NCBI GenBank assembly: GCA_963764625.1
Contig: CAVXTH010000007.1
Span: 96,001 to 160,000, forward strand
Reading direction: 5' to 3'
Source of the DNA: Candidatus Krumholzibacteriota bacterium
GTDB taxonomy: Bacteria; Krumholzibacteriota; Krumholzibacteriia; JAJRXK01
Length of the DNA: 64,000 nt
A program made the position numbers and the translations under genes. Within the stretch, counting starts at the first letter, position 1. Every line of letters begins with the position of its first letter. Positions 1 through 64,000 of the stretch are shown here, one piece after another. The notes below the pieces were generated by a model. That model saw only the letters and a program-made list of their open reading frames with translations. It had not been told where the DNA came from and ran no database searches.

Positions 1-2
1 AT

Positions 3-2351
3 CCTGACAAGCTGCTCGTGAGCGTCTATAAGGACGATTCCGAGAGCTACGGCATCTGGAAAGACAAAGTCGGAGTATCCGAGGAGCACATCTATCGCCT
101 GGGCGACATCTCCAAGGGTGACGAAGAGAATTTCTGGAGCATGGGCGACACCGGTCCATGCGGTCCTTGCACCGAGATCCACTACGATCAGGGGAGCGAG
201 GTCGCGGGCGGTGACGAACGGCCCCTGGGAGAGAATGACAGCGACCGCTACCTGGAAGTCTGGAATCTGGTATTTATCCAGTACGACCGCGATTCCAAAG
301 GCAATCTCTCGCCGCTTCCGCTTCAAAGCGTGGATACGGGAATGGGTCTCGAACGACTCGCCGCCCTCAAAGCCAAAGTCAGCTCCAACTACGACACCGA
401 TCTGTTTGAGCCGCTGGTTCGATGGGTGGCGCGGCAGAGTGGCAAGAGCACCGAGGTTCCCGAGGACAAGGTGAGCATGCAGGTCATCGCCGATCATGCT
501 CGCGCCCTCACCTTCACCGTGGCCGACGGCGGGCGGCCGGGGAACGACGGTCGCGGCTATGTCTTGCGCCGTATCTTGCGCCGCGCCGCGCGCCACGGCC
601 GGCGACTCGGCTTCACCGAACCGTTTCTGTATCAGGTCGCCGATTTGGTCATCGACATGATGGGCGGGCACTACCGTGAATTACTCGACGCGCGTGAGCA
701 CGTGCTGCGCGTGATTCGAACCGAGGAGGAGCGATTCAACGAAACCCTCGACCGCGGCCTGGTGCTTTTCGACGAGGCGTCCGAGCGAGCCACCAAGGAA
801 TTCGCCCGCCGCAAGCAGAAAGGCTCCGGCAAGAAAGGCGCCGAAGCTCGCCCGATCATTTCGGCGGAGGACGCGTTCAAACTCCACGACACCTTTGGGT
901 TTCCCCTCGACCTCACCGAGCTGATGGCCTCGGAGAAGGGAATGCAGGTCGACGTCGAAGGTTTCGAAGCGGCCATGGACGAGCAGCGCGCCCGCGCCCG
1001 GGCGGCCAGCAATTTCAGCGCGGCGAAACAAAACGAAGCCTGGAACTGGCTGCAGGGCGAGCCTGGAGTCGACCGGCCCGCGGCCCGGTTCGTCGGCTAC
1101 ACGAGTCTTGTGACCGAGTGCGAGATCCTGGGTTATCGCGCGGTCGACCGGGAGCAATGGGAGCTCGTCGTCGATCCCTGTCCCTTCTACGCGGAGAGCG
1201 GGGGACAGATCGGCGACCGGGGGTCCCTGGAGAACGACCAGGCGCGGCTCGAAGTTCTGGATGCTCGCTCCTCCCAAGCCGGCCCGGTGTGCCTGGTGGA
1301 GCTTCGCTCGGGTCAGTTCGAGACTGCGGTCTCCTCGGGTAAGAAATTCAGCGCCAGTGTCGACGCCTCGCGTCGTCGCGCCATCATGCGGAATCATACC
1401 GCTACCCATCTCTTGCATGGAGCCCTGCGGGACCGCCTGGGCTCTCACGCGACGCAAGCCGGCTCGCTGGTAGCGCCCGAACGGCTGCGCTTCGACTTCC
1501 ATCACGACGGTGCGCTCGGGAAGGAAGCGCTCGACGCGCTCGAGAACGACGTAAACGCGCAGATTCTGGCCGATCGATCCGTGACCAAACACGTAGATGT
1601 GCCGCTGGAGGAGGCGCGTGGGATGGGCGCGGTGTCGATGTTCGGCGAAAAGTATGGCGACAAGGTGCGGGTGGTCCAGGTCGGCGACTACAGCATCGAG
1701 TTCTGTGGCGGCACGCACTGCGATCACACCGGAGAGATTGGTTTGATGCGCATCACCGGGGAAAGTGCGGTCGCGGCCGGCGTACGTCGCATAGAAGCGA
1801 TTACGGGACCGGCGGCATTGCACGCGTTCGAGAGCGACCGTGAAATCGTGAGGAGTCTGGGAGAGAGTCTCTCGACCCGGCCCGAAGGGGTGCTGGGCCG
1901 CGTTGAAGCGCTTCAGGAGGAGATCAAGAGCTTACGCAGCGAGCTCGCGGTGGCCCACGGCGCGCAGGCGAAGGACGTGGCGGAGGAGTTGCTGAGCCGC
2001 GCGGTCGTGGTCGAGGGAGTAAAGCTCGTTGCGTCGAGAGTGGAGATCCAGAACCGCGAGAGCCTCATGCAGATGGGCGACGCTCTGCGGGAGAAACTGC
2101 ACGGGGGGGCAGCGGTGCTCGCGGCGGAAATCGATGGGAAAGTGGCATTTCTCGCCGTGGTCACCGATGATATCATCTCGTCCTTGGGACTCAAGGCAGG
2201 GGATCTGGTGAAGCGAGTTGCGAAGATCGCCGGCGGGAGTGGCGGTGGACGCCCGCACCTGGCGCAGGCGGGCGGGAAGGACCCGGCCAAGATCGACGAA
2301 GCGATCGAGGCCGTGCCGCGGATCGTGAAAGAACTGATCAGTTCCCGTTGA
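3..2351 (+). CDS. alaS: Alanine--tRNA ligase (5' end outside window)
   Basis: Motifs FWSMGDTGPCGPCTEI, EVWNLVF, VDTGMGLER, GYVLRRILRRA, editing-site HTATHLLH and EFCGGTH, C-terminal GGGG DHHA1 region. The frame is open from position 3. Confidence 0.98.
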   Translation, partial: PDKLLVSVYKDDSESYGIWKDKVGVSEEHIYRLGDISKGDEENFWSMGDTGPCGPCTEIHYDQGSEVAGGDERPLGENDSDRYLEVWNLVFIQYDRDSKGNLSPLPLQSVDTGMGLERLAALKAKVSSNYDTDLFEPLVRWVARQSGKSTEVPEDKVSMQVIADHARALTFTVADGGRPGNDGRGYVLRRILRRAARHGRRLGFTEPFLYQVADLVIDMMGGHYRELLDAREHVLRVIRTEEERFNETLDRGLVLFDEASERATKEFARRKQKGSGKKGAEARPIISAEDAFKLHDTFGFPLDLTELMASEKGMQVDVEGFEAAMDEQRARARAASNFSAAKQNEAWNWLQGEPGVDRPAARFVGYTSLVTECEILGYRAVDREQWELVVDPCPFYAESGGQIGDRGSLENDQARLEVLDARSSQAGPVCLVELRSGQFETAVSSGKKFSASVDASRRRAIMRNHTATHLLHGALRDRLGSHATQAGSLVAPERLRFDFHHDGALGKEALDALENDVNAQILADRSVTKHVDVPLEEARGMGAVSMFGEKYGDKVRVVQVGDYSIEFCGGTHCDHTGEIGLMRITGESAVAAGVRRIEAITGPAALHAFESDREIVRSLGESLSTRPEGVLGRVEALQEEIKSLRSELAVAHGAQAKDVAEELLSRAVVVEGVKLVASRVEIQNRESLMQMGDALREKLHGGAAVLAAEIDGKVAFLAVVTDDIISSLGLKAGDLVKRVAKIAGGSGGGRPHLAQAGGKDPAKIDEAIEAVPRIVKELISSR

Positions 2352-2411
2352 GATTCCTTCCCCAGCTTTTTCGACGGAGATTTGGTTCCGAGACTTGACG
2401 CGGGAGTAAGC

Positions 2412-3317
2412 ATGAATCCAATTCTCGAGCTCCGCGGGGTTCGAAGAAGCTTCGGTCGCATCCTGGCGGTGGACGGAGTCGACTTGAGCGTGCCCAAAGG
2501 GGCGATTTACGGCATCCTCGGTCCCAATGGCGCGGGCAAGACCACGACCATCCGTATGATCCTGAACATCTACCTTCCCGACGCCGGAGAGATCCTCTTC
2601 GACGGGGGTCACCTCGATCGCAAGGCGATCAATCGGATCGGCTACTTGCCCGAAGAGCGCGGTCTCTACAAGCGCATGCGGGTGGAAGAGCATGTGATTT
2701 ACCTCGCCCGTCTGAAGGGGATGCCGGCGGCGCAGGCTAAACGCCGGGCCCGACTCTGGTTGGAGCGATTCGGATTGGATGAGCGCGCCAACGCCAAGAC
2801 CGACGAGCTCTCGAAGGGGATGCAGCAGAAAGTGCAGTTCATCGGCACCGTGATCTCCGAGCCGCAAATGGTGGTGCTGGACGAACCCTTCAGTGGACTC
2901 GACCCGCTCAACGTGAAGCTCCTGCGCGAGATCATCGAAGAGATTCGTGCCGCGGGTCGAACCGTTCTCTTCTCTACCCACGTCATGGAACAGGCAGAGC
3001 AGATCTGCGATCACATCTTCCTCATCAACAACGGACGCAAGGTCCTCGACGGAAGACTGGACGAGATCATCGAGAACTATCCGGTGGACAGCGTTCGGGT
3101 ATCCGGGGAATTCGAGGAGCGAGCTCTCGAGGCGCTTCCACCGGTAGACTCCGTGCAGCGCAGCGGAAACGAATTGTCGGTGCGTCTCGCGGAGGGTTTC
3201 GTGGCCCAAGATCTCCTGGTGGAGTTGGTGAGGAGGGGTCGGGTCGACCGTTTTGCCGCCACGCGGCCACCTCTCAGCGAGATCTTCATCCGGGAAGTGG
3301 AGGGTAGCCATGACTAA
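2412..3317 (+). CDS. ABC-2 type transporter ATP-binding protein (NatA/YhaQ-like)
   Basis: Walker A GPNGAGKTT, signature LSKGMQQK, Walker B VVLDEP, H-loop STH. GGGAG precedes ATG 2412. Confidence 0.93.
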   Translation: MNPILELRGVRRSFGRILAVDGVDLSVPKGAIYGILGPNGAGKTTTIRMILNIYLPDAGEILFDGGHLDRKAINRIGYLPEERGLYKRMRVEEHVIYLARLKGMPAAQAKRRARLWLERFGLDERANAKTDELSKGMQQKVQFIGTVISEPQMVVLDEPFSGLDPLNVKLLREIIEEIRAAGRTVLFSTHVMEQAEQICDHIFLINNGRKVLDGRLDEIIENYPVDSVRVSGEFEERALEALPPVDSVQRSGNELSVRLAEGFVAQDLLVELVRRGRVDRFAATRPPLSEIFIREVEGSHD

Positions 3318-4581
3318 GCTACGCATCGTCACGATCAGTGAATATCTCGTCCGGGTTCGTTCGCGCGCGTTCATCATCTCCACTCTGCTCGGGCCGATCT
3401 TACTTCTGGCCGTTTCGCTCGGTCCGGCGCTTCTCGCGTCGCGCACTTCGGAATCGACACGCACGATCATGGTGATCGACGACAGCGGAACTCAGGGCCT
3501 TTTCATGAACCTGCAGCGCGAAATCGGCGATCCTCAGGCTGGTGGCCAGAAGAAGATGCACCTGGTTCTCTGGGGAGAGAGCGGGTCGCTCGACTCTGCC
3601 TTGTCCACGCTGGCTCCCCAGGTCGGCGACGGCAGCTACGACGGCGTCCTGTACATTCCCCCGGACTTTCTGCAAGAGGGCAGTGCCACCCTCTACGGCT
3701 CGAATCCCTCTGGCGTGGTCTGGGCCGATCCGGTCGAGGCCGCTCTGGGACGGGTTCTCATTCAACAACACCTGAAGGGTTACGGGATGGAAAAGGCAGA
3801 GCTCGACCAGGTGCTGGCCGGAGCCAAGCTCCACGCCGAGGACATCGCTCGCGGCGAAGGGGGGAAGAAGGGTTCGATGGAGGTGAGGCTCGTGGTGGGC
3901 TTCGTCCTGGTGTTCCTGCTGTACATGATGATCCTGGCCTACGGTATTCAGTCGATGAATTCGGTCATCGAGGACAAGACCTCCCGCGTGGTCGAGGTGA
4001 TGCTGGCGAGTGTCACTCCCACCGTACTCATGGCGGGGAAGATCGTGGCGAGTGCTCTGGTTGGCCTCACGCAGTTTGCCATCTGGGGCATCCTGGCGGC
4101 CGGTCTCATCGGGCAGGGGCTCTTCTCCTTGCCCGCGAGCATCGATTTCTCGTTTCTCACCCCGGCGATCTGGGCCGCCTTCACCGCATTCTTTCTCCTG
4201 GGGTATCTGCTCTTCGCCTGCCTCTACGCGGCGATCGGCGCGCTCTGCAACAGCACCCAGGACGCCCAGCAGTTTCAGATGCCGGTGACGATTCTGGTGG
4301 TCATTCCCATGCTCCTGCTGCAGGTCGTCATGCAGAATCCCAACGGTAGCCTGGCGGTCGTGTTCTCGCTCATCCCGGTGTTCACTCCCATCATGATGTT
4401 CGTGCGCATCGCGCTGGGGAACCCACCCCTGTGGCAAATCATTCTGAGTCTGATTCTTTTGGGGGGAACCGTGGTGCTGATGGCCAAGGTGACCGGAAAG
4501 CTCTTCCGGCTCTCCATTTTGAGCTTCGGAAAGTCACCGAGTTGGAGGCAGGTGCTCAGGATGCTACGTTCGCCAGAATAG
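3310..4581 (+). CDS. ABC-2 type transporter permease (NatB/YhaP-like)
   Basis: N-terminal TM, large extracytoplasmic loop, EDKTSRVVEVMLAS motif, multiple C-terminal TMs. Overlaps the ATPase stop. Confidence 0.9.
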   Translation: MTKLRIVTISEYLVRVRSRAFIISTLLGPILLLAVSLGPALLASRTSESTRTIMVIDDSGTQGLFMNLQREIGDPQAGGQKKMHLVLWGESGSLDSALSTLAPQVGDGSYDGVLYIPPDFLQEGSATLYGSNPSGVVWADPVEAALGRVLIQQHLKGYGMEKAELDQVLAGAKLHAEDIARGEGGKKGSMEVRLVVGFVLVFLLYMMILAYGIQSMNSVIEDKTSRVVEVMLASVTPTVLMAGKIVASALVGLTQFAIWGILAAGLIGQGLFSLPASIDFSFLTPAIWAAFTAFFLLGYLLFACLYAAIGALCNSTQDAQQFQMPVTILVVIPMLLLQVVMQNPNGSLAVVFSLIPVFTPIMMFVRIALGNPPLWQIILSLILLGGTVVLMAKVTGKLFRLSILSFGKSPSWRQVLRMLRSPE

Positions 4582-4719
4582 GCCGGCTCTGCTCCGCACT
4601 TTCGCCGCCCGCCGGCTTTGCCTACTATTGTTGCTCTTTGCCGATCTCCGTGAGCCGGCTGAATTGAAGCCGACGCGGCGCAGATGGCGCATCCAGAGCC
4701 CCAGCTACAGGTTTTTCGC

Positions 4720-6423
4720 ATGATTTCCAACGACTCTCCCCGCGCCGGTTCCCTACTGCTTTCGGCCGAAGAGGCCGCCTCCTGGCTGACGAGAAGCCGT
4801 AACTGGCCGTCTCACCGCCTCAGTGAAGTCGAGCTGTGCGACCTGGGTCTGCTGCTCAACGGCGCGTTCTCCCCTCTGACTGGATTTCTGGATCGGGAGG
4901 ACACCCAGTCGGTGCTCTCCGAGATGCGCCTGGAGGATGGGCGGTTGTGGCCCATGCCGATCAACCTGGAGTTGGACGAGAAGACGGCGTCCGCGGCGGA
5001 GGCCGCCGGATTCCTCGCGCTTCGCGATGTCGAAGGGACCGTGCTCGCGGTGCTCGAACTGAGCGAAGTGTGGCCGTTCGACGCCAAGGACATGGCCGAG
5101 GGACTCCTAGGTCACTGCGACGAAGCTCACCCCTTCGTGGCCCGGCTTTTGGCCAGCGAGGCCACCCATCTGGCGGGCGGGAAGTTGCACGGACTTCAAA
5201 TGCCCAGACGCTATCTCTATCCCCAGCTACACCACAGCCCCGCGCAACTGCGGGCCCTGTTTGAAGAGAAGGGCTGGAAGAAGATCGTCGCCTTTCAGAC
5301 CCGCAATCCCATGCATCGGGCTCACTTCGAGATCACGAAGCTGGCGGCGGAATCGGCGGGCGCGAAAGTATTGCTCCATCCCGTGGTGGGTGTGACCCGA
5401 CCGGGGGACGTTCCGGCGGTGGTGCGGGTGCGCTGTTATGAAGAATTGCTGCCGCGCTATGGCGACAACGGCGCCGTTCTGTCGCTTCTTCCTTTGGCGA
5501 TGCGCATGGCGGGACCCCGCGAGGCCCTGTGGCACTCCCTCATCCGGCGGAACTTCGGCGCCACGCACTTCATCATTGGCCGCGACCACGCCGGCCCCGG
5601 CCTCTCTTCTCAGGGGAAACCGTTCCACGGCCCCTACGACGCACAGCACCTGGTGGAAAAGTACTCCGATGAGATCGGCCTCACCGTCGTTCCTCTGCAG
5701 ATGCTGGTCTACGATCCCGAGAAGGACGCCTACCTCACGCAAGATCAGGCGAGCGAGGCGTCCAAGTCCTACCAGCTCTCGGGGACGGAACTGCGACGAC
5801 GGCTGAACACGGGCGAGGAGATTCCCGAGTGGTTCAGCTTTCCCGAAGTGGCGAAGATTCTGCGCCGCGCATACCCGCCGCGCTCGCAGCAGGGCTTCAC
5901 CGTCTTCTTCACCGGGCTTTCCGCCTCCGGGAAATCCACCCTGGCGCAGGCTCTGATGGCCCGCCTCCAGATCGATACCGGACGCGACGTCACGCTCTTG
6001 GACGGCGATGTCGTGCGCACGAACCTCTCCTCGGAATTGGGATTCTCGAAGGAGCACCGCGACCTCAACATCACTCGCATCGGTTATGTCGCGTCGGAGA
6101 TCACGCGCCACGGAGGAATTGCTCTCTGTGCGCCCATCGCTCCCTACGATCGCGCGCGCAAAGACGTTCGCGAGAAGGTGGAGGCCCGCGGCGGATTCGT
6201 GCTCGTGCACGTCAGCACACCGCTGCAGGAATGCGAGCGCCGCGACCCGAAAGGTCTCTACGCGAAGGCTCGCGCCGGAATCGTGAAGGGCTTCACCGGA
6301 ATCGACGATCCCTACCAAACCCCCCAGGACGCCGAACTCGCCATCGACACCACGGCCATCGAACCCGACGAAGCGGCAGGTCGCATTTTGGAGCATCTCC
6401 GCAGCGAGGGCTATTTGAGCTGA
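4720..6423 (+). CDS. sat-cysC: Bifunctional sulfate adenylyltransferase / adenylylsulfate kinase (PAPS synthesis)
   Basis: QTRNPMHRAH, MRMAGPREA and GRDHAG (ATP sulfurylase). FTGLSASGKST, LDGDVVR and RDPKGLY (APS kinase). Start may be 4684 or 4720. Confidence 0.95.
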   Translation: MISNDSPRAGSLLLSAEEAASWLTRSRNWPSHRLSEVELCDLGLLLNGAFSPLTGFLDREDTQSVLSEMRLEDGRLWPMPINLELDEKTASAAEAAGFLALRDVEGTVLAVLELSEVWPFDAKDMAEGLLGHCDEAHPFVARLLASEATHLAGGKLHGLQMPRRYLYPQLHHSPAQLRALFEEKGWKKIVAFQTRNPMHRAHFEITKLAAESAGAKVLLHPVVGVTRPGDVPAVVRVRCYEELLPRYGDNGAVLSLLPLAMRMAGPREALWHSLIRRNFGATHFIIGRDHAGPGLSSQGKPFHGPYDAQHLVEKYSDEIGLTVVPLQMLVYDPEKDAYLTQDQASEASKSYQLSGTELRRRLNTGEEIPEWFSFPEVAKILRRAYPPRSQQGFTVFFTGLSASGKSTLAQALMARLQIDTGRDVTLLDGDVVRTNLSSELGFSKEHRDLNITRIGYVASEITRHGGIALCAPIAPYDRARKDVREKVEARGGFVLVHVSTPLQECERRDPKGLYAKARAGIVKGFTGIDDPYQTPQDAELAIDTTAIEPDEAAGRILEHLRSEGYLS

Positions 6424-6436
6424 ATTGCCGGGAACT

Positions 6437-7303
6437 CTAGCCGCGGGCGCGACTCTCCAGGTCACCGTAGCCGAGGCGTTGCATCCATCCTTTTGTCTTC
6501 TTGCTCTCGTAGAGCTCGCGCAGGAGTGGATCTTCGAGAAAACGGAAGCGAGGACCGCGCTCGGCCAGCGCGGCCGCCCTGCCCACGCGCGCGGGGTCGG
6601 CCGTTAGACCCAGAAACTCCGCTACTTCGCGCAGAGCGCTCGTTGGATCCTCCAGCAGGTCTTCGTAGCAGAGCACGAGTTCTTCGATTGGGAATCGTTT
6701 GCGGTTCCATTGATGGAGATCGAGGTAGTCCTCCCAAAGTTCGAAGGCCCGGGTCAGCTCGAGACAACGCGGAGAGCTGAAGCGATTCAGATGGGGATCG
6801 GCCAGGTACTTCGCTCGTTCCTCTTGGGTGAGTTCCTTGCTCGCGCGACGCCAGAGACTGGCAGCCACGTCGATTCCGTTACGGTGAACCGTGATGGCGC
6901 GCGCCCTGGGAAAAACCGAGAGCCACAGTGGCCAGGTGGCAGTCGTCCGGGGATCTTTCCAGCCCCACAACACCGGTTCATTCGAGAGGAAGGCACGCAG
7001 GCGGCCCGGCCCCACGTAGCGGCGTAGAAACGCCAGCCCCTCCACCCTGCGCGTCAACTCCTGCACGAGAGGGGGGAGGGTGTCCTCACGTTCTAGGAGA
7101 TAACGGATGGGCAGGGGATTGTCCCACGCTCCGTGCGCGCGCTGCAGCAACCAGTCGTTCGAATCCAGAATGAAGACCGACTCGTGGTGCATTTCGAGAT
7201 TGCGACCCAGGTGCATTCCCAGCTCCGCAAGCATCTTCGCGAGCAGAGTGGTGCCGGAACGGTGCATGCCCAAGAGCAGTACCGGGTCATCTCGTTTCAA
7301 CAT
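6437..7303 (-). CDS. Sulfotransferase family protein
   Basis: PAPS-binding loop GMHRSGTT, WGWKDPR, HRNGIDVAASL, YEDLL. Confidence 0.88.
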   Translation of the reverse strand: MLKRDDPVLLLGMHRSGTTLLAKMLAELGMHLGRNLEMHHESVFILDSNDWLLQRAHGAWDNPLPIRYLLEREDTLPPLVQELTRRVEGLAFLRRYVGPGRLRAFLSNEPVLWGWKDPRTTATWPLWLSVFPRARAITVHRNGIDVAASLWRRASKELTQEERAKYLADPHLNRFSSPRCLELTRAFELWEDYLDLHQWNRKRFPIEELVLCYEDLLEDPTSALREVAEFLGLTADPARVGRAAALAERGPRFRFLEDPLLRELYESKKTKGWMQRLGYGDLESRARG

Positions 7304-7329
7304 GAATGGACTCTCCTGAAGAGACGAAG

Positions 7330-7881
7330 CTAGTGCTTGAAGTAGCGTTCGTGGACCCTCTCTCCGGTCGCGATATCGCTGCCGTACAGATCGATGTACT
7401 CCACTTTGGGGAGCGGCTTCCTATCCTCCAGGAAGACGTAGATCCTCGCGATATAGGCGGAATGGCCGTCGATCCGGGTAATCGCCATCCAGCGGTCCGC
7501 CACTCTCTCCACCCGAACCATGCGGTGGATGTTTGCCGCCATGTCCATGAGTACGGTTCCGTCGTCCAGGACCCTCGTCTTGAATCCGTAGGCCAGTTTG
7601 CGCTCGAGCAGATTCAGTTGTTGGCGCCTTCCATCCTCGGCCTTACGGATCCAATAGCTGATGATGGGGTTCTCTTGCTTCAGGCTGCCGTCTTCGTTCA
7701 AGACCGCGTCGTACTGCACAATGTTGGCGTTTTGGGACCGTTCGATGTCGAACAGATGCTGGCTATGCTCGGGCCATCCGTCATCAGCGAGGGCGGTCCG
7801 AGGCATCGCCACGCCGACGACGATGCACAAGAGCAAGATCGTCGAGAGGTGCGGAGCTTCTTCGTGTACATTCGCCGCCAT
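7330..7881 (-). CDS. Secreted DUF4833-like protein
   Basis: Signal peptide, then LFDIERSQNANIVQYD, YWI, ERKLAYG and YIDLYG, a pattern recalled for DUF4833. Confidence 0.7.
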   Translation of the reverse strand: MAANVHEEAPHLSTILLLCIVVGVAMPRTALADDGWPEHSQHLFDIERSQNANIVQYDAVLNEDGSLKQENPIISYWIRKAEDGRRQQLNLLERKLAYGFKTRVLDDGTVLMDMAANIHRMVRVERVADRWMAITRIDGHSAYIARIYVFLEDRKPLPKVEYIDLYGSDIATGERVHERYFKH

Positions 7882-7883
7882 GC

Positions 7884-8360
7884 CTAGTCCTCTGCATCAT
7901 TCCCCAGAGAGATCTCGTTGGGCAGTTCGTTGATGTCCTTCCCTTCACCAGCATACGGGAAATGAGTGGAGAGGCGGTCGCCTATTTGTAGAATTGCCTC
8001 TCTCAGGGCCCCAGTATAGTCCCCTTCGCGAAATCGTCGGACGAGATTCTCCACGATCGAGTCCCAGAAACCCTCTTCGACTCTCTCGTGGATTCCTCGG
8101 TCCCCCAATACCGCGACCCGCCGGTCGGCGATTGACAAATAAATGAGCACTCCGTTCCTCAATGCGGTCGCGGTCATCCCGAGATCCTCGAAAACGTCCC
8201 GACCTCGGTAGTAGGGATCACCACCCGGGCACTTTTTTTCCAGGTGGACCCGGATCTCCCCGCTGGTGAGCTTCTCGGCCGCCTCGATCGCCTCGACCAC
8301 GCTGGCCTTCTCATCCGGCCGCAAGAAGTCAGAGGGATTCTTGCCTCGTGAAACCAGCAT
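7884..8360 (-). CDS. TPM domain protein (small subunit, YgcG-like)
   Basis: AEKLTSGEIRVH, RNGVLIY, GDRGIH, NELPNEIS. ATG at 8360 follows the upstream stop. Confidence 0.85.
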   Translation of the reverse strand: MLVSRGKNPSDFLRPDEKASVVEAIEAAEKLTSGEIRVHLEKKCPGGDPYYRGRDVFEDLGMTATALRNGVLIYLSIADRRVAVLGDRGIHERVEEGFWDSIVENLVRRFREGDYTGALREAILQIGDRLSTHFPYAGEGKDINELPNEISLGNDAED

Positions 8361-8362
8361 TG

Positions 8363-9151
8363 CTACCAACCTCCACTGGCGCCGCCGCCGCCGAAGCCGC
8401 CGCCGCCGCCGATGAATCCCCCGCCACCCCCGAGAGCCTCCACCGCCGAAGCCGCCGCCGCGACCGCCGCCGCCGAAGAAGATGAACGGTCCTCCCAGCC
8501 CGCGGCGCCCGCGGCCTCCTCGACCGCCAAGGATCCTGACGAGAAAGAGGATGAGAAAGAACCACACCCCACCGGCAGGCCCTTTCCGTCCTTGTCTCGT
8601 CCACGATCTCCAAGACTTCGGCCCGAGCCCACGTACTCGCCCCGGCTCGCTGCCATGAGCGCAGAGACCCCTGCGCGGATCCCTCCCACGCGATCGCCTG
8701 CGCGAAAACGGGGCAAAATCTCGTTCTGAATGATCGAAAAGGCGGTCGCGTCCGTCACCACGCCTTCCAGGCCGTAGCCAACCTCGATGCGAACCTTGCG
8801 ATCTTCGGCGTAGATGGCAAGGAGCACTCCATTATCCCGGTCCTTGCGCCCCATCCCCCAGGCCTCGGCCACGCGATGGGTGAGGTCCTGGATTTCCTCT
8901 CCCTGCAGCGAACGGAAGATCGCCACCACCAGCTGATTGCTGGTGCTGCGTTCGAAGGCCGACAGCGAGTCCGCCAGGGAGCTCTCCTGCGTCGGGCTCA
9001 GCCAATCGACTCCGTCGTAAACGTAGTGCGCCGGCGGAGGAGGAATCTCGAATGAGTCGGCGCACACCTTGGCGGCGAAGAGCAGAATCATCGACCCCAG
9101 GACAAGAAATGGCGAAGCTGCGAGCGAACGCTGGAGTGTGCCGCGAATCAT
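8363..9151 (-). CDS. TPM domain membrane protein with Gly-rich tail (two compensating frameshifts)
   Basis: DNGVLL, RIEVGYGLEG, C-terminal GGGFGGGGASGGW. The expected TM segment WFFLILFLVRILGG lies in an alternate frame at about 8430-8570. Confidence 0.85.
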   Translation of the reverse strand: MIRGTLQRSLAASPFLVLGSMILLFAAKVCADSFEIPPPPAHYVYDGVDWLSPTQESSLADSLSAFERSTSNQLVVAIFRSLQGEEIQDLTHRVAEAWGMGRKDRDNGVLLAIYAEDRKVRIEVGYGLEGVVTDATAFSIIQNEILPRFRAGDRVGGIRAGVSALMAASRGEYVGSGRSLGDRGRDKDGKGLPVGCGSFSSSFSSGSLAVEEAAGAAGWEDRSSSSAAAVAAAASAVEALGGGGGFIGGGGGFGGGGASGGW

Positions 9152-9152
9152 C

Positions 9153-9746
9153 TCAGAACTTTACTTTTGGAGCTTCCTCGGCACCCGGCTCGGATTGGAA
9201 GTATTGCTTCTTCGTCAATCCAGTCATCCCCGCGATGACGCTGGCGGGAAAACGCCGAATCCGTGTGTTGAAGACGCGCGCCGCGTCGTTGTAGTGCCTG
9301 CGCTCGACGGCGATGCGATTCTCCGTACCCTCGAGTTGACTCTGCAGGGTGAGGTAATTCTGGTTGGCCTTGAGTTCGGGATAGCGCTCGACCGTGACCA
9401 AAAGACGTGAGAGAGCGCCGCTCAATGCACCCTGAGCTTCTTGAAACTTCTGGAATGCCTGGGGATCGTTCACCACGTCGCTGCTGAGACTCGCCTGGAT
9501 CTGCGTGGCCTTCGCCCTGGCCTCGATCACCGCGGTGAGTGTCTCCTGCTCAAAATTGGCCGCTCCCTTGACGGTCTCCACCAAATTCGGAATGAGATCG
9601 GCTCGTCTCTGATAGACGTTCTCGACCTGTGCCCACGAGCTTTCCACGCCCTCTTCGAGACCGACCATGGAGTTGTAGGTCGAGCAGGAAGAGAACCCGA
9701 CCAGCACCACGATGATGACGAGGATGAGAGGGAGAGACTTTTTCAT
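9153..9746 (-). CDS. lemA: LemA family protein
   Basis: YQRRADLIPNLV, ERYPELKAN, LEGTENRIAVER, N-terminal TM. GGAG RBS upstream. Confidence 0.95.
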   Translation of the reverse strand: MKKSLPLILVIIVVLVGFSSCSTYNSMVGLEEGVESSWAQVENVYQRRADLIPNLVETVKGAANFEQETLTAVIEARAKATQIQASLSSDVVNDPQAFQKFQEAQGALSGALSRLLVTVERYPELKANQNYLTLQSQLEGTENRIAVERRHYNDAARVFNTRIRRFPASVIAGMTGLTKKQYFQSEPGAEEAPKVKF

Positions 9747-9873
9747 GACGATCTTCTCCAAGAAAATTGAGAGCGTAAGTTCAGGGGATGGCGATTCATT
9801 CCGTATAAGGGATAATTCCATCTCGCGACCGCCGCACGGTGCGGTGCCGCTCGCGCATTCCACAGTTTCCCCA

Positions 9874-9882
9874 TGGTATACT
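9874..9882 (+). promoter_or_regulatory. Extended -10 element (TGGTATACT), probably leaderless start of the SLT gene
   Basis: TGn-TATACT ends 6 nt before ATG 9889, with no Shine-Dalgarno sequence. Confidence 0.55.
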
Positions 9883-9888
9883 TTCTCC

Positions 9889-11037
9889 ATGCTGAATCGC
9901 GGAAGCAAATTCCTCATCGGAATCATGGCACTCGGCGCGTTGCTCTTCCTGTTCGGGCTTCGCGACCCGTTTCTGCCTCGTGTCGCCCCCTCGGACGCGG
10001 AGGGGACGATTCCGCGGCTCAGCCGTCTCGATTCTCCCGGATCGAGCCGTTGGAGCGATCGTCTGCTCGCCATCGAGGCCGAGAACCGCGATCTGAGGAA
10101 TCGAATGAGAGAGCTCGATTCGCTGCAAACGGTGCTTCGCGATCGTCTCGAGTCGGTCGAAGCGACACCACGCCTGAGGCCGCTGCAGGACTATTCGCTA
10201 CCCGATTCCATCGGCTTTTGCGGCGAGGTGATTTCTCTGGCCGATGCACGCGCGCGCGAGCGTTTCGAGCCCGAGTTCTACCGCCTCCTGGTGAATCGAC
10301 ACTGGTTGGTGGATTGGATGCACCGAAGTCGGGAAGTGTTCCCGCTCATCCAGGCGCGGATCGCCCAGGCGGGACTGCCCGACGACCTCAAGTACATTGC
10401 GGTCATCGAGAGCTCGCTCGATGCGAGAGCGGTCAGTCGCGCCGGGGCAGTCGGCTATTGGCAGTTCACTGGTTCGACCGGTCGCCGCTTTGGACTCGTT
10501 CACAACCGGAACATGGATCAGCGGAGGGATCTGGCCGAGGCGACCGACGCCGCCTTGCGCTACCTAAGAGAACTCCACAGGGAATTCGGCTCCTGGTCGT
10601 TGAGCCTGGCTGCGTACAACGCAGGAGAGAACCGGGTGCGCGAGGCGATGAAGAACCAAGGGCAGAGCGACTATCATCGACTCGTGCTTCCAAAGGAGAC
10701 CGAGGCCTATTGGTACAAGGCCGCGGCGGTCAAACTCTTCTTCGAGCACCCGACCGAGTACGACTTCGATTCTCCGGGAGAGCAATGGCGCGTCGTTCGC
10801 TGCGACACTCTGGTCGTCGCATTCGCACAACAGACGCCGATCCTAGAGGTCCTTGGCGATTCCGGAATGGACTATCGGGAATTCAAGAACTTCAACCCGG
10901 CGTATCGCCGGCCCCTGATCCCGGCCGGGAGACACCGGCTGGCGATCCCGCAACGCTACTCGGCCGCAATCTCTTCGCGCTTTCCCAAGGCCCGATTGGA
11001 GCTCAGTGAGGTGTCGTCCACATCGCCTCGGCCGTGA
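9889..11037 (+). CDS. Lytic transglycosylase (SLT, MltD-like) with N-terminal TM and coiled coil
   Basis: IESS catalytic Glu, GYWQF, AAYNAGE, LPKET. Confidence 0.9.
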   Translation: MLNRGSKFLIGIMALGALLFLFGLRDPFLPRVAPSDAEGTIPRLSRLDSPGSSRWSDRLLAIEAENRDLRNRMRELDSLQTVLRDRLESVEATPRLRPLQDYSLPDSIGFCGEVISLADARARERFEPEFYRLLVNRHWLVDWMHRSREVFPLIQARIAQAGLPDDLKYIAVIESSLDARAVSRAGAVGYWQFTGSTGRRFGLVHNRNMDQRRDLAEATDAALRYLRELHREFGSWSLSLAAYNAGENRVREAMKNQGQSDYHRLVLPKETEAYWYKAAAVKLFFEHPTEYDFDSPGEQWRVVRCDTLVVAFAQQTPILEVLGDSGMDYREFKNFNPAYRRPLIPAGRHRLAIPQRYSAAISSRFPKARLELSEVSSTSPRP

Positions 11038-13024
11038 AGCTATCCTCTATCTGAATCGCATCGACGACATCCATGCCTTCGGCGACCCGGCCGATGATCG
11101 TGTAGCGTGCGTTCAGTCGAGGCTCGGGAGAGTGCGTGATGAAGAGCTGGCAGCTGCCGGTGTCCTTGCCGTTGGTGGCGATTCCCACCGTACCCCGATC
11201 GTACCGCGCAGGACTCCACTCGCTTCTGAGCAGATAACCGGCATCTCCCCATCCTGATCCGAGCGGATCACCGCCTTGGATGACGAAATTGGGAACCACG
11301 CGATGGAAATCGAGACCATTGAAGAATCCCGCCTCGGCGAGCCGGGCAAAACTCTCGCAGGACTGCGGGGCGATATCGTAGAGGAGATCGATGACGATCG
11401 TGCCTCTCTGGGTGTGGAGGATGAGTTCGCGCGCATCGCTCTCGGCCACCAGGGGAGGCTGCTTCGAAGAGCGTCGAATGGGCCGGACATCCATCTCGAT
11501 GTCCTCTACCTTCGGCAATCCAGCCGCCTGGCGTTCGGGCAGAATTTTCACCAGGGCATTGCGCGCCGCGACTCGCAACCGCCGATCACTGCTCTCATTT
11601 AGGACGTGGTTGAGAACCTCGCTGGCCCGTTTTGCTCGCAACTCACCCAGAGACATGAGGGTGGCCTCGCACACGTCCACGTTGTCCCGACGATCCCAGA
11701 ATTCATAGCAATTCAAAAGAGAATCGATCGCGCTCCTGACGTTCAACTTACCCAAATCCGTCGCGGCGGTGGTTGCCACCACCCAGTCGCGGTCCTTCAA
11801 CGAGGCCAGAAGAAGCGCGATGGCTTTTTCACCTCCCAGAGAGGCCAAGCCCTCGAGCGCGTGGGATCGAATCTCCTCGTCGAGGTGTTGGGAAAGCGCC
11901 GCGGCCAGAGTTCGAAACGCGTCGGCATCGGGGTGTTGGCCCAAGAGCTCGAGGCATTCGCTTCGCACCACGCCCGAAGAGTCCTCGAGTCCTCCGCGGA
12001 GTGTGGGTGCCGCCGTCTCCTGAAGATTCGCCGCCACTGCCGCGTAGGCCGCGAGTCTGACCACCGAGCACGAATCGCGGCACGCGGCGACGATTGCCGC
12101 GGGCTGCGGCACCGGAGCCAGTTGCTGCAGAGCTTCCAGGGCCGCGGCGCGCGCATGGAAGATCTCGTCGTCGAGCACGCTCAACAGCGCCGTGGATTGT
12201 GAGCGCGCACCCAGTTTGCCCAGACTGCGGGCCGCGTTCACCCGCACTGTCCACTCGCTCTCGTGCAGCCTCTCCGCGAGAGCGTCTTGGCCCACGAGCG
12301 CCAGCGGCGGGCCAATCTCCCCCAAGCCCCGCGCCGCGAACGCCCGCACCAGCCCACTGGAATGACTGAGAAGCTCGATTTCGCGCTTGACCGCTCGCTC
12401 GTCCTGAAATTTGCCCAGAGCGTAGGCAGCCCTCCAGACGACCGACTCCACCGGGTCGTGACTCGCGCGCAGGATCTCGTCCACCGTGGTGGAATCGGCC
12501 AGCAGAGCAAGACTCTCCAGCGCCTGCTCGCGCACCAGCGGATGGGGATGTGAGAGGCCGCGCATCACCTCGCCCGCGGTTCCCGGCTGATCGACACGGC
12601 CCAGGGCCAAAAGGACCTCGCCGAGGACTTCGGGAGAACCCCGTCGACCCGAACCGGCCATGAGTGAGAGCTCCTTCTCGACCCCCGCCAGGAGCGCCAC
12701 CGCGGACGCGGAGGTGGGAATGAGTCCCAGCGCGAAGGCGGCATCGGCGCGCACCTCGGGACGACGGTCGTCCCGCAGGACCTCGGCCAGATGGGGCACC
12801 GCTTCGGGCCGGCCGATGCGCCCCAGGGCCAGGGCCGCTTCGCGCCGTACCAGGTAGGAAGACTCGTGGAGATACGCGTAGAGGCTATCCCCGGGAATGG
12901 TCCGGGCGTCCTCCCAACGTCGGATGTCCTTCGTGCAGGCAGGAATGTCGGTTCGGGCGCAGGCCAGGAGCTGGGAGAGGAGCAGGGAGAGAAAGAGGGC
13001 GGACAGTGTACGTTGACACATCAT
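11003..13024 (-). CDS. HEAT-repeat lipoprotein with C-terminal cyclophilin-type peptidylprolyl isomerase domain
   Basis: Lipobox LLAC, many VRxxAAxALG HEAT repeats, FHRVVPNFVIQGGDP. Confidence 0.88.
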   Translation of the reverse strand: MMCQRTLSALFLSLLLSQLLACARTDIPACTKDIRRWEDARTIPGDSLYAYLHESSYLVRREAALALGRIGRPEAVPHLAEVLRDDRRPEVRADAAFALGLIPTSASAVALLAGVEKELSLMAGSGRRGSPEVLGEVLLALGRVDQPGTAGEVMRGLSHPHPLVREQALESLALLADSTTVDEILRASHDPVESVVWRAAYALGKFQDERAVKREIELLSHSSGLVRAFAARGLGEIGPPLALVGQDALAERLHESEWTVRVNAARSLGKLGARSQSTALLSVLDDEIFHARAAALEALQQLAPVPQPAAIVAACRDSCSVVRLAAYAAVAANLQETAAPTLRGGLEDSSGVVRSECLELLGQHPDADAFRTLAAALSQHLDEEIRSHALEGLASLGGEKAIALLLASLKDRDWVVATTAATDLGKLNVRSAIDSLLNCYEFWDRRDNVDVCEATLMSLGELRAKRASEVLNHVLNESSDRRLRVAARNALVKILPERQAAGLPKVEDIEMDVRPIRRSSKQPPLVAESDARELILHTQRGTIVIDLLYDIAPQSCESFARLAEAGFFNGLDFHRVVPNFVIQGGDPLGSGWGDAGYLLRSEWSPARYDRGTVGIATNGKDTGSCQLFITHSPEPRLNARYTIIGRVAEGMDVVDAIQIEDSFTAEAMWTTPH

Positions 13025-13123
13025 GCCGAAGCTCCGTGGGGGCTACGCCGTGCAAGGCGACCCCGGGAGAGTAGACGGGGGTCGGACTCAGGGCAAGACC
13101 AGCTTGGAGCGCGATCTGCGCGG

Positions 13124-13132
13124 TGCTAGCCT
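13124..13132 (+). promoter_or_regulatory. Extended -10 element (TGCTAGCCT), probably leaderless start of truA
   Basis: TGn-TAGCCT ends 6 nt before ATG 13139, with no SD. Confidence 0.45.
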
Positions 13133-13138
13133 CTCCGC

Positions 13139-13924
13139 ATGGAATCCCCTTCGACGCCATTCTCGCCAGAGGATCCTTCCGCATCCGCCGCGGTCGTGCG
13201 GCTGGATCTGTCCTACGATGGAAGCGGATTCCACGGTTGGCAGGTTCAACCCGGACTGAGGACGGTCCAGGGCGAGCTCATGAGCTGCTTGCAGAACCTG
13301 ATTGCCCTGCAGGGGATTCCCCCCGGAGCCGGCCGCACCGATGCGGGAGTTCACGCCCGAGGTCAGGTAGCAAGCCTTTGCTTGGCCGATATCTCGGCAT
13401 TTGAACGTCTCCATCGTGCCCTCCCACGCATGGTACCCGACGACATGGCGGTACGGCGCGTACTCCTGGCCGCCCCGGATTTCCACGCCAGACACAGCGC
13501 CAAAGGAAGGATCTACCGCTACCGCCTGGTCCTCGAGCGCGATCCCCTTCTGCGGAGGACTCACTACTTCGTCCCCAACGCGCTCGACCTCGACAAGATG
13601 AAGAAAGCCTGTGAGGACTTGCTCGGGGCTCACGATTACACGAGCTTTTGCAAGGCCTCTTCCCTGCAGGAAGGGAAAACGTGCTGTGACGTGCGTAGGG
13701 CTCAGTTCGATCGCGAGGGACCATCCATCGTCTTTACCATCGAGGCCGACCGCTTTCTCCACTCCATGGTGCGCACGATCGTCGGGACTCTGGTGGAGAT
13801 CGGTCGCGGACTTCGACCAGTGGACTCGATTCCGCAAATCCTGCATGCTTGCAAGCGCGAGCGAGCTGGACTCCTTGCTCCCGCGCACGGGCTGTGCCTG
13901 GAAGAAGTGGAATACTCGGACTGA
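13139..13924 (+). CDS. truA: tRNA pseudouridine(38-40) synthase
   Basis: YDGSGFHGWQ, GAGRTDAGVHA (catalytic Asp), FLHSMVR, APAHGLCL. Confidence 0.97.
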   Translation: MESPSTPFSPEDPSASAAVVRLDLSYDGSGFHGWQVQPGLRTVQGELMSCLQNLIALQGIPPGAGRTDAGVHARGQVASLCLADISAFERLHRALPRMVPDDMAVRRVLLAAPDFHARHSAKGRIYRYRLVLERDPLLRRTHYFVPNALDLDKMKKACEDLLGAHDYTSFCKASSLQEGKTCCDVRRAQFDREGPSIVFTIEADRFLHSMVRTIVGTLVEIGRGLRPVDSIPQILHACKRERAGLLAPAHGLCLEEVEYSD

Positions 13925-13961
13925 TAGCCAAGAAGCGTTGTGACGCGAAGGAAGGATTTGC

Positions 13962-14606
13962 ATGCAGCTCTATCTGGAAACGGCTGATCCGCGCGAGCTC
14001 GGCGAAGCGCTGAGTTTTCGCGTCGTGGATGGCGTCACGACCAATCCGGCGCTCCTGGCGCGCATGGGTGGCGACCCCCACCTGCGCTTGAAGGAGCTCT
14101 GTGAGATGGTGAAAGGTCCGGTTCTGGCCTCGACGACTTCGCTGGAAGCCGAGGGAATGGTGGCGGAGGCCCTGGCTCTCGCCGACGTCCACGAACGTCT
14201 GGTGGTAAAGGTGCCCTGTCTCCCAGCTGCTCTGCCGGCGATGGCGGAGCTGGCGGAACGTCGCGTCCCGGTGGAGGCCACCCTGTGCTTCAGCTTGTGC
14301 CAAGCCCTGCTCGCCGCGAAGACCGGCGTTCACTTCATCTCGCCCATGGTGGGGCGACTCGACGAGGCAGGTCAGGATGGTCTGAACCTCGTGGGGAACA
14401 TTCTCACCGTCTACGATCAGTATCAGTTCAAGACACGCGTCATCGCGGGTGGATGTCGAACCGCCACTCACGTCGCTGAGGCGGCGCGCATGGGCGCCGA
14501 TGCGGCAACCCTTCCTTTGGATCTCTTGCGGGCTTTGGCCGCGCATCCTCTGAGCACGAAGGTGCAGCGGGAATTCGCCGAGAGCTGGCGCAAGGGACAG
14601 AATTAG
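13962..14606 (+). CDS. Transaldolase/fructose-6-phosphate aldolase family protein with divergent active site
   Basis: GVTTNP, VVKVP (Schiff-base Lys), SPMVGRLD, C-terminal HPL helix. Confidence 0.85.
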   Translation: MQLYLETADPRELGEALSFRVVDGVTTNPALLARMGGDPHLRLKELCEMVKGPVLASTTSLEAEGMVAEALALADVHERLVVKVPCLPAALPAMAELAERRVPVEATLCFSLCQALLAAKTGVHFISPMVGRLDEAGQDGLNLVGNILTVYDQYQFKTRVIAGGCRTATHVAEAARMGADAATLPLDLLRALAAHPLSTKVQREFAESWRKGQN

Positions 14607-14689
14607 CCCTTCGGATCGATCCACGGAACCCGCGCCGAACGGGGGCCGTAGAATTTCAAGGCCGCTCGAGCTCGCGTTCCAGGAGTGAT

Positions 14690-15964
14690 ATGAGTCAGAA
14701 GCGAATCTTCCCCTATCTCGTCGGTGGTTTGGCGGGCGCCAGTCTTGGGCTGGTGGTGATCCTCGCCGCCCTAATCTACGGGGTGGGACCCTTCTCGCAT
14801 CCCGCGACGAAAGAGAGCTCGACCAACCAGGAGAATCCCACTCAGTTGGGAGTGAGCGCGCCCACCACGCTGAGCCGAGTGGAAGAACCCGAGCTCACAG
14901 AGCGATCGATCGACGATGAGCGCCAAGACGCCATCGTCACCGCCACGCGCATTGCGAGTCCGGCCGTGGTCAGCATCACCGTCATCTACCATCAATTCGT
15001 GCGCGTCCCGACCGACCCTCTGGAGTCGTTCTTTCCGCAGGGCTTTGGACGCACCACGATCAAGAAGCAGCCCTACGAAATCCTCGGCAGCGGCGTGATC
15101 ATCGACAAACGCGGGTACATCATCACGAACAACCACGTCCTGGGAGAGTCGAAGGATTCGCGCATCTTCATCACCCTGTCCGACGGAAGACAATACCAGG
15201 CGGAGCTTGTGGGCCGATCCACCCACTACGACGTGGCTCTCTTGCGATTTTCCGAGACGGTGCCTGACATGCCAGTCGCAACCCTCGGCGACAGCGATGA
15301 ACTCGTGCCCGGGGAATGGGCCATCGCCATCGGTGCTCCCTACCGTTACCTGCTCGATGACCCCGCGCTGACCGTGACCGTCGGCGTCATCAGCGCGCTG
15401 CATCGAGACCTGAAACAGACACAGGATGAAGGTCCGACCTACCTCGACATGATCCAGACCGATGCCGCGATCAATCAGGGCAACAGCGGCGGAGCGCTAG
15501 TCAACCGGCGCGGAGAGGTCATCGGCATCAATACCTTCATCATTTCCGGTTCCGACGGTGGAAATTTCGGCGCCGGATTCGCCATGCCCATCAAGCGCGT
15601 CAAGTGGGTGATGAATGAGATCGTTCAGTACGGAGGTCTCAGACCCCGCGTCATCGGATTCGACGGCGTGGTGCTCGACAAGCGGCTGCGCTACATGCTC
15701 AAGCTCGACAGCGACATGACCGGGATCTACGTGGTGCGGGTCTATCCAGACTCTCCCGCGACCGAAGCGGGACTTCAGGTCGCGGATATCGTTCGCGCCA
15801 TCAACGGCCAGATCATCCTGCGCAAGCAGGATTTCACCCGCCTCATCTACGAGGCGCAGGTCGGTACCAAGCTCGCGCTCAAAGTGCAGCGCGGAGACCA
15901 GTTCCTGGATACCGTGCTCACCATCTCCTCAAATCCCCCGGCCGCTGCGTCGCCCAGCGACTGA
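14690..15964 (+). CDS. HtrA/DegP-family serine protease with one PDZ domain
   Basis: TNNHV, DVALL, IQTDAAINQGNSGG, N-terminal TM. Confidence 0.93.
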   Translation: MSQKRIFPYLVGGLAGASLGLVVILAALIYGVGPFSHPATKESSTNQENPTQLGVSAPTTLSRVEEPELTERSIDDERQDAIVTATRIASPAVVSITVIYHQFVRVPTDPLESFFPQGFGRTTIKKQPYEILGSGVIIDKRGYIITNNHVLGESKDSRIFITLSDGRQYQAELVGRSTHYDVALLRFSETVPDMPVATLGDSDELVPGEWAIAIGAPYRYLLDDPALTVTVGVISALHRDLKQTQDEGPTYLDMIQTDAAINQGNSGGALVNRRGEVIGINTFIISGSDGGNFGAGFAMPIKRVKWVMNEIVQYGGLRPRVIGFDGVVLDKRLRYMLKLDSDMTGIYVVRVYPDSPATEAGLQVADIVRAINGQIILRKQDFTRLIYEAQVGTKLALKVQRGDQFLDTVLTISSNPPAAASPSD

Positions 15965-16021
15965 GATTCTGGGGCTCGCCCCTGGCGGCGTGGGCCGGCC
16001 TGTGATAGCCTGCCGCGCGTC

Positions 16022-17320
<1,299 letters not shown>

Positions 17321-17323
17321 GAC

Positions 17324-19695
<2,372 letters not shown>

Positions 19696-19699
<4 letters not shown>

Positions 19700-20517
19700 G
19701 CCGCGTACGCATAGGGGTTTTGCAGTTCCCCGGTCTCAACTGCGAGACCGAGACTCTGCGCGAGCTCACGCGCGCCGGAGTGGAGCCGACTCTCGTCCGC
19801 TGGAACGAGAGCGCGCCGCGTCTCGCGCGCTTTGCCGGCTTCGTCATTCCGGGCGGCTTCTCCTACCAGGATCGCATTCGCGCCGGCGCCATCGCCGCCA
19901 AGTCGCCCCTGCTCGAGGAAGTCGCGCGGGAGGTGGAGAAGGGCAAGCCCATTCTGGGGATCTGCAACGGAGCGCAGATTCTGGTCGAGGCCGGACTGGT
20001 GCCCGGGGAAGAGGCGGGGAGGATCGACCTCTGCCTCGCGCCCAATCGAGTGAAGGGCTGGCAGGGCTACCACGCGCGTTGGGTCTTCGTGAAGCCGCAG
20101 ACGGGCGCATGTTTCTTCACCGAAAAGCTGAGCGAACCGTTTCCCATCGTGGTCGCCCACGGCGAAGGACGATTCGTGACCGAGGACGAGATGTTGTGGA
20201 ATTCGCTGCGGACGAAGGGCCGCTTCGCACTGCGCTACTGCGACGCCGAGGGCAATGCACCGGCCGGATTTCCCCAGAACCCCAACGGCGCGCCGGACGA
20301 CGTGGCGGGAATGTCCGGGCTCGACGGCCAGGTCCTGGCCTTCATGCCGCACCCCGAGAGGGCAGCTCGCCTGTGGCAGCTTCCCGAGGACCTGCCCGGA
20401 CCCTGGGGCACGCGGCGCCGGGCCGCGGCTGGTGATCGGACCCGTTTGCAAGCCGAGGGGCCGGGTTGCTCGCTCCTCGCGGCGTTCCGTCGCCTTCAGG
20501 GGGTGAACGCGTCGTGA
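19696..20517 (+). CDS. purQ: Phosphoribosylformylglycinamidine synthase subunit PurQ (glutaminase)
   Basis: FPGLNC, PGGFSYQD, GICNG, AHGEG, MPHPER. Confidence 0.96.
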
Positions 20518-21164
20518 GGGCTCTGGTCTTCCTTCTGAGCCGGAGGGCGGTGGATCTGGTGGCGGTCTCGGCCGCGGCCGCGCTTCGCGACGCGCTCGGC
20601 CTGGGTGAGCGCCTGCGGGCGCTCCGCCGTGACGACGGCTATGTCCTGGAGAATTTGCCAGGGGGTGAGGAGGCGTGGCGGGCGGCCTGCGTGGCGCGGC
20701 CCTCGTGGTTCAATCCCAACACCCATCAGCACGCGTTCTTCGACGCCGCGCCGGGCGCGCACGAGGCGGCGCGAGGGGAGAAGTCGTGGCCGTCTCCCTG
20801 GATCGGCCGCATGCTCTCTACCGATCGCACCGAGCTGGCCAAGCACGGAGCTTCGGGCGATCTTGATTCCTGGCTCTCACTTTCCCCCGAGCGAGATTGC
20901 TATTCCGTGAGCCTTCTGGCCTTCGATAGCGAGGAACCGGTCCAGCCGCTTCCGCGGGGACACTGGCCGCACCCGGCCGGCCAGGTGCTCGCGTTCCAGA
21001 TGTGGACCCTCGCCCTTGCAGCGGAGAACGAGGCACAGGCCCTGAAGCTCGCGCTCGAAGTCTCTCTCGCCCGCTCACGCGACCGCGGGCTTCTCATCCA
21101 TCCCCATCGTGAGCGCTGGGCTCTGGCCGCGCCGGTGGCACCCGTCGGGGAGGGGTCACTTTGA
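20514..21164 (+). CDS. Hypothetical protein, probable tandem-duplicated divergent PurS-like subunit
   Basis: Translationally coupled between purQ and purF. Two halves end in FNPNTHQH and LLIHPHRERW, resembling the PurS LLANPVIE ending. Confidence 0.55.
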   Translation: MRALVFLLSRRAVDLVAVSAAAALRDALGLGERLRALRRDDGYVLENLPGGEEAWRAACVARPSWFNPNTHQHAFFDAAPGAHEAARGEKSWPSPWIGRMLSTDRTELAKHGASGDLDSWLSLSPERDCYSVSLLAFDSEEPVQPLPRGHWPHPAGQVLAFQMWTLALAAENEAQALKLALEVSLARSRDRGLLIHPHRERWALAAPVAPVGEGSL

Positions 21165-22597
21165 ATCGGATTCCAGACGACGATCGTCTGCACGAAGAAT
21201 GTGGGGTAATGGCGGTGGTGGGGCATCCCGACGCCCCGCGTCTCTGTGCGCTCGGCTTGGCCGCCCTGCAGCATCGTGGCCAGGAATCGGCCGGCATCGC
21301 GGCGGCTGACGGGCACGTCGTCGTCTCGCACAAGGCCATGGGCTACGTGAGCGAGGCCCTACGCGACGAGGATGTGGCCCGTCTGAGGGGACACTTGGCC
21401 ATCGGTCACGTGCGCTACTCGACGACGGGTTCTTCGAACCTCATGAACGCCCAACCCATTCACGTCACCTACAAACGCGGCAGTCTGGCCATCGCGCACA
21501 ACGGCAACTTGGTGAACGCGGCCAACTTGCGCCGGGAGATGGAGGACCAGGGCTCGATCTTCAACACCACCAACGACAGCGAGGTCATCCTCCATCTCAT
21601 CGCGCGCTCCAAGGCGGCCCAGCTGGAGGAAGCGTGCGGAGAGGCCCTCGGCCGGGTGGAGGGTGCCTTCTCCCTGCTGATCATCAACCCGGAATCGGTG
21701 ATCGTGGCGCGCGATCCCCGCGGCTTTCGCCCGCTTTGCCTGGGCCGGCTCGACGGGGCCTGGGTCGCGGCGAGTGAAACCTGCGCCCTGGACATGATCT
21801 CGGCCGAGTATGCGCGCGAGGTCGAGCCGGGCGAAATGGTCATACTCGACTCGAGGGGCGGCATCAAGAGCACTCGCTGGGCAGAGGAACGGCCTCCCAG
21901 CATGTGCATCTTCGAATACGTCTACTTCGCGCGGCCGGACAGTCAGATCTACGGACGTAGTGTGCACGAAGTGCGCCGCCGCATGGGGGAGGCCCTGGGC
22001 CACGAGTCTCCCGTCGAGGCGGACGTCGTCATCGGCGTGCCCGATTCGTCCAATACCGCATCTTTGGGCTACAGCCAGGTCACGGGAATTCCCTGGGAGC
22101 TGGGACTCATTCGCAACCACTACGTGGGAAGGACCTTCATTCGTCCCAGCCAAGAGGTGCGCGACTTTTCGGTGCGCAAGAAATACAACCCGGTGAGTCA
22201 CGTGCTCCAGGGGCAGCGGGTGGTGGTGGTCGATGACTCCATCGTGCGCGGGACGACGATGCGCAAGTTGGTCACCCTGATCCGGGGCGCCGGCGCGCGC
22301 GAGGTCCATCTGCGCATCTCTTCGCCCCCGATCACGCATTCTTGCTACTACGGGATCGACACCCCGGTCTCCAAGCACCTCATCGCCTCCTCGCACAGCG
22401 TGGAGGAGATCGCCGAGTACCTGCAGGTGGACAGTCTGGCCTACCTCAGCACGGCGGGGCTCATGTCGGCCGTGCGCAGCTCCGAGGGCTTCTGCCGGGC
22501 CTGTTTCACGGGCGAATATCCGGTCGCCCCCCCCGAATCGGCCTCCAAGGAGGTTTTCGAGGGTTCACTGAGCTCCCGGAGTCCCGATTCGCTCTGA
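21161..22597 (+). CDS. purF: Amidophosphoribosyltransferase
   Basis: Propeptide-EECG, LQHRGQESAG, GHVRYSTTG, VDDSIVRGTT, CRAC Fe-S motif. Confidence 0.98.
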   Translation: MNRIPDDDRLHEECGVMAVVGHPDAPRLCALGLAALQHRGQESAGIAAADGHVVVSHKAMGYVSEALRDEDVARLRGHLAIGHVRYSTTGSSNLMNAQPIHVTYKRGSLAIAHNGNLVNAANLRREMEDQGSIFNTTNDSEVILHLIARSKAAQLEEACGEALGRVEGAFSLLIINPESVIVARDPRGFRPLCLGRLDGAWVAASETCALDMISAEYAREVEPGEMVILDSRGGIKSTRWAEERPPSMCIFEYVYFARPDSQIYGRSVHEVRRRMGEALGHESPVEADVVIGVPDSSNTASLGYSQVTGIPWELGLIRNHYVGRTFIRPSQEVRDFSVRKKYNPVSHVLQGQRVVVVDDSIVRGTTMRKLVTLIRGAGAREVHLRISSPPITHSCYYGIDTPVSKHLIASSHSVEEIAEYLQVDSLAYLSTAGLMSAVRSSEGFCRACFTGEYPVAPPESASKEVFEGSLSSRSPDSL

Positions 22598-22658
22598 GCT
22601 TCTGGTCCCAGGGGCTCCCTCTGCCTATCTTGGGTCCACGGGTTTACCCAAGATGACA

Positions 22659-22850
22659 GGTTGACCCCGTGAGGGCTCCGGGTACAGAGTACCGGCAACG
22701 AGTGCCGGGAAGACATTGCTCCCGGCCCAGCGTGGGAATGAAGAAGGACATAGCCGATCGACGGGGTCGCCAGTGACCTCTTAAGGAGATCGGGCAATCG
22801 CGGTTCAGGCACGCCAAGCGTTGACGCGATGTTTGCCCGCCGCAACCCGC
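22659..22850 (+). other. Highly structured intergenic segment (candidate ncRNA or 5' leader)
   Basis: GACCCCGT...ACGGGGTC closes a multi-hairpin domain (CCGGGTAC/GTACCGG, GCCGGGA/TCCCGGC, CCCA/TGGG). It is followed by a CGGGCAA-TCGCG/CGCGA-TTGCCCG hairpin. Confidence 0.35.
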
Positions 22851-22937
22851 GAACTCCGTCGACACCAGAATGCGGCCTGAGGATCTGAGAACCATCTCGG
22901 TCCCGCCGCCGGAGAAATCAAAAACCAGGACCCGTCC

Positions 22938-25175
22938 GTGAGCAACGACCACCCACAGGTGGCCTCGAGGGCGGCGAGCGAGCCTGAGCTGAACCGGTAC
23001 CACGAGCTGCTCGACAGAGAGATTCTTCCCTGTTTAGAGCGCCCCGGTCGCTACATCGGACCCTTCGAGGTTCGAGGGTTCGCCCCCGAAGGCGCGTCAG
23101 CCAAGCGCCTGGCCCTACTCTGGCCTTCGGTGCCAGAGAGCCATCAACTACCGCGAGGACTGGCGCCATTCCGCCAGGCGCTGGAGAACCAGCTGCGTAC
23201 TCCGCTGGACTTCGCATGCGCCCCGGCGCCGGAATGCGCTGCCCAGCTGGACAAGAATCGGCTTCCCTACTTCACCCGGCCCGGTTGGCTTCCCCTGTCG
23301 ACAGTTTCCGCCCTCGCGATCTGGTTCGAGGACCCCGCCCAGGTGTTCGGGTTCTTGAGCATCCTGGAAGCGAGCGGTCTGCCCCTGAGAGCGAAGGACC
23401 GCTCCAACGGTCCGAGGGTGTGGGCGGCGGGTCCCGCCACGCGCTCTTTGGCCGCGCTCCTTCCGGCCTGGGCGGACGAGGTCCTGGCCATCTCCGATCC
23501 AACCCGATTCGCCGAAGCCCTGGCTGAGGCCCTGCTGGCGAGTCCCCCCAAGAGGGGGCAGGACGCCTCGGGCCCGACGTTCTCCGCGCCGCGAAGCTCC
23601 AACCCGGCTCGCCTCGCCTGCCCCGACGTGGGGGCGGGTCAAGTCCAGGCCCGTTTGATCCTTCCGGAGCACTTGCGCCGTCCCCTGGCCGAAGCGCAGC
23701 ACGGGTTCGCGGGGGCGCGAGTCACGCGTCTTCATGTGCTGGCTGCGAGCAGCCGCCTGCGAGCCTCGCTGGGTCTGAGCTGTGACGAGGAGCTCCAGGC
23801 GGCGGTTCGGGAGGCCTTGGCCCACGAGTCGCGCCAGCTAGAGCTGCAGCTCGCGGTGGGACTGCCGGGCGAACAGGACGAGGACCGCACCGCGATCGGC
23901 GCGTTCCTCGAGCAGCTCGTCCGCATTGCCCCCCGAGGCGCGCGGCAGATCCAGCTCGTACTCTCTCCCTACCTGGCGGGATCCGCGGAGGATGCCACGC
24001 CGGCTCAGCTCGCGCGCTGGGTCGGAGCGATCGAATCTCGGGCGCGTTCGCTTCGGTTGAAGAGCACCTTTCCCTCTTTGGCCGGTCTCTCTCTTCTCTC
24101 CTGGATCCTCCGGCAAGAGGCGCAGGGTGCCGAAACCATCGAGGCGCTGCACGCGGCGGGCGTGCGCCATGGGGACGCCGATCCGGTGTTCGAGCTCGCG
24201 ATGCGGGCGCCCGGTTTCGAGAGCGTTTTCGCGCCGGAGCTCTCGGACGATCCCTCCGCCGCCGAGGCACTCCCTCAGACGGAAGCGTCCGGCAATATGG
24301 TGCCCACGGGGCTGGAACGGGTCTCGCCCATCCCCGCCTCTCTGGACGAGGACGGTCATTCGCTTCTCGCCGACGAACTCGGCAAGAGCGGACGGAAAGA
24401 CGACCGTTGGCGTCGTTGGAGCGCTCTGGTTCCCCACGAACATCAGCTACGGTTGATCTTCGAAAAACGGGATCAGGCGCGTCATCTCTCGCATCGGGAG
24501 ATGAGTGATCTCCTGGTCGAGGCCTGCCGCCGTGGCGGCGTGCCCTTGGCCATCGCAGGAGTGGTTTCTCCCCGGCCGAAACTCAGCTTCGGCCCCTCGC
24601 TCCCGGTGGGAGTCGCGGGTCTACACGAATTCGTCGACCTGAGCCTGACTCGCAAACCCTCGGGGGTACTTTCCGCGATCAACGAGCATCTACCCGAGGG
24701 CTTGCTCGCGCGCGCCGCGCGCTACCTCCCTCCGGGAGCTCGTAGGAATTTCCTGCCGGTCGAGCGTGCGCGCTACCGGGTTACGGTGCCCTCTGAGCGG
24801 GTCGACGACCTGCACAAGGGACTCGAGCGCTTCCGCAGCGAAGCGAGCTGGGAAATCGAACGCGTCAAGGGGGAGAGGATCACCCGTCTCGATCTGAAGG
24901 CTCAGGTTACGAACATCGTCCTGCACGTCGACGATACGGGATCGGCGGATCTCCGCTTCGATCTCGCGCTCGACAGCGATGGAGCCAGACCGAGGCCGCG
25001 TGAGTTCGTCGCCTCGCTCTTGGGCGTCGATCGAGACGATGTTCGCACGCTCCCTCTTACTCGCGAGTGCTTGCTGAGTCGCGGCGGCGATCTCATGGGG
25101 TCGTGGAAGACCCCCCTGGAACTTGTAGACGTCGCCATGCAGCGTTCACGGCAAGCTATCAACCGAAATACATAG
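22938..25175 (+). CDS. Degenerate TIGR03960-like radical-SAM region fused to a TIGR03936/DUF2344 radical-SAM-linked domain
   Basis: N-terminal LERPGRYIG, VGLPGEQDED, C-terminal RHLSHRE...PRPKLSFGPSLPVG...EFVD...LPEGL. No CxxxCxxC motif. Confidence 0.75.
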   Translation: MSNDHPQVASRAASEPELNRYHELLDREILPCLERPGRYIGPFEVRGFAPEGASAKRLALLWPSVPESHQLPRGLAPFRQALENQLRTPLDFACAPAPECAAQLDKNRLPYFTRPGWLPLSTVSALAIWFEDPAQVFGFLSILEASGLPLRAKDRSNGPRVWAAGPATRSLAALLPAWADEVLAISDPTRFAEALAEALLASPPKRGQDASGPTFSAPRSSNPARLACPDVGAGQVQARLILPEHLRRPLAEAQHGFAGARVTRLHVLAASSRLRASLGLSCDEELQAAVREALAHESRQLELQLAVGLPGEQDEDRTAIGAFLEQLVRIAPRGARQIQLVLSPYLAGSAEDATPAQLARWVGAIESRARSLRLKSTFPSLAGLSLLSWILRQEAQGAETIEALHAAGVRHGDADPVFELAMRAPGFESVFAPELSDDPSAAEALPQTEASGNMVPTGLERVSPIPASLDEDGHSLLADELGKSGRKDDRWRRWSALVPHEHQLRLIFEKRDQARHLSHREMSDLLVEACRRGGVPLAIAGVVSPRPKLSFGPSLPVGVAGLHEFVDLSLTRKPSGVLSAINEHLPEGLLARAARYLPPGARRNFLPVERARYRVTVPSERVDDLHKGLERFRSEASWEIERVKGERITRLDLKAQVTNIVLHVDDTGSADLRFDLALDSDGARPRPREFVASLLGVDRDDVRTLPLTRECLLSRGGDLMGSWKTPLELVDVAMQRSRQAINRNT

Positions 25176-25187
25176 GTACATAAAGCC

Positions 25188-27866
25188 ATGCTCAAAGAAA
25201 TCGTAGTCAATTCAACCCCAAACGAAATCCGCATCGGGATCGTGGAAGATCGCGAGCTCGTCGAGCTGCTCAGTGAAAGCGCTGACGCAACCCGGATGGT
25301 CGGGAATCTCTACAAGGGCAAAGTGACGGCCGTGCGGCCGGGATTGCAGGCCGCGTTCGTGGATATCGGATTCGACAAGGCCGGCTTTCTCCACGTCAGC
25401 GATCTGGTTCACGAAGAACCCGACGACGACGACGACGACCGTAGCAGTCGACGCCGTGGTCGCAGCCGCGAGGGAATGCGCCCCATTGAGCGCATGCTCC
25501 GCGAGGGCGACCAAATCCTGGTCCAGGTGGTGAAAGAGCCCATTGGCACCAAGGGCCCGCGGCTCACCGCGGACGTCAGTCTACCCGGGCGCTTCCTCGT
25601 GCTCATGCCCAAGGGTTCGCACGTGGGCGTGAGCCGGAAGATCGCGGATCGCAAGGAACGCGGCCGCCTCAAGGAGATGCTCTCGGCCGTTCGGCCCACC
25701 GAAGGGGCCTACATCATCCGCACCGCGGGTGAGGGCATCGACGAGAAGATGTTGCGCAGGGACGTCGAGTATCTGGCGGACGCCTGGACCGGCATCAAGC
25801 AGCGCATGAACGAAGTCACCGCCCCGGCGGTGGTTCATGAAGACGTGGGACTCATCGTGGGTCTCATTCGAGACGTGCTCACCGAGGACGTAGACGCCGT
25901 CCACATCGACAACGAGCAGGACTACAATCGCCTGGCCGGTTACGTGAAGAACTTCGCGCCGCAACTCCTCGACCGGATCAAGCTCTATCGTGGCGACATG
26001 GCGCTGTTCGACAAGTTCGACATCGAGAGCGAACTGAAGAAGAGCCTTGAGCGAAAAGTCTGGATGAAAAAGGGTGGCTATATCGTCGTCGATCCCACCG
26101 AGGCACTCGTCGCCATCGACGTGAACACCGGGCGGTTCACCGGAAAGCGGAACCAGGAAGAGACCATCTTCAAGACGAACATGATCGCGGCTCGGGAAGT
26201 TCCCCGGCAATTGCGGCTTCGCGACATCGGTGGGATCATCATTATCGATTTCATCGACATGGAGAGCGAAGCGAACAAGCGGAAGGTTCTCAACGAGCTT
26301 CGAACCTACCTCAAGCGCGACCGGGCCCGCACGAAGACCTTCAATGTGAGCGATCTCGGCCTGGTGGAAATGAGTCGCCAGCGGGTGAGAGAGAGTCTGC
26401 AGGCTCGTTTGAGCGACGATTGCCCCTTCTGCCGGGCCACCGGACACATTCTCTCCCTCGACACTCTCGCCAACAAGGTGGAGCGGCTTCTATCCAAGTG
26501 CGGCCTGGTGACGCAGGAGAGCGCGATCCAGGTGCAGGCCAGCCCCAGCCTTGCCATTCACCTGCTCACGCACCGGTCCGACGCGGTCGAGAAGATCGCG
26601 CGCAGCTTCAACATGAAGATCGACATCCTCGATGACGCGCGCATTCACCGCGAAGAGTTCAAGATCGTCTCTCTGCGAAACCGCAAGGACCTCACCAGCC
26701 AACTCGAGACCGCGGTGTGGAAGGGCACGGCCACGCGCCGGCGCTCCTCCGCCGCTGCGGCCGGGAGCCATACCAACGGTAACCGCGAACATTCCGCGGA
26801 CGAGGAGGGCGAGGATTCTCGTTCCATTCGATCGCGGGGCGGAAGCTCCACGCGCGGGCCGCAGCGGGATGGCGGCAACGATGAAGACCGGCAGAGCGGT
26901 CGCTCGCGCCGGTCCCGTTCGAGCTCGCAGGGAAGGGGGAGACCGCGCACCGAGGACCAGGGGCGGAGTTCGACCCCCAGCAGCGAGGAAAGGGGCCGGC
27001 CCCGGCGCGAAGCCCCTCCGCGCGGATCTTCGAGCGCGCAGGTAGCCGAACGCCAGGAACGGCAACCAGCCAGCGGATCCAGCCAGACCTCTCGCCCCGC
27101 AGCCGGTCAGACGCGCGCCCGGACCCCGGGAGACGAGGGCGAGACCGACAATCGTACCCGACGTCGCCGCAGAGGCAGGCGGGGAAGAGGAAGAGGTAAG
27201 GGCGCGGCGAAGACGAGTGGCGAGGCTGCTTCGACCACCGCTTCCACCGAGGCGAAATCGAACTCCAGTCCATCACCTTCGAAGGAGAGTTCTAGCCCGC
27301 CCACGAAACCGCAACTGGAGGACAGACCTCGTCGTTCCCAGGACTCGCGCTCGCGGAACCGGAGCCCTCGCCAGGAGGAGCGACCCAGGACAGCGGAGAC
27401 GCGACCTCGGGAAGAACGGCCGCGGTCGCCCGAAGCTCGACCTCACGAAGAGCAAAGTTCAGCGAAGGAGCCGGCGTCCTCGAACGCGACTCCGGAGAAC
27501 TCGAGGCAGGGGAGTGCTGCCCCACAGACTCCGTCGCGGCGTTCGCGTTCACGCCGCGGTCGCGGGGGCCGTAGCCGGCATGGCGACGAGCAGCAAACTC
27601 GAAGCAACGAGCAGCAGCCCCAGCGCGACGAGCGTCCGGCTCAGGGCGGCGACGGGTCGAGCTCTTCGGCCAATGTTTCCCGGGTGTCTGGAGCGAACGA
27701 TTCACCCAACCGGGCGACGCAACCGGAGAAACCGGTGCGTGCCCCACGAGACGGTGCGCGCGAAGTCTCCCAAGAAGCGCAGACTTCCAGCGAGCAGTCG
27801 AAAGACGGTGAAACCTCCAATCGGCGTCGTCACCGGCGGACACGCCGAGCCGTGAAAGGCCACTAG
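25188..27866 (+). CDS. rne: Ribonuclease E/G family with long disordered Arg/Ser-rich C-terminal region
   Basis: S1 domain GNLYKGKV/QAAFVDIG, IDVNTG, RLRDIGGIIIIDFIDM, CPFC Zn-link, about 380 aa low-complexity tail. Confidence 0.92.
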   Translation: MLKEIVVNSTPNEIRIGIVEDRELVELLSESADATRMVGNLYKGKVTAVRPGLQAAFVDIGFDKAGFLHVSDLVHEEPDDDDDDRSSRRRGRSREGMRPIERMLREGDQILVQVVKEPIGTKGPRLTADVSLPGRFLVLMPKGSHVGVSRKIADRKERGRLKEMLSAVRPTEGAYIIRTAGEGIDEKMLRRDVEYLADAWTGIKQRMNEVTAPAVVHEDVGLIVGLIRDVLTEDVDAVHIDNEQDYNRLAGYVKNFAPQLLDRIKLYRGDMALFDKFDIESELKKSLERKVWMKKGGYIVVDPTEALVAIDVNTGRFTGKRNQEETIFKTNMIAAREVPRQLRLRDIGGIIIIDFIDMESEANKRKVLNELRTYLKRDRARTKTFNVSDLGLVEMSRQRVRESLQARLSDDCPFCRATGHILSLDTLANKVERLLSKCGLVTQESAIQVQASPSLAIHLLTHRSDAVEKIARSFNMKIDILDDARIHREEFKIVSLRNRKDLTSQLETAVWKGTATRRRSSAAAAGSHTNGNREHSADEEGEDSRSIRSRGGSSTRGPQRDGGNDEDRQSGRSRRSRSSSQGRGRPRTEDQGRSSTPSSEERGRPRREAPPRGSSSAQVAERQERQPASGSSQTSRPAAGQTRARTPGDEGETDNRTRRRRRGRRGRGRGKGAAKTSGEAASTTASTEAKSNSSPSPSKESSSPPTKPQLEDRPRRSQDSRSRNRSPRQEERPRTAETRPREERPRSPEARPHEEQSSAKEPASSNATPENSRQGSAAPQTPSRRSRSRRGRGGRSRHGDEQQTRSNEQQPQRDERPAQGGDGSSSSANVSRVSGANDSPNRATQPEKPVRAPRDGAREVSQEAQTSSEQSKDGETSNRRRHRRTRRAVKGH
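27366..27455 (+). repeat. Degenerate 36-nt (12 aa) tandem repeat in the RNase tail
   Basis: PRQEERPRTAET / RPREERPRSPEA / RPHEEQ. Confidence 0.6.
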
Positions 27867-28582
27867 TCCTGCCGCGAGTGGCTCGAAGAAGTGCGGGGAG
27901 CCGTCCCTTCGGACGGCCGAGAGGCGAAGAGGGGAAGTGCCTCCCATGTGGTGGGCGTGGTGGCCTGGAGTGCACCCTCGACTCCCTCGGCCTCAGCCTT
28001 GACCTTTGCTACGACCCGGGTGAGGAGTTCGTGCGTGTCGGACGGACCTCCTCCCAAGACGTTCAGACTCTCGAGCGCCGCCAAATAGCCCTCTGCGCGC
28101 TCGTAGTGGGCGGATCTCCTCATCAACTCCGCAAAGCGTGCGCCGTGGTCCGGAACTCTCAAATGAATCAGTTCGTGGAGGAGGATGTGCTCGACGACCC
28201 AGGTCGGGTGGCCACGCAGCGCGTCGCTGATGCGGATACTCCCGCTGTGTTGCAACGGGTCATGAGTGCACGAACCCCAACGACGACGCTGCCGGCGCGA
28301 GAAGCAGACAGTGAAGGGCGGCAACTCGAGATCGCGCAGAAGAGACTGCGCCAGTTTCTTGGCCAATTCCGATAGTCGCCGCTGGTCGAAGACCCGTTTG
28401 CGTGCCAGGCCTTCCCATAGCCGCTGGCGGAGTTCGGGGAGGATCGCGTCCAGTTCCTTGCGGGAGATTCTGAGGGGGACGCGAGCTCGAAGGCGCCCTT
28501 CCTCCAGGCGAAGTTCGACCGACCGCCGCCGGGATCGAATCATCTCGATCTCGCTCGGCAGGAGATCAGTGGCGGCTTGCAT
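27863..28582 (-). CDS. YgjP/DUF45-like (SprT/M48-type) metallopeptidase domain protein
   Basis: RSRRRSVEL, RWGSC, HELIHL...HGARF. Confidence 0.8.
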   Translation of the reverse strand: MQAATDLLPSEIEMIRSRRRSVELRLEEGRLRARVPLRISRKELDAILPELRQRLWEGLARKRVFDQRRLSELAKKLAQSLLRDLELPPFTVCFSRRQRRRWGSCTHDPLQHSGSIRISDALRGHPTWVVEHILLHELIHLRVPDHGARFAELMRRSAHYERAEGYLAALESLNVLGGGPSDTHELLTRVVAKVKAEAEGVEGALQATTPTTWEALPLFASRPSEGTAPRTSSSHSRQD

Positions 28583-29405
28583 TGCGCAGGATTTCCCGTT
28601 CCCGTGGGGTCAAGCTTTCGATTCCATGTTCGGAGATCTTCTCGAGGATTTCGTCCACGCTGGCATCACCCGGCCGGTCCCCACTCGTTCGACCGCTCTG
28701 TCGAAAGACGTTCTCTCGATTCTCTTCCATCTTTCGGCGCGCGAAGGTCGCGCGCATCCGGCGCACCACGCCGTTCAGTTGAGAGTCGAAGCTCAGGTAC
28801 AGCCAGCCGAACAACATTCCACCCAGATGGGCGAAGTGAGCCACGGTCGTACCCCCACGCCCCAGGGCGCCAACGAGATCGATCAGCACCAATCCCACCA
28901 CGAGGTATTTCATGCGGATGCCGATGAGGCCGTAAAGATAGACGAGCTGGTTGGGATACATCATCCCATAGGCCAGGAGCAGGCCCATGATCGCGGCGCT
29001 CGCGCCGATGATGGGGATGTAGCCTCCACCGAAGCCGAGGCCGACCAGAGCCTGGGTGATTCCGCCGCCGATGCCGCACACGAAGTAATAGCGCAAGAAG
29101 AGCTTACCTCCCCACGCGTACTCGATCGCGGTGCCGAACATCCACAACATGAACATGTTGAAGCCGATGTGCAGGAAGCCCCCGTGGAGGAACATGTAGC
29201 TCACGAGGGTATAGAGTTTGAGGGGCCACATTTCGGCAGGGATGAGCGCGAAGTTGGCGATGGGGTCCCATCCAGCCAGTTTCTGGAGGATGAAGACGCC
29301 GATGTTCACTCCCAACAGGAGTCGAACCATGGGGGGGATGGACGCGCCCGGGCCGAAGCGGAACGACGAGCTGCGCGTGAATCTCGAAAAGGGATTGGTC
29401 TGCAT
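28566..29405 (-). CDS. Rhomboid intramembrane serine protease with C-terminal soluble domain
   Basis: HIGFNM, GASAA (Ser), AHFAHLGG (His), tail VDEILEKISEHGIESLT. Confidence 0.93.
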   Translation of the reverse strand: MQTNPFSRFTRSSSFRFGPGASIPPMVRLLLGVNIGVFILQKLAGWDPIANFALIPAEMWPLKLYTLVSYMFLHGGFLHIGFNMFMLWMFGTAIEYAWGGKLFLRYYFVCGIGGGITQALVGLGFGGGYIPIIGASAAIMGLLLAYGMMYPNQLVYLYGLIGIRMKYLVVGLVLIDLVGALGRGGTTVAHFAHLGGMLFGWLYLSFDSQLNGVVRRMRATFARRKMEENRENVFRQSGRTSGDRPGDASVDEILEKISEHGIESLTPREREILRNASRH

Positions 29406-29539
29406 GATCTCTCTATCCGTCAGCTCTTGATCGAGTTCTGGGGCGTGCTTTTGCGAACGATACCAGATAGCATCCCTGGCAAAGCTAACACAGTCTGGCC
29501 TCGATGCCCTCCATCGAGGTGGAAAGTGAGTGCGTGCGA

Positions 29540-30079
29540 ATGGATTCGAGACCCAAAGTTGTGGTCTTCGGCAGCTCGCGTTGTCCGGAGGGCGGCGTGG
29601 ACCAGAAGCGGGCCCAGGAGGTGGGCAGAGTGGTGGCCTCGCGAGGGCTCATCCTCGTGAGCGGAGGTTACGACGGCAGCATGGGCGCGGCGTCGCAGGG
29701 AGCCAAGGAGGCGGGAGGCCGGGTTTTGGGCATTACCACCGCGATCTTCGAGGACCGGGGCCCCAACCGGTGGCTCGACGAGCGCATCGACGAGCCCGAC
29801 TACCCGGCGCGCATCTCGCACATGATGCGGCTCGGAGACGCCTTCGTCGCGCTCCCCGGGGCCCTGGGTACGCTCTCGGAGTGGCTTCTGGCCTGGTGCC
29901 TGAGCAGTATCGACCAACTCGGTGGACCCCTGTGGGCTTTCGCCGATCCGTGGCGCATGATTTACGATTCGATCCTGGAGCTCCCTGAAGTGATTCCGGA
30001 CAAGGGAAATTGTGTCGGTTGGTTGCAAGAACCGGCCGATCTCGCCGGCGAGCTGGACGCATGGCTGGCCCGGCGCTAG
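29540..30079 (+). CDS. LOG family (Rossmann-fold nucleotide-binding) protein
   Basis: VFGSS, SGGYDGSM, PGALGTLSE. Confidence 0.85.
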   Translation: MDSRPKVVVFGSSRCPEGGVDQKRAQEVGRVVASRGLILVSGGYDGSMGAASQGAKEAGGRVLGITTAIFEDRGPNRWLDERIDEPDYPARISHMMRLGDAFVALPGALGTLSEWLLAWCLSSIDQLGGPLWAFADPWRMIYDSILELPEVIPDKGNCVGWLQEPADLAGELDAWLARR

Positions 30080-30114
30080 CTTTTTCAAGTCGGGAAAACA
30101 CGGTAGCCCTCATG

Positions 30115-30123
30115 TGTTAGAAT
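30115..30123 (+). promoter_or_regulatory. Extended -10 element TGTTAGAAT upstream of the GAPDH-like gene
   Basis: TGn-TAGAAT in the intergenic gap. AGAGG SD precedes ATG 30193. Confidence 0.45.
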
Positions 30124-30192
30124 CAACGGGAAGAGTTTCTCCACGGTGGAGAATCCCCACGCTCTTACGCGCATTCAAAGAGGTTGGACGCT

Positions 30193-31260
30193 ATGGGCCG
30201 GATCAAGAACATCTTGGTAGTTGGAACGGGTACCATCGGCGAACCGCTGATCGGTCTCCTCACCACGCTCAAGAAGGAACTCGGACTCGACGAAGTCCGG
30301 TTTCACAAGAGGACTCCCCTACTCACCGACCGGTCCAAAGTGAAGGACCTCATCCGCCGCGGTGCGGCCCTGGTCGCTGATGCCGATCGCCACGAAGACT
30401 TCCGTGAAATCGGCCTGGAACCCCAGTATCGCACCCGGGACGCCCTGGAAGACGCCTCGGTCGTCGTCGACTGCACGCCGGCGGGTAACAAGATGAAGGA
30501 GAAGTACTACAACGATCACGCGAGCAACACCGAACTCTTCATCGCGCAGGGCAGCGAATTCGGCTTCGGAAAGATGTATGCCCGCGGCATCAACGACAGT
30601 ACGCTCGTCCCCGGCGAAGACCGTTTCATCCAGGTCGTTTCGTGCAATACCCACAATCTCTCGGTTCTGGTGCAGGTCCTGGCCCTCAACGAGGGAGCGG
30701 ACAACCTCGAGCAGGGGCGTTTCGTGTGCATCCGGCGCGCGAACGATCTGAGCCAGGACGACAAGTTCATTCCCTCGCCCGAGGTGGGACGCCACAAGGA
30801 TGAGCGCTTCGGCACCCATCACGCCCGCGATGCGTTTCATCTCTTTCAAACCCTGGGCCATGACCTGAATATCTATTCCTCGGCGATGAAGTTGAACACG
30901 CAGTTCATGCACGTCATTCACTTCAGCCTGCGTCTGAAGCGGGCCACGACTCTGGAGAGGATTCGTCAGCACATCCAAGCGAACGACCGCGTGGCGACCA
31001 CCTACAAGCACACCGCCAATTCCATCTTCTCGTTCGGTCGCGATCACGGGTTCTTCGGGCGCATCCTGAACCAGACCGTCATCCCCATGGACACTCTGGC
31101 TCTGAACTCCGGCGGACACGAGCTGGTTGGATTCTGCTTCACGCCCCAAGACGGCAACTCGATTCTCTCATCGATCGCCGCCAGCGCTTGGGGTCTGGAC
31201 CCGGAGAATTACGAGAAGCGGATTCAGGCTCTCTCGCCCTACTTCTTCAGCGAGGTCTGA
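30193..31260 (+). CDS. Archaeal-type (class II) glyceraldehyde-3-phosphate dehydrogenase-like protein
   Basis: GTGTIG, VVDCTP, VVSCNTH (class II VVSCNTT-like, catalytic Cys), IRRAND, HHARD. Confidence 0.75.
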   Translation: MGRIKNILVVGTGTIGEPLIGLLTTLKKELGLDEVRFHKRTPLLTDRSKVKDLIRRGAALVADADRHEDFREIGLEPQYRTRDALEDASVVVDCTPAGNKMKEKYYNDHASNTELFIAQGSEFGFGKMYARGINDSTLVPGEDRFIQVVSCNTHNLSVLVQVLALNEGADNLEQGRFVCIRRANDLSQDDKFIPSPEVGRHKDERFGTHHARDAFHLFQTLGHDLNIYSSAMKLNTQFMHVIHFSLRLKRATTLERIRQHIQANDRVATTYKHTANSIFSFGRDHGFFGRILNQTVIPMDTLALNSGGHELVGFCFTPQDGNSILSSIAASAWGLDPENYEKRIQALSPYFFSEV

Positions 31261-31275
31261 TCAGGGGCTCTTCGA

Positions 31276-32787
31276 TCAGCCGGCGGTCAGTTTCGCGTAC
31301 AGTTTCTTGGCGCGCTTCATTCCCGGATGGTCGTCGTCCGCGTGCCGCATGACTTGCATGTAGCGCGCGAGATAATCCATGGCCTGCTCGCTGCGGCCGA
31401 GCTTGTCCGAGGCTTCCGCACCCATCAGATTCAGGAAGGGGAAGTCGGGGATCTCGTTCGAGATCGCCGCGACCTGGGCCAGGCTCTTGTCGTACTCGCT
31501 CGCCTTGTAGTACACCCGCGCGAGTCCGTATCGCCAGTATGCGAGCTCGTGGGGCGGCAGGTGCGAGGCATCCATTTTGGCGGCCAACTCCGCCGCTTCC
31601 GCCGCGAATTTGCGCCCTCTCGCCTGATCCAGGGATGCCCCGAGCAGTCCTCCGATGAGTTGGCCCACCTCGTCCTGACGGCCTTTCACGTCCGAGGGGG
31701 AGCTGTCCATCATGCTCCGCCAGGCCGACTCGAGCGTGTTCATCGTCGCTTCGGCTTCGTCGAGCCGCTTGAGCGCCAGCAGAGCGAACGCACGGAAAGT
31801 GTTGACGTTCACCGCGGTGCCCAGGTAGCTGGGGCTCTTCGGGTCGACCTCGGCCAGGATCTCATCGGCCATGGAAACGACGCCCTCGAAGTTGTAGCCC
31901 AGATCCTCCACCCTCAGCTTCTGCACGTCGAGGTAGCGCGTGTTGATGTTCTGCTTCTTCATCGCCGCCTCGGCCTGTCCGAGCGTGTAGCGAGCGCGCT
32001 CGATTTGCCCGGTGATCGCCAGAGCCGACGAGAGGTGTACGGCGGAGTGGTAGAAGGAGGGTCGAATCTCCAGCGCCTTGAGATACTCGCCAATGGCTTC
32101 GTCGTAGTGTCCCGCGGCCTCGTAGGCCTCGCCGAGTGAGTCGTGGGGATTGGGCTGGTTCTCGGCGTAGTAGGCGTAGCGCCGCAGGTTGGCGATCGCG
32201 GAAGTGTAGTCGCCCTTCTGGAGGTAGAGATATCCGAGCTGGTTGTGGCACATCACCTGCGAGGGATCGATCTTGAGCGCGTCTTCGTAGAGCTTGATCG
32301 CCTCATCGGAATCAGCGGCAGCCCAAGCTCGTCGGGCCCGGATGAGAATCGAGCGAATGTCATTGGGATACTTTTTCGCCATCTCCTTCAGGACGGCATC
32401 CGATTTCTCGTAGTCTTTCGTGATGATGGCGTAGTGGTAGCTGATGTAGAGCCGCTCCATCTCGCTCACGTGGTCGCGCAGCGCATTGGCCTTCTCGATG
32501 GCTTCGTCGCAGCCCTTCTCGTCCGAGATGTTGCGGCGCGCCAAGGCCAACTCCACCCACGCGGTCGCGAAGGTGCTGTCCGCTGCCACCGCCTTTTCGA
32601 ACGCCTCGGTCGCCTCCTTGAAGAAGAACTTCTCGCGACTGTCGATTCCCTTTTCGTACCAGTTGTAAGCCTCGTCGGAGGAAGTGGTGACGTCACGCGC
32701 GGGCGCGCGGTCATCCAAATAGAGCCATGCACCCGCGGAGAGAACGACGAGGAAAAGAAGGAGGAAGACGAGTCGGCGACGATTCAT
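31276..32787 (-). CDS. Membrane-anchored tetratricopeptide repeat protein
   Basis: N-terminal TM, TTSSDEAY, repeated TPR patterns (NPHDSLGEAY, AIGEYLKALEIRP). Confidence 0.85.
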   Translation of the reverse strand: MNRRRLVFLLLFLVVLSAGAWLYLDDRAPARDVTTSSDEAYNWYEKGIDSREKFFFKEATEAFEKAVAADSTFATAWVELALARRNISDEKGCDEAIEKANALRDHVSEMERLYISYHYAIITKDYEKSDAVLKEMAKKYPNDIRSILIRARRAWAAADSDEAIKLYEDALKIDPSQVMCHNQLGYLYLQKGDYTSAIANLRRYAYYAENQPNPHDSLGEAYEAAGHYDEAIGEYLKALEIRPSFYHSAVHLSSALAITGQIERARYTLGQAEAAMKKQNINTRYLDVQKLRVEDLGYNFEGVVSMADEILAEVDPKSPSYLGTAVNVNTFRAFALLALKRLDEAEATMNTLESAWRSMMDSSPSDVKGRQDEVGQLIGGLLGASLDQARGRKFAAEAAELAAKMDASHLPPHELAYWRYGLARVYYKASEYDKSLAQVAAISNEIPDFPFLNLMGAEASDKLGRSEQAMDYLARYMQVMRHADDDHPGMKRAKKLYAKLTAG

Positions 32788-32843
32788 GAGTTGCGTACCT
32801 CAGCCGTGGATCGCCCGGCAAGAATAAAAAGTGAAAACAAAGG

Positions 32844-35435
32844 CTACCTCCCAACCTTGTCCTCTACGGACTTTCCGGGTTGCGGGTTGCTCATTTCTGG
32901 ACTCTCCGCGGTAGCGCGGAGCACGACCACCGTCAGGTCATCCCCGGCGTTCAGCTCGGCAGCCCCCTGTTTCCCCCCGATATGGGCGAAAACCGCGCTC
33001 TTGATCTCCTCGGCCAGGGTCCGGGCCCCGCTCCCCGGGTGCCGGCAGACCACCTCCAGCAGACCGTTCTCGCCGAATTGGTTCTCCACCTTGTCCTCGG
33101 CCTCGGTCACTCCGTCGGTATAGAGCACCAGGGTATCGCCCGTGTTCAGCTCGACCTCGGTCTCGGGATACTCCATGCCGGCGAAGGCTCCCAGCGGAGT
33201 GGCCCCGTCCTCCAACCACACGCAGGTGCCGTCCGTGCGTCGCAACAGCGGAGGGTTGTGACCCGCGCTCGAATACAACAAACGCCGCCGGTCCGGTTCG
33301 AGCGCCGCGAAAAAGAGTGTCGCGAAGCGGTCACTGTCGGTGCTCTCGAAGAGCGAGGTGTTGACCGCCTTCAGAATGGCCGCAGGGCTGTTGTGCATGG
33401 AGGCGAGAGCGCGGAGCGAAGCTTGCAGATTACTCGCTAGGAGCGAGGCTCCCATTCCTTTCCCCGAGACGTCGCTGATCACCAGGCTCATGCGCCCGTC
33501 GAGCAAGGAGACGAAGTCGTAGTAGTCGCCGCTGATTTGGCGCGAAGGTAGATTGATGGCCGCGATGTCGTAGCCGGCGATCGCAGGCACTCGCGAAGGC
33601 AGCAACCTCTGCTGGATGGAACGCGCCAGCGCCAACTCCTCTTCGAGCTGGCGTCGAGAAATCGCCTCATCGTAGAGACGCGTGTTTTCCAGCTGAACCC
33701 CCATTTGTCCCGCCACGATGGTCAGGAGTTCGAGCTCGGAGCTGTCGTAACTCTCTTCGCTGCGTTTCTCTCCCAAACACAACGCGGCCACCAGACGATC
33801 GCCGGCCAACGCCGGCACCACCACTACGTATCTGCTCTCGGTGAGAGTGCGAAGCTCGTTCTCGAGGTAAACTCGATGTGCCGTGGCGCCATCAGCGTCA
33901 TCGGGCCGCAATGGCGTGCTCATGAGTTGGGACTCGAGCACATCCAGCATCAAGGCCGAACGCCGTCCGGCCAGATAGCCGGAAAATTCCTTCAGCTCGC
34001 TCTCGCCATCCGAATCGGGAAGCTGGAGCGCCTCGTTCTCGGCAAGCAGGATCGTGAAGATCTCTGGATGAAAGAGCGTGGTAATACGGTTCTCCACCAA
34101 GTCCATCAGCGCGCTGCGCTCGATGGTTCGAGGCACGGCCAGCGCCAACTCCTGCAGCGCGGCTTGCATGTCGTGCTTCTCCCGGAAGAAGCGCCGCTCG
34201 AGAAATGCCTGGATGCGATCGCGCGCCGGCGCAAACGCGGCGGCCACGATCAAGGTGGCGATGATCGCCACGATCTGGTTGGTCTGACCGGAGGCCTTGA
34301 GCAGGACGTTTCCCACCAGAATGATGATGAGAAAGTAAGCGCCGACCAAAAGGCCGGTGAGGATGGCGTAGATCAGCGAACGCCGGATGATCACTTCGAC
34401 GTCCATCAGGCGGTAGCGTGCGATGGAGTAGCCGAAGGAGACGGGGATCAACACCAGGGGGACTGCGCCAAAGAGCGCGAAGTCACTGCGTCCGGTCCAG
34501 ACTTCGAAGATCATGGTGAAGACCAGGTAGGGCAAAACCCCCAGGACGGTGCCTAGGGTGAGGATCTTCACTTTCTGTCTCATCTTGACGTCGGTGCTGC
34601 GCAGATACGTGGTGATGAGACTCCCGAGTCCGATGGTGAAGTAGAGGCCCAGGATCATCTGCTGCGAGCTGGTGATCTGGGCCGGGCGCGAGCCGAAGAA
34701 CTGACTGTGGGTGAAGCTGCCGTAGTAGAGCAGGGGAAGCACGTAGATCAGTGGCACCATCCACCGGTGGCGGTTCAACACTTCACGATGTTGCGGGAAG
34801 ATGAGGAAGAAATGCAGGAAGAGAGGCGGCACCAAGAGCGAGGACAGCGCCGCCATGTTCCGCGAAAACACCTGACTCCAGTAGTATTCCACCGAGCGAC
34901 CGCTCGAGGAGAAGAAGTAGAGCAGGAAGACCACGCCGAGCAGGAAGAAAACCCTCGATGGGTTCTGCCACGGGTTCTTCCAGAAGACCAACAGGCCCAC
35001 CAGGAAGTAGACGAGCCCCAGCCCGCAGTAGATGAGATAGGTCGTGACGTCGGTGGTGCGTGTGCTTCCCAGACGTACCTGTACCTCGAAGATGTCCCCG
35101 TCGCGGTTCACCATGTAGGGGATCACTTCGCCCACGCGACGATCCCGCAAAAGAACCGCGGCCTGCCGGGGGGAGAGAATCGGCTTGCGGTCGATTCCCT
35201 CGATCACGTCTCCCACTTCAATGGGAAAGAGTTGGTCATCGCGGGTGGCGAGCTGCGCCGGGCCGGCCGGTAGGAGTCCCACGATGCGAATTTCGTCTTG
35301 CCCGAGTTTCCACTCGGCGCCGTCGGTGGGTTTGCGTTGCAGAGCGTCGAATGCACAGAAGCCCGCGGCCATGAGGGCCAAAAGTCCCACGAAGAGGTAG
35401 ACCAAGGGCGGATGTTGGGCCGTCGTATTGGGCAT
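32844..35435 (-). CDS. Membrane sensor: PDZ + multi-TM + GAF + PP2C/SpoIIE phosphatase
   Basis: PDZ-like GDVI region, about 7-8 TMs, GEKRSEESY GAF, GDYYD, DVSGKG, AGHNPP, YTDGVTE, DDLT. Confidence 0.9.
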   Translation of the reverse strand: MPNTTAQHPPLVYLFVGLLALMAAGFCAFDALQRKPTDGAEWKLGQDEIRIVGLLPAGPAQLATRDDQLFPIEVGDVIEGIDRKPILSPRQAAVLLRDRRVGEVIPYMVNRDGDIFEVQVRLGSTRTTDVTTYLIYCGLGLVYFLVGLLVFWKNPWQNPSRVFFLLGVVFLLYFFSSSGRSVEYYWSQVFSRNMAALSSLLVPPLFLHFFLIFPQHREVLNRHRWMVPLIYVLPLLYYGSFTHSQFFGSRPAQITSSQQMILGLYFTIGLGSLITTYLRSTDVKMRQKVKILTLGTVLGVLPYLVFTMIFEVWTGRSDFALFGAVPLVLIPVSFGYSIARYRLMDVEVIIRRSLIYAILTGLLVGAYFLIIILVGNVLLKASGQTNQIVAIIATLIVAAAFAPARDRIQAFLERRFFREKHDMQAALQELALAVPRTIERSALMDLVENRITTLFHPEIFTILLAENEALQLPDSDGESELKEFSGYLAGRRSALMLDVLESQLMSTPLRPDDADGATAHRVYLENELRTLTESRYVVVVPALAGDRLVAALCLGEKRSEESYDSSELELLTIVAGQMGVQLENTRLYDEAISRRQLEEELALARSIQQRLLPSRVPAIAGYDIAAINLPSRQISGDYYDFVSLLDGRMSLVISDVSGKGMGASLLASNLQASLRALASMHNSPAAILKAVNTSLFESTDSDRFATLFFAALEPDRRRLLYSSAGHNPPLLRRTDGTCVWLEDGATPLGAFAGMEYPETEVELNTGDTLVLYTDGVTEAEDKVENQFGENGLLEVVCRHPGSGARTLAEEIKSAVFAHIGGKQGAAELNAGDDLTVVVLRATAESPEMSNPQPGKSVEDKVGR

Positions 35436-35627
35436 GATTGACGCTTGGTGGTTTTCTGGAACTCAGACTCGAGGTGGCTGCCGGCCTTCGAATTGTACCC
35501 TCTTGCCGAGCTTCTCTCACCCTGATAATTGGACGCACGAGGGGCGCCTCAGGTTGCCGCCCGCACTTTACTCCCCTAGAATCGGCGAATTCCGCTTACC
35601 CAAGTGTAACCCGAGAGGACCGCTTCC

Positions 35628-36470
35628 ATGGATAGTGCTCTTTCGCCGCGCTCGCTCCGACGCTTCATCACCAATGTACTGTGGGAGGTCGCCGAGAGCA
35701 TCGTCAGTCGATTTGGGCACACCGGACCGCTCACCTTCAAGTACGGTCGGGAGGCCATCACCGAGGTAGACCGTCAGGTTGAGGACAAGATCGCACAGGC
35801 GATCCTGGCCCGCTTCCCCGGGCACCGATTCGTGGGAGAAGAGGCGGGAGAGCGCGGAGTGGAGGGTGCGGAGTGGACCTGGCAGGTCGATCCCATCGAC
35901 GGGACCCTCAACTATTCGGTGGGAATTCCGGTGTTCTCCAGCTCGGTGGCCGTCCTCCACCGGGGTGTCCTGCAGGCCGGCGGAGTGCTCGATCCTCTGC
36001 GGCGCGAGATGTTCAGCGCCGCGCGGGGGGAAGGGGCCTTCGTGAGCCGGAAGGACGACGCGGGTGAAGAGGGGGAAGAGCTTTCGTTGAAGGTGAGCGA
36101 TCGCGAGCGCTTTTCCGAGGCGGTCGTAAGCACCCAGTTCGGTCGTTACTCGGTCTTCGTGGAGCATCCCGAGCTTCTGCAGCAGATGCTGCGCCACCCG
36201 CTCAAGACGCGGCGCCTGGGCAGCATCGCGATCGAATTGGCCTGGTTGGCGGCGGGGAGGATCGATCTGCTTCTGGCCGGCAAGCGCTCTCCGATCAACT
36301 TCTACGACATCGCGGCCGGCGCCATTCTGGTCGAGGAAGCGGGAGGACGCATCACCGACGGCCGGGGAAAGCCCCTCAGCGACGACTGTCGGGAGATCAT
36401 CGCCTCCAACACCCGCCTCCACGATGAGCTGGTCGAGATCCTCAATCCCTGGCTGGAAACGCAGGGCTGA
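35628..36470 (+). CDS. Inositol monophosphatase family protein (SuhB-like)
   Basis: TEVD, GEE, VDPIDGTLNY, DIAAG...EAGG. Confidence 0.9.
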   Translation: MDSALSPRSLRRFITNVLWEVAESIVSRFGHTGPLTFKYGREAITEVDRQVEDKIAQAILARFPGHRFVGEEAGERGVEGAEWTWQVDPIDGTLNYSVGIPVFSSSVAVLHRGVLQAGGVLDPLRREMFSAARGEGAFVSRKDDAGEEGEELSLKVSDRERFSEAVVSTQFGRYSVFVEHPELLQQMLRHPLKTRRLGSIAIELAWLAAGRIDLLLAGKRSPINFYDIAAGAILVEEAGGRITDGRGKPLSDDCREIIASNTRLHDELVEILNPWLETQG

Positions 36471-36966
36471 GACGCCAGCGCTCGAACCATTCCCGTAGCC
36501 CGGATTCGCGCCCAGTGCTGCGAAAGACCCGCGCTTCTTCGCTCGCGCAGAGTTCTTCCCATTGGTGCGCGAGTTTTCTGCGCAGGTAGAGAACTGCCCG
36601 CGCGAGCTTGGGATGCTCAGGGCGCAGGCAGCGGTAGATCGCGTGGTGGAAGAGGAAAGGGAGCTCCGAGGGTTCGCTTTCCACCGAGAATCGGAAGAGA
36701 GCCCACAGAATCGCCCGGCCCAAAGGGTGATCCGCATCCTCCAGAAAGCCCCAGGTGTGTCCCTGCAGGGTATAGGAGAGCCCGCCGCTTCCGCGTAGAT
36801 AGGGGGATTCGCCCAGCTCTTCGCCGAGTTCCCGCATGAGTCGCGCGCTCAGCTCCCGTGAGGCCGCGCGAACCGTCTCCTTGCCACAGGAGGGACAGCG
36901 CGCGGCGGAGGTGGCCAGTGGCTGGGAGCACTTGCAACAGAGGGAAACCGAGGGGTTCTGCTTCAA
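36442..36966 (-). CDS. Hypothetical protein with N-terminal zinc ribbon
   Basis: CKC-x10-CPSC. Fills the gap between flanking genes. TTG start. Confidence 0.55.
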   Translation of the reverse strand: MKQNPSVSLCCKCSQPLATSAARCPSCGKETVRAASRELSARLMRELGEELGESPYLRGSGGLSYTLQGHTWGFLEDADHPLGRAILWALFRFSVESEPSELPFLFHHAIYRCLRPEHPKLARAVLYLRRKLAHQWEELCASEEARVFRSTGRESGLREWFERWRLSPAFPARD

Positions 36967-37079
36967 GTCGATCCGACTCGCTTTCTCCCCGCGCTTGATC
37001 GAACCGGAGTTTCGCCCGTACCTTTGAATGCGCGGAGAATGCCACCCGCCGATTCTGCGCGGCCTTGAGGACTGCCATC

Positions 37080-37703
37080 ATGCCCGTATACCGTAGCACA
37101 CGAGTTCGCACGCCGGCCATCGGTGCCTGGAGTGTGGTCGTCGGCTTCTGCCTGCTCGCTCTGCTGGCATCTCCGGCGCGCGCGGAGCAGATTCGCACCT
37201 CGCAGAGCCCTTGGGTCGGCTGGGTCGGGCCCTGGGCCGATGGGATCATGGGGTTTCGCTTTGGGATGGATCCCGCGTCCGTGCGGCAGGTGGCTTCGGG
37301 GAAGAAGTTGCAGGCCACCGGAGCGCGGTCGGGCACGCTGCACTACCTGGGGAAACTCGCGGGTCGCGACGGCGATCTCGTGCTGGAATTCGCGGTTCCC
37401 AAACAGGGGCCCCAGCGGGGACTGCTCGGCCGCATCCTGATCAGCTGGGACGAGATGAGAGGCATCAGCACTCACGCGATCCAGCTCTTCGATCTCCTGG
37501 ACAAGCTGCTGGCCAAGCGCTACGGGTCGCCGATCTTTCACCGCGATCCGTCCATTTCCGAGATCAACTCTGGCTACAAGCAGAAAGTCCATATCTACCA
37601 GGGGGAAGAGATGTACGCGCGTCTCATGCTCCTGGCCGCCAGCAAGGACATCTTGCGCGTCAGCCTCATCCTGACCTCGCCGCAACTGCATCCCGACTTC
37701 TAA
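37080..37703 (+). CDS. Hypothetical secreted protein
   Basis: Signal peptide ending ARA, GFRFGM motif, GAGG SD. Confidence 0.65.
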   Translation: MPVYRSTRVRTPAIGAWSVVVGFCLLALLASPARAEQIRTSQSPWVGWVGPWADGIMGFRFGMDPASVRQVASGKKLQATGARSGTLHYLGKLAGRDGDLVLEFAVPKQGPQRGLLGRILISWDEMRGISTHAIQLFDLLDKLLAKRYGSPIFHRDPSISEINSGYKQKVHIYQGEEMYARLMLLAASKDILRVSLILTSPQLHPDF

Positions 37704-37843
37704 GAGTTGCGCCGCAATCACACTCAGGTTTCCTGCGACTTCCCCGCCATTGTCTCCCCATTTGGATTTTTCCGCTGACGAGGCTCTGGTCATTTTCCCC
37801 GTGATGTTCTAGGATGCCGCCTCCAATCGAGGGGGAGAGCACC

Positions 37844-38770
37844 ATGGCAGGAGCGAAAGCACAGCGGAAGAAAAGCAGCGGAACGGGCCAAGGCCAGAGC
37901 TCGTCGAAGGGCCGTGCCAAAGGCAAAGGCGGCTCTAAGAGCGGACGCCGCAAGGCAAACCGAACCAAGGGCGGGCCCCGTTTGGCGGAGATGGCGGACA
38001 AGCACGTTCTGTACGAACTGGCGGTGCAGGATCCCGTGCAGGACGTCGCCTTCCTCCTGAAAGCGTACGAGAGCGTCCGCGGCCGCCGTCCGCGCCGTCT
38101 GCGCGAGGACTTTTGCGGCACCGCCGCTGTCTGTGCGCAATGGGTGGGTCAGGGTGAGGACTTTTCCGCCGAGGGCTTCGACCTCGACGGCGACACACTG
38201 CAGTGGGGACGGCAGCGGCATCTTGACCCCCTCGGGGATGCGGCGCAGCGCGTGCAGTTGCACTGCAAAGACGTACGGGAGGCGGGTCTTGCGAAACCGG
38301 ACGTCACCTGCGCCCACAATTTTTCCTACCAGGTTTTTCACACCCGTCCCGCGATGCTGCAGTACTTCAAGTTCGTGCTCGACTCGTTGGCCGAGGAGGG
38401 CGTGTTCGTTCTCGATTTGTACGGCGGTTGGGAATCCACCGAGGAACTCGAGGAGGAGCGCTACATCGAGGGCAGCGACGCGATCTACGTGTGGGACCAG
38501 ATCCGATATTCGCCGGTCACCGGCCGGCAGGACTGCGCCATTCACTTCCGTTTCAAAGACGGCAGCGAGCTGCGCAACGCGTTCCACTACGAGTGGCGTT
38601 ACTGGACGATGTCCGAGCTGAAGGACATTCTCCAAGAGGTGGGATTCGCAAGGATCGACTCCTGGTTCGAAGTGATGGATGACGAAGGCGACGGGACGGG
38701 AGTCTTCGAACCTTCCGACGAAGGCCTGAACTGCGAGAGCTGGCTGGGCTACCTCGTGGCCTACAAGTGA
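37844..38770 (+). CDS. Class I SAM-dependent methyltransferase
   Basis: LREDFCGTA motif I variant, DLD, HNFS, GVFVLDLYGG. Basic N-terminal tail. Confidence 0.85.
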   Translation: MAGAKAQRKKSSGTGQGQSSSKGRAKGKGGSKSGRRKANRTKGGPRLAEMADKHVLYELAVQDPVQDVAFLLKAYESVRGRRPRRLREDFCGTAAVCAQWVGQGEDFSAEGFDLDGDTLQWGRQRHLDPLGDAAQRVQLHCKDVREAGLAKPDVTCAHNFSYQVFHTRPAMLQYFKFVLDSLAEEGVFVLDLYGGWESTEELEEERYIEGSDAIYVWDQIRYSPVTGRQDCAIHFRFKDGSELRNAFHYEWRYWTMSELKDILQEVGFARIDSWFEVMDDEGDGTGVFEPSDEGLNCESWLGYLVAYK

Positions 38771-38906
38771 GGCGAGGGCGGACGGATGCGGCCCGAGCGA
38801 CAGTTTTCCCTTCGCCGAGCCGCGCTTTTGCCCTAAAGTTCTCCGGCGTGCGTTCGCCGCACCCCACCTTTCCGATCGAGTGATCGTTTCATCAGGAGTC
38901 ACCGCA

Positions 38907-40821
38907 ATGCAGAAATCGACCCGTCTGAGAAGCTTGCAGAGCCTGGTTCTCTTGCTGGTGCTCGTGCTCGCGGCCGGCATGGCCTGGGCCATCCCCAACA
39001 CCGACAAACGCGACCAGATCCCCGAGCAGTACAAGTGGAGAGTCAACGACATCTATCCAGACTTCGATGCCTGGGAGAAGGGCTACTCCGATCTCGAGGG
39101 GATGATCAACGACTTCAAAGCGTTCAAGGGCACGCTGGCCGACGGCCCGGATGCTCTGCTCAAGTGCTACCAGCTACAGGACCAGATGGGACAGGTCGCC
39201 TACAAGGTGTGGTCCTACGCCAGCCTGCAGCACGACCAGGATCTGCGCGACACCGGGATCGACAGCTACCGCCAGCGCGCGCAGACGCTGTTCGCCAACT
39301 GGACGCAAGCCACCTCGTGGTTCAATCCCGAATTGCTGAAAATTCCCCATGAGACGATGGAGAAGTGGTTGGAGGGGAAGCGAGGCGCTGTCCCTCTACC
39401 GCTTCGCGATCGAGGACCTCTACCGCCAACAGGCGCATGTACTCGACGAGCAGGGTGAATCGCTGCTCGCGTACAACTCGCAGTTCAACAGCAGTCCCTC
39501 AAACATCTACGCCATGCTCACCACGGCCGACGTGGAGTGGCCCAACGTCGTCTTGAGCAACGGGGACTCACTCAGCGTCACCGCCGGTCAGTACTACGCG
39601 CGCATGGAGAGCGAGCGGAAGCGCGCGGACCGCGAGATGATCTGGCGGGCGTTCCTGGAGACCTTCAACAAGGACATCAACACCTACACCGCCATTTACA
39701 GCGCACTCTGCCAGCGCGACTGGGGCCTGGCGCAGGCGCGCGGCTACGAGTCGACCCTGGACGCGGCTCTGGATGGCAACAACATCCCCACCTCGGTGGT
39801 GGAGAACCTGATCGATGTGGCCAAGAAGGGCGCGGGCCCTCTGCAGAGGTACTACGCGGTGCGCCGCAAGCTGCTCCACGAGGACAAAGTCGCCATCTAC
39901 GACGGCTACGTCTCGCTCGTGCCGAACGAAAAGAAATACCCTTATGAAGAAGCCAAGAAGATGGTGCTCTCCTCGGTGAAAGTGCTGGGCGACGACTACT
40001 ATCAGACGATGAAGAATGGCTTCGAGAACCGCTGGATCGACGTGTACGAGAACGCGGGCAAGCGCAGCGGAGCGTACAGCTCGGGCGTGTACGGGGTGCA
40101 TCCCTACATGCTGCTGAACTACACCGATGGGCTCAGCGACGTCTTCACCGTCGCCCACGAGTTCGGGCATACCATGCATTCGGTCTTGGCGAGCGAACAT
40201 CAGCCTTTCGTCTACAGCGACTACACCATCTTCGTGGCGGAAGTGGCGTCGACTCTCAACGAGGGCCTGCTGCTCGACTACTGGATGGCCCACACCAAGG
40301 ACCCGTACGAGCGCATCAATCTACTGCAGCACGCGATCGATCAGATCGCGCTGACCTTTTACCGACAGACCTGTTTTGCCGACTGGGAGCTGCAAGCGCA
40401 TCAAATGATCGAGGAAGGCAAGCCGGTTACCAGCGACAACTTGAGCCAGCTGTACCTCGATCTGCTACGGCAGTACTACGGATCCGACACCGACATCGAC
40501 GAGCTCTACGGAGCTACCTGGGCCCGGATCCCGCACTTCTTCCGCAGTCCGTACTACGTCTACCAGTACGCCACCTGCTTTGCATCCTCGGCTCAGCTGC
40601 TGAAGGACATTCGCAGCGAGGACCCGAAGGTGAGCAAGGCGGCGGTGAAGCGTCATTTGGCGCTTCTCTCCGCCGGTGGCAGCGACTACCCCATGAACGA
40701 GCTGAAGACGGCGGGGGTCGACCTCACTCAGCGCGAGACCTTTCAGGCGGTCATCGATCAGATGGACCACCTGGTCACGATGCTCGAAGCCGAGGTCGCC
40801 AAGTTACCCGAGAAGAAGTAG
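38907..40821 (+). CDS. pepF: Oligoendopeptidase F (M3B) with signal peptide; one frameshift near 39375
   Basis: KRSGAYS, HEFGH, AEVAS, WARIPHF, YVYQYA. Split into ORFs 38880-39458 and 39349-40821 at GGAGGGGAAG. Confidence 0.92.
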
Positions 40822-40851
40822 CGCGGGCTGCTTCGGAGGCGAAATCGTATC

Positions 40852-40881
40852 GCGCGCCGCTCGAATGGGCGGCGCGCTTTT
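40852..40881 (+). terminator. Rho-independent terminator after pepF
   Basis: GCGCGCCGCTC-GAAT-GGGCGGCGCGC followed by TTTT. Confidence 0.75.
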
Positions 40882-40911
40882 CGTTGGCCGAATCGAGTTC
40901 AGATGGGGAGC

Positions 40912-42321
40912 TCAGATCTCGCTCCTGCGTAGCTGGGCCAGCATCGATTCGGTGAGGCCCACCGGGAAGACCTCGCCCTCCTCGAGAGCGGGGGCGAAGC
41001 GCTCCAAGGCGTCGGCGACCTGGGCGAAGTCCTGGGGAACCGCAGCGCCCTCAGCTTCTCCGTCGGCGGCCGCGCTGCTGGTGAGGATCGTGTCGAGTTC
41101 CTTCAAGCTCTTCCCGTGGATCATGGCCTGCGCCGCGGCGGCGAGCAGCAAGTAGGGCTGCACCGACCCGTCCGCCAACCGGAACTCGATGGTGGGCGGC
41201 GTGACCGCGCTGCCGTCCTCGCTCACGGCCTGAATGGGAAGGCGAACGAGCGCGTGGCGGTTGAAGCGCCCCCAGGTGATGGACGAGGGGACTTCCCTGC
41301 CCTGACTCAGACGCAGGAACGAATCCTCGCTGCGGTTGCCGAAGGCCATGAGCGCGCCGCCCATGGTGACGAATCCACCGATGAGCCAGCGCGCTTCCTG
41401 GCTGAGATTTCCCGAATCGTCCATCCCCCCCAGATGCTTCTTGTCCTTGAAGGGGGAGAAGTGGAAGTGCATCCCGCTACCGGCGTGTCCCGCGCGCAGG
41501 ATGGGATCGAAAGAGCAGGGCATGCCGTGGAGGTGCGCCAGGTGGCGCAGGACCCACTGGGTGAGCACGACCCCCTCGGCGGCATCGGGCAGGGGCCGTA
41601 GCGCCAGTTCGATCTCGTGCTGCTCCCAGATGTGACCGTCGGTTTCACTCGCCTCGATGTAACCGACCTCACTATGGCCGTACTTCACGCTTACGCCGAT
41701 CTCGGTGAGAATGGCCAGCGCCTCACGACGCAGTCGCTCTCCGAAGACGAAGGGGGCGGTGGCGTGGTAGCCTCGATCGTGGGTGCCGTAAACGTCGCTC
41801 TCTTCGGCCCGTTTGCCCAGGAAGAACTCCACCTCTCCCAGCGCGAGAAGCTCCACTCCCGTCAGTTCGCGCACGCGATCGTACGCGCGCCGCACGATGG
41901 TGTCGGGAGACTGCGGCAAAGGACTTCCATCGCGACCCCTGTGCTGGCAGACGAAGGCCAGAGTGGGGTAGGGGCTGAAGGGATCGAAGAACGCGCTGTC
42001 GATCCTCGGGCGCAGCACGATGTCACTGGCATCCGCCTTGATTCCCGTATCCGGAAATAGAGAGGAACCGTCGGCGCGCTCGCCGGCAGCCAGGATCTCG
42101 CGGAGGTGCTCTTGGCTGCGCGGTGCGAAGTCGAGAGTCTTCAGGCAGCCATCGCTGCCGACGTGCATGAGTGCGATCGTGCGCACCCCGTTGTCCTGTA
42201 CCACGCGCACCATGTCATGGATGGTCCACTGACTGCTCGGTTTCCCCAGGAAACGGCGAACCCGACCGGCCGGGAGGGGGGTGCGGCCTTCGTCGATCCA
42301 GTGCCGGGGCGTCGAGTTCAT
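40912..42321 (-). CDS. Glutamine synthetase family protein
   Basis: DGSS, EVEF, HSEVG, QHEIE, GSGMHFH, RHALVR, IEFR. Confidence 0.88.
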   Translation of the reverse strand: MNSTPRHWIDEGRTPLPAGRVRRFLGKPSSQWTIHDMVRVVQDNGVRTIALMHVGSDGCLKTLDFAPRSQEHLREILAAGERADGSSLFPDTGIKADASDIVLRPRIDSAFFDPFSPYPTLAFVCQHRGRDGSPLPQSPDTIVRRAYDRVRELTGVELLALGEVEFFLGKRAEESDVYGTHDRGYHATAPFVFGERLRREALAILTEIGVSVKYGHSEVGYIEASETDGHIWEQHEIELALRPLPDAAEGVVLTQWVLRHLAHLHGMPCSFDPILRAGHAGSGMHFHFSPFKDKKHLGGMDDSGNLSQEARWLIGGFVTMGGALMAFGNRSEDSFLRLSQGREVPSSITWGRFNRHALVRLPIQAVSEDGSAVTPPTIEFRLADGSVQPYLLLAAAAQAMIHGKSLKELDTILTSSAAADGEAEGAAVPQDFAQVADALERFAPALEEGEVFPVGLTESMLAQLRRSEI

Positions 42322-42392
42322 GGCGAGGCCTCTCTGTGTCCAGTGGAATCGGCCCGAGATTCTCTTGTGGTGGAAAGCCTCAATGCCATTGA

Positions 42393-42479
42393 TGGTGCCC
42401 GGAGGGAGACTCGAACTCCCACGAGGTTGCCCCCACTACGACCTGAACGTAGCGCGTCTGCCAATTCCGCCATCCGGGC
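42393..42479 (-). tRNA. tRNA-Leu(CAG)
   Basis: GCCCGGA...TCCGGGC-ACCA acceptor stem, anticodon arm CTACG-TTCAGGT-CGTAG, long variable arm, TTCGAGT T-loop. Confidence 0.97.
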
Positions 42480-42521
42480 GCCCGTACAGCGCGAGGAGCT
42501 GGGCTCCTCGGCGGGGAACGG

Positions 42522-42550
42522 AGAATAGTCAGGGCAATCGCGGGTGTCAA
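42522..42550 (-). promoter_or_regulatory. Sigma70-type promoter of tRNA-Leu
   Basis: TTGACA-17 nt-TATTCT on the minus strand. Confidence 0.75.
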
Positions 42551-42625
42551 GAAAGGCCCCGATCCCGCCGTTGCCCCTTGGGGCGCGGTCTGTTAGCTTG
42601 ATTCTCCGCCGGGGGAGAGAACTTG

Positions 42626-43129
42626 ATGGCAGGCAAGAAGCGCTCGACCAAGGTCGAGGGCGATGTCAAATTCATTGCTCGCAACCGTAAGGCGCGCTTC
42701 AACTTCGAATTCCTCGAGCGATTCGAAGCCGGTCTGGTCCTGGTGGGCACGGAGGTAAAAAGCCTGCGCGCGGGTCAGTGCAATTTGGGAGACGCCTACG
42801 CTGAGATCCGCGGAGCAGAGCTTTGGCTGAAGAATCTGCACATCTCTCCCTATGAGCAGGCCAGCCGGATGAATCACGATCCTCTGCGGGCGAGGAAGCT
42901 CCTGATGCATCGCAAGGAGATCCGGCGCCTGCAGGGCAAAGTCGCCGAGAGAGGGCTCACCCTGGTTGCGGTGAGCCTCTACTTCAAGAAGGGCAAGGCC
43001 AAGTGCGAGCTCGCGCTCGCGCGGGGAAAGAAACTGCACGACAAGCGCGCCAGCGCGGCAGACAAGGACGCCGAGCGCAAGTTACGGAACGCCATGCGAG
43101 GCGGAATGCGCCGCCGCGATCAGGAGTAG
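42626..43129 (+). CDS. smpB: SsrA-binding protein
   Basis: NRKARF, GTEVKSLR, HISPY, RKLLMHRKEI, GKKLHDKR. Confidence 0.98.
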   Translation: MAGKKRSTKVEGDVKFIARNRKARFNFEFLERFEAGLVLVGTEVKSLRAGQCNLGDAYAEIRGAELWLKNLHISPYEQASRMNHDPLRARKLLMHRKEIRRLQGKVAERGLTLVAVSLYFKKGKAKCELALARGKKLHDKRASAADKDAERKLRNAMRGGMRRRDQE

Positions 43130-43134
43130 GGCGA

Positions 43135-44718
43135 GTGGCAGGTAGAGGCCGATCACATTCACCGGTCCTGAAATCCCGACTGTGGGTGGGACTGATTCTG
43201 GTTTTGGGGCTCGCGTTCCTACCGCTCACGAGTACCGATGTCGCGGCCCAGGGATCCTCCCAGCAGCAGTTCGCGGCCCGCTCGGCGCGCATCAACCCCG
43301 GCGACGGTCGTCCCTCTCTCACGGTCACCCTCAAGCAACTCTCGCCCCCCAGCGAAGAGTGGTACATCGCGGGAAGCGATCTGGCCGACGCCCTGCAGGT
43401 CGGACGCTTCTGGCGGACGGATGTCCGCAAGCTCGTGCTGCGGCTGGATGATCTCCGCGTCACCTTCACCGCCGGCGCTCGTTCGGTGGTCAGCGAGAAG
43501 AGCACGACTCTGCTCCACACCCCGGTCGTTTTCCACCTGGGCGAGCCGTGGATCCCCATGGAGTTCCTCACCGCCATTCTGCCTCAACTGAGCGACAAGT
43601 CGGTTCGTTGGAACGCGGAAGATTTCGTCTTGAACCTGGGCGTGCGCATCACCAATGTGGAAGGCTTGAGCTTCGAGCAAGGGGAACTCTCCACCCAACT
43701 GGTGTTGAAACTGAACACGGCGTTGGCGTTTCGGGTGGACGACAGCCAGCCGCGGCAACTCGTCGTCAAACTCTACGGAGCCCGTATCTCGCCCGGCGCG
43801 CTCACCGTCACCCAACCGCGGGGACTCGTCGACAGCGTAGAGGCCCGGCAGTACAACGATTACGCGCTGGTCACGGTGCACCTCAGCGAGTTGGTGAGCC
43901 GCTACCAGTCGTTCAGCCAAGCCGATGGGCGCGAGATCGTACTCAAGGTGCTCCAAGAGCCCATCACCACCATCCCCGAGCCGGTTCCGCGCGGACCCAA
44001 GATCGTGCAGACTTTGCCCTCCACCGAAGTGGGGCGCAAGGTCACCGTCCGGCGCGTGATCATCGATCCGGGTCACGGCGGAGCGGATGACGGAAAGAAA
44101 GGCATCGGCGGACTCCTGGAGAAAGACGTCACCCTGGCCATAGCGCTCGAATTGAAACGGGAGCTTCAGGGCAAGGACGGCATCGAAGTCTTCCTCACCC
44201 GCGACGACGATTCGACGGTGGGACTCATCGAACGCACCGAGTTCGCCAATCAGCAACGCGGCGATCTGTTTCTTTCGATCCACTGCAACGGCTGGTACGC
44301 GTCTGACGCCAAGGGGGTGGAGACCTACTTCCTCTCTCCGGCCAAGACCCAGTGGGATTCCACGGTGGCAAAGGAAGAGAATTTCACCACCGGGGTGGCA
44401 GAGGATGTCGATTTCATCGTCTGGGATCTGGTGCAGAACCAGTTCATCCAGGAAAGCGCCACGCTGGCCGAACAGGTTCAGCGCAGTCTTTCGAGTAATC
44501 TCCAGCTGGATAATCGCGGGGTGAAACAGGCCGGATTCCGGGTTCTGGTCGGAGCCTACATGCCGGCGATTCTGGTGGAAGTCGCGTTCCTCTCCAATCC
44601 CCAGGAAGCGAAGCTCTTGGCTTCGAGGGATTTTCATCATCGCGTGGCCCATTCGCTCGCGCAGGCGATTCTGGAATTCCGCGATCGCATGGAAGCGGTG
44701 CGCGAGGAGCAGCCGTGA
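43135..44718 (+). CDS. N-acetylmuramoyl-L-alanine amidase (AmiC-like with AMIN region)
   Basis: Signal peptide, IDPGHGG, EKD, SIHCN, LVEVAFLSN. Confidence 0.92.
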   Translation: MAGRGRSHSPVLKSRLWVGLILVLGLAFLPLTSTDVAAQGSSQQQFAARSARINPGDGRPSLTVTLKQLSPPSEEWYIAGSDLADALQVGRFWRTDVRKLVLRLDDLRVTFTAGARSVVSEKSTTLLHTPVVFHLGEPWIPMEFLTAILPQLSDKSVRWNAEDFVLNLGVRITNVEGLSFEQGELSTQLVLKLNTALAFRVDDSQPRQLVVKLYGARISPGALTVTQPRGLVDSVEARQYNDYALVTVHLSELVSRYQSFSQADGREIVLKVLQEPITTIPEPVPRGPKIVQTLPSTEVGRKVTVRRVIIDPGHGGADDGKKGIGGLLEKDVTLAIALELKRELQGKDGIEVFLTRDDDSTVGLIERTEFANQQRGDLFLSIHCNGWYASDAKGVETYFLSPAKTQWDSTVAKEENFTTGVAEDVDFIVWDLVQNQFIQESATLAEQVQRSLSSNLQLDNRGVKQAGFRVLVGAYMPAILVEVAFLSNPQEAKLLASRDFHHRVAHSLAQAILEFRDRMEAVREEQP

Positions 44719-45275
44719 AGATCTCCCGTCGGTTGGTTGCCAGTATCGCGCTGGTTCTCGTGCTCGGGGGAGGCCTCCTCGTCTGGGGAGTGTTCTTTCA
44801 CCAGAAGCGGACGCCCGATGAGTTCGAGGTCACCGAGCCGCTGGACGAGCAGGGAATGCGCAGCGTCACGCTCTACTTCGGGGGACGCACCGCACAGGGT
44901 TTCGTGAGCGAACGCCGCATCATCACTGCCTCGCTACACCGTGACCAAGAAGTCGAGGCGGTAGTAGACGAGCTTCTCCGTGGGCCCAAGAGCGCCAACG
45001 CGGTGCGCACCTGGCCCGAAGGCACCGCGTTGCGCGACGTGTTCTACGACGATGACCTCCATCTGTTATATCTCGATTTCAACAGCGCGCTGGTTTCCGG
45101 CGACACCGGTGGCAGCGCCATGGAGGTCATGACTCTCGGCGCACTTCTGCGCACTATCGCCATCGACTTTCCCGAAGTGGATGCGGTGCAGCTTCTGGTG
45201 AACGGGCTCGAGGTCGAGACGCTAGCCGGCCACATCGACTGCACGAAACCATTTCGGCCACGCGAGTGGCTCTGA
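44715..45275 (+). CDS. GerMN domain protein
   Basis: N-terminal TM, TLYF, LLRGP, YLDF, VQLLVNG...TLAGH. Confidence 0.85.
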   Translation: MKISRRLVASIALVLVLGGGLLVWGVFFHQKRTPDEFEVTEPLDEQGMRSVTLYFGGRTAQGFVSERRIITASLHRDQEVEAVVDELLRGPKSANAVRTWPEGTALRDVFYDDDLHLLYLDFNSALVSGDTGGSAMEVMTLGALLRTIAIDFPEVDAVQLLVNGLEVETLAGHIDCTKPFRPREWL

Positions 45276-45317
45276 ACTCCAATCCGGCGCGGGGCAAAAG
45301 CCGCGCAGATCAAATCC

Positions 45318-46217
45318 ATGGATTCCAGACCCATCGGGGTATTCGACAGCGGCGTCGGCGGTCTCACCGTCTTGCGGGCGCTGCGGGAACGATTGCCCCA
45401 AGAGAGTTTCGTATACCTCGGGGACACCGCCCGCGTGCCGTATGGAACCAAGGGTGTCGCGACCATCCGGCGCTTTGCGCTGCAGGCCGCTCGCTATCTC
45501 GAGTCGCGAGGAGTGAAGCGACTCGTGGTGGCCTGCAACACGGCCAGCTCCTACGCCATCGACATCTTGCGCGAGGAATGCTCGGTCCCGGTGGAGGGCG
45601 TGGTCGAGCCCGGGGTCGAAGCGGCCCTGCGGGTGAGTAAGGGGCACGTCGGCGTGATCGGGACTCCGGCCACCATTGCCAGCGATCGCTACGGAGAGCT
45701 CCTGCGCGCAGCCAACCCGCAGATTCGCGTGGAGAGCCAGCACTGTCCTCTTTTCGTGCCCCTGGCCGAGGAGGGCTGGACCGACGATGCCATCGCCCTC
45801 AGCGTGGCCGAGCGGTATCTCGCCGGTCTGCGGCGGGCCGGCATCGACACCCTCATTTTGGGATGCACGCACTATCCGTTGCTCAAGCACGCCATCTCGC
45901 AGGTGATGGGTGAGAGAGTCACCCTGGTGGATTCGGCGCTCGTATTGGCGGAAGCGGTGGAGCAGGATCTTCGCGAAGCCGATGCACTTTCGGACGGACC
46001 GGGGACCGTGCAGCTGGTGGTGAGCGATCTACCGCAGCGCTTCGCCGAGATCAGCCGGCGCTTTCTCCTCACCGACGCGCCCGAGGTGGAAGTGGTGGAT
46101 CTCGATTTGGTTCCCATTTCGCAGGAGGCGCCGCCGCAGACCGCAAGCGGCAAACGACGCTCGCCCAAGAGCCCGACAAAAGGTAAGAAGCAACCCGCGG
46201 GAAAGGATCCCACATGA
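45318..46217 (+). CDS. murI: Glutamate racemase
   Basis: [24 protein letters not shown]. Confidence 0.97.
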
Positions 46218-46957
46218 GTCGACCCAAGGACCGCAAGCCCCACGCGCTACGCCCGGTGAAGATCACGCCTCACTATTCGCGCCACGCCGAGGGCTCCGCG
46301 CTCATCGAGATGGGAGACACCAAGGTGCTGTGCGCGGCGTCGATCGCCCCGGGGATTCCGCGCTGGAGGAGAGAGAGCGGACTGGGATGGGTGACGGCCG
46401 AATACGGCATGCTCCCGCGTGCCACCAACGAACGCACCATGCGCGAACGCGGCCACGTGAGCGGCCGCACGAGCGAGATTCAGCGCCTCATCGGTCGAAG
46501 CCTGCGTTCGGTAACCGACATGGGGATCATCGGCGAGTTCACCCTGACCGTGGACTGCGACGTGATCGAGGCCGACGGCGGAACCCGCACCGCGAGCATC
46601 ACCGGAGCGAGCGTGGCACTTTGGATTGCGCTCGAGCGCATGCGGCGCAAGCTGCGGCTGGGACAGCATCCCATGGCTCATCACGTGGGAGCGGTCAGCG
46701 TGGGGATCGTCAAAGATGAAATCGTCCTGGACCTGGAGTACATCGAAGATTCGATGGCCGAAGTCGACATGAACGTGGTGATGACAGGCAAGGGGAAGTT
46801 TGTGGAGATCCAGGGCACCGCCGAGGGGGAGAACGCCGCCTTCGATGACGCGCAATTGCAGGCCATGCTGAATCTGGCCCGCGGCGGCATTCAGCTTCTG
46901 GGTAAGATCCAGACCCAGGCGTGCGAGATCGCGGTCAAGACCCTGGAGGCGAGCTGA
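46214..46957 (+). CDS. rph: Ribonuclease PH
   Basis: [41 protein letters not shown]. Confidence 0.98.
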
Positions 46958-47607
46958 TGGCGGAGAGGTCCGTGCTTGTGCTCGCCACACGCAATCGCGA
47001 CAAGGTGAGCGAAATGCGGCGGCTGTTTGCCGATCTTCCCCTGGATGGGCTGCGTTGCGCGCTCGACTATCCCGATCTCGAAGAGGTCGAGGAGACGGGC
47101 ACGAGCCTGGCGGAGAACGCGCTGCTGAAGGCGCGGGCGGTGGCCCAGGCGACCGGACTGATGAGCGTGGCCGACGACACGGGCCTGTTCGTGGACGCAC
47201 TCGAAGGCGCGCCCGGAATCTACGCTGCCCGCTACGCGGGCGAGGGCTGCACCTACGCCGACAACCGCGAGAAGTTACTTCGGGAACTGGCCTCGATTCC
47301 CTCGCCCAGGCGCGCACGCTTCAAGACCGCGATGGCCCTGGTCGATCCCCGTGGCGAGGACGGGGCGAGCGAGCATCTCGTCGAAGGAGTACTCGAAGGG
47401 GAGATTCTGAGCGAGATGAGGGGTGAAGGCGGTTTTGGCTACGATCCCGTCTTCTATCTACCGGCGGAAGGGCGTACCCTGGCGGAGATGGCGATCGAAG
47501 AGAAGAACAAGATCAGCCACCGGGCCGAGGCGGCCGCCGCGATGCACGAGTACCTACGAGGGTACCTGGCGAAGACTTCTGAGCGCGGCGCTAGAGGATC
47601 GGCTTGA
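46957..47607 (+). CDS. rdgB: Non-canonical purine NTP pyrophosphatase (RdgB/HAM1)
   Basis: ATRNRDK, ENALLKA, ADDTGL, GFGYDPVF, KISHR. Confidence 0.95.
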   Translation: MAERSVLVLATRNRDKVSEMRRLFADLPLDGLRCALDYPDLEEVEETGTSLAENALLKARAVAQATGLMSVADDTGLFVDALEGAPGIYAARYAGEGCTYADNREKLLRELASIPSPRRARFKTAMALVDPRGEDGASEHLVEGVLEGEILSEMRGEGGFGYDPVFYLPAEGRTLAEMAIEEKNKISHRAEAAAAMHEYLRGYLAKTSERGARGSA

Positions 47608-47652
47608 CGGCGACGCTCTTTACGACGAGATTCTGCACCCGCTTCAAATGGT

Positions 47653-47729
<77 letters not shown>

Positions 47730-47822
47730 ACTTACCACATCAACTGGCTCATGCGCACAAGATGGCCTCGCGCCCAAAGACGCGAGGCCCCGAATCGAAT
47801 CCTCAAGTGTGAGCCGTCTCGA

Positions 47823-48476
47823 CTAGTAACGAGCCTTCATCGCTCCCCAGCTGTCGGAGCTCGCGTCCACCGGCTGCAAGCAGTTGGTGTCCGCCGAAGT
47901 ATTGGCCGCGCCCGGCGTGATGCAGCGCGGACTGAAGTCCACGTTGTTCTGATCGGTATCCACACCGTCGGGATAGCGCGAGATGCCGAGGTAATCGAAG
48001 GCGGCGTCATCGATCAAGCCGACTCCCGATCCCTCCGTGTACGGGGCACCGGTATCACCTTCGTAGCTCACCGTGTCAATCAAAACACCATTCGCATCAA
48101 ACAGTGCCACCGCGTCGGGGGCACCGTTCTGGATGAGATTGGTGTCCGGTGTAACATCCATGTCGCAGTTGGTGGTATTGGCGCTGTCTCCGCAGAGGAC
48201 GAAATAGTCCCCGGCTGCGAGTGACATCGCCGGCAGGATGAAGAGCTGATACTGCACCGCGCCACCGCCGCTGCCGTTGACGAGCTCGACCGCCCAGCCG
48301 TTGAGATCGACCGCGGCTCCACTGACGTTCTTCAATTCGATGAATTCAGAGGCGTCCGTTCCAGCCTGGTCGTAGTCGATCTCGTTGATGACGATCTGTG
48401 CCATGACCATCGTGGCGCTGAAAAGCAGAATGAGGGCGACCATCGAGGATGTGAGAATCGTTCGCATTGGTCTCAT
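47823..48476 (-). CDS. Secreted lamin-tail-domain protein with C-terminal SWGAMKARY motif
   Basis: Signal peptide, IVINEIDYDQ, EFIELKN, DAVAL, SRYPDG, TPGAAN. Confidence 0.85.
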   Translation of the reverse strand: MRPMRTILTSSMVALILLFSATMVMAQIVINEIDYDQAGTDASEFIELKNVSGAAVDLNGWAVELVNGSGGGAVQYQLFILPAMSLAAGDYFVLCGDSANTTNCDMDVTPDTNLIQNGAPDAVALFDANGVLIDTVSYEGDTGAPYTEGSGVGLIDDAAFDYLGISRYPDGVDTDQNNVDFSPRCITPGAANTSADTNCLQPVDASSDSWGAMKARY

Positions 48477-48701
48477 GGAAGGACTTCCTTTCGTTGTGTC
48501 AAATGGGGGGCAAAGCCACTCAGGGACCTTTCTTGGCTTTTTCCAACAGCGGTGATCGATTCGCGGCGTGTCCCCCGGCAAGGGATGAAGGATGTTCGGA
48601 ACCAAGGGGAGCATACACCAAGAGGGGACCCGGAGTCGACCTGAGTTAGGCAGAGTGGGAGGTCGAGGGGCGCCGGTTCGAACCCCGGCGCTCCGAATGG
48701 A

Positions 48702-49454
48702 CTAGTCGTGGAACAGGCTCTTGATCATGCCCCAGCTCTTGCCTTCGGTGCCCACGAAGGGTTCGCAGCAGTCCGCGGTGGCTCGAAATACGAGATTACC
48801 AGGGAAATTGGAGACTGGGTCCGTGACGAGGTCGATGTCCTGACCACCGTTGAAGTTCCAGCTGGTACAGGCCGTGGGCACGCTATCGGTCACGATCCCG
48901 GGAACCCCACCAAGCCGACAGCGAACGTCGGAGAGGTGGATTCCAATGGCATAGAGGTAGCCCTTGTCCGCACAGACACAGTCGAGTGGCAGTCCCACGG
49001 TGTAGCCTCCCCCGCTGGGAAGGACCGCAGTGTAGGTGGAGGCCACGCAGTGCTCCTGGGTGACGGTATAGCAGCCTGGAGTCGTCTCCTCGGCTTCGGC
49101 GAAGGATGCCTGAACGTCTAACTCGCAGCTGTCTCCGCTCGAGACAGACACCAGAAAACGGATCTCCGTCACCTGGAAGCCAGTGGGGCACACCCCGCAA
49201 CCCTGCGTGGGATCGAAGATGAGGTAGTAGTCCTCGGGAGGTAGCAACCAACCCTCTATCGAAAAAGAACCGGCGCTGGCATTTCCTGTTACGCAACTCA
49301 CCGGAGGCAGGGAGACCTTGCCGGGCTCCATCGGAAATGCATCTTCGAGATTGTCGATCCGCTTCACGGTAGCCTTGCGTTGCGCGAAGGAAGTCTGCGC
49401 GACCAGACAGAAGAGCAGGATCAAAGAGAGTACGAGCACAACGCGTGAATGCAT
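48702..49454 (-). CDS. Secreted Cys-rich hypothetical protein with C-terminal SWGMIKSLF motif
   Basis: Signal peptide, about 12 Cys in the mature region, GAGG SD. Confidence 0.75.
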   Translation of the reverse strand: MHSRVVLVLSLILLFCLVAQTSFAQRKATVKRIDNLEDAFPMEPGKVSLPPVSCVTGNASAGSFSIEGWLLPPEDYYLIFDPTQGCGVCPTGFQVTEIRFLVSVSSGDSCELDVQASFAEAEETTPGCYTVTQEHCVASTYTAVLPSGGGYTVGLPLDCVCADKGYLYAIGIHLSDVRCRLGGVPGIVTDSVPTACTSWNFNGGQDIDLVTDPVSNFPGNLVFRATADCCEPFVGTEGKSWGMIKSLFHD

Positions 49455-49609
49455 GATGACCTCACGGAGACCTGAAACGCAACGATACCCGGCACGGCGA
49501 TCGCGGCGCATCCAGAGACCAGGAGCCGTTAGCGGTAGTAGCGCCCTCTCGGGTGAATCTTGTCAAGCGCAATGTTGCACGACGGGAAGCGCCACGCGGT
49601 CGCTGCCGG

Positions 49610-51945
49610 CTAGGGCGCGTCGTTCGGCCGCTGGAAGGTCTCGATCCGTATCGGATGGTACAACCGATCGAGGTAAGCCTGCAGCCCGCGGAGAATCCAG
49701 ATCGCGGAATCTCCCTCGGGGAAGATCACAGCCGCCAACTCGTCGCTCAACGGGTTGAAGGAGGGCAGACCGGCGGAAGCGTATGATTTCGTCAGGAGCA
49801 GAGAGCGCCCCGACTCGGAATCGACGAGGTAGAGAGCTTTGTTCAACAGTCCGATCCGCGGTGACCGCGAGGCAGCGACCGTCGCGATTCCAAGCCGGAC
49901 GATAGAAGACCTCAGACGGCGAGCTCAGGCGCTTCGTCTCGCCACTCTTCAGGTCGAGTAGGTGAATCCCGTCGCTCTGACGCGTCCACGCGATTCGATC
50001 TCCCGCGAAAGAGAACGAAGGAAAGCCATTTCCGCCGTCACGGGTGAGTTGCCGAAGTTCGGGGGTTTGGAGATTTTCGAGCCAGATTTCCGAGCTTCCG
50101 CTGCGCTGAGAAGAGAAGGCGATCCACTTGCCGTCGGGCGACCAGCTGGGCGAGATGTCGTTAGCGGGATCGGAGGTGATGGGCGTGAGCTTGTCGCGCG
50201 TCAAATCGTAGAGGGCGAGATCGACGTTGCCATTCTGTAGCACCGAGAGGGCCAGGGACTTGCCGTCGGGTGACCAGGAAAGGACATCCAAAAACTTCTT
50301 CTGGGTCAGGATAGTTCTCTCGCTGCCTCCGTCGACGGACCGAATGCAGATGCGGCTCTGATTCCCCGGGTCGCCGACTCGATAGGCCAGTGACTTGCCG
50401 TCGGGAGACCAGGTGGGACTGATGTATTCCTGATCTCCTCGGGGGTCACGCGTGCCATGGTGAGAGGATCGATCGTCAAAGGCGTACAATAGAGAATCGC
50501 GACCTCGGGACGAACGTAGATCTGGCGTACCGCAGCTCGCCGTTGATGGCGGCGCGGTCATACAGCAGCGGTCGCAGAGCCGGTCGCAAAGCATGGATCG
50601 TGAGTTTGTCGAGCATGAGATAGCGTGCGTGTTTCTCGGGCCAGGAACTCCATGATGTCTTCGTATGCAGCTACCGGAATCTCCACATACCTCGCACCGG
50701 CGTAGAATGCAAAATAAGGCTTACGATCGGCGACCAGATCACCGGGCTGGATGCGATTTTCGATTTCAGTATCTGGGCTGTCTTTCGGCTAAATGCGAAT
50801 GTGCCCGAGATGGGCGTCACGAGCAGCGGGTAGTTGAGCCATACTCCGACGCCCCCGGCGACGAGCAGGCGCGAAAGATAAGCATCCAGCGCCTCCGCTT
50901 CCCACCCAAAATCTCCACTGCCGATCAAGGCATAGAGAATCAGAATCGGAAGATAGGGCAAGAATGAAGCGGGGCTCACTCCGCGGCGTGAAGGCCGGAT
51001 AGACCAGAAATGGAACCAGGGCGGCCGCGAGGATTCCCGCGCCTCTTCCACAGGCCAAAGAGCGCCAGGAGAAAGGCAACCGGAAGCAGATGTCGATTCA
51101 GCAGCAAAAGCTCATGGGGCAGTCGCTTCAGGTAGTCCGCTACGGCACTGGTATCTGGGTCTGTTCCTCGAGTCACCTTCTTGGCCAGCTGGGAAGTGGA
51201 AGAATCGATCAGGGCTTCGCGCTTCTGCCAAGGTGGGCACTCAGGCCGAAGTTTCCCGACTTGCTCAAGCAGCTGCAACCTGTCCAACCGAAACCGAGAG
51301 CGCCGCGCTGCCCAGCACGTAAACCAGCGCAAAGCCGCCCAGAAGTCGAAGTACTCGTCGCGGTGGCGCAGTTTGAACAGGCTGAGGACGGCGACGATCC
51401 CGATGGCTTCGGGCCGGGTGATCGCGGCCATTCCCAAAGACAGCCCGCTCTGCCCGGAATGCTCTCGGGTGAAAAGAAGCAGGGCCAGAAGGACCCAGAA
51501 GAGATAGAGACGACTCCGACATGGTCATGAGCGAGTACTGGATGAAGATGGGCTTGTCGCGCCAAGCACGCAGAGCGCCAACCATAGCCAGTTCCCGGCG
51601 CACGAATCGACCGCACAACAGATAGAAGACGCAGAGCGATGCCAGCGCGGCGAGCAGCGACACGGTCTGCGCCGCGCGAACCCCGTCGTGAATGATCGGC
51701 AACAGCAGCGCGATGAACGCCGGATAGCCAATGGGGAACGCGCTGGCGGAGTTTCCCGAGAGAAGGGTCTTGGCCTGGTTGATGTAGTACGTACCGTCAT
51801 ACGAGACCAAATCGAAAGTCTTCAGAAAGGGAATGCGGGCGGCGAGACTGACCAGAATCAGCGCCGTGCAGGCGTAACGGTCTCGAAGTACGAATTGGCG
51901 CCGGGAATCTCGTTTTGGTGAGGATGAACGTTTGGGCTTGGTCAA
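49610..51945 (-). pseudogene. Multiply frameshifted GT-C (ArnT-like) membrane protein fused to a TolB-like PD40 beta-propeller
   Basis: Fragments in different frames: SYDGTYY/PIGYP, TRPEA, and WSPDGK repeats. At least 5 frame changes. Could be a sequencing artefact. Confidence 0.6.
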
Positions 51946-53909
51946 GTTCGGTCGTCCTCTAGGACTTCACGCACCTTGCGCGCCAGCATTTCGATTCCGA
52001 AGGGCTTCGGAATGAAGTGCACGCCCTGATCGAGTATGCCCTGCCTCGAGATGGTGTCTGCTGTATATCCTGACATGAAAAGTGTCTTGAGATCGGGTTT
52101 CGTTTTCAGCAACGAGTCTTGGAGTTCTTTTCCGCTCATGTTGGGCATGACGACGTCGGTGATCAAGAGATCGAACTCATCACGATGGTCTTTGAAGATT
52201 TGTTGCGCCGTTTTTGCCGAATCTGCGACGAAGACAGTGTAACCAATGTCCTTCAGAACGGTGGTCACAAGATCGCGAACCATGGGGTCATCCTCGACCA
52301 GCAGCACACTCTCCGTGGCCGGCTCGAGGTGGACGAGATGCGCACCACTAATCGGAGCGGGTCGTTCGCTGCAACTGGGAAAGTGCAGAACGAAGGTCGT
52401 TCCCTTGCCCACGTCGCTGCTGAACCGGATGAACCCTCCGTACTGGGCCACGACGCTCTGCACCGTCGCCAGACCCAACCCAGTGCTGGTCGCCTCGTCC
52501 TTTGTGGTGAAGAAGGGCTCGAAGATGTGATCACGCGTCGCGGGGTCGATCCCTCGTCCGGTGTCGCTCACCGCAAGCTGGACGAATTCTCCGGGGGCGA
52601 CATCTGGTTCGTGGGCGATTTCTTCGGGGGGCACCACTACGTTCTTGGTCTCGATCTGAAGGCGTCCGCCCTTCGGCATCGCATCGCGAGCATTGGCCGC
52701 CAGGTTGGCGAGAATGTGGTCGAGCTGGGAAGGATCGATCTTGATTCGCCACAGATCGGCTCCAGGCTTGAAGACGAGTTCGATGTCCTCGCCGATCAGA
52801 CGACCCAGGGTCACTTGCATTCCTTCGACCGCCGGGTTCAATTCCAACGAGCGGGGACTGATGATCTGCTTGCGCGAAAATGCCAGGAGCTGACGAGTGA
52901 GGTCGGCCGAGCGTCTGGCGGCCTTGTCGATCTCCCGGATCTCTTCCGCGAGGCCCTCGTTCAAGCCCGAACGAGTCAGAATCAACTCCGTGTACCCGAG
53001 AATGACGTTGAGCATGTTGTTGAAGTCATGAGCCACGCCGCCGGCCAGTCGTCCAATGGCCTCCATCTTATGGGACTGTCGCAGCTGTTCCTCGACCGAG
53101 CGCAGCTTCGTGACGTCCTCCACGAGGGATAGGACCCCGAGAACCTCGCCATCCGTTCCGATCAGCGGCGCGTTGTACCACTCGCAGAGAATGGTCTTGC
53201 CGCTCTTGGTCACGTTCTTGTTCGTGCTTCGCTTCCCCCCAGATGCGTTCATGAGATTCTGCCAGATCTTGTCTACGTGTTCCCGTGCATCATCGGGCAC
53301 GATGAACCTCGCATGATGACCAATCGCCTCCTCTTTCGAGTGTCCGAAGATTCGCTCCGCCGCGAGATTCCATTGCGTCGCCTTGAACTCCGGGTCCCAG
53401 GTGATGATGGCCATGGGGGATTGCTGGACGATGAGAGCCAGGCTCTCGCGGTATTCCCGATACTGTTTCGCGCGCTCCTTGCGCTCGGTGATGTCGCGGA
53501 CGATCGCGATGAGGACCGGTTGATTGTCGTAGGAAGAGTACACTCCGTAGATTTCAGCGAGATAGTTCGTGCCGTTCTTGCGATGTCCCTCGCGCTCCAG
53601 CGAGTTTGTACGTGGGTCTCGGGCCTGGTCCATGAACTGCGGAAGGTCCTCGATGGGATCGAGATCGAGGATCTCATTGATACGTTTGCCGATGAGCTCT
53701 TCCCGGGTATATCCGGTCAGATCCGCGAAGGTGGGATTCGCGTTCAGGATGGTCGTGTTCGCGTCGATGACGCAAATGCCGTCGAGCATGCTCTCGTAGA
53801 TGGCGAGCAGCTCGTCGAAGGACGGAATGGCGTGGCGCACGGATTGACCCCTCGCATGGACCCATCGCAGGGAATCCTGCTTGGAATGTTTGAGGGAAGC
53901 TGCCGGCAA
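51942..53909 (-). CDS. PAS-PAS hybrid histidine kinase with receiver domain (CckA-like)
   Basis: Two PAS domains, HDFNN H-box, NARDAM, FEPFFTTK, GLGL, receiver with LLVEDD, DVVMP, KP. Confidence 0.93.
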   Translation of the reverse strand: MPAASLKHSKQDSLRWVHARGQSVRHAIPSFDELLAIYESMLDGICVIDANTTILNANPTFADLTGYTREELIGKRINEILDLDPIEDLPQFMDQARDPRTNSLEREGHRKNGTNYLAEIYGVYSSYDNQPVLIAIVRDITERKERAKQYREYRESLALIVQQSPMAIITWDPEFKATQWNLAAERIFGHSKEEAIGHHARFIVPDDAREHVDKIWQNLMNASGGKRSTNKNVTKSGKTILCEWYNAPLIGTDGEVLGVLSLVEDVTKLRSVEEQLRQSHKMEAIGRLAGGVAHDFNNMLNVILGYTELILTRSGLNEGLAEEIREIDKAARRSADLTRQLLAFSRKQIISPRSLELNPAVEGMQVTLGRLIGEDIELVFKPGADLWRIKIDPSQLDHILANLAANARDAMPKGGRLQIETKNVVVPPEEIAHEPDVAPGEFVQLAVSDTGRGIDPATRDHIFEPFFTTKDEATSTGLGLATVQSVVAQYGGFIRFSSDVGKGTTFVLHFPSCSERPAPISGAHLVHLEPATESVLLVEDDPMVRDLVTTVLKDIGYTVFVADSAKTAQQIFKDHRDEFDLLITDVVMPNMSGKELQDSLLKTKPDLKTLFMSGYTADTISRQGILDQGVHFIPKPFGIEMLARKVREVLEDDRT

Positions 53910-54029
53910 GTCAAGGGGATAAGGGCCCGAGCCGGCCTTTCACGGCCAGTGGAGACTTGTGCATTGGCCACGTCGAGCCTACGCTATCGTGGTTCAAGAG
54001 GTCCGGTTCAACAACAAAGAAGCTCTCTC

Positions 54030-54869
54030 GTGCGGCAATCACCCTCCCTCGAACTCTCCGTGGTCATCCCCGTACACGACGAGGAAGCGAACGTCCACCG
54101 TTTGACCGAGGAAATCGATGCGGCCCTGAATGGCCTGCGGTGGGAGTGCATCTGGGTGGATGATGCTTCGGTCGACCTCACCCTCACCCGTCTCCGCGAA
54201 GTCCAATCGAACGGAAACGGATTGCATCGCGTGCTCTGCTTCCAGCGGCAGCGGGGACAGAGCGCGGCTCTGATCGCCGGCTTCAAGGCGGCCCGGGGGG
54301 AGTTCGTCGCCAGTTTGGACGGGGACGGACAAAACGATCCCAAGGACTTGCCGCGCTTGCTCGAAATCGCGGTGCGTGACGAACTGGACATGGTCAATGG
54401 CGTGAGGATACAACGGCACGACAACTGGATTCGCATCGTGTCCTCGCGCATCGGCAACGGATTTCGCAACCTCGTCACCGGTGATCACATTACCGACGTC
54501 GGCTGTTCCACTCGCGTTTTCCGCCGCGAGTTCGTCGATGCTCTCCCTCACTTCAAGGGCATGCACCGATTTCTGCCCACTTTCGTGCGGGCGGCAGGCG
54601 GTGTGATCGGTGAGGCTCCGGTTGCTCACCGTCCACGGGCGGGGGGACAAACGAAGTACGGCGTGGGCAATCGGCTTTTCCGTGGCCTGGTCGATACGCT
54701 CGGAGTGCGGTGGTATGCGCGCCGAGAGGTGAGAGTCGATGCCTCGGAAACCGATGTGAGGGAAGCGGAAGTCGTGGAGCTGAACGCGGCTCGAATGAAC
54801 GCAGCTCGGTCCAATGCGGACCGGGAGTTCTCGCTCAGTCCTGAAATCGAAGGCGGCCCCTCGCAGTGA
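54030..54869 (+). CDS. GT2 polyprenyl-phosphate glycosyltransferase (ArnC/DPM1-like)
   Basis: SVVIPVHDE, VDDAS, GQSAA, LDGDGQNDP, MHRFLP, HRPRAGGQTKYG. Confidence 0.92.
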   Translation: MRQSPSLELSVVIPVHDEEANVHRLTEEIDAALNGLRWECIWVDDASVDLTLTRLREVQSNGNGLHRVLCFQRQRGQSAALIAGFKAARGEFVASLDGDGQNDPKDLPRLLEIAVRDELDMVNGVRIQRHDNWIRIVSSRIGNGFRNLVTGDHITDVGCSTRVFRREFVDALPHFKGMHRFLPTFVRAAGGVIGEAPVAHRPRAGGQTKYGVGNRLFRGLVDTLGVRWYARREVRVDASETDVREAEVVELNAARMNAARSNADREFSLSPEIEGGPSQ

Positions 54870-55147
54870 TCGATCGCATCTGGCTTGCAGTAGGACTCGT
54901 GGCGCAGGGAATGTTCATGGGACGTTTCCTGGTGCAATGGATCATCAGTGAGCGTAAAGGTGAGAGCACCATTCCAGTCGCCTTCTGGTATCTGAGCATC
55001 GCCGGCGGTATTCTGCTTCTGGCCTATGCGTGTTGGCGGCGCGATCCCGTATTCATTCTCGGGCAGAGCACCGGCATCATCGTGTACACTCGCAACCTCG
55101 TGCTCATGAGGCGCAGTCGCAGAAGAGCACTGCAGGCGGATGCCTAA
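54866..55147 (+). CDS. Lipid-A-disaccharide synthase N-terminal (LAB_N) domain membrane protein
   Basis: RFLVQWIISE, PVAFWYLS, DPVFILGQ, YTRNL. Confidence 0.88.
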   Translation: MIDRIWLAVGLVAQGMFMGRFLVQWIISERKGESTIPVAFWYLSIAGGILLLAYACWRRDPVFILGQSTGIIVYTRNLVLMRRSRRRALQADA

Positions 55148-56645
55148 CCGTTCTTGGCTGTGGCTTTTCCTGTTGGCCTCGGTCGTGGCCTTCGGATTCC
55201 AGGGCACTCGTGGACTGAGTGATCCCGACGAAGGACGCTATAGCGAAGTCGCGCGCGAGATGCTCGTGAGCGGCGACCTTGTGCATCCCCAACTCGAAGC
55301 GCAACCGCACTACTCTAAGCCACCCCTGACCTATTGGTCGATCGCGGCCTCGATGGCGCTGTTCGGGCAGAATGAATGGGCCGCTCGCCTCTTTCAATCC
55401 CTGTCCTACCTGGCCACCATCCTGCTCGTGGCGGCGAGTGGCGTCGCGCTGTTCGGAAGTTCAGTGGGAGGGTTGGCGGGCATCGTATACGCGAGCATGG
55501 CGCTGCCCTTCGTGGCCGCGAACATCATCACCACCGACACGCTGCTGACCCTGTGGGAAGCGCTGGCCGTCTTCGCTTTCATTCGCGGGCGCAGTGCGAC
55601 GAGTCCTTCCGCCCGGCGCTTCTGGCCTGCGCTCTGTGGTCTCGCCTTCGGATTGGCGTTCTTCACCAAAGGTCCTCCAGGATTGCTCTTTCTGGCGGCG
55701 CTGCTCGTCTACACGCGATTGCCGGTCGGACGTCGCGATCGCGGGGCCCCCCTGCTCGACGGCCTGGGAATTCTGCTGCTCCTGGGGGTCGGATTGTGGT
55801 GGTTCGTCTATCTCGCCCTCACCACCAAGGGCATCACATCGTACTTTCTGGGCGATGAGGTCGTGGGACGTTTGGCGGGAGAGCACCATCGCAACGCGGG
55901 CCTGATGGGTGCCGTCAAAGTCTACCTGCCCATTCTGACTCTGGGGACGCTTCCCTGGTCGGTGACCTGGATCGTGGCGTGGCAACGGATGCGCAAGAAG
56001 ACTCCCGAGCTCACCCACCTCTGGCAGGCCTGGCGGCGTCGGCCCGCTCTGACCATGCTCGTGCTCTTGATTCTTGTTCCCCTCCTCGTCTTCACCCTCT
56101 CGCGCTCGCGCCTGCCTCTTTACGTCTTGCCTCTCTTCATTCCGATCTCGCTTGCGACCGCTCGCGCCCTTCAGCTCGCCTTTAAGAGTGCGGCGCGAGA
56201 CTTGGCCACTTTGCGTCTCCGCTCCGGTTGGGGTCTGGGGATCGGGGTATGGGTTCTGGTTCTTCTTGCCCTTCGCGTGGGCTACGCCCACTGGCCGGAC
56301 GAGGCCAACGCGCGTGCGCTGCATGGCAAGCTGCCGGTGACGCGCGCCGATGAGATCGTGGTGATCGATGGGGTGCGCTCGGTGCACGGGCTCGCCTTCT
56401 ACGATAGGCGTGAGCTGGAGTACGCTGCCTGGTCCAAGGACGAAGCGAAGCAGCGGGGTTGGTCCACCGTGCAGGCCAAGCTCGAGCGCCTACAGGCTCA
56501 TCCCGCAGAGCGTTATCTCTTCTTGGTGAAGCCCCAATCAGTCGAGAACTTGCAGTCGATGCTCGAGGGACGTGGTCTCGTGGCAGAGACCACCATCAAA
56601 GGGAAGAAGATCGTCGCTCTGTTGTGCGGCTCCGGAAATTCCTAG
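55140..56645 (+). CDS. ArnT-like GT-C (family 39/83) glycosyltransferase
   Basis: DPDEGRYSEVAREM, KPPLTYW, TKGP, many TMs. Confidence 0.92.
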   Translation: MPNRSWLWLFLLASVVAFGFQGTRGLSDPDEGRYSEVAREMLVSGDLVHPQLEAQPHYSKPPLTYWSIAASMALFGQNEWAARLFQSLSYLATILLVAASGVALFGSSVGGLAGIVYASMALPFVAANIITTDTLLTLWEALAVFAFIRGRSATSPSARRFWPALCGLAFGLAFFTKGPPGLLFLAALLVYTRLPVGRRDRGAPLLDGLGILLLLGVGLWWFVYLALTTKGITSYFLGDEVVGRLAGEHHRNAGLMGAVKVYLPILTLGTLPWSVTWIVAWQRMRKKTPELTHLWQAWRRRPALTMLVLLILVPLLVFTLSRSRLPLYVLPLFIPISLATARALQLAFKSAARDLATLRLRSGWGLGIGVWVLVLLALRVGYAHWPDEANARALHGKLPVTRADEIVVIDGVRSVHGLAFYDRRELEYAAWSKDEAKQRGWSTVQAKLERLQAHPAERYLFLVKPQSVENLQSMLEGRGLVAETTIKGKKIVALLCGSGNS

Positions 56646-57334
56646 CCCAGACTCCCCAGGTGCTCACAGCCCACGACGTACTTGCTGTTCTTGGTAACCA
56701 GGAGCGACAACCCCTGGAGCACCCGGCCCACTTGCTCTGCCGCGCCGCGCTGAGCTTTTACCTCCACCACGAGAGTCCCCGGCGGTTGCGTGGCGAACCG
56801 GAGATTCGGCCGTGTGGTGGCCCATTGGTTCCAGTATTTCTGGTGCGTGTCTATGGTCACCCGGACGGCACGGTTAGCAGTAATCAGATAGCTGCGGAGA
56901 TAACGATTGATGATCACGGGCTGGTCGAGAGTTCGAGAGGCGGATCGGACGTCTTCGGGAACGCTGCGCATCATCAGATCGAGGAAGGCACTCCAACTCA
57001 TCGATCGGAGGTTCACCCGCTCCGTTACCGGGAAGGATCGTTTCCAGCCCAAAGCGCCGTGCTTCAGTTTGAATTCAAGATGGCCGCCCGCACCGTCCAT
57101 CGCCTCGCCGTACCATCGGTACCGCAGTTTGCTGCGATCGCTGACGCCGGCGTAGTTCTGGTTGAGCCGCGAGAGGTTCCGCGAATCGAGGTAGACGTTG
57201 TTGACCCATCGCTGGGGGTGAAGTTTCCGTAGCGCGAGGGGATGAACTCTCACTTGGGCCAAGAGCCGCGGCAAATACCCTTCCGGGGCGGCCAGCTTGA
57301 CTTCGTAGCGCAGGTCTTCCACCGGAATCATCAT
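56642..57334 (-). CDS. VTC (polyphosphate polymerase / CYTH-TTM) domain protein
   Basis: RYEVK, VYLDS, KLRYRWYG, LEFK, RVTIDT, VVEVK, SKY. Confidence 0.85.
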   Translation of the reverse strand: MMIPVEDLRYEVKLAAPEGYLPRLLAQVRVHPLALRKLHPQRWVNNVYLDSRNLSRLNQNYAGVSDRSKLRYRWYGEAMDGAGGHLEFKLKHGALGWKRSFPVTERVNLRSMSWSAFLDLMMRSVPEDVRSASRTLDQPVIINRYLRSYLITANRAVRVTIDTHQKYWNQWATTRPNLRFATQPPGTLVVEVKAQRGAAEQVGRVLQGLSLLVTKNSKYVVGCEHLGSLG

Positions 57335-59921
57335 TCAGTTCCCCAAGACGCCCGTGGCGTACAATTTGCTCACGTCGAAGTCGCTGGTCGGCAGAGTGCG
57401 ACCATCGAGGGTGACGGTGCAGCCGGTTTGCACCAAGGAGACTCTCTGAACCGAAGGAAACTCGATGTGAGTCGCATCGATCGAGGCCGGGCCATAGACC
57501 GGCTTCTTGACGTAGGCGGCAAGCCCGATCTTCGCGTTGCGAATCACCCCATCTTGAACAATGACGGTGGAGAGGTCCTTGCTGGCCACTCCGATGCTGG
57601 TTTCATCCACTTGTAGCTGCGCCACGCGCACATTCGATTCCTCGCCGGCCGAAATCGCCTTGTCACTGATGCGCAGGGCCTGAATGCGACGCATGTCCAC
57701 GGTGCTACCGCTCAAGTCGAGCGCGTCTCCCCCGACATCGTGGAAGGAACAGTCCGAGACGCTGCCCTGCACGAAATCGCAATCGAGCGCGTCGGAGAGG
57801 CAGTCGCCAATGATGGAGTTTTCCATCGAGAAACGGGTCCGCACCAGATGAACCGCATCTTCGCCCCGGTGGTTCTCGAAGCGGCAGTCGCGAATCTCCA
57901 ACGGACTCTGGTACGCGGTCACCCCCCCGGTGAGGAACCATCCCGGCCGGTCGACCCCCTTGGTCGCGCGAACCTCCACGTGATCCCAGCGGCTCAATGA
58001 ATCGACATCCATGAGGACCAGACCACCCCAATCTTCACCCTCGGGCAAGAACCGCACCGGCTTGTCTTTGGTACCCGAGCAGTTTAGGGGAGCGCGGGCG
58101 AGGATGACCGCGCCCGTTTTCATCCGCAGGGTCACGCCGGGCAAAAATCGGGTGGTCACGGCGGGAAGGATCAGGTCGTGATCGAGATGCCACTCCCCGG
58201 GCATGACACTCAGATCCCCGGTGCGCGCGTCCCAGTGAAGCCAGGACTCGCGGCTTGCGAAGAGCGCGGGGTCAGCGGGGGCGGCGGGCAATACCGCCGG
58301 CTGGGCGAAGGACTCGGTGGCCGCACGGAGAACGCACTCACGCCGGGTCTGCGGCAGGGCGAAACTCTGGAACACCGCGTCGTACTTGCTCGCCCTGGGC
58401 AGGGAGGGAGAGCGGCACGTGAAACTCGTGCTCTTGCCGCGACTCCAGTTTCTCATAGGCGGAGAGGAATAGTGGTTGAGGAAGCTCGAAGCTTCGGTTA
58501 CCCACTCTCACCGCGAGTAGCTCGAGCGGGACGTCGCAGACCGAGCCCACCCGCAACTTCAAGCCCTCTCCGTCCGCAGAGTACTTCCCCTCCAGGGCCA
58601 CCGGGGTTTGCAGCTTGCCCCGGAAGAAGCGCTGTCCATCCAGAAGCGCCGGCGCGGGGCTTTGCAACTGCGGCCATTCGAGGTGCAGGGCGAGCAGACG
58701 GTCGTGCAGGCCCTTTCCGTATTCATCGAGCAGCGACTTCGACCACGCGGGATCCGAATACTCCCACAGCGCTCTCATGTAGAGCGACAGCGCCTCTTTC
58801 TGGGCCAGAAAGTCGCGAATCCACGGGTACCAGCCGCCGCGGCTCATGGAGAATTGCTGCCCGGCGAAGAGATCGGAGCGCATCTTGTCTTCCTCCGACC
58901 AACCCCAGGGCTCCCCGTCGAAGGCGATGGGCTCCAGCCGCGTCGTCACCGGATTGTAATAGAAACGGAGGTTGTGCCAGATGAGGGCGTGATCGGCGCC
59001 CCACACCCGGCAGAGGGCCAGAAAGCGCGCCATGCTCTGAAGGTCGAAGACCTGCGAGGGCTTCAGTTTTTCTCGTTGGAAGCCCTCGAGCAGGTGTCGC
59101 GTGGCTTCCATCTGTTCGCGCATGACCGGGTTTTCCTGAAGCTTGCTCTGCGAGAAGAAGCTCACCTGAGCGGTGCGAAAGTCGAGGTGATCCAGGTCGA
59201 ACCAGCCGAGGTGGAAATCGTTGTGGGAAATGCGGCGCTGTTCCCAGTGGGGATTCTCGTCGAACTTGGCGATCGGGGCTTCCGCGCGTTTCTCGCTCTC
59301 CAATAGCTCCTTGGCGAAGTGCTCCTCGACCGCGTAGATCCCTTTCGACTTTCCGTTGAAGACGAGTTTGACGAAATCGTAACGCGGCGCCAGGATGCCC
59401 TCCCGGCGTACGCTGGCCAGGAAGAGCCACTCCCCGAGGTACCGGCGCACCCACGGAGCTTGGACCGAGAAGCGGCGCATTCCGTGGTATTGCGTGCCTT
59501 TCTTCGTCTTCACCCGGAACGACCATTTGTCGGTTTGGAAATGGTCGGGCCAGTCCCCTTTGAGCCGCATCTTCACCGGAATCGTTCGACCGTCGGCCTC
59601 CAATTCGGCCGGCACTTCATCGCTGTCGTCGCTGAAGAGGAGCCCCACGCGCAAGGCCTCTTCGCGCTTGGCGAGAATCTTCTCGTAGTCCTTGAACTTC
59701 ATGTGGAAATGGAGCTCGTCCAGGGGTGGCGCGTGCAATTTGGCGTGGAGCAGCGATTTGGGAATGTCCAGTAGCATTCCCTTGGGATCGTGTTTCACGC
59801 GCCGTAGGAAATCGATTCGCAACAGCCCCAAACCGGCTGCGATGACGAAGAGGGCGAAGAGGAAAATGGACAGGCGCCCGGGCCAGCGCCGTTTTCGCTC
59901 GCCCGAATCGAGGATCTTCAT
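57335..59921 (-). CDS. CotH-family kinase with C-terminal right-handed beta-helix; one frameshift near 58400
   Basis: N-terminal TM, MRLKGD, KWSFRVK, YAVEE, DHALIWHNLRFYYNP...PIAFD. Beta-helix repeats DALDCD, DALDLS, DKAISAGE, GVASKD. Split into ORFs 58338-59921 and 57335-58456. Confidence 0.82.
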
Positions 59922-59927
59922 GGCGAC

Positions 59928-60608
59928 TCAACCACCCAGGAAGTTCTGTTGCTCCACGAAGGTAACTCGGGCGCCGGGAAACGCGCTGCGCAGGTGGTCC
60001 ATGCCGGCGATGAGCTCCTTGTCGCTGCGGCATCGCACGAAGTAACTCGCCTGCAGCTCGCCATCGGCCACGTCCATCCGCCGCATGTCGGCAAAGCTCA
60101 AGTGTTCAGCCAGGATCGAGTGAATGGCATCGAAGGTCACGCGTCCGTCCTCGACAGAAGGCACGATGATGTTCAGGAAAAGATTCTCGTCCTTGCGGTG
60201 CGTTCCCGAGCGGGAGACCAATGCTCCCACGATGAGGATCACTGGGGCCGCCGCCAGGGCGGAGTAGCGCTGATCGGCGCCCAAAGACAGGCCCACCGCG
60301 ATGCACAAAAAGAGATAGGCCAGCTCCTCGGGCTCCTTGATGGGGGTACGGAAGCGTACGATCGAGAGCGCCCCGACCAGCCCCAGGGAGAGAGCCAGCG
60401 AGGACTTCACCACGCTGATGATGAGAATGGTGGTCAAGACGATGAAGGGGAAGGTCTTGGCCAGGGCTACTCGATTCGAGAGACTGCGGCCGAAACGGAC
60501 GTAGTGCCAGGAGAGGAGCAGCGACAAGACGATCCCCAGCCCCAAGTTCAGGAGCAGATCGCTGAGCGAGAGGGGGGTCGCCGCCAATTGGGTAATGCTG
60601 TTGGGCAT
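59928..60608 (-). CDS. DUF4956 membrane protein
   Basis: SSLALSLGLVGALSIVRFRTPIKEPEELAYLF, about 4-5 TMs plus a small C-terminal soluble domain. GAGGAGG SD. Confidence 0.88.
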   Translation of the reverse strand: MPNSITQLAATPLSLSDLLLNLGLGIVLSLLLSWHYVRFGRSLSNRVALAKTFPFIVLTTILIISVVKSSLALSLGLVGALSIVRFRTPIKEPEELAYLFLCIAVGLSLGADQRYSALAAAPVILIVGALVSRSGTHRKDENLFLNIIVPSVEDGRVTFDAIHSILAEHLSFADMRRMDVADGELQASYFVRCRSDKELIAGMDHLRSAFPGARVTFVEQQNFLGG

Positions 60609-60685
60609 CGTGCCTCCTCGGATCCCTTGAGATTCCGGGCCAGAGACTAGCAGAGGGCAGGCCAGGTGGCGACGGCTTCCGTGCC

Positions 60686-60714
60686 TTGACAGGATCGAGC
60701 TTGCAGACCATACT
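60686..60714 (+). promoter_or_regulatory. Sigma70-type promoter of the carbohydrate locus
   Basis: TTGACA (60686-60691), 17 nt spacer, CATACT (60709-60714). Confidence 0.75.
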
Positions 60715-60735
60715 TTGATCGGTGTCCGTACAAAG
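60713..60735. promoter_or_regulatory. Putative ROK repressor operator
   Basis: 23-bp imperfect palindrome CTTTGATCGG-TGT-CCGTACAAAG overlapping the -10 and +1 positions, upstream of an operon containing a ROK regulator. Confidence 0.6.
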
Positions 60736-60811
60736 GGTGGATTTTGATTCCTGCCCAGGACTCTCATCTTGGGGTGTGAACCATTCCTCGCAGTTTCTTG
60801 GAGGCTTTCGC

Positions 60812-62210
60812 GTGAAGCAGCTCGTCGCTCGACTCTTCGCTCTCTATGGCGCTCTCGATGCTGATCTTCCAGCTGGGATGCAGTGGACGTGACCCCATGG
60901 GTCTCGAGCCGGCGCGGGCCTCCGTCGACCCCCTTGTCTTCGGGGATGACTACGACGCTGACGTCTACTTCCAGGCATTCTTCCAGACGAACTATACCGC
61001 GGTCCAGGTGGACTCCGTCTACGCCTACAACGGTTACGCTCCTGACGGCGCGCGCTCCCTCAAGATCACAGTCGCACCGATCGGTTCCGCCCTCGGTCTC
61101 TATTCCGGGGGAGTTCTGACCTCGGCGGCAAGCCGGGACCTGGCCGATTACAACGCTCTGACTTTCTACGCACGGGCAAGCGCGGACATTTCCCTCGACC
61201 TGGTGGGGTTCGGGAACGACAACACCGGCACTTCGCTGTATGAGGCCAGACGTTCGGGGCTCGCTCTGACCCGCGATTGGCAATACGTCGTCGTTCCCAT
61301 TCCCGCGCCCTCCAAGCTCATTGCGGAGCGAGGGCTCTTCACCTTCGCGGAGGGTCTGCAGGAAGAGTATCCGGACGGCTACGACATCTGGGTCGATGAG
61401 ATCAAGTTCGCCAAGGTCGACGGCATCTCGGTCTTCCGCCCCAGCATGCGCTCGGTGAGTCGCCAGTATTTCGTGGGCGCGACGGTTAGCCTCGACGGAA
61501 CCTCCACCATCTTCCAAGTGAATGGCGCGTTCGTCCCGGTGGACCATTCGCCCAACTACTTCGACTTCGTCTCGTCCGATCCCGCGGTGGCCACGGTGAG
61601 CCAGGGCAGAGTGAGGGTCGTGGGTACCGGAAGCGCCACGATCACCGCCACGCTCCAGGACACACCGGTCCTCGGCAGCGTCGCGCTCACCGGATATGAG
61701 CCTCCCGCGGTCGCTCCTGTGTCGCCCACCCTTCCCGCGGCCGACGTGATCTCGATGCTGAGCGACGTCTATCCGAACGTCCCCGTCGACACCTGGCGCG
61801 CGGATTGGGGAGGGGTCACCACCCAGATCGAGGACTACTCGGTGGCCGGCAACCACATGAAGCTGTACTCCTCGTTGAACTGGGTGGGCATCGAGTTCCT
61901 GAACCCGGTAATCGACGCCAGCGCCATGACCCATCTCCACGTGGACGTCTACGCACCGGCCGGCACGAATTTCCGGCTGAAGCTGGTCTCGTTCCCCACC
62001 GAACTCACCCATTCGGTGGAGACGGTGGAAAAGGTCTTCGATGCCAGCTCTACGCCCGTCTTCACTCCGGGCTCCTGGTCGTCGCTGGACATTCCGCTGA
62101 GCGATTTCCAGCTTCCCGCTTCCTGGGACTGGGCTCGCATCGGGCAGCTCGTTCTCGCCTCATCGGATGCGCAGCTCGTGCTGGTGGACAATCTCTACTG
62201 GCACAAATAA
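60812..62210 (+). CDS. Carbohydrate-binding lipoprotein (CBM-like, Ig-like and CBM-like domains)
   Basis: Lipobox QLGC, RDLADYNALTFYARAS, SSDPAVATV Ig-like, MTHLHVDVY. The best start (GGAGG + GTG 60812) is 1 nt out of frame with ORF 60846-62210. Confidence 0.7.
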
Positions 62211-62253
62211 GATCGTCTCGCCTCGAAGCCTCAACCGTGAGAGAATTGGCGAG

Positions 62254-63519
62254 ATGCACAATCACAACCTGAATCGCAAGGGGTTACGGCGCGTCGATGC
62301 CGATGGCCCGCGCCCCTTGGCCGACGCCGTGCTGCGGCTCATCTGGCAGGAGCGGCGCATCTCCCGGGCGGAAATCGCACGCCACGCCAAACTCTCCCGC
62401 TCGACCGTCTCGGAGATCGTCAACGAGATCCTTCCCATGGGACTCATCGCCGAAATCGGCGAAGGCCCCTCTCGCGGCGGCCGTCCGCCCATCGTGCTGG
62501 AATTTTGTGACGATGCTTGTGTCATCCTGGGCGTCGAAATGGGCGCGGCCCACGTCGTGGTCACCCTCATCGATCTGCGCGGCAAGGTGTTGAGCTGGGA
62601 ATCGCGCGAGCATCCCGTGCGCACCGATCCTCCCGGCACTCGACGGCTCATCGCGGAACTCTGCAAGGCCTGCCTCGCGGCCTCGGCGGTAGGCGATCGC
62701 CCCCTGGTCGGAATCGGGGTCGCGGTTCCTTGCCCGGTCGACCCCTTCGGAAACCACCGTCTTTCGAATGTAGTGCTGCCCGCCTGGGAAGGGCAGCTGG
62801 GCCTGGAGGACCTCGCCAAGCACTACGGCGTGCCCCTGATGGTCGACAACGACGCCAACCTGGGCGCGTTGGCCGAGCAATGGTGGGGAGTGGGACGGGG
62901 CGTCGACGACATCGCCTACATCAAAGTCGCCACCGGAATTGGATCCGGGCACGTCATCGGGGGAGAGATCTATCGGGGCGCGACCGGCGTCGCGGGCGAA
63001 ATCGGCCACATCGCCATCGACCCGCAAGGCAAACCCTGCATCTGCGGCTTGCGCGGCTGCCTTGTCACTCTGATCGGCGGACCGGCCCTGGTCGCGCGCG
63101 CCGAGGAGCTGAGCCGCGAGTATCCCCAGAGTACGCTGGCCCAGGGGAAGCACAGTGTCCGCGAGATCGAGGACGCCGCTCTCGCGGGCGACCCGCTCGC
63201 CTTGCAGGTGGCGCAGGAAGCGGCTGGCTATCTCGGCCGAGCCGTCGCGAGTCTGTTGAATCTCATGAATCCCTCCCTGGTGATCGTGGGAGGGGACTTG
63301 GCTCAGCTCGGGGACCTTCTGATCGGCCCCCTCCGCGACACGGTCGAGAAGCGCACGCTCGTCAGCTCGGTCGCCGCGGCACAGATCCGCACCAGCGAAC
63401 TCGGTTTCCGCTCCACGGCCATCGGCGCGGCGACTCTGGTCCTGAAGGCCGCCCTGGCCGACTCGAGGTTGTTTCCCCCGGTGGGGGAAGCTAAATCGCC
63501 AATTGCAGATAGGTCCTGA
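62254..63519 (+). CDS. ROK family transcriptional regulator
   Basis: HTH SRAEIA...LSRSTVS, GGRPP, DNDAN, GIGSG, GEIGH, CICGLRGC. Confidence 0.93.
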   Translation: MHNHNLNRKGLRRVDADGPRPLADAVLRLIWQERRISRAEIARHAKLSRSTVSEIVNEILPMGLIAEIGEGPSRGGRPPIVLEFCDDACVILGVEMGAAHVVVTLIDLRGKVLSWESREHPVRTDPPGTRRLIAELCKACLAASAVGDRPLVGIGVAVPCPVDPFGNHRLSNVVLPAWEGQLGLEDLAKHYGVPLMVDNDANLGALAEQWWGVGRGVDDIAYIKVATGIGSGHVIGGEIYRGATGVAGEIGHIAIDPQGKPCICGLRGCLVTLIGGPALVARAEELSREYPQSTLAQGKHSVREIEDAALAGDPLALQVAQEAAGYLGRAVASLLNLMNPSLVIVGGDLAQLGDLLIGPLRDTVEKRTLVSSVAAAQIRTSELGFRSTAIGAATLVLKAALADSRLFPPVGEAKSPIADRS

Positions 63520-64000
63520 TCTCCCATTCCCTTCCCGAGGGCAGACCTTCCGGATACTGCGTTCCCTCCGCGGGCAGCGTCACCCCCACCGGCTGGTAGC
63601 GATTCGAATAGCGATCGAGGGTGCGATACAAACCGCGCACGCCGATCCGCGTCTGCGGCAGGTCGAACCACTTCGGCGTGCCCAGAGTGAACGAGACATC
63701 CGCCATCAATTGCAGGGGATAGGTCAGGTTGTGATCGTGGTGGTAGTCGTAGGGGCCGTAGTCGTTGACCTTTATGAAGCTGGAAAAAACCAGGGAAGGC
63801 CAGGCGATGCGGCTGTCGATCCCGAAGTGGTGGACGAGACGCGGATTGTCTCCATTGGGTTCAGCCGTTCCGTAGTAGAGGTGGCTGATCATCCGCACTC
63901 TTCGGCTGAGGCGATTGACCACGCGTCCGTGAAGCTCCCACAAGTCGCGCGCCGGAGTGGCGCCGGGAAAGGCCAGGATCGTGTTGTCGGCCGAGATGAA
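63491..64000 (-). CDS. C-terminal part of a large glycosidase-associated / outer-membrane-type protein (5' end outside window)
   Basis: Frame open to the window edge. GPYDYHHDHNLTYPLQLMAD and GREWEIRTY resemble C-termini of GH2-type proteins from beta-glucan loci. Confidence 0.55.
   Translation of the reverse strand, partial: FISADNTILAFPGATPARDLWELHGRVVNRLSRRVRMISHLYYGTAEPNGDNPRLVHHFGIDSRIAWPSLVFSSFIKVNDYGPYDYHHDHNLTYPLQLMADVSFTLGTPKWFDLPQTRIGVRGLYRTLDRYSNRYQPVGVTLPAEGTQYPEGLPSGREWEIRTYLQLAI

Follow-up and report, generated by a model that had tools for sequence, protein, structure and literature searches.

A conserved gene cluster encoding DUF4956, CotH-like/beta-helix and VTC-domain proteins in a Candidatus Krumholzibacteriota bacterium: a possible envelope-directed polyphosphate module

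What might a membrane protein of the DUF4956 family, a CotH-like protein and a triphosphate-tunnel protein of the VTC family do together? The question is raised by three adjacent genes in a 64,000-nt stretch of DNA from a Candidatus Krumholzibacteriota bacterium (contig CAVXTH010000007.1, positions 96,001 to 160,000; hereafter, the window). All three are on the minus strand and encode a DUF4956 membrane protein (59928–60608; 226 aa, Pfam PF16316), a CotH-like/Ig-like/right-handed beta-helix protein (57335–59921; 861 aa once a spurious extra base is discounted), and a stand-alone VTC (triphosphate-tunnel) domain protein (56642–57334; 230 aa, Pfam PF09359). This gene cluster is real; the ORF coordinates agree with the tight coupling described in the first-pass annotation, with a gap of 6 nt (59922–59927) between the DUF4956 and CotH-like genes and of 0 nt (57334/57335) between the CotH-like and VTC genes. 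The DUF4956 open frame spans 59928–62012, with a plausible ATG start at 60608 (giving the 226-aa protein) that is preceded, 6 nt upstream, by the ribosome binding sequence GAGGAGG. The ORF map places an intergenic region (60609–60845) upstream of the trio, shared with a divergent Big_2 gene (60846–62210); no minus-strand promoter-like site was found in this region, which contains a promoter-like site on the plus strand (60686–60714), and a promoter and terminator scan of the operon found nothing beyond shuffled expectation. A hybrid sensor kinase is encoded near the trio (51942–53909).

In the window as given, the CotH-like gene is read as two overlapping ORFs in different frames (58338–59921, 527 aa, and 57335–58456, 373 aa), followed by the VTC ORF (56642–57334, 230 aa). 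In three genomes of the same genus (G001, G002, and G004) the gene is a single ORF of 863–890 aa, with that of G002 measuring 861 aa when counted from its ATG. Comparison with G002 and with contigs of public runs located one surplus base in the window at 58379–58381; contigs of four out of four public runs, which are 99+% alike to the window, are without it (the missing base being 58379 in X2, X3, and X4 but 58381 in X1), and the X1 contig is, apart from base 58381, identical to the window across 485 nt. Because the extra base is missing from the contigs of all these runs, the two-frame reading is an assembly artefact (an indel), and 861 aa is the true length of the product. Programmed frameshifting, considered as another explanation for the two frames, was ruled out by the same absence.

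The VTC protein matches PF09359 over almost the whole profile (positions 19–233 of 235; 78.5 bits against a cut-off of 23, 7.1e-22) and a hydropathy scan of its 230 residues showed no hydrophobic or transmembrane segment. Its motifs RYEVK (9–13), KLRYRW (69–74), LEFKLK (86–91), VVEVK (189–193), and NSKY (216–219) contain eleven residues that are invariant in 29 relatives (R9, E11, K13, R71, R73, E87, K89, E191, K193, S217, and K218), in keeping with the earlier description of a soluble VTC protein with intact ExK, R, K, and SKY tunnel residues. Judged by motif, E191 may be the counterpart of Vtc4 E426, and S217/K218 that of the C-terminal Ser-Lys. While phmmer with the window sequence alone found no match among solved chains, a profile of the 29 relatives matched only yeast Vtc2, Vtc3, and Vtc4 at E below 1e-4, and CYTH hydrolases were not among the solved chains matched at this level. 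R71 and R73 align with Vtc4 R264 and R266 (HRLRWYG of 3g3q onto KLRYRWYG; chain indices 79 and 81 of 3g3q plus an offset of 185 give the Vtc4 numbering), the residues reported as mutated in an inactive yeast complex (PMC9911596). The VTC-domain protein, a putative polymerase predicted to be cytoplasmic, keeps the catalytic arginines of Vtc4.

The DUF4956 protein matches its Pfam family clearly (PF16316, 56.9 bits against a cut-off of 30.6, 2.8e-15), and its nearest Atlas clusters are all DUF4956. Five predicted helices (15–134), in agreement with the multi-TM protein noted earlier, are followed by a C-terminal beta-alpha-beta-beta-alpha-beta ACT-like domain (141–219; AlphaFold model pLDDT 84). 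Nine residues (R46, K68, R85, R87, K91, E94, E95, R176, and R177) are invariant in 44 sequences; the protein carries the motif VVKSS...VRFRTPIKEPEE at residues 66–95. Pfam MgtC (PF02308) scores 19.2 bits on this protein, below its cut-off of 31.4, and in searches with Foldseek and VIA-align only the ACT-like tail of the model matched solved folds (ACT domains and the MgtC C-terminal domain, 2lqj); the helical part had no match among solved folds, and no likeness to the eukaryotic VTC membrane domain was detected. The protein is predicted to sit in the inner membrane with its N-terminus outside and its C-terminus, including the ACT-like domain, inside, so that its soluble domain could meet the cytoplasmic VTC protein. 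All 15 of the longer DUF4956 proteins begin with a signal-peptide-like segment, and 10 of these 15 carry a ConA-like PF06439 domain ahead of helix 1 (eight over the Pfam cut-off). DUF4956 is best described as an MgtC-like membrane protein whose ACT-like domain lies in the cytoplasm; it and the eukaryotic VTC channel are not homologous. The first-pass annotation had proposed that VTC and DUF4956 form a split Vtc-like synthase/translocator; because DUF4956 is MgtC-like with an ACT-like tail, and because DUF202, which we take to be the family of the eukaryotic VTC membrane helices, has no match in this 96% complete genome, "split Vtc" holds as an analogy only.

For the second protein, a membrane-anchored CotH kinase with a beta-helix had been claimed; the CotH fold and the beta-helix are borne out and an anchor is predicted, while the gene is split in the window and the catalytic Asp is a His. 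Pfam CotH (PF08757) scores 33.5 bits against a cut-off of 23.8 and Pfam Beta_helix 23.5 bits, slightly below its cut-off of 25.9; likeness of the protein's profile to Bacillus CotH is weak at the sequence level (E 7.6e-5). The structural model was built on the G002 orthologue, which shares 78% and 66% identity with the two pieces read in the window (pLDDT 90.4); Foldseek matched it to B. cereus CotH (5jda; E 7.6e-12, TM-score 0.68 on the target), and its beta-helix, which has an Asp-rich face, to GH87 glucanase, the AlgG epimerase, phage tailspikes, pectate lyase, and NosD. A hydropathy scan placed a signal-anchor helix at residues 18–36 (59814–59870, minus strand). A single hydrophobic segment is present in 36 of 41 relatives, and K/R residues before the N-terminal helix outnumber those after it in 32 of 40, although the charge balance around the anchor of the window protein itself is nearly even; the protein is predicted to be membrane-anchored and to face outwards, which answers the topology check proposed earlier. 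B. subtilis CotH D228, reported as the catalytic aspartate (PMC7821199), was placed at chain index 224 of 5jd9 by an inferred offset; alignment to 5jd9 and a MAFFT alignment of the canonical and beta-helix types both put His311 (codon 58989–58991, minus strand) in this column, and hhalign set the His of the beta-helix type on the canonical catalytic Asp with 97.3% probability. H occupies the column in 46 of the 48 rows covering it, where all 13 of the phylum's canonical CotH proteins have D, while N317 and D335 (the B. subtilis D251 equivalent), both present in the window protein, are each kept in 45 of 48 rows. With His standing in for the catalytic Asp in these alignments, the CotH-like protein does not count as a canonical kinase.

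Species-level genomes contain at least 576 relatives of the VTC protein that belong to this clade. Carriers of the cassette that are in culture include Rohdeia mirabilis Pla163 and Ornatilinea apprima P3M-1, and the sister cassette is present in Bacteroides thetaiotaomicron. Among the best 80 of these VTC loci, which come from many phyla, 60 show the order DUF4956-CotH-VTC on one strand (with a fused beta-helix in 47 of the 60), and nine more have DUF4956 and VTC adjacent. Rare co-occurrence had been named as a ground for rejecting a joint function, an objection that fails because genes of all three families are found together. Of 151 genomes of the phylum, sampled without selection, 38 encode VTC, and all of these also encode DUF4956; DUF4956 shares contig and strand with VTC at 42 of the 43 VTC places, lying less than 500 nt away at 38 of them. 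Among 14 control genomes, the same three hold both VTC and DUF4956. VTC and DUF4956 are thus near-obligate neighbours, with a linkage well beyond chance. CotH, which lies within 8 kb of 23 of the 43 VTC places and was found nowhere in three of the 38 VTC genomes, is a frequent but facultative third part. Another gene order, CotH-VTC-DUF4956, was also found; it keeps the VTC-DUF4956 link and clusters with HlyD-type adaptors, and one such cluster adds a DUF2490 outer-membrane barrel and MacB-type ABC parts. The divergent VTC clade accompanies His-type CotH, whereas Pfam-typical VTC accompanies Asp-type CotH, the canonical form encoded in sister cassettes. One clean natural DUF4956-VTC fusion was identified (P0043), with no further clean case in the best 150 matches from a search of 1.84 billion representatives. 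A second candidate, P0047, spans the junction yet looks frameshifted and error-ridden, and was rejected.

No match to PPK1 or PPK2 was found in the genome (96% complete), and Ppx-GppA is present; VTC, with its predicted activity, would be the only recognisable polyphosphate synthase in this genome. Across the phylum, VTC and PPK1 appear only weakly complementary (PPK1 in 9 of 38 VTC genomes versus 41 of 113 others, these genomes being kin and not independent samples). The neighbours of the trio include GT2, LAB_N, PMT_2 (ArnT-like), the Big_2 protein, and ROK, and the flanks in relatives contain glycosyltransferases, a sugar transferase, and Wzt. Because lipid-A-type genes adjoin the trio, the bacterium most likely has two membranes. 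PelG, the sole Pel protein searched, had no match in the genome.

The reading that we prefer, though tentatively and with real room for others, is that the three genes form an envelope-directed polyphosphate module in the service of an enzyme acting on surface glycans. VTC would dock on the cytoplasmic face of DUF4956, through a conserved loop (RFRxxIK) and the ACT-like domain, and at the membrane would turn ATP into polyphosphate; DUF4956, probably oligomeric, would pass or present the polyphosphate to the periplasmic side, where the CotH-like/beta-helix enzyme may use it, or work beside it, in modifying a surface glycan. The tight VTC-DUF4956 linkage, the two gene orders, the P0043 fusion, the Vtc4 arginines, the topology, the folds, the sugar context, and the lack of PPK matches all favour such a module. 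Against it stand the helical part of DUF4956, which has no solved-fold match, and the nearest family, MgtC, which is a regulator; 20 of 43 VTC places have no CotH within 8 kb, the bacterial VTC proteins could be hydrolases like many triphosphate-tunnel enzymes, the VTC/PPK1 complementarity is weak, only one fusion is clean, and the charges around the window anchor are nearly even. The literature searched held no demonstrated chemistry for any step of the trio.

A more specific version, which we consider unlikely, has polyphosphate threaded out by VTC and DUF4956 as the phosphoryl donor of the CotH-like enzyme, which would (poly)phosphorylate a glycan or protein held by the beta-helix. Everything that favours the envelope module applies here too. 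In addition, a near-invariant His in place of Asp, with the metal-binding Asn and Asp kept, may fit a changed donor or a phospho-histidine route, the divergent VTC clade accompanies this His-type CotH and Pfam-typical VTC the Asp type, and the beta-helix resembles periplasmic or extracellular polysaccharide enzymes. However, we know of no kinase-fold enzyme that uses polyphosphate, polyphosphate would be repelled by the beta-helix on its Asp-rich face if no metal ions formed a bridge, and CotH is not an obligate partner; canonical Asp-type CotH proteins in sister cassettes also count against this version, and because they sit there the donor idea needs no His. Polyphosphate as a CotH donor is thus speculative. 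No more probable is a regulatory module, in which the MgtC-like DUF4956 senses a metabolite through its ACT-like domain, VTC tunes cytosolic polyphosphate, and the CotH-like protein acts independently at the surface; by making or breaking polyphosphate, VTC would tune the balance of phosphate and ATP or exopolysaccharide output. The weak MgtC Pfam match, the tail resembling the MgtC C-terminal domain, and the hybrid sensor kinase at 51942–53909 are consistent with regulation, as are the argument in an S. intermedius preprint that polyphosphate may stay cytoplasmic (bioRxiv 10.1101/2024.04.20.589940) and the suggestion by Whitfield et al. that CotH may regulate Pel (PMC7112168). A pure regulator would, however, not be expected to show strict VTC adjacency across phyla in two gene orders, nor would signal-peptide lectin domains on the outer end of DUF4956, envelope-spanning adaptors, and outer-membrane barrels be expected.

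Most characterised triphosphate-tunnel enzymes are hydrolases, and neither the solved structures nor the literature searched yielded a structure or assay of a bacterial VTC-family protein; VTC could on these grounds be a tunnel-type triphosphatase/NTPase that energises or gates DUF4956, which would then move a cation, a lipid-linked sugar, or a glycan substrate. We regard this as improbable, less likely still than regulation, since the VTC profile matches only Vtc2, Vtc3, and Vtc4 and not CYTH hydrolases among solved chains (E below 1e-4), the polymerase arginines are invariant, and the genome has Ppx-GppA with no other polyphosphate synthase found. On a par with it in likelihood, and hence a long shot, is the boldest reading, in which VTC is the sole polyphosphate synthase, a DUF4956 oligomer exports its product, and the His-type CotH moves phosphate derived from polyphosphate (perhaps via phospho-histidine), and not from ATP, onto a surface polysaccharide held by the beta-helix.

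If true, this last reading would describe a system of kinase type that operates outside the cytoplasm independently of ATP. The trio may be a new way of bringing phosphate chemistry to the cell surface. PPK1 and PPK2 are the enzymes credited with bacterial polyphosphate; a third synthase, of yeast type and paired with a membrane protein of its own, would alter the reading of bacteria that are ppk-less or polyphosphate-free. Environmental phyla commonly carry the cassette (with 576 or more VTC relatives in the clade). Its single operon, which joins a predicted polyphosphate maker to a membrane protein and an outward-facing kinase-fold enzyme, makes the question of the energy source for phosphoryl transfer by extracytoplasmic enzymes testable.

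Compared with known systems, the bacterial VTC protein shares the Pfam tunnel domain of the eukaryotic VTC complex (yeast Vtc4/Vtc3/Vtc1; PDB 3g3q, 7ytj, and 8i6v), with the R264/R266 pair conserved, and like its eukaryotic counterpart this tunnel enzyme is tied to a membrane partner, here by gene linkage. The yeast complex is described as coupling polyphosphate synthesis to membrane transit (PMC9911596), and we propose the same logic for the bacterial pair. Unlike eukaryotic VTC, the bacterial protein is a stand-alone chain of 230 aa with neither SPX nor DUF202 helices, and the membrane protein it is paired with is unrelated, having five helices, an MgtC-like build, and a tail of ACT type.

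The first-pass annotation knew of no functional characterisation of the triad, which holds for function in print, while the trio itself had already been described. Whitfield et al. 2020 (PMC7112168) report genes for CotH, a polyphosphate polymerase, and DUF4956 as accessory to the Pel loci of Gram-positive bacteria, and these families are also neighbours in S. intermedius (SIR_1592–1594; bioRxiv 10.1101/2024.04.20.589940). Accounts in print place the cassette in Pel biofilm loci of streptococci and in the Clostridium perfringens locus NELoc-2. The S. intermedius preprint states that the trio could not be found outside pel operons; here, in contrast, it is common outside them, and in this genome, where PelG, the one Pel protein searched, had no match, its neighbours are those listed above, unlike the accessory set beside pelDEADAFG. 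The same three families stand side by side in both settings, in different gene orders, and here most likely in a bacterium with two membranes. SIR_1594 is reported in the preprint to keep the CotH catalytic residues, and Pel-locus CotH carries FN3, whereas the CotH-like protein here has a beta-helix and a His for the catalytic Asp. It shares with Bacillus CotH (5jd9/5jda) the fold, the Asn, and the D251-equivalent Asp, and differs in having His at the D228 equivalent, in being membrane-anchored and predicted extracytoplasmic, and in being fused to Ig-like and beta-helix domains. With the MgtC family (Salmonella, Mycobacterium), described in the same preprint as a regulator and not a channel, DUF4956 has in common an N-terminal helical membrane domain together with an ACT-like one at the C-terminus; what sets it apart from MgtC is an invariant motif of its own, KSSLALSLGLVGALSIVRFR...K.PEEL, and the constant presence of VTC as a neighbour.

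The fixed core of the gene set is the pair VTC and DUF4956, with CotH as a frequent third part. When 151 genomes, an even, unselected sample of the phylum Krumholzibacteriota, were searched with the three Pfam families, VTC was present in 38 genomes, DUF4956 in 41 (all 38 VTC genomes and three more), and CotH in 55 (35 of the 38 genomes with VTC and 20 of the 113 others). DUF4956 was located on the same contig and strand at 42 of the 43 VTC places, the sole exception being at a contig end; the gap between the two was <500 nt at 38 places and about 2.8 kb, with CotH between, at four, including the window. CotH was found ≤8 kb from VTC at 23 of the 43 places (rows chosen by eye from CotH matches on the same contigs). 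Matches to VTC and to DUF4956 fell in the same three of 14 control genomes. Species-level genomes contain at least 576 VTC relatives, and another survey covered the 80 best of them, picked by likeness to the window's VTC (75% and 69% identity for the closest loci), with ORFs screened by phmmer with the window's proteins; these loci represent Acidobacteriota, Chloroflexota, Gammaproteobacteria, Myxococcota, Nitrospinota, Planctomycetota, Omnitrophota, and others. The order DUF4956-CotH-VTC on one strand was observed in 60 of these best 80 loci and direct adjacency of DUF4956 and VTC in nine; a contig end cuts four, and the remaining seven include two cut loci, three variants (gap or short middle gene), and two without a partner found. 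CotH was fused to a beta-helix in 47 of the 60 ordered loci; the middle protein was CotH-only in 13, nine of which have a second CotH/beta-helix gene closely downstream. Both surveys bear out the association that the first-pass annotation had supposed.

In the window, the three genes are located on the minus strand, and the families assigned by Pfam are DUF4956, CotH, Beta_helix (slightly below the cut-off), and VTC. The VTC ORF (56642–57334) encodes 230 aa, and the DUF4956 ORF (59928–60608) has a plausible ATG start at 60608, 6 nt after GAGGAGG, yielding 226 aa; a longer ORF (59928–62012) was rejected as the full gene, as it represents upstream read-through of the DUF4956 frame and overlaps a divergent gene (60846–62210). 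Genes, order, and intergenic gaps (6 nt and 0 nt) agree with the first-pass annotation, which did not notice that the middle gene is split, as assembled, into an upstream piece (58338–59921, 527 aa) and a downstream piece (57335–58456, 373 aa). The CotH and beta-helix parts form a single open frame (863–890 aa) in three same-genus genomes, including G002 (861 aa from the ATG), compared to which the window has one surplus base exactly at the overlap of the two frames. Contigs from four of four public soil and salt-marsh sequencing runs, aligned to the window, have one base fewer, at 58381 in one run (X1; a 485-nt contig otherwise identical to the window) and at 58379 in the others (X2–X4; contigs 90–99% alike). 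Because the base is missing from the contigs of all four runs and same-genus genomes have a single frame, the split is an assembly indel, and the middle gene is one gene encoding 861 aa without the surplus base; absence of this base from the runs rules out a pseudogene or a programmed frameshift.

Many genomes of the phylum carry the alternative order CotH-VTC-DUF4956, with a canonical CotH containing LTD and FlgD_ig domains and a VTC that matches Pfam at E of about 1e-40, versus 1e-21 for the window's VTC. Genes following this cassette include HlyD-type adaptors (relatives' loci L094, L095, and L098); L095 (G118:C19:1-9772) also encodes an outer-membrane barrel (DUF2490) along with the ATPase and permease of a MacB-type ABC system, and a second CotH is present both there and in L094. 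This sister cassette, CotH-VTC-DUF4956-HlyD, looks like an envelope-spanning set. In a third order, DUF4956-VTC-CotH/beta-helix, the next genes encode a sugar transferase and a GT2. As the linkage survives gene reshuffling, it argues for function and not for descent alone. Among the best 80 loci, further CotH paralogues flank 13; 13 contain a weak-metallophosphoesterase family, usually directly after VTC on the same strand (L049:8666-9655, L078:8694-9836, L036:8892-9953, and 10 more), which is absent from the window; seven have one further family without assignment in their flanks; and glycosyltransferases and a Wzt ABC protein are scattered in flanks. Of four members of the post-VTC family that were tested, one weakly matched calcineurin-like phosphoesterases, and the cluster is not clean, because one member is an FGE-sulfatase protein.

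The AlphaFold model of the DUF4956 protein (pLDDT 84) presents five helices (15–39, 53–66, 71–86, 93–110, and 114–134) followed by a beta-alpha-beta-beta-alpha-beta domain. In a structure search, this tail matched ACT domains as well as the C-terminal domain of MgtC, and the helical part matched no solved fold, a weak test. Conservation peaks at helix 3 and the following loop, KSSLALSLGLVGALSIVRFRTPIKEPEEL; invariant residues include K68, R85, R87, K91, E94, and E95, with R176/R177 in the tail. According to the positive-inside rule as we read it, the protein's N-terminus would be outside and the tail inside. This topology is backed by 15 longer representatives with extra N-terminal sequence (442–502 aa, each representing one cluster at 50% identity; P0061, P0062, P0066, P0067, P0070, P0075, P0079, P0085, P0087, P0092, P0094, P0095, P0108, P0110, and P0182): all 15 have a signal-peptide-like start, and 10 (eight above the Pfam cut-off) have a ConA-like PF06439 domain, a 3-keto-disaccharide-hydrolase domain, ahead of helix 1, which would be an outward-facing sugar-binding head. 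One protein, P0043, is a clean DUF4956-VTC fusion, a single case, in an order that this topology permits.

A profile of 29 VTC relatives matched only yeast Vtc2, Vtc3, and Vtc4 among solved chains at E < 1e-4, and a hydropathy scan found no hydrophobic segment in the VTC protein. Residues R9, E11, K13, E87, K89, E191, K193, S217, and K218 are invariant among relatives and presumably correspond, by motif, to further Vtc4 residues. R71/R73 align with Vtc4 R264/R266, which were mutated together with E426 to inactivate the yeast VTC complex (PMC9911596).

As an atypical His variant, the middle protein counts as an enzyme of the CotH fold rather than as a canonical CotH kinase. The model of the G002 orthologue (identity to the pieces in the window, 78% and 66%) has pLDDT 90.4 and comprises, after an N-terminal helix, a CotH domain, a sandwich of Ig-like type, and a beta-helix; its top Foldseek match was B. 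cereus CotH (E 7.6e-12). For the beta-helix part, Foldseek matches include GH87 alpha-1,3-glucanase, the periplasmic alginate epimerase AlgG, phage tailspike depolymerases, pectate lyase, and NosD, a modelled fold of the kind acting on polysaccharides outside the cytoplasm. A single hydrophobic segment was found in 36 of 41 CotH/beta-helix relatives, and K/R residues before it outnumber those after it in 32 of 40; therefore, the bulk of the protein should be outside, as first proposed, although charge balance around the anchor is nearly even in the window protein. D228Q or D251A inactivates B. subtilis CotH (PMC7821199), and we infer from a constant offset of 4 that these residues are chain indices 224 (NFD) and 247 (PWD) of the Bacillus structure 5jd9. 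In the phylum, 13 canonical CotH proteins keep D, N, and D without exception. At the first of these positions (the catalytic Asp), the beta-helix clade shows H by three methods: MAFFT, a profile against 5jd9 (weak, E 7.6e-5), and an hhalign comparison of the alignments of the two groups (probability 97.3%). H occupies this column in 46 of 48 covering rows, with N317 and D335 each in 45 of 48; the window protein reads GADHALIWHN...PIAFD. Anaerolineae CotH-only middle proteins have lost most of these His/Asn/Asp residues. The shorter genes are located between DUF4956 and VTC (L028:6439-7971, L047:6322-8004, L052:6442-7965, L092:6472-7995, and others), and a complete CotH/beta-helix gene follows VTC in these loci; the short protein resembles a degenerate paralogue that was retained at its site.

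Convergent with the trio on the plus strand (53949–56645) is a lipid-linked sugar transfer set, composed of genes for a GT2, an ArnT-like PMT_2 glycosyltransferase, and a small protein with a LAB_N domain (lipid A biosynthesis, N-terminal); PMT_2 and VTC overlap by 4 nt at their stops, and the PMT_2 gene has the same place in G002 (L005). Upstream and divergent (60846–63519, plus) are a 454-aa Big_2 protein and a ROK-family regulator whose N-terminal part is a winged helix. A hybrid sensor kinase (two PAS, HisKA, HATPase, and receiver domains) is encoded 2.7 kb from the trio (51942–53909, minus). The window's genome (96% complete, 9 contigs) contains one Ppx-GppA and no match to PPK1, PPK2, DUF2490, DUF202, or PelG. 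Across the phylum, PPK1 was present in 9 of 38 VTC genomes versus 41 of 113 others, a weak trend among genomes that are kin. In the window's genus, VTC was found in three and PPK1 in none of four sampled genomes; three other genera of the family have PPK1 in four and VTC in none of five. Two other families are VTC-rich and PPK1-poor, and one is the reverse.

We propose, with slightly less than even confidence, that the trio may be a module that directs polyphosphate to the envelope and serves an enzyme acting on surface glycans. The bolder version, in which polyphosphate is the donor for the CotH-like enzyme, we consider improbable. The first-pass idea of a putative split Vtc-like synthase and translocator is well supported by the linkage of the genes, by the topology, and by residue conservation in VTC, but homology of the membrane part is unsupported.

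Full-text literature searched by family names and bacterial VTC yielded no functional study. Supplements of the papers below may contain wider gene-neighbourhood tables. The trio's families are listed for C. perfringens NELoc-2 in PMC11677781, and a DUF4956/DUF2490 pair appears in a B. thetaiotaomicron transcriptome table (PMC10434189). Whitfield et al. (2020, PMC7112168) count cotH, DUF4956, DUF4832, and a polyphosphate polymerase among the accessory genes of Gram-positive pel loci. In a preprint on S. intermedius (10.1101/2024.04.20.589940), SIR_1594 is described as a secreted CotH with FN3 and SIR_1593 as VTC-like, while the third protein has four helices, resembles MgtC, and contains an ACT domain; the authors argue there that polyphosphate may remain cytosolic. 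They report that the trio was not found beyond pel operons; in contrast, our surveys show it to be common outside them.
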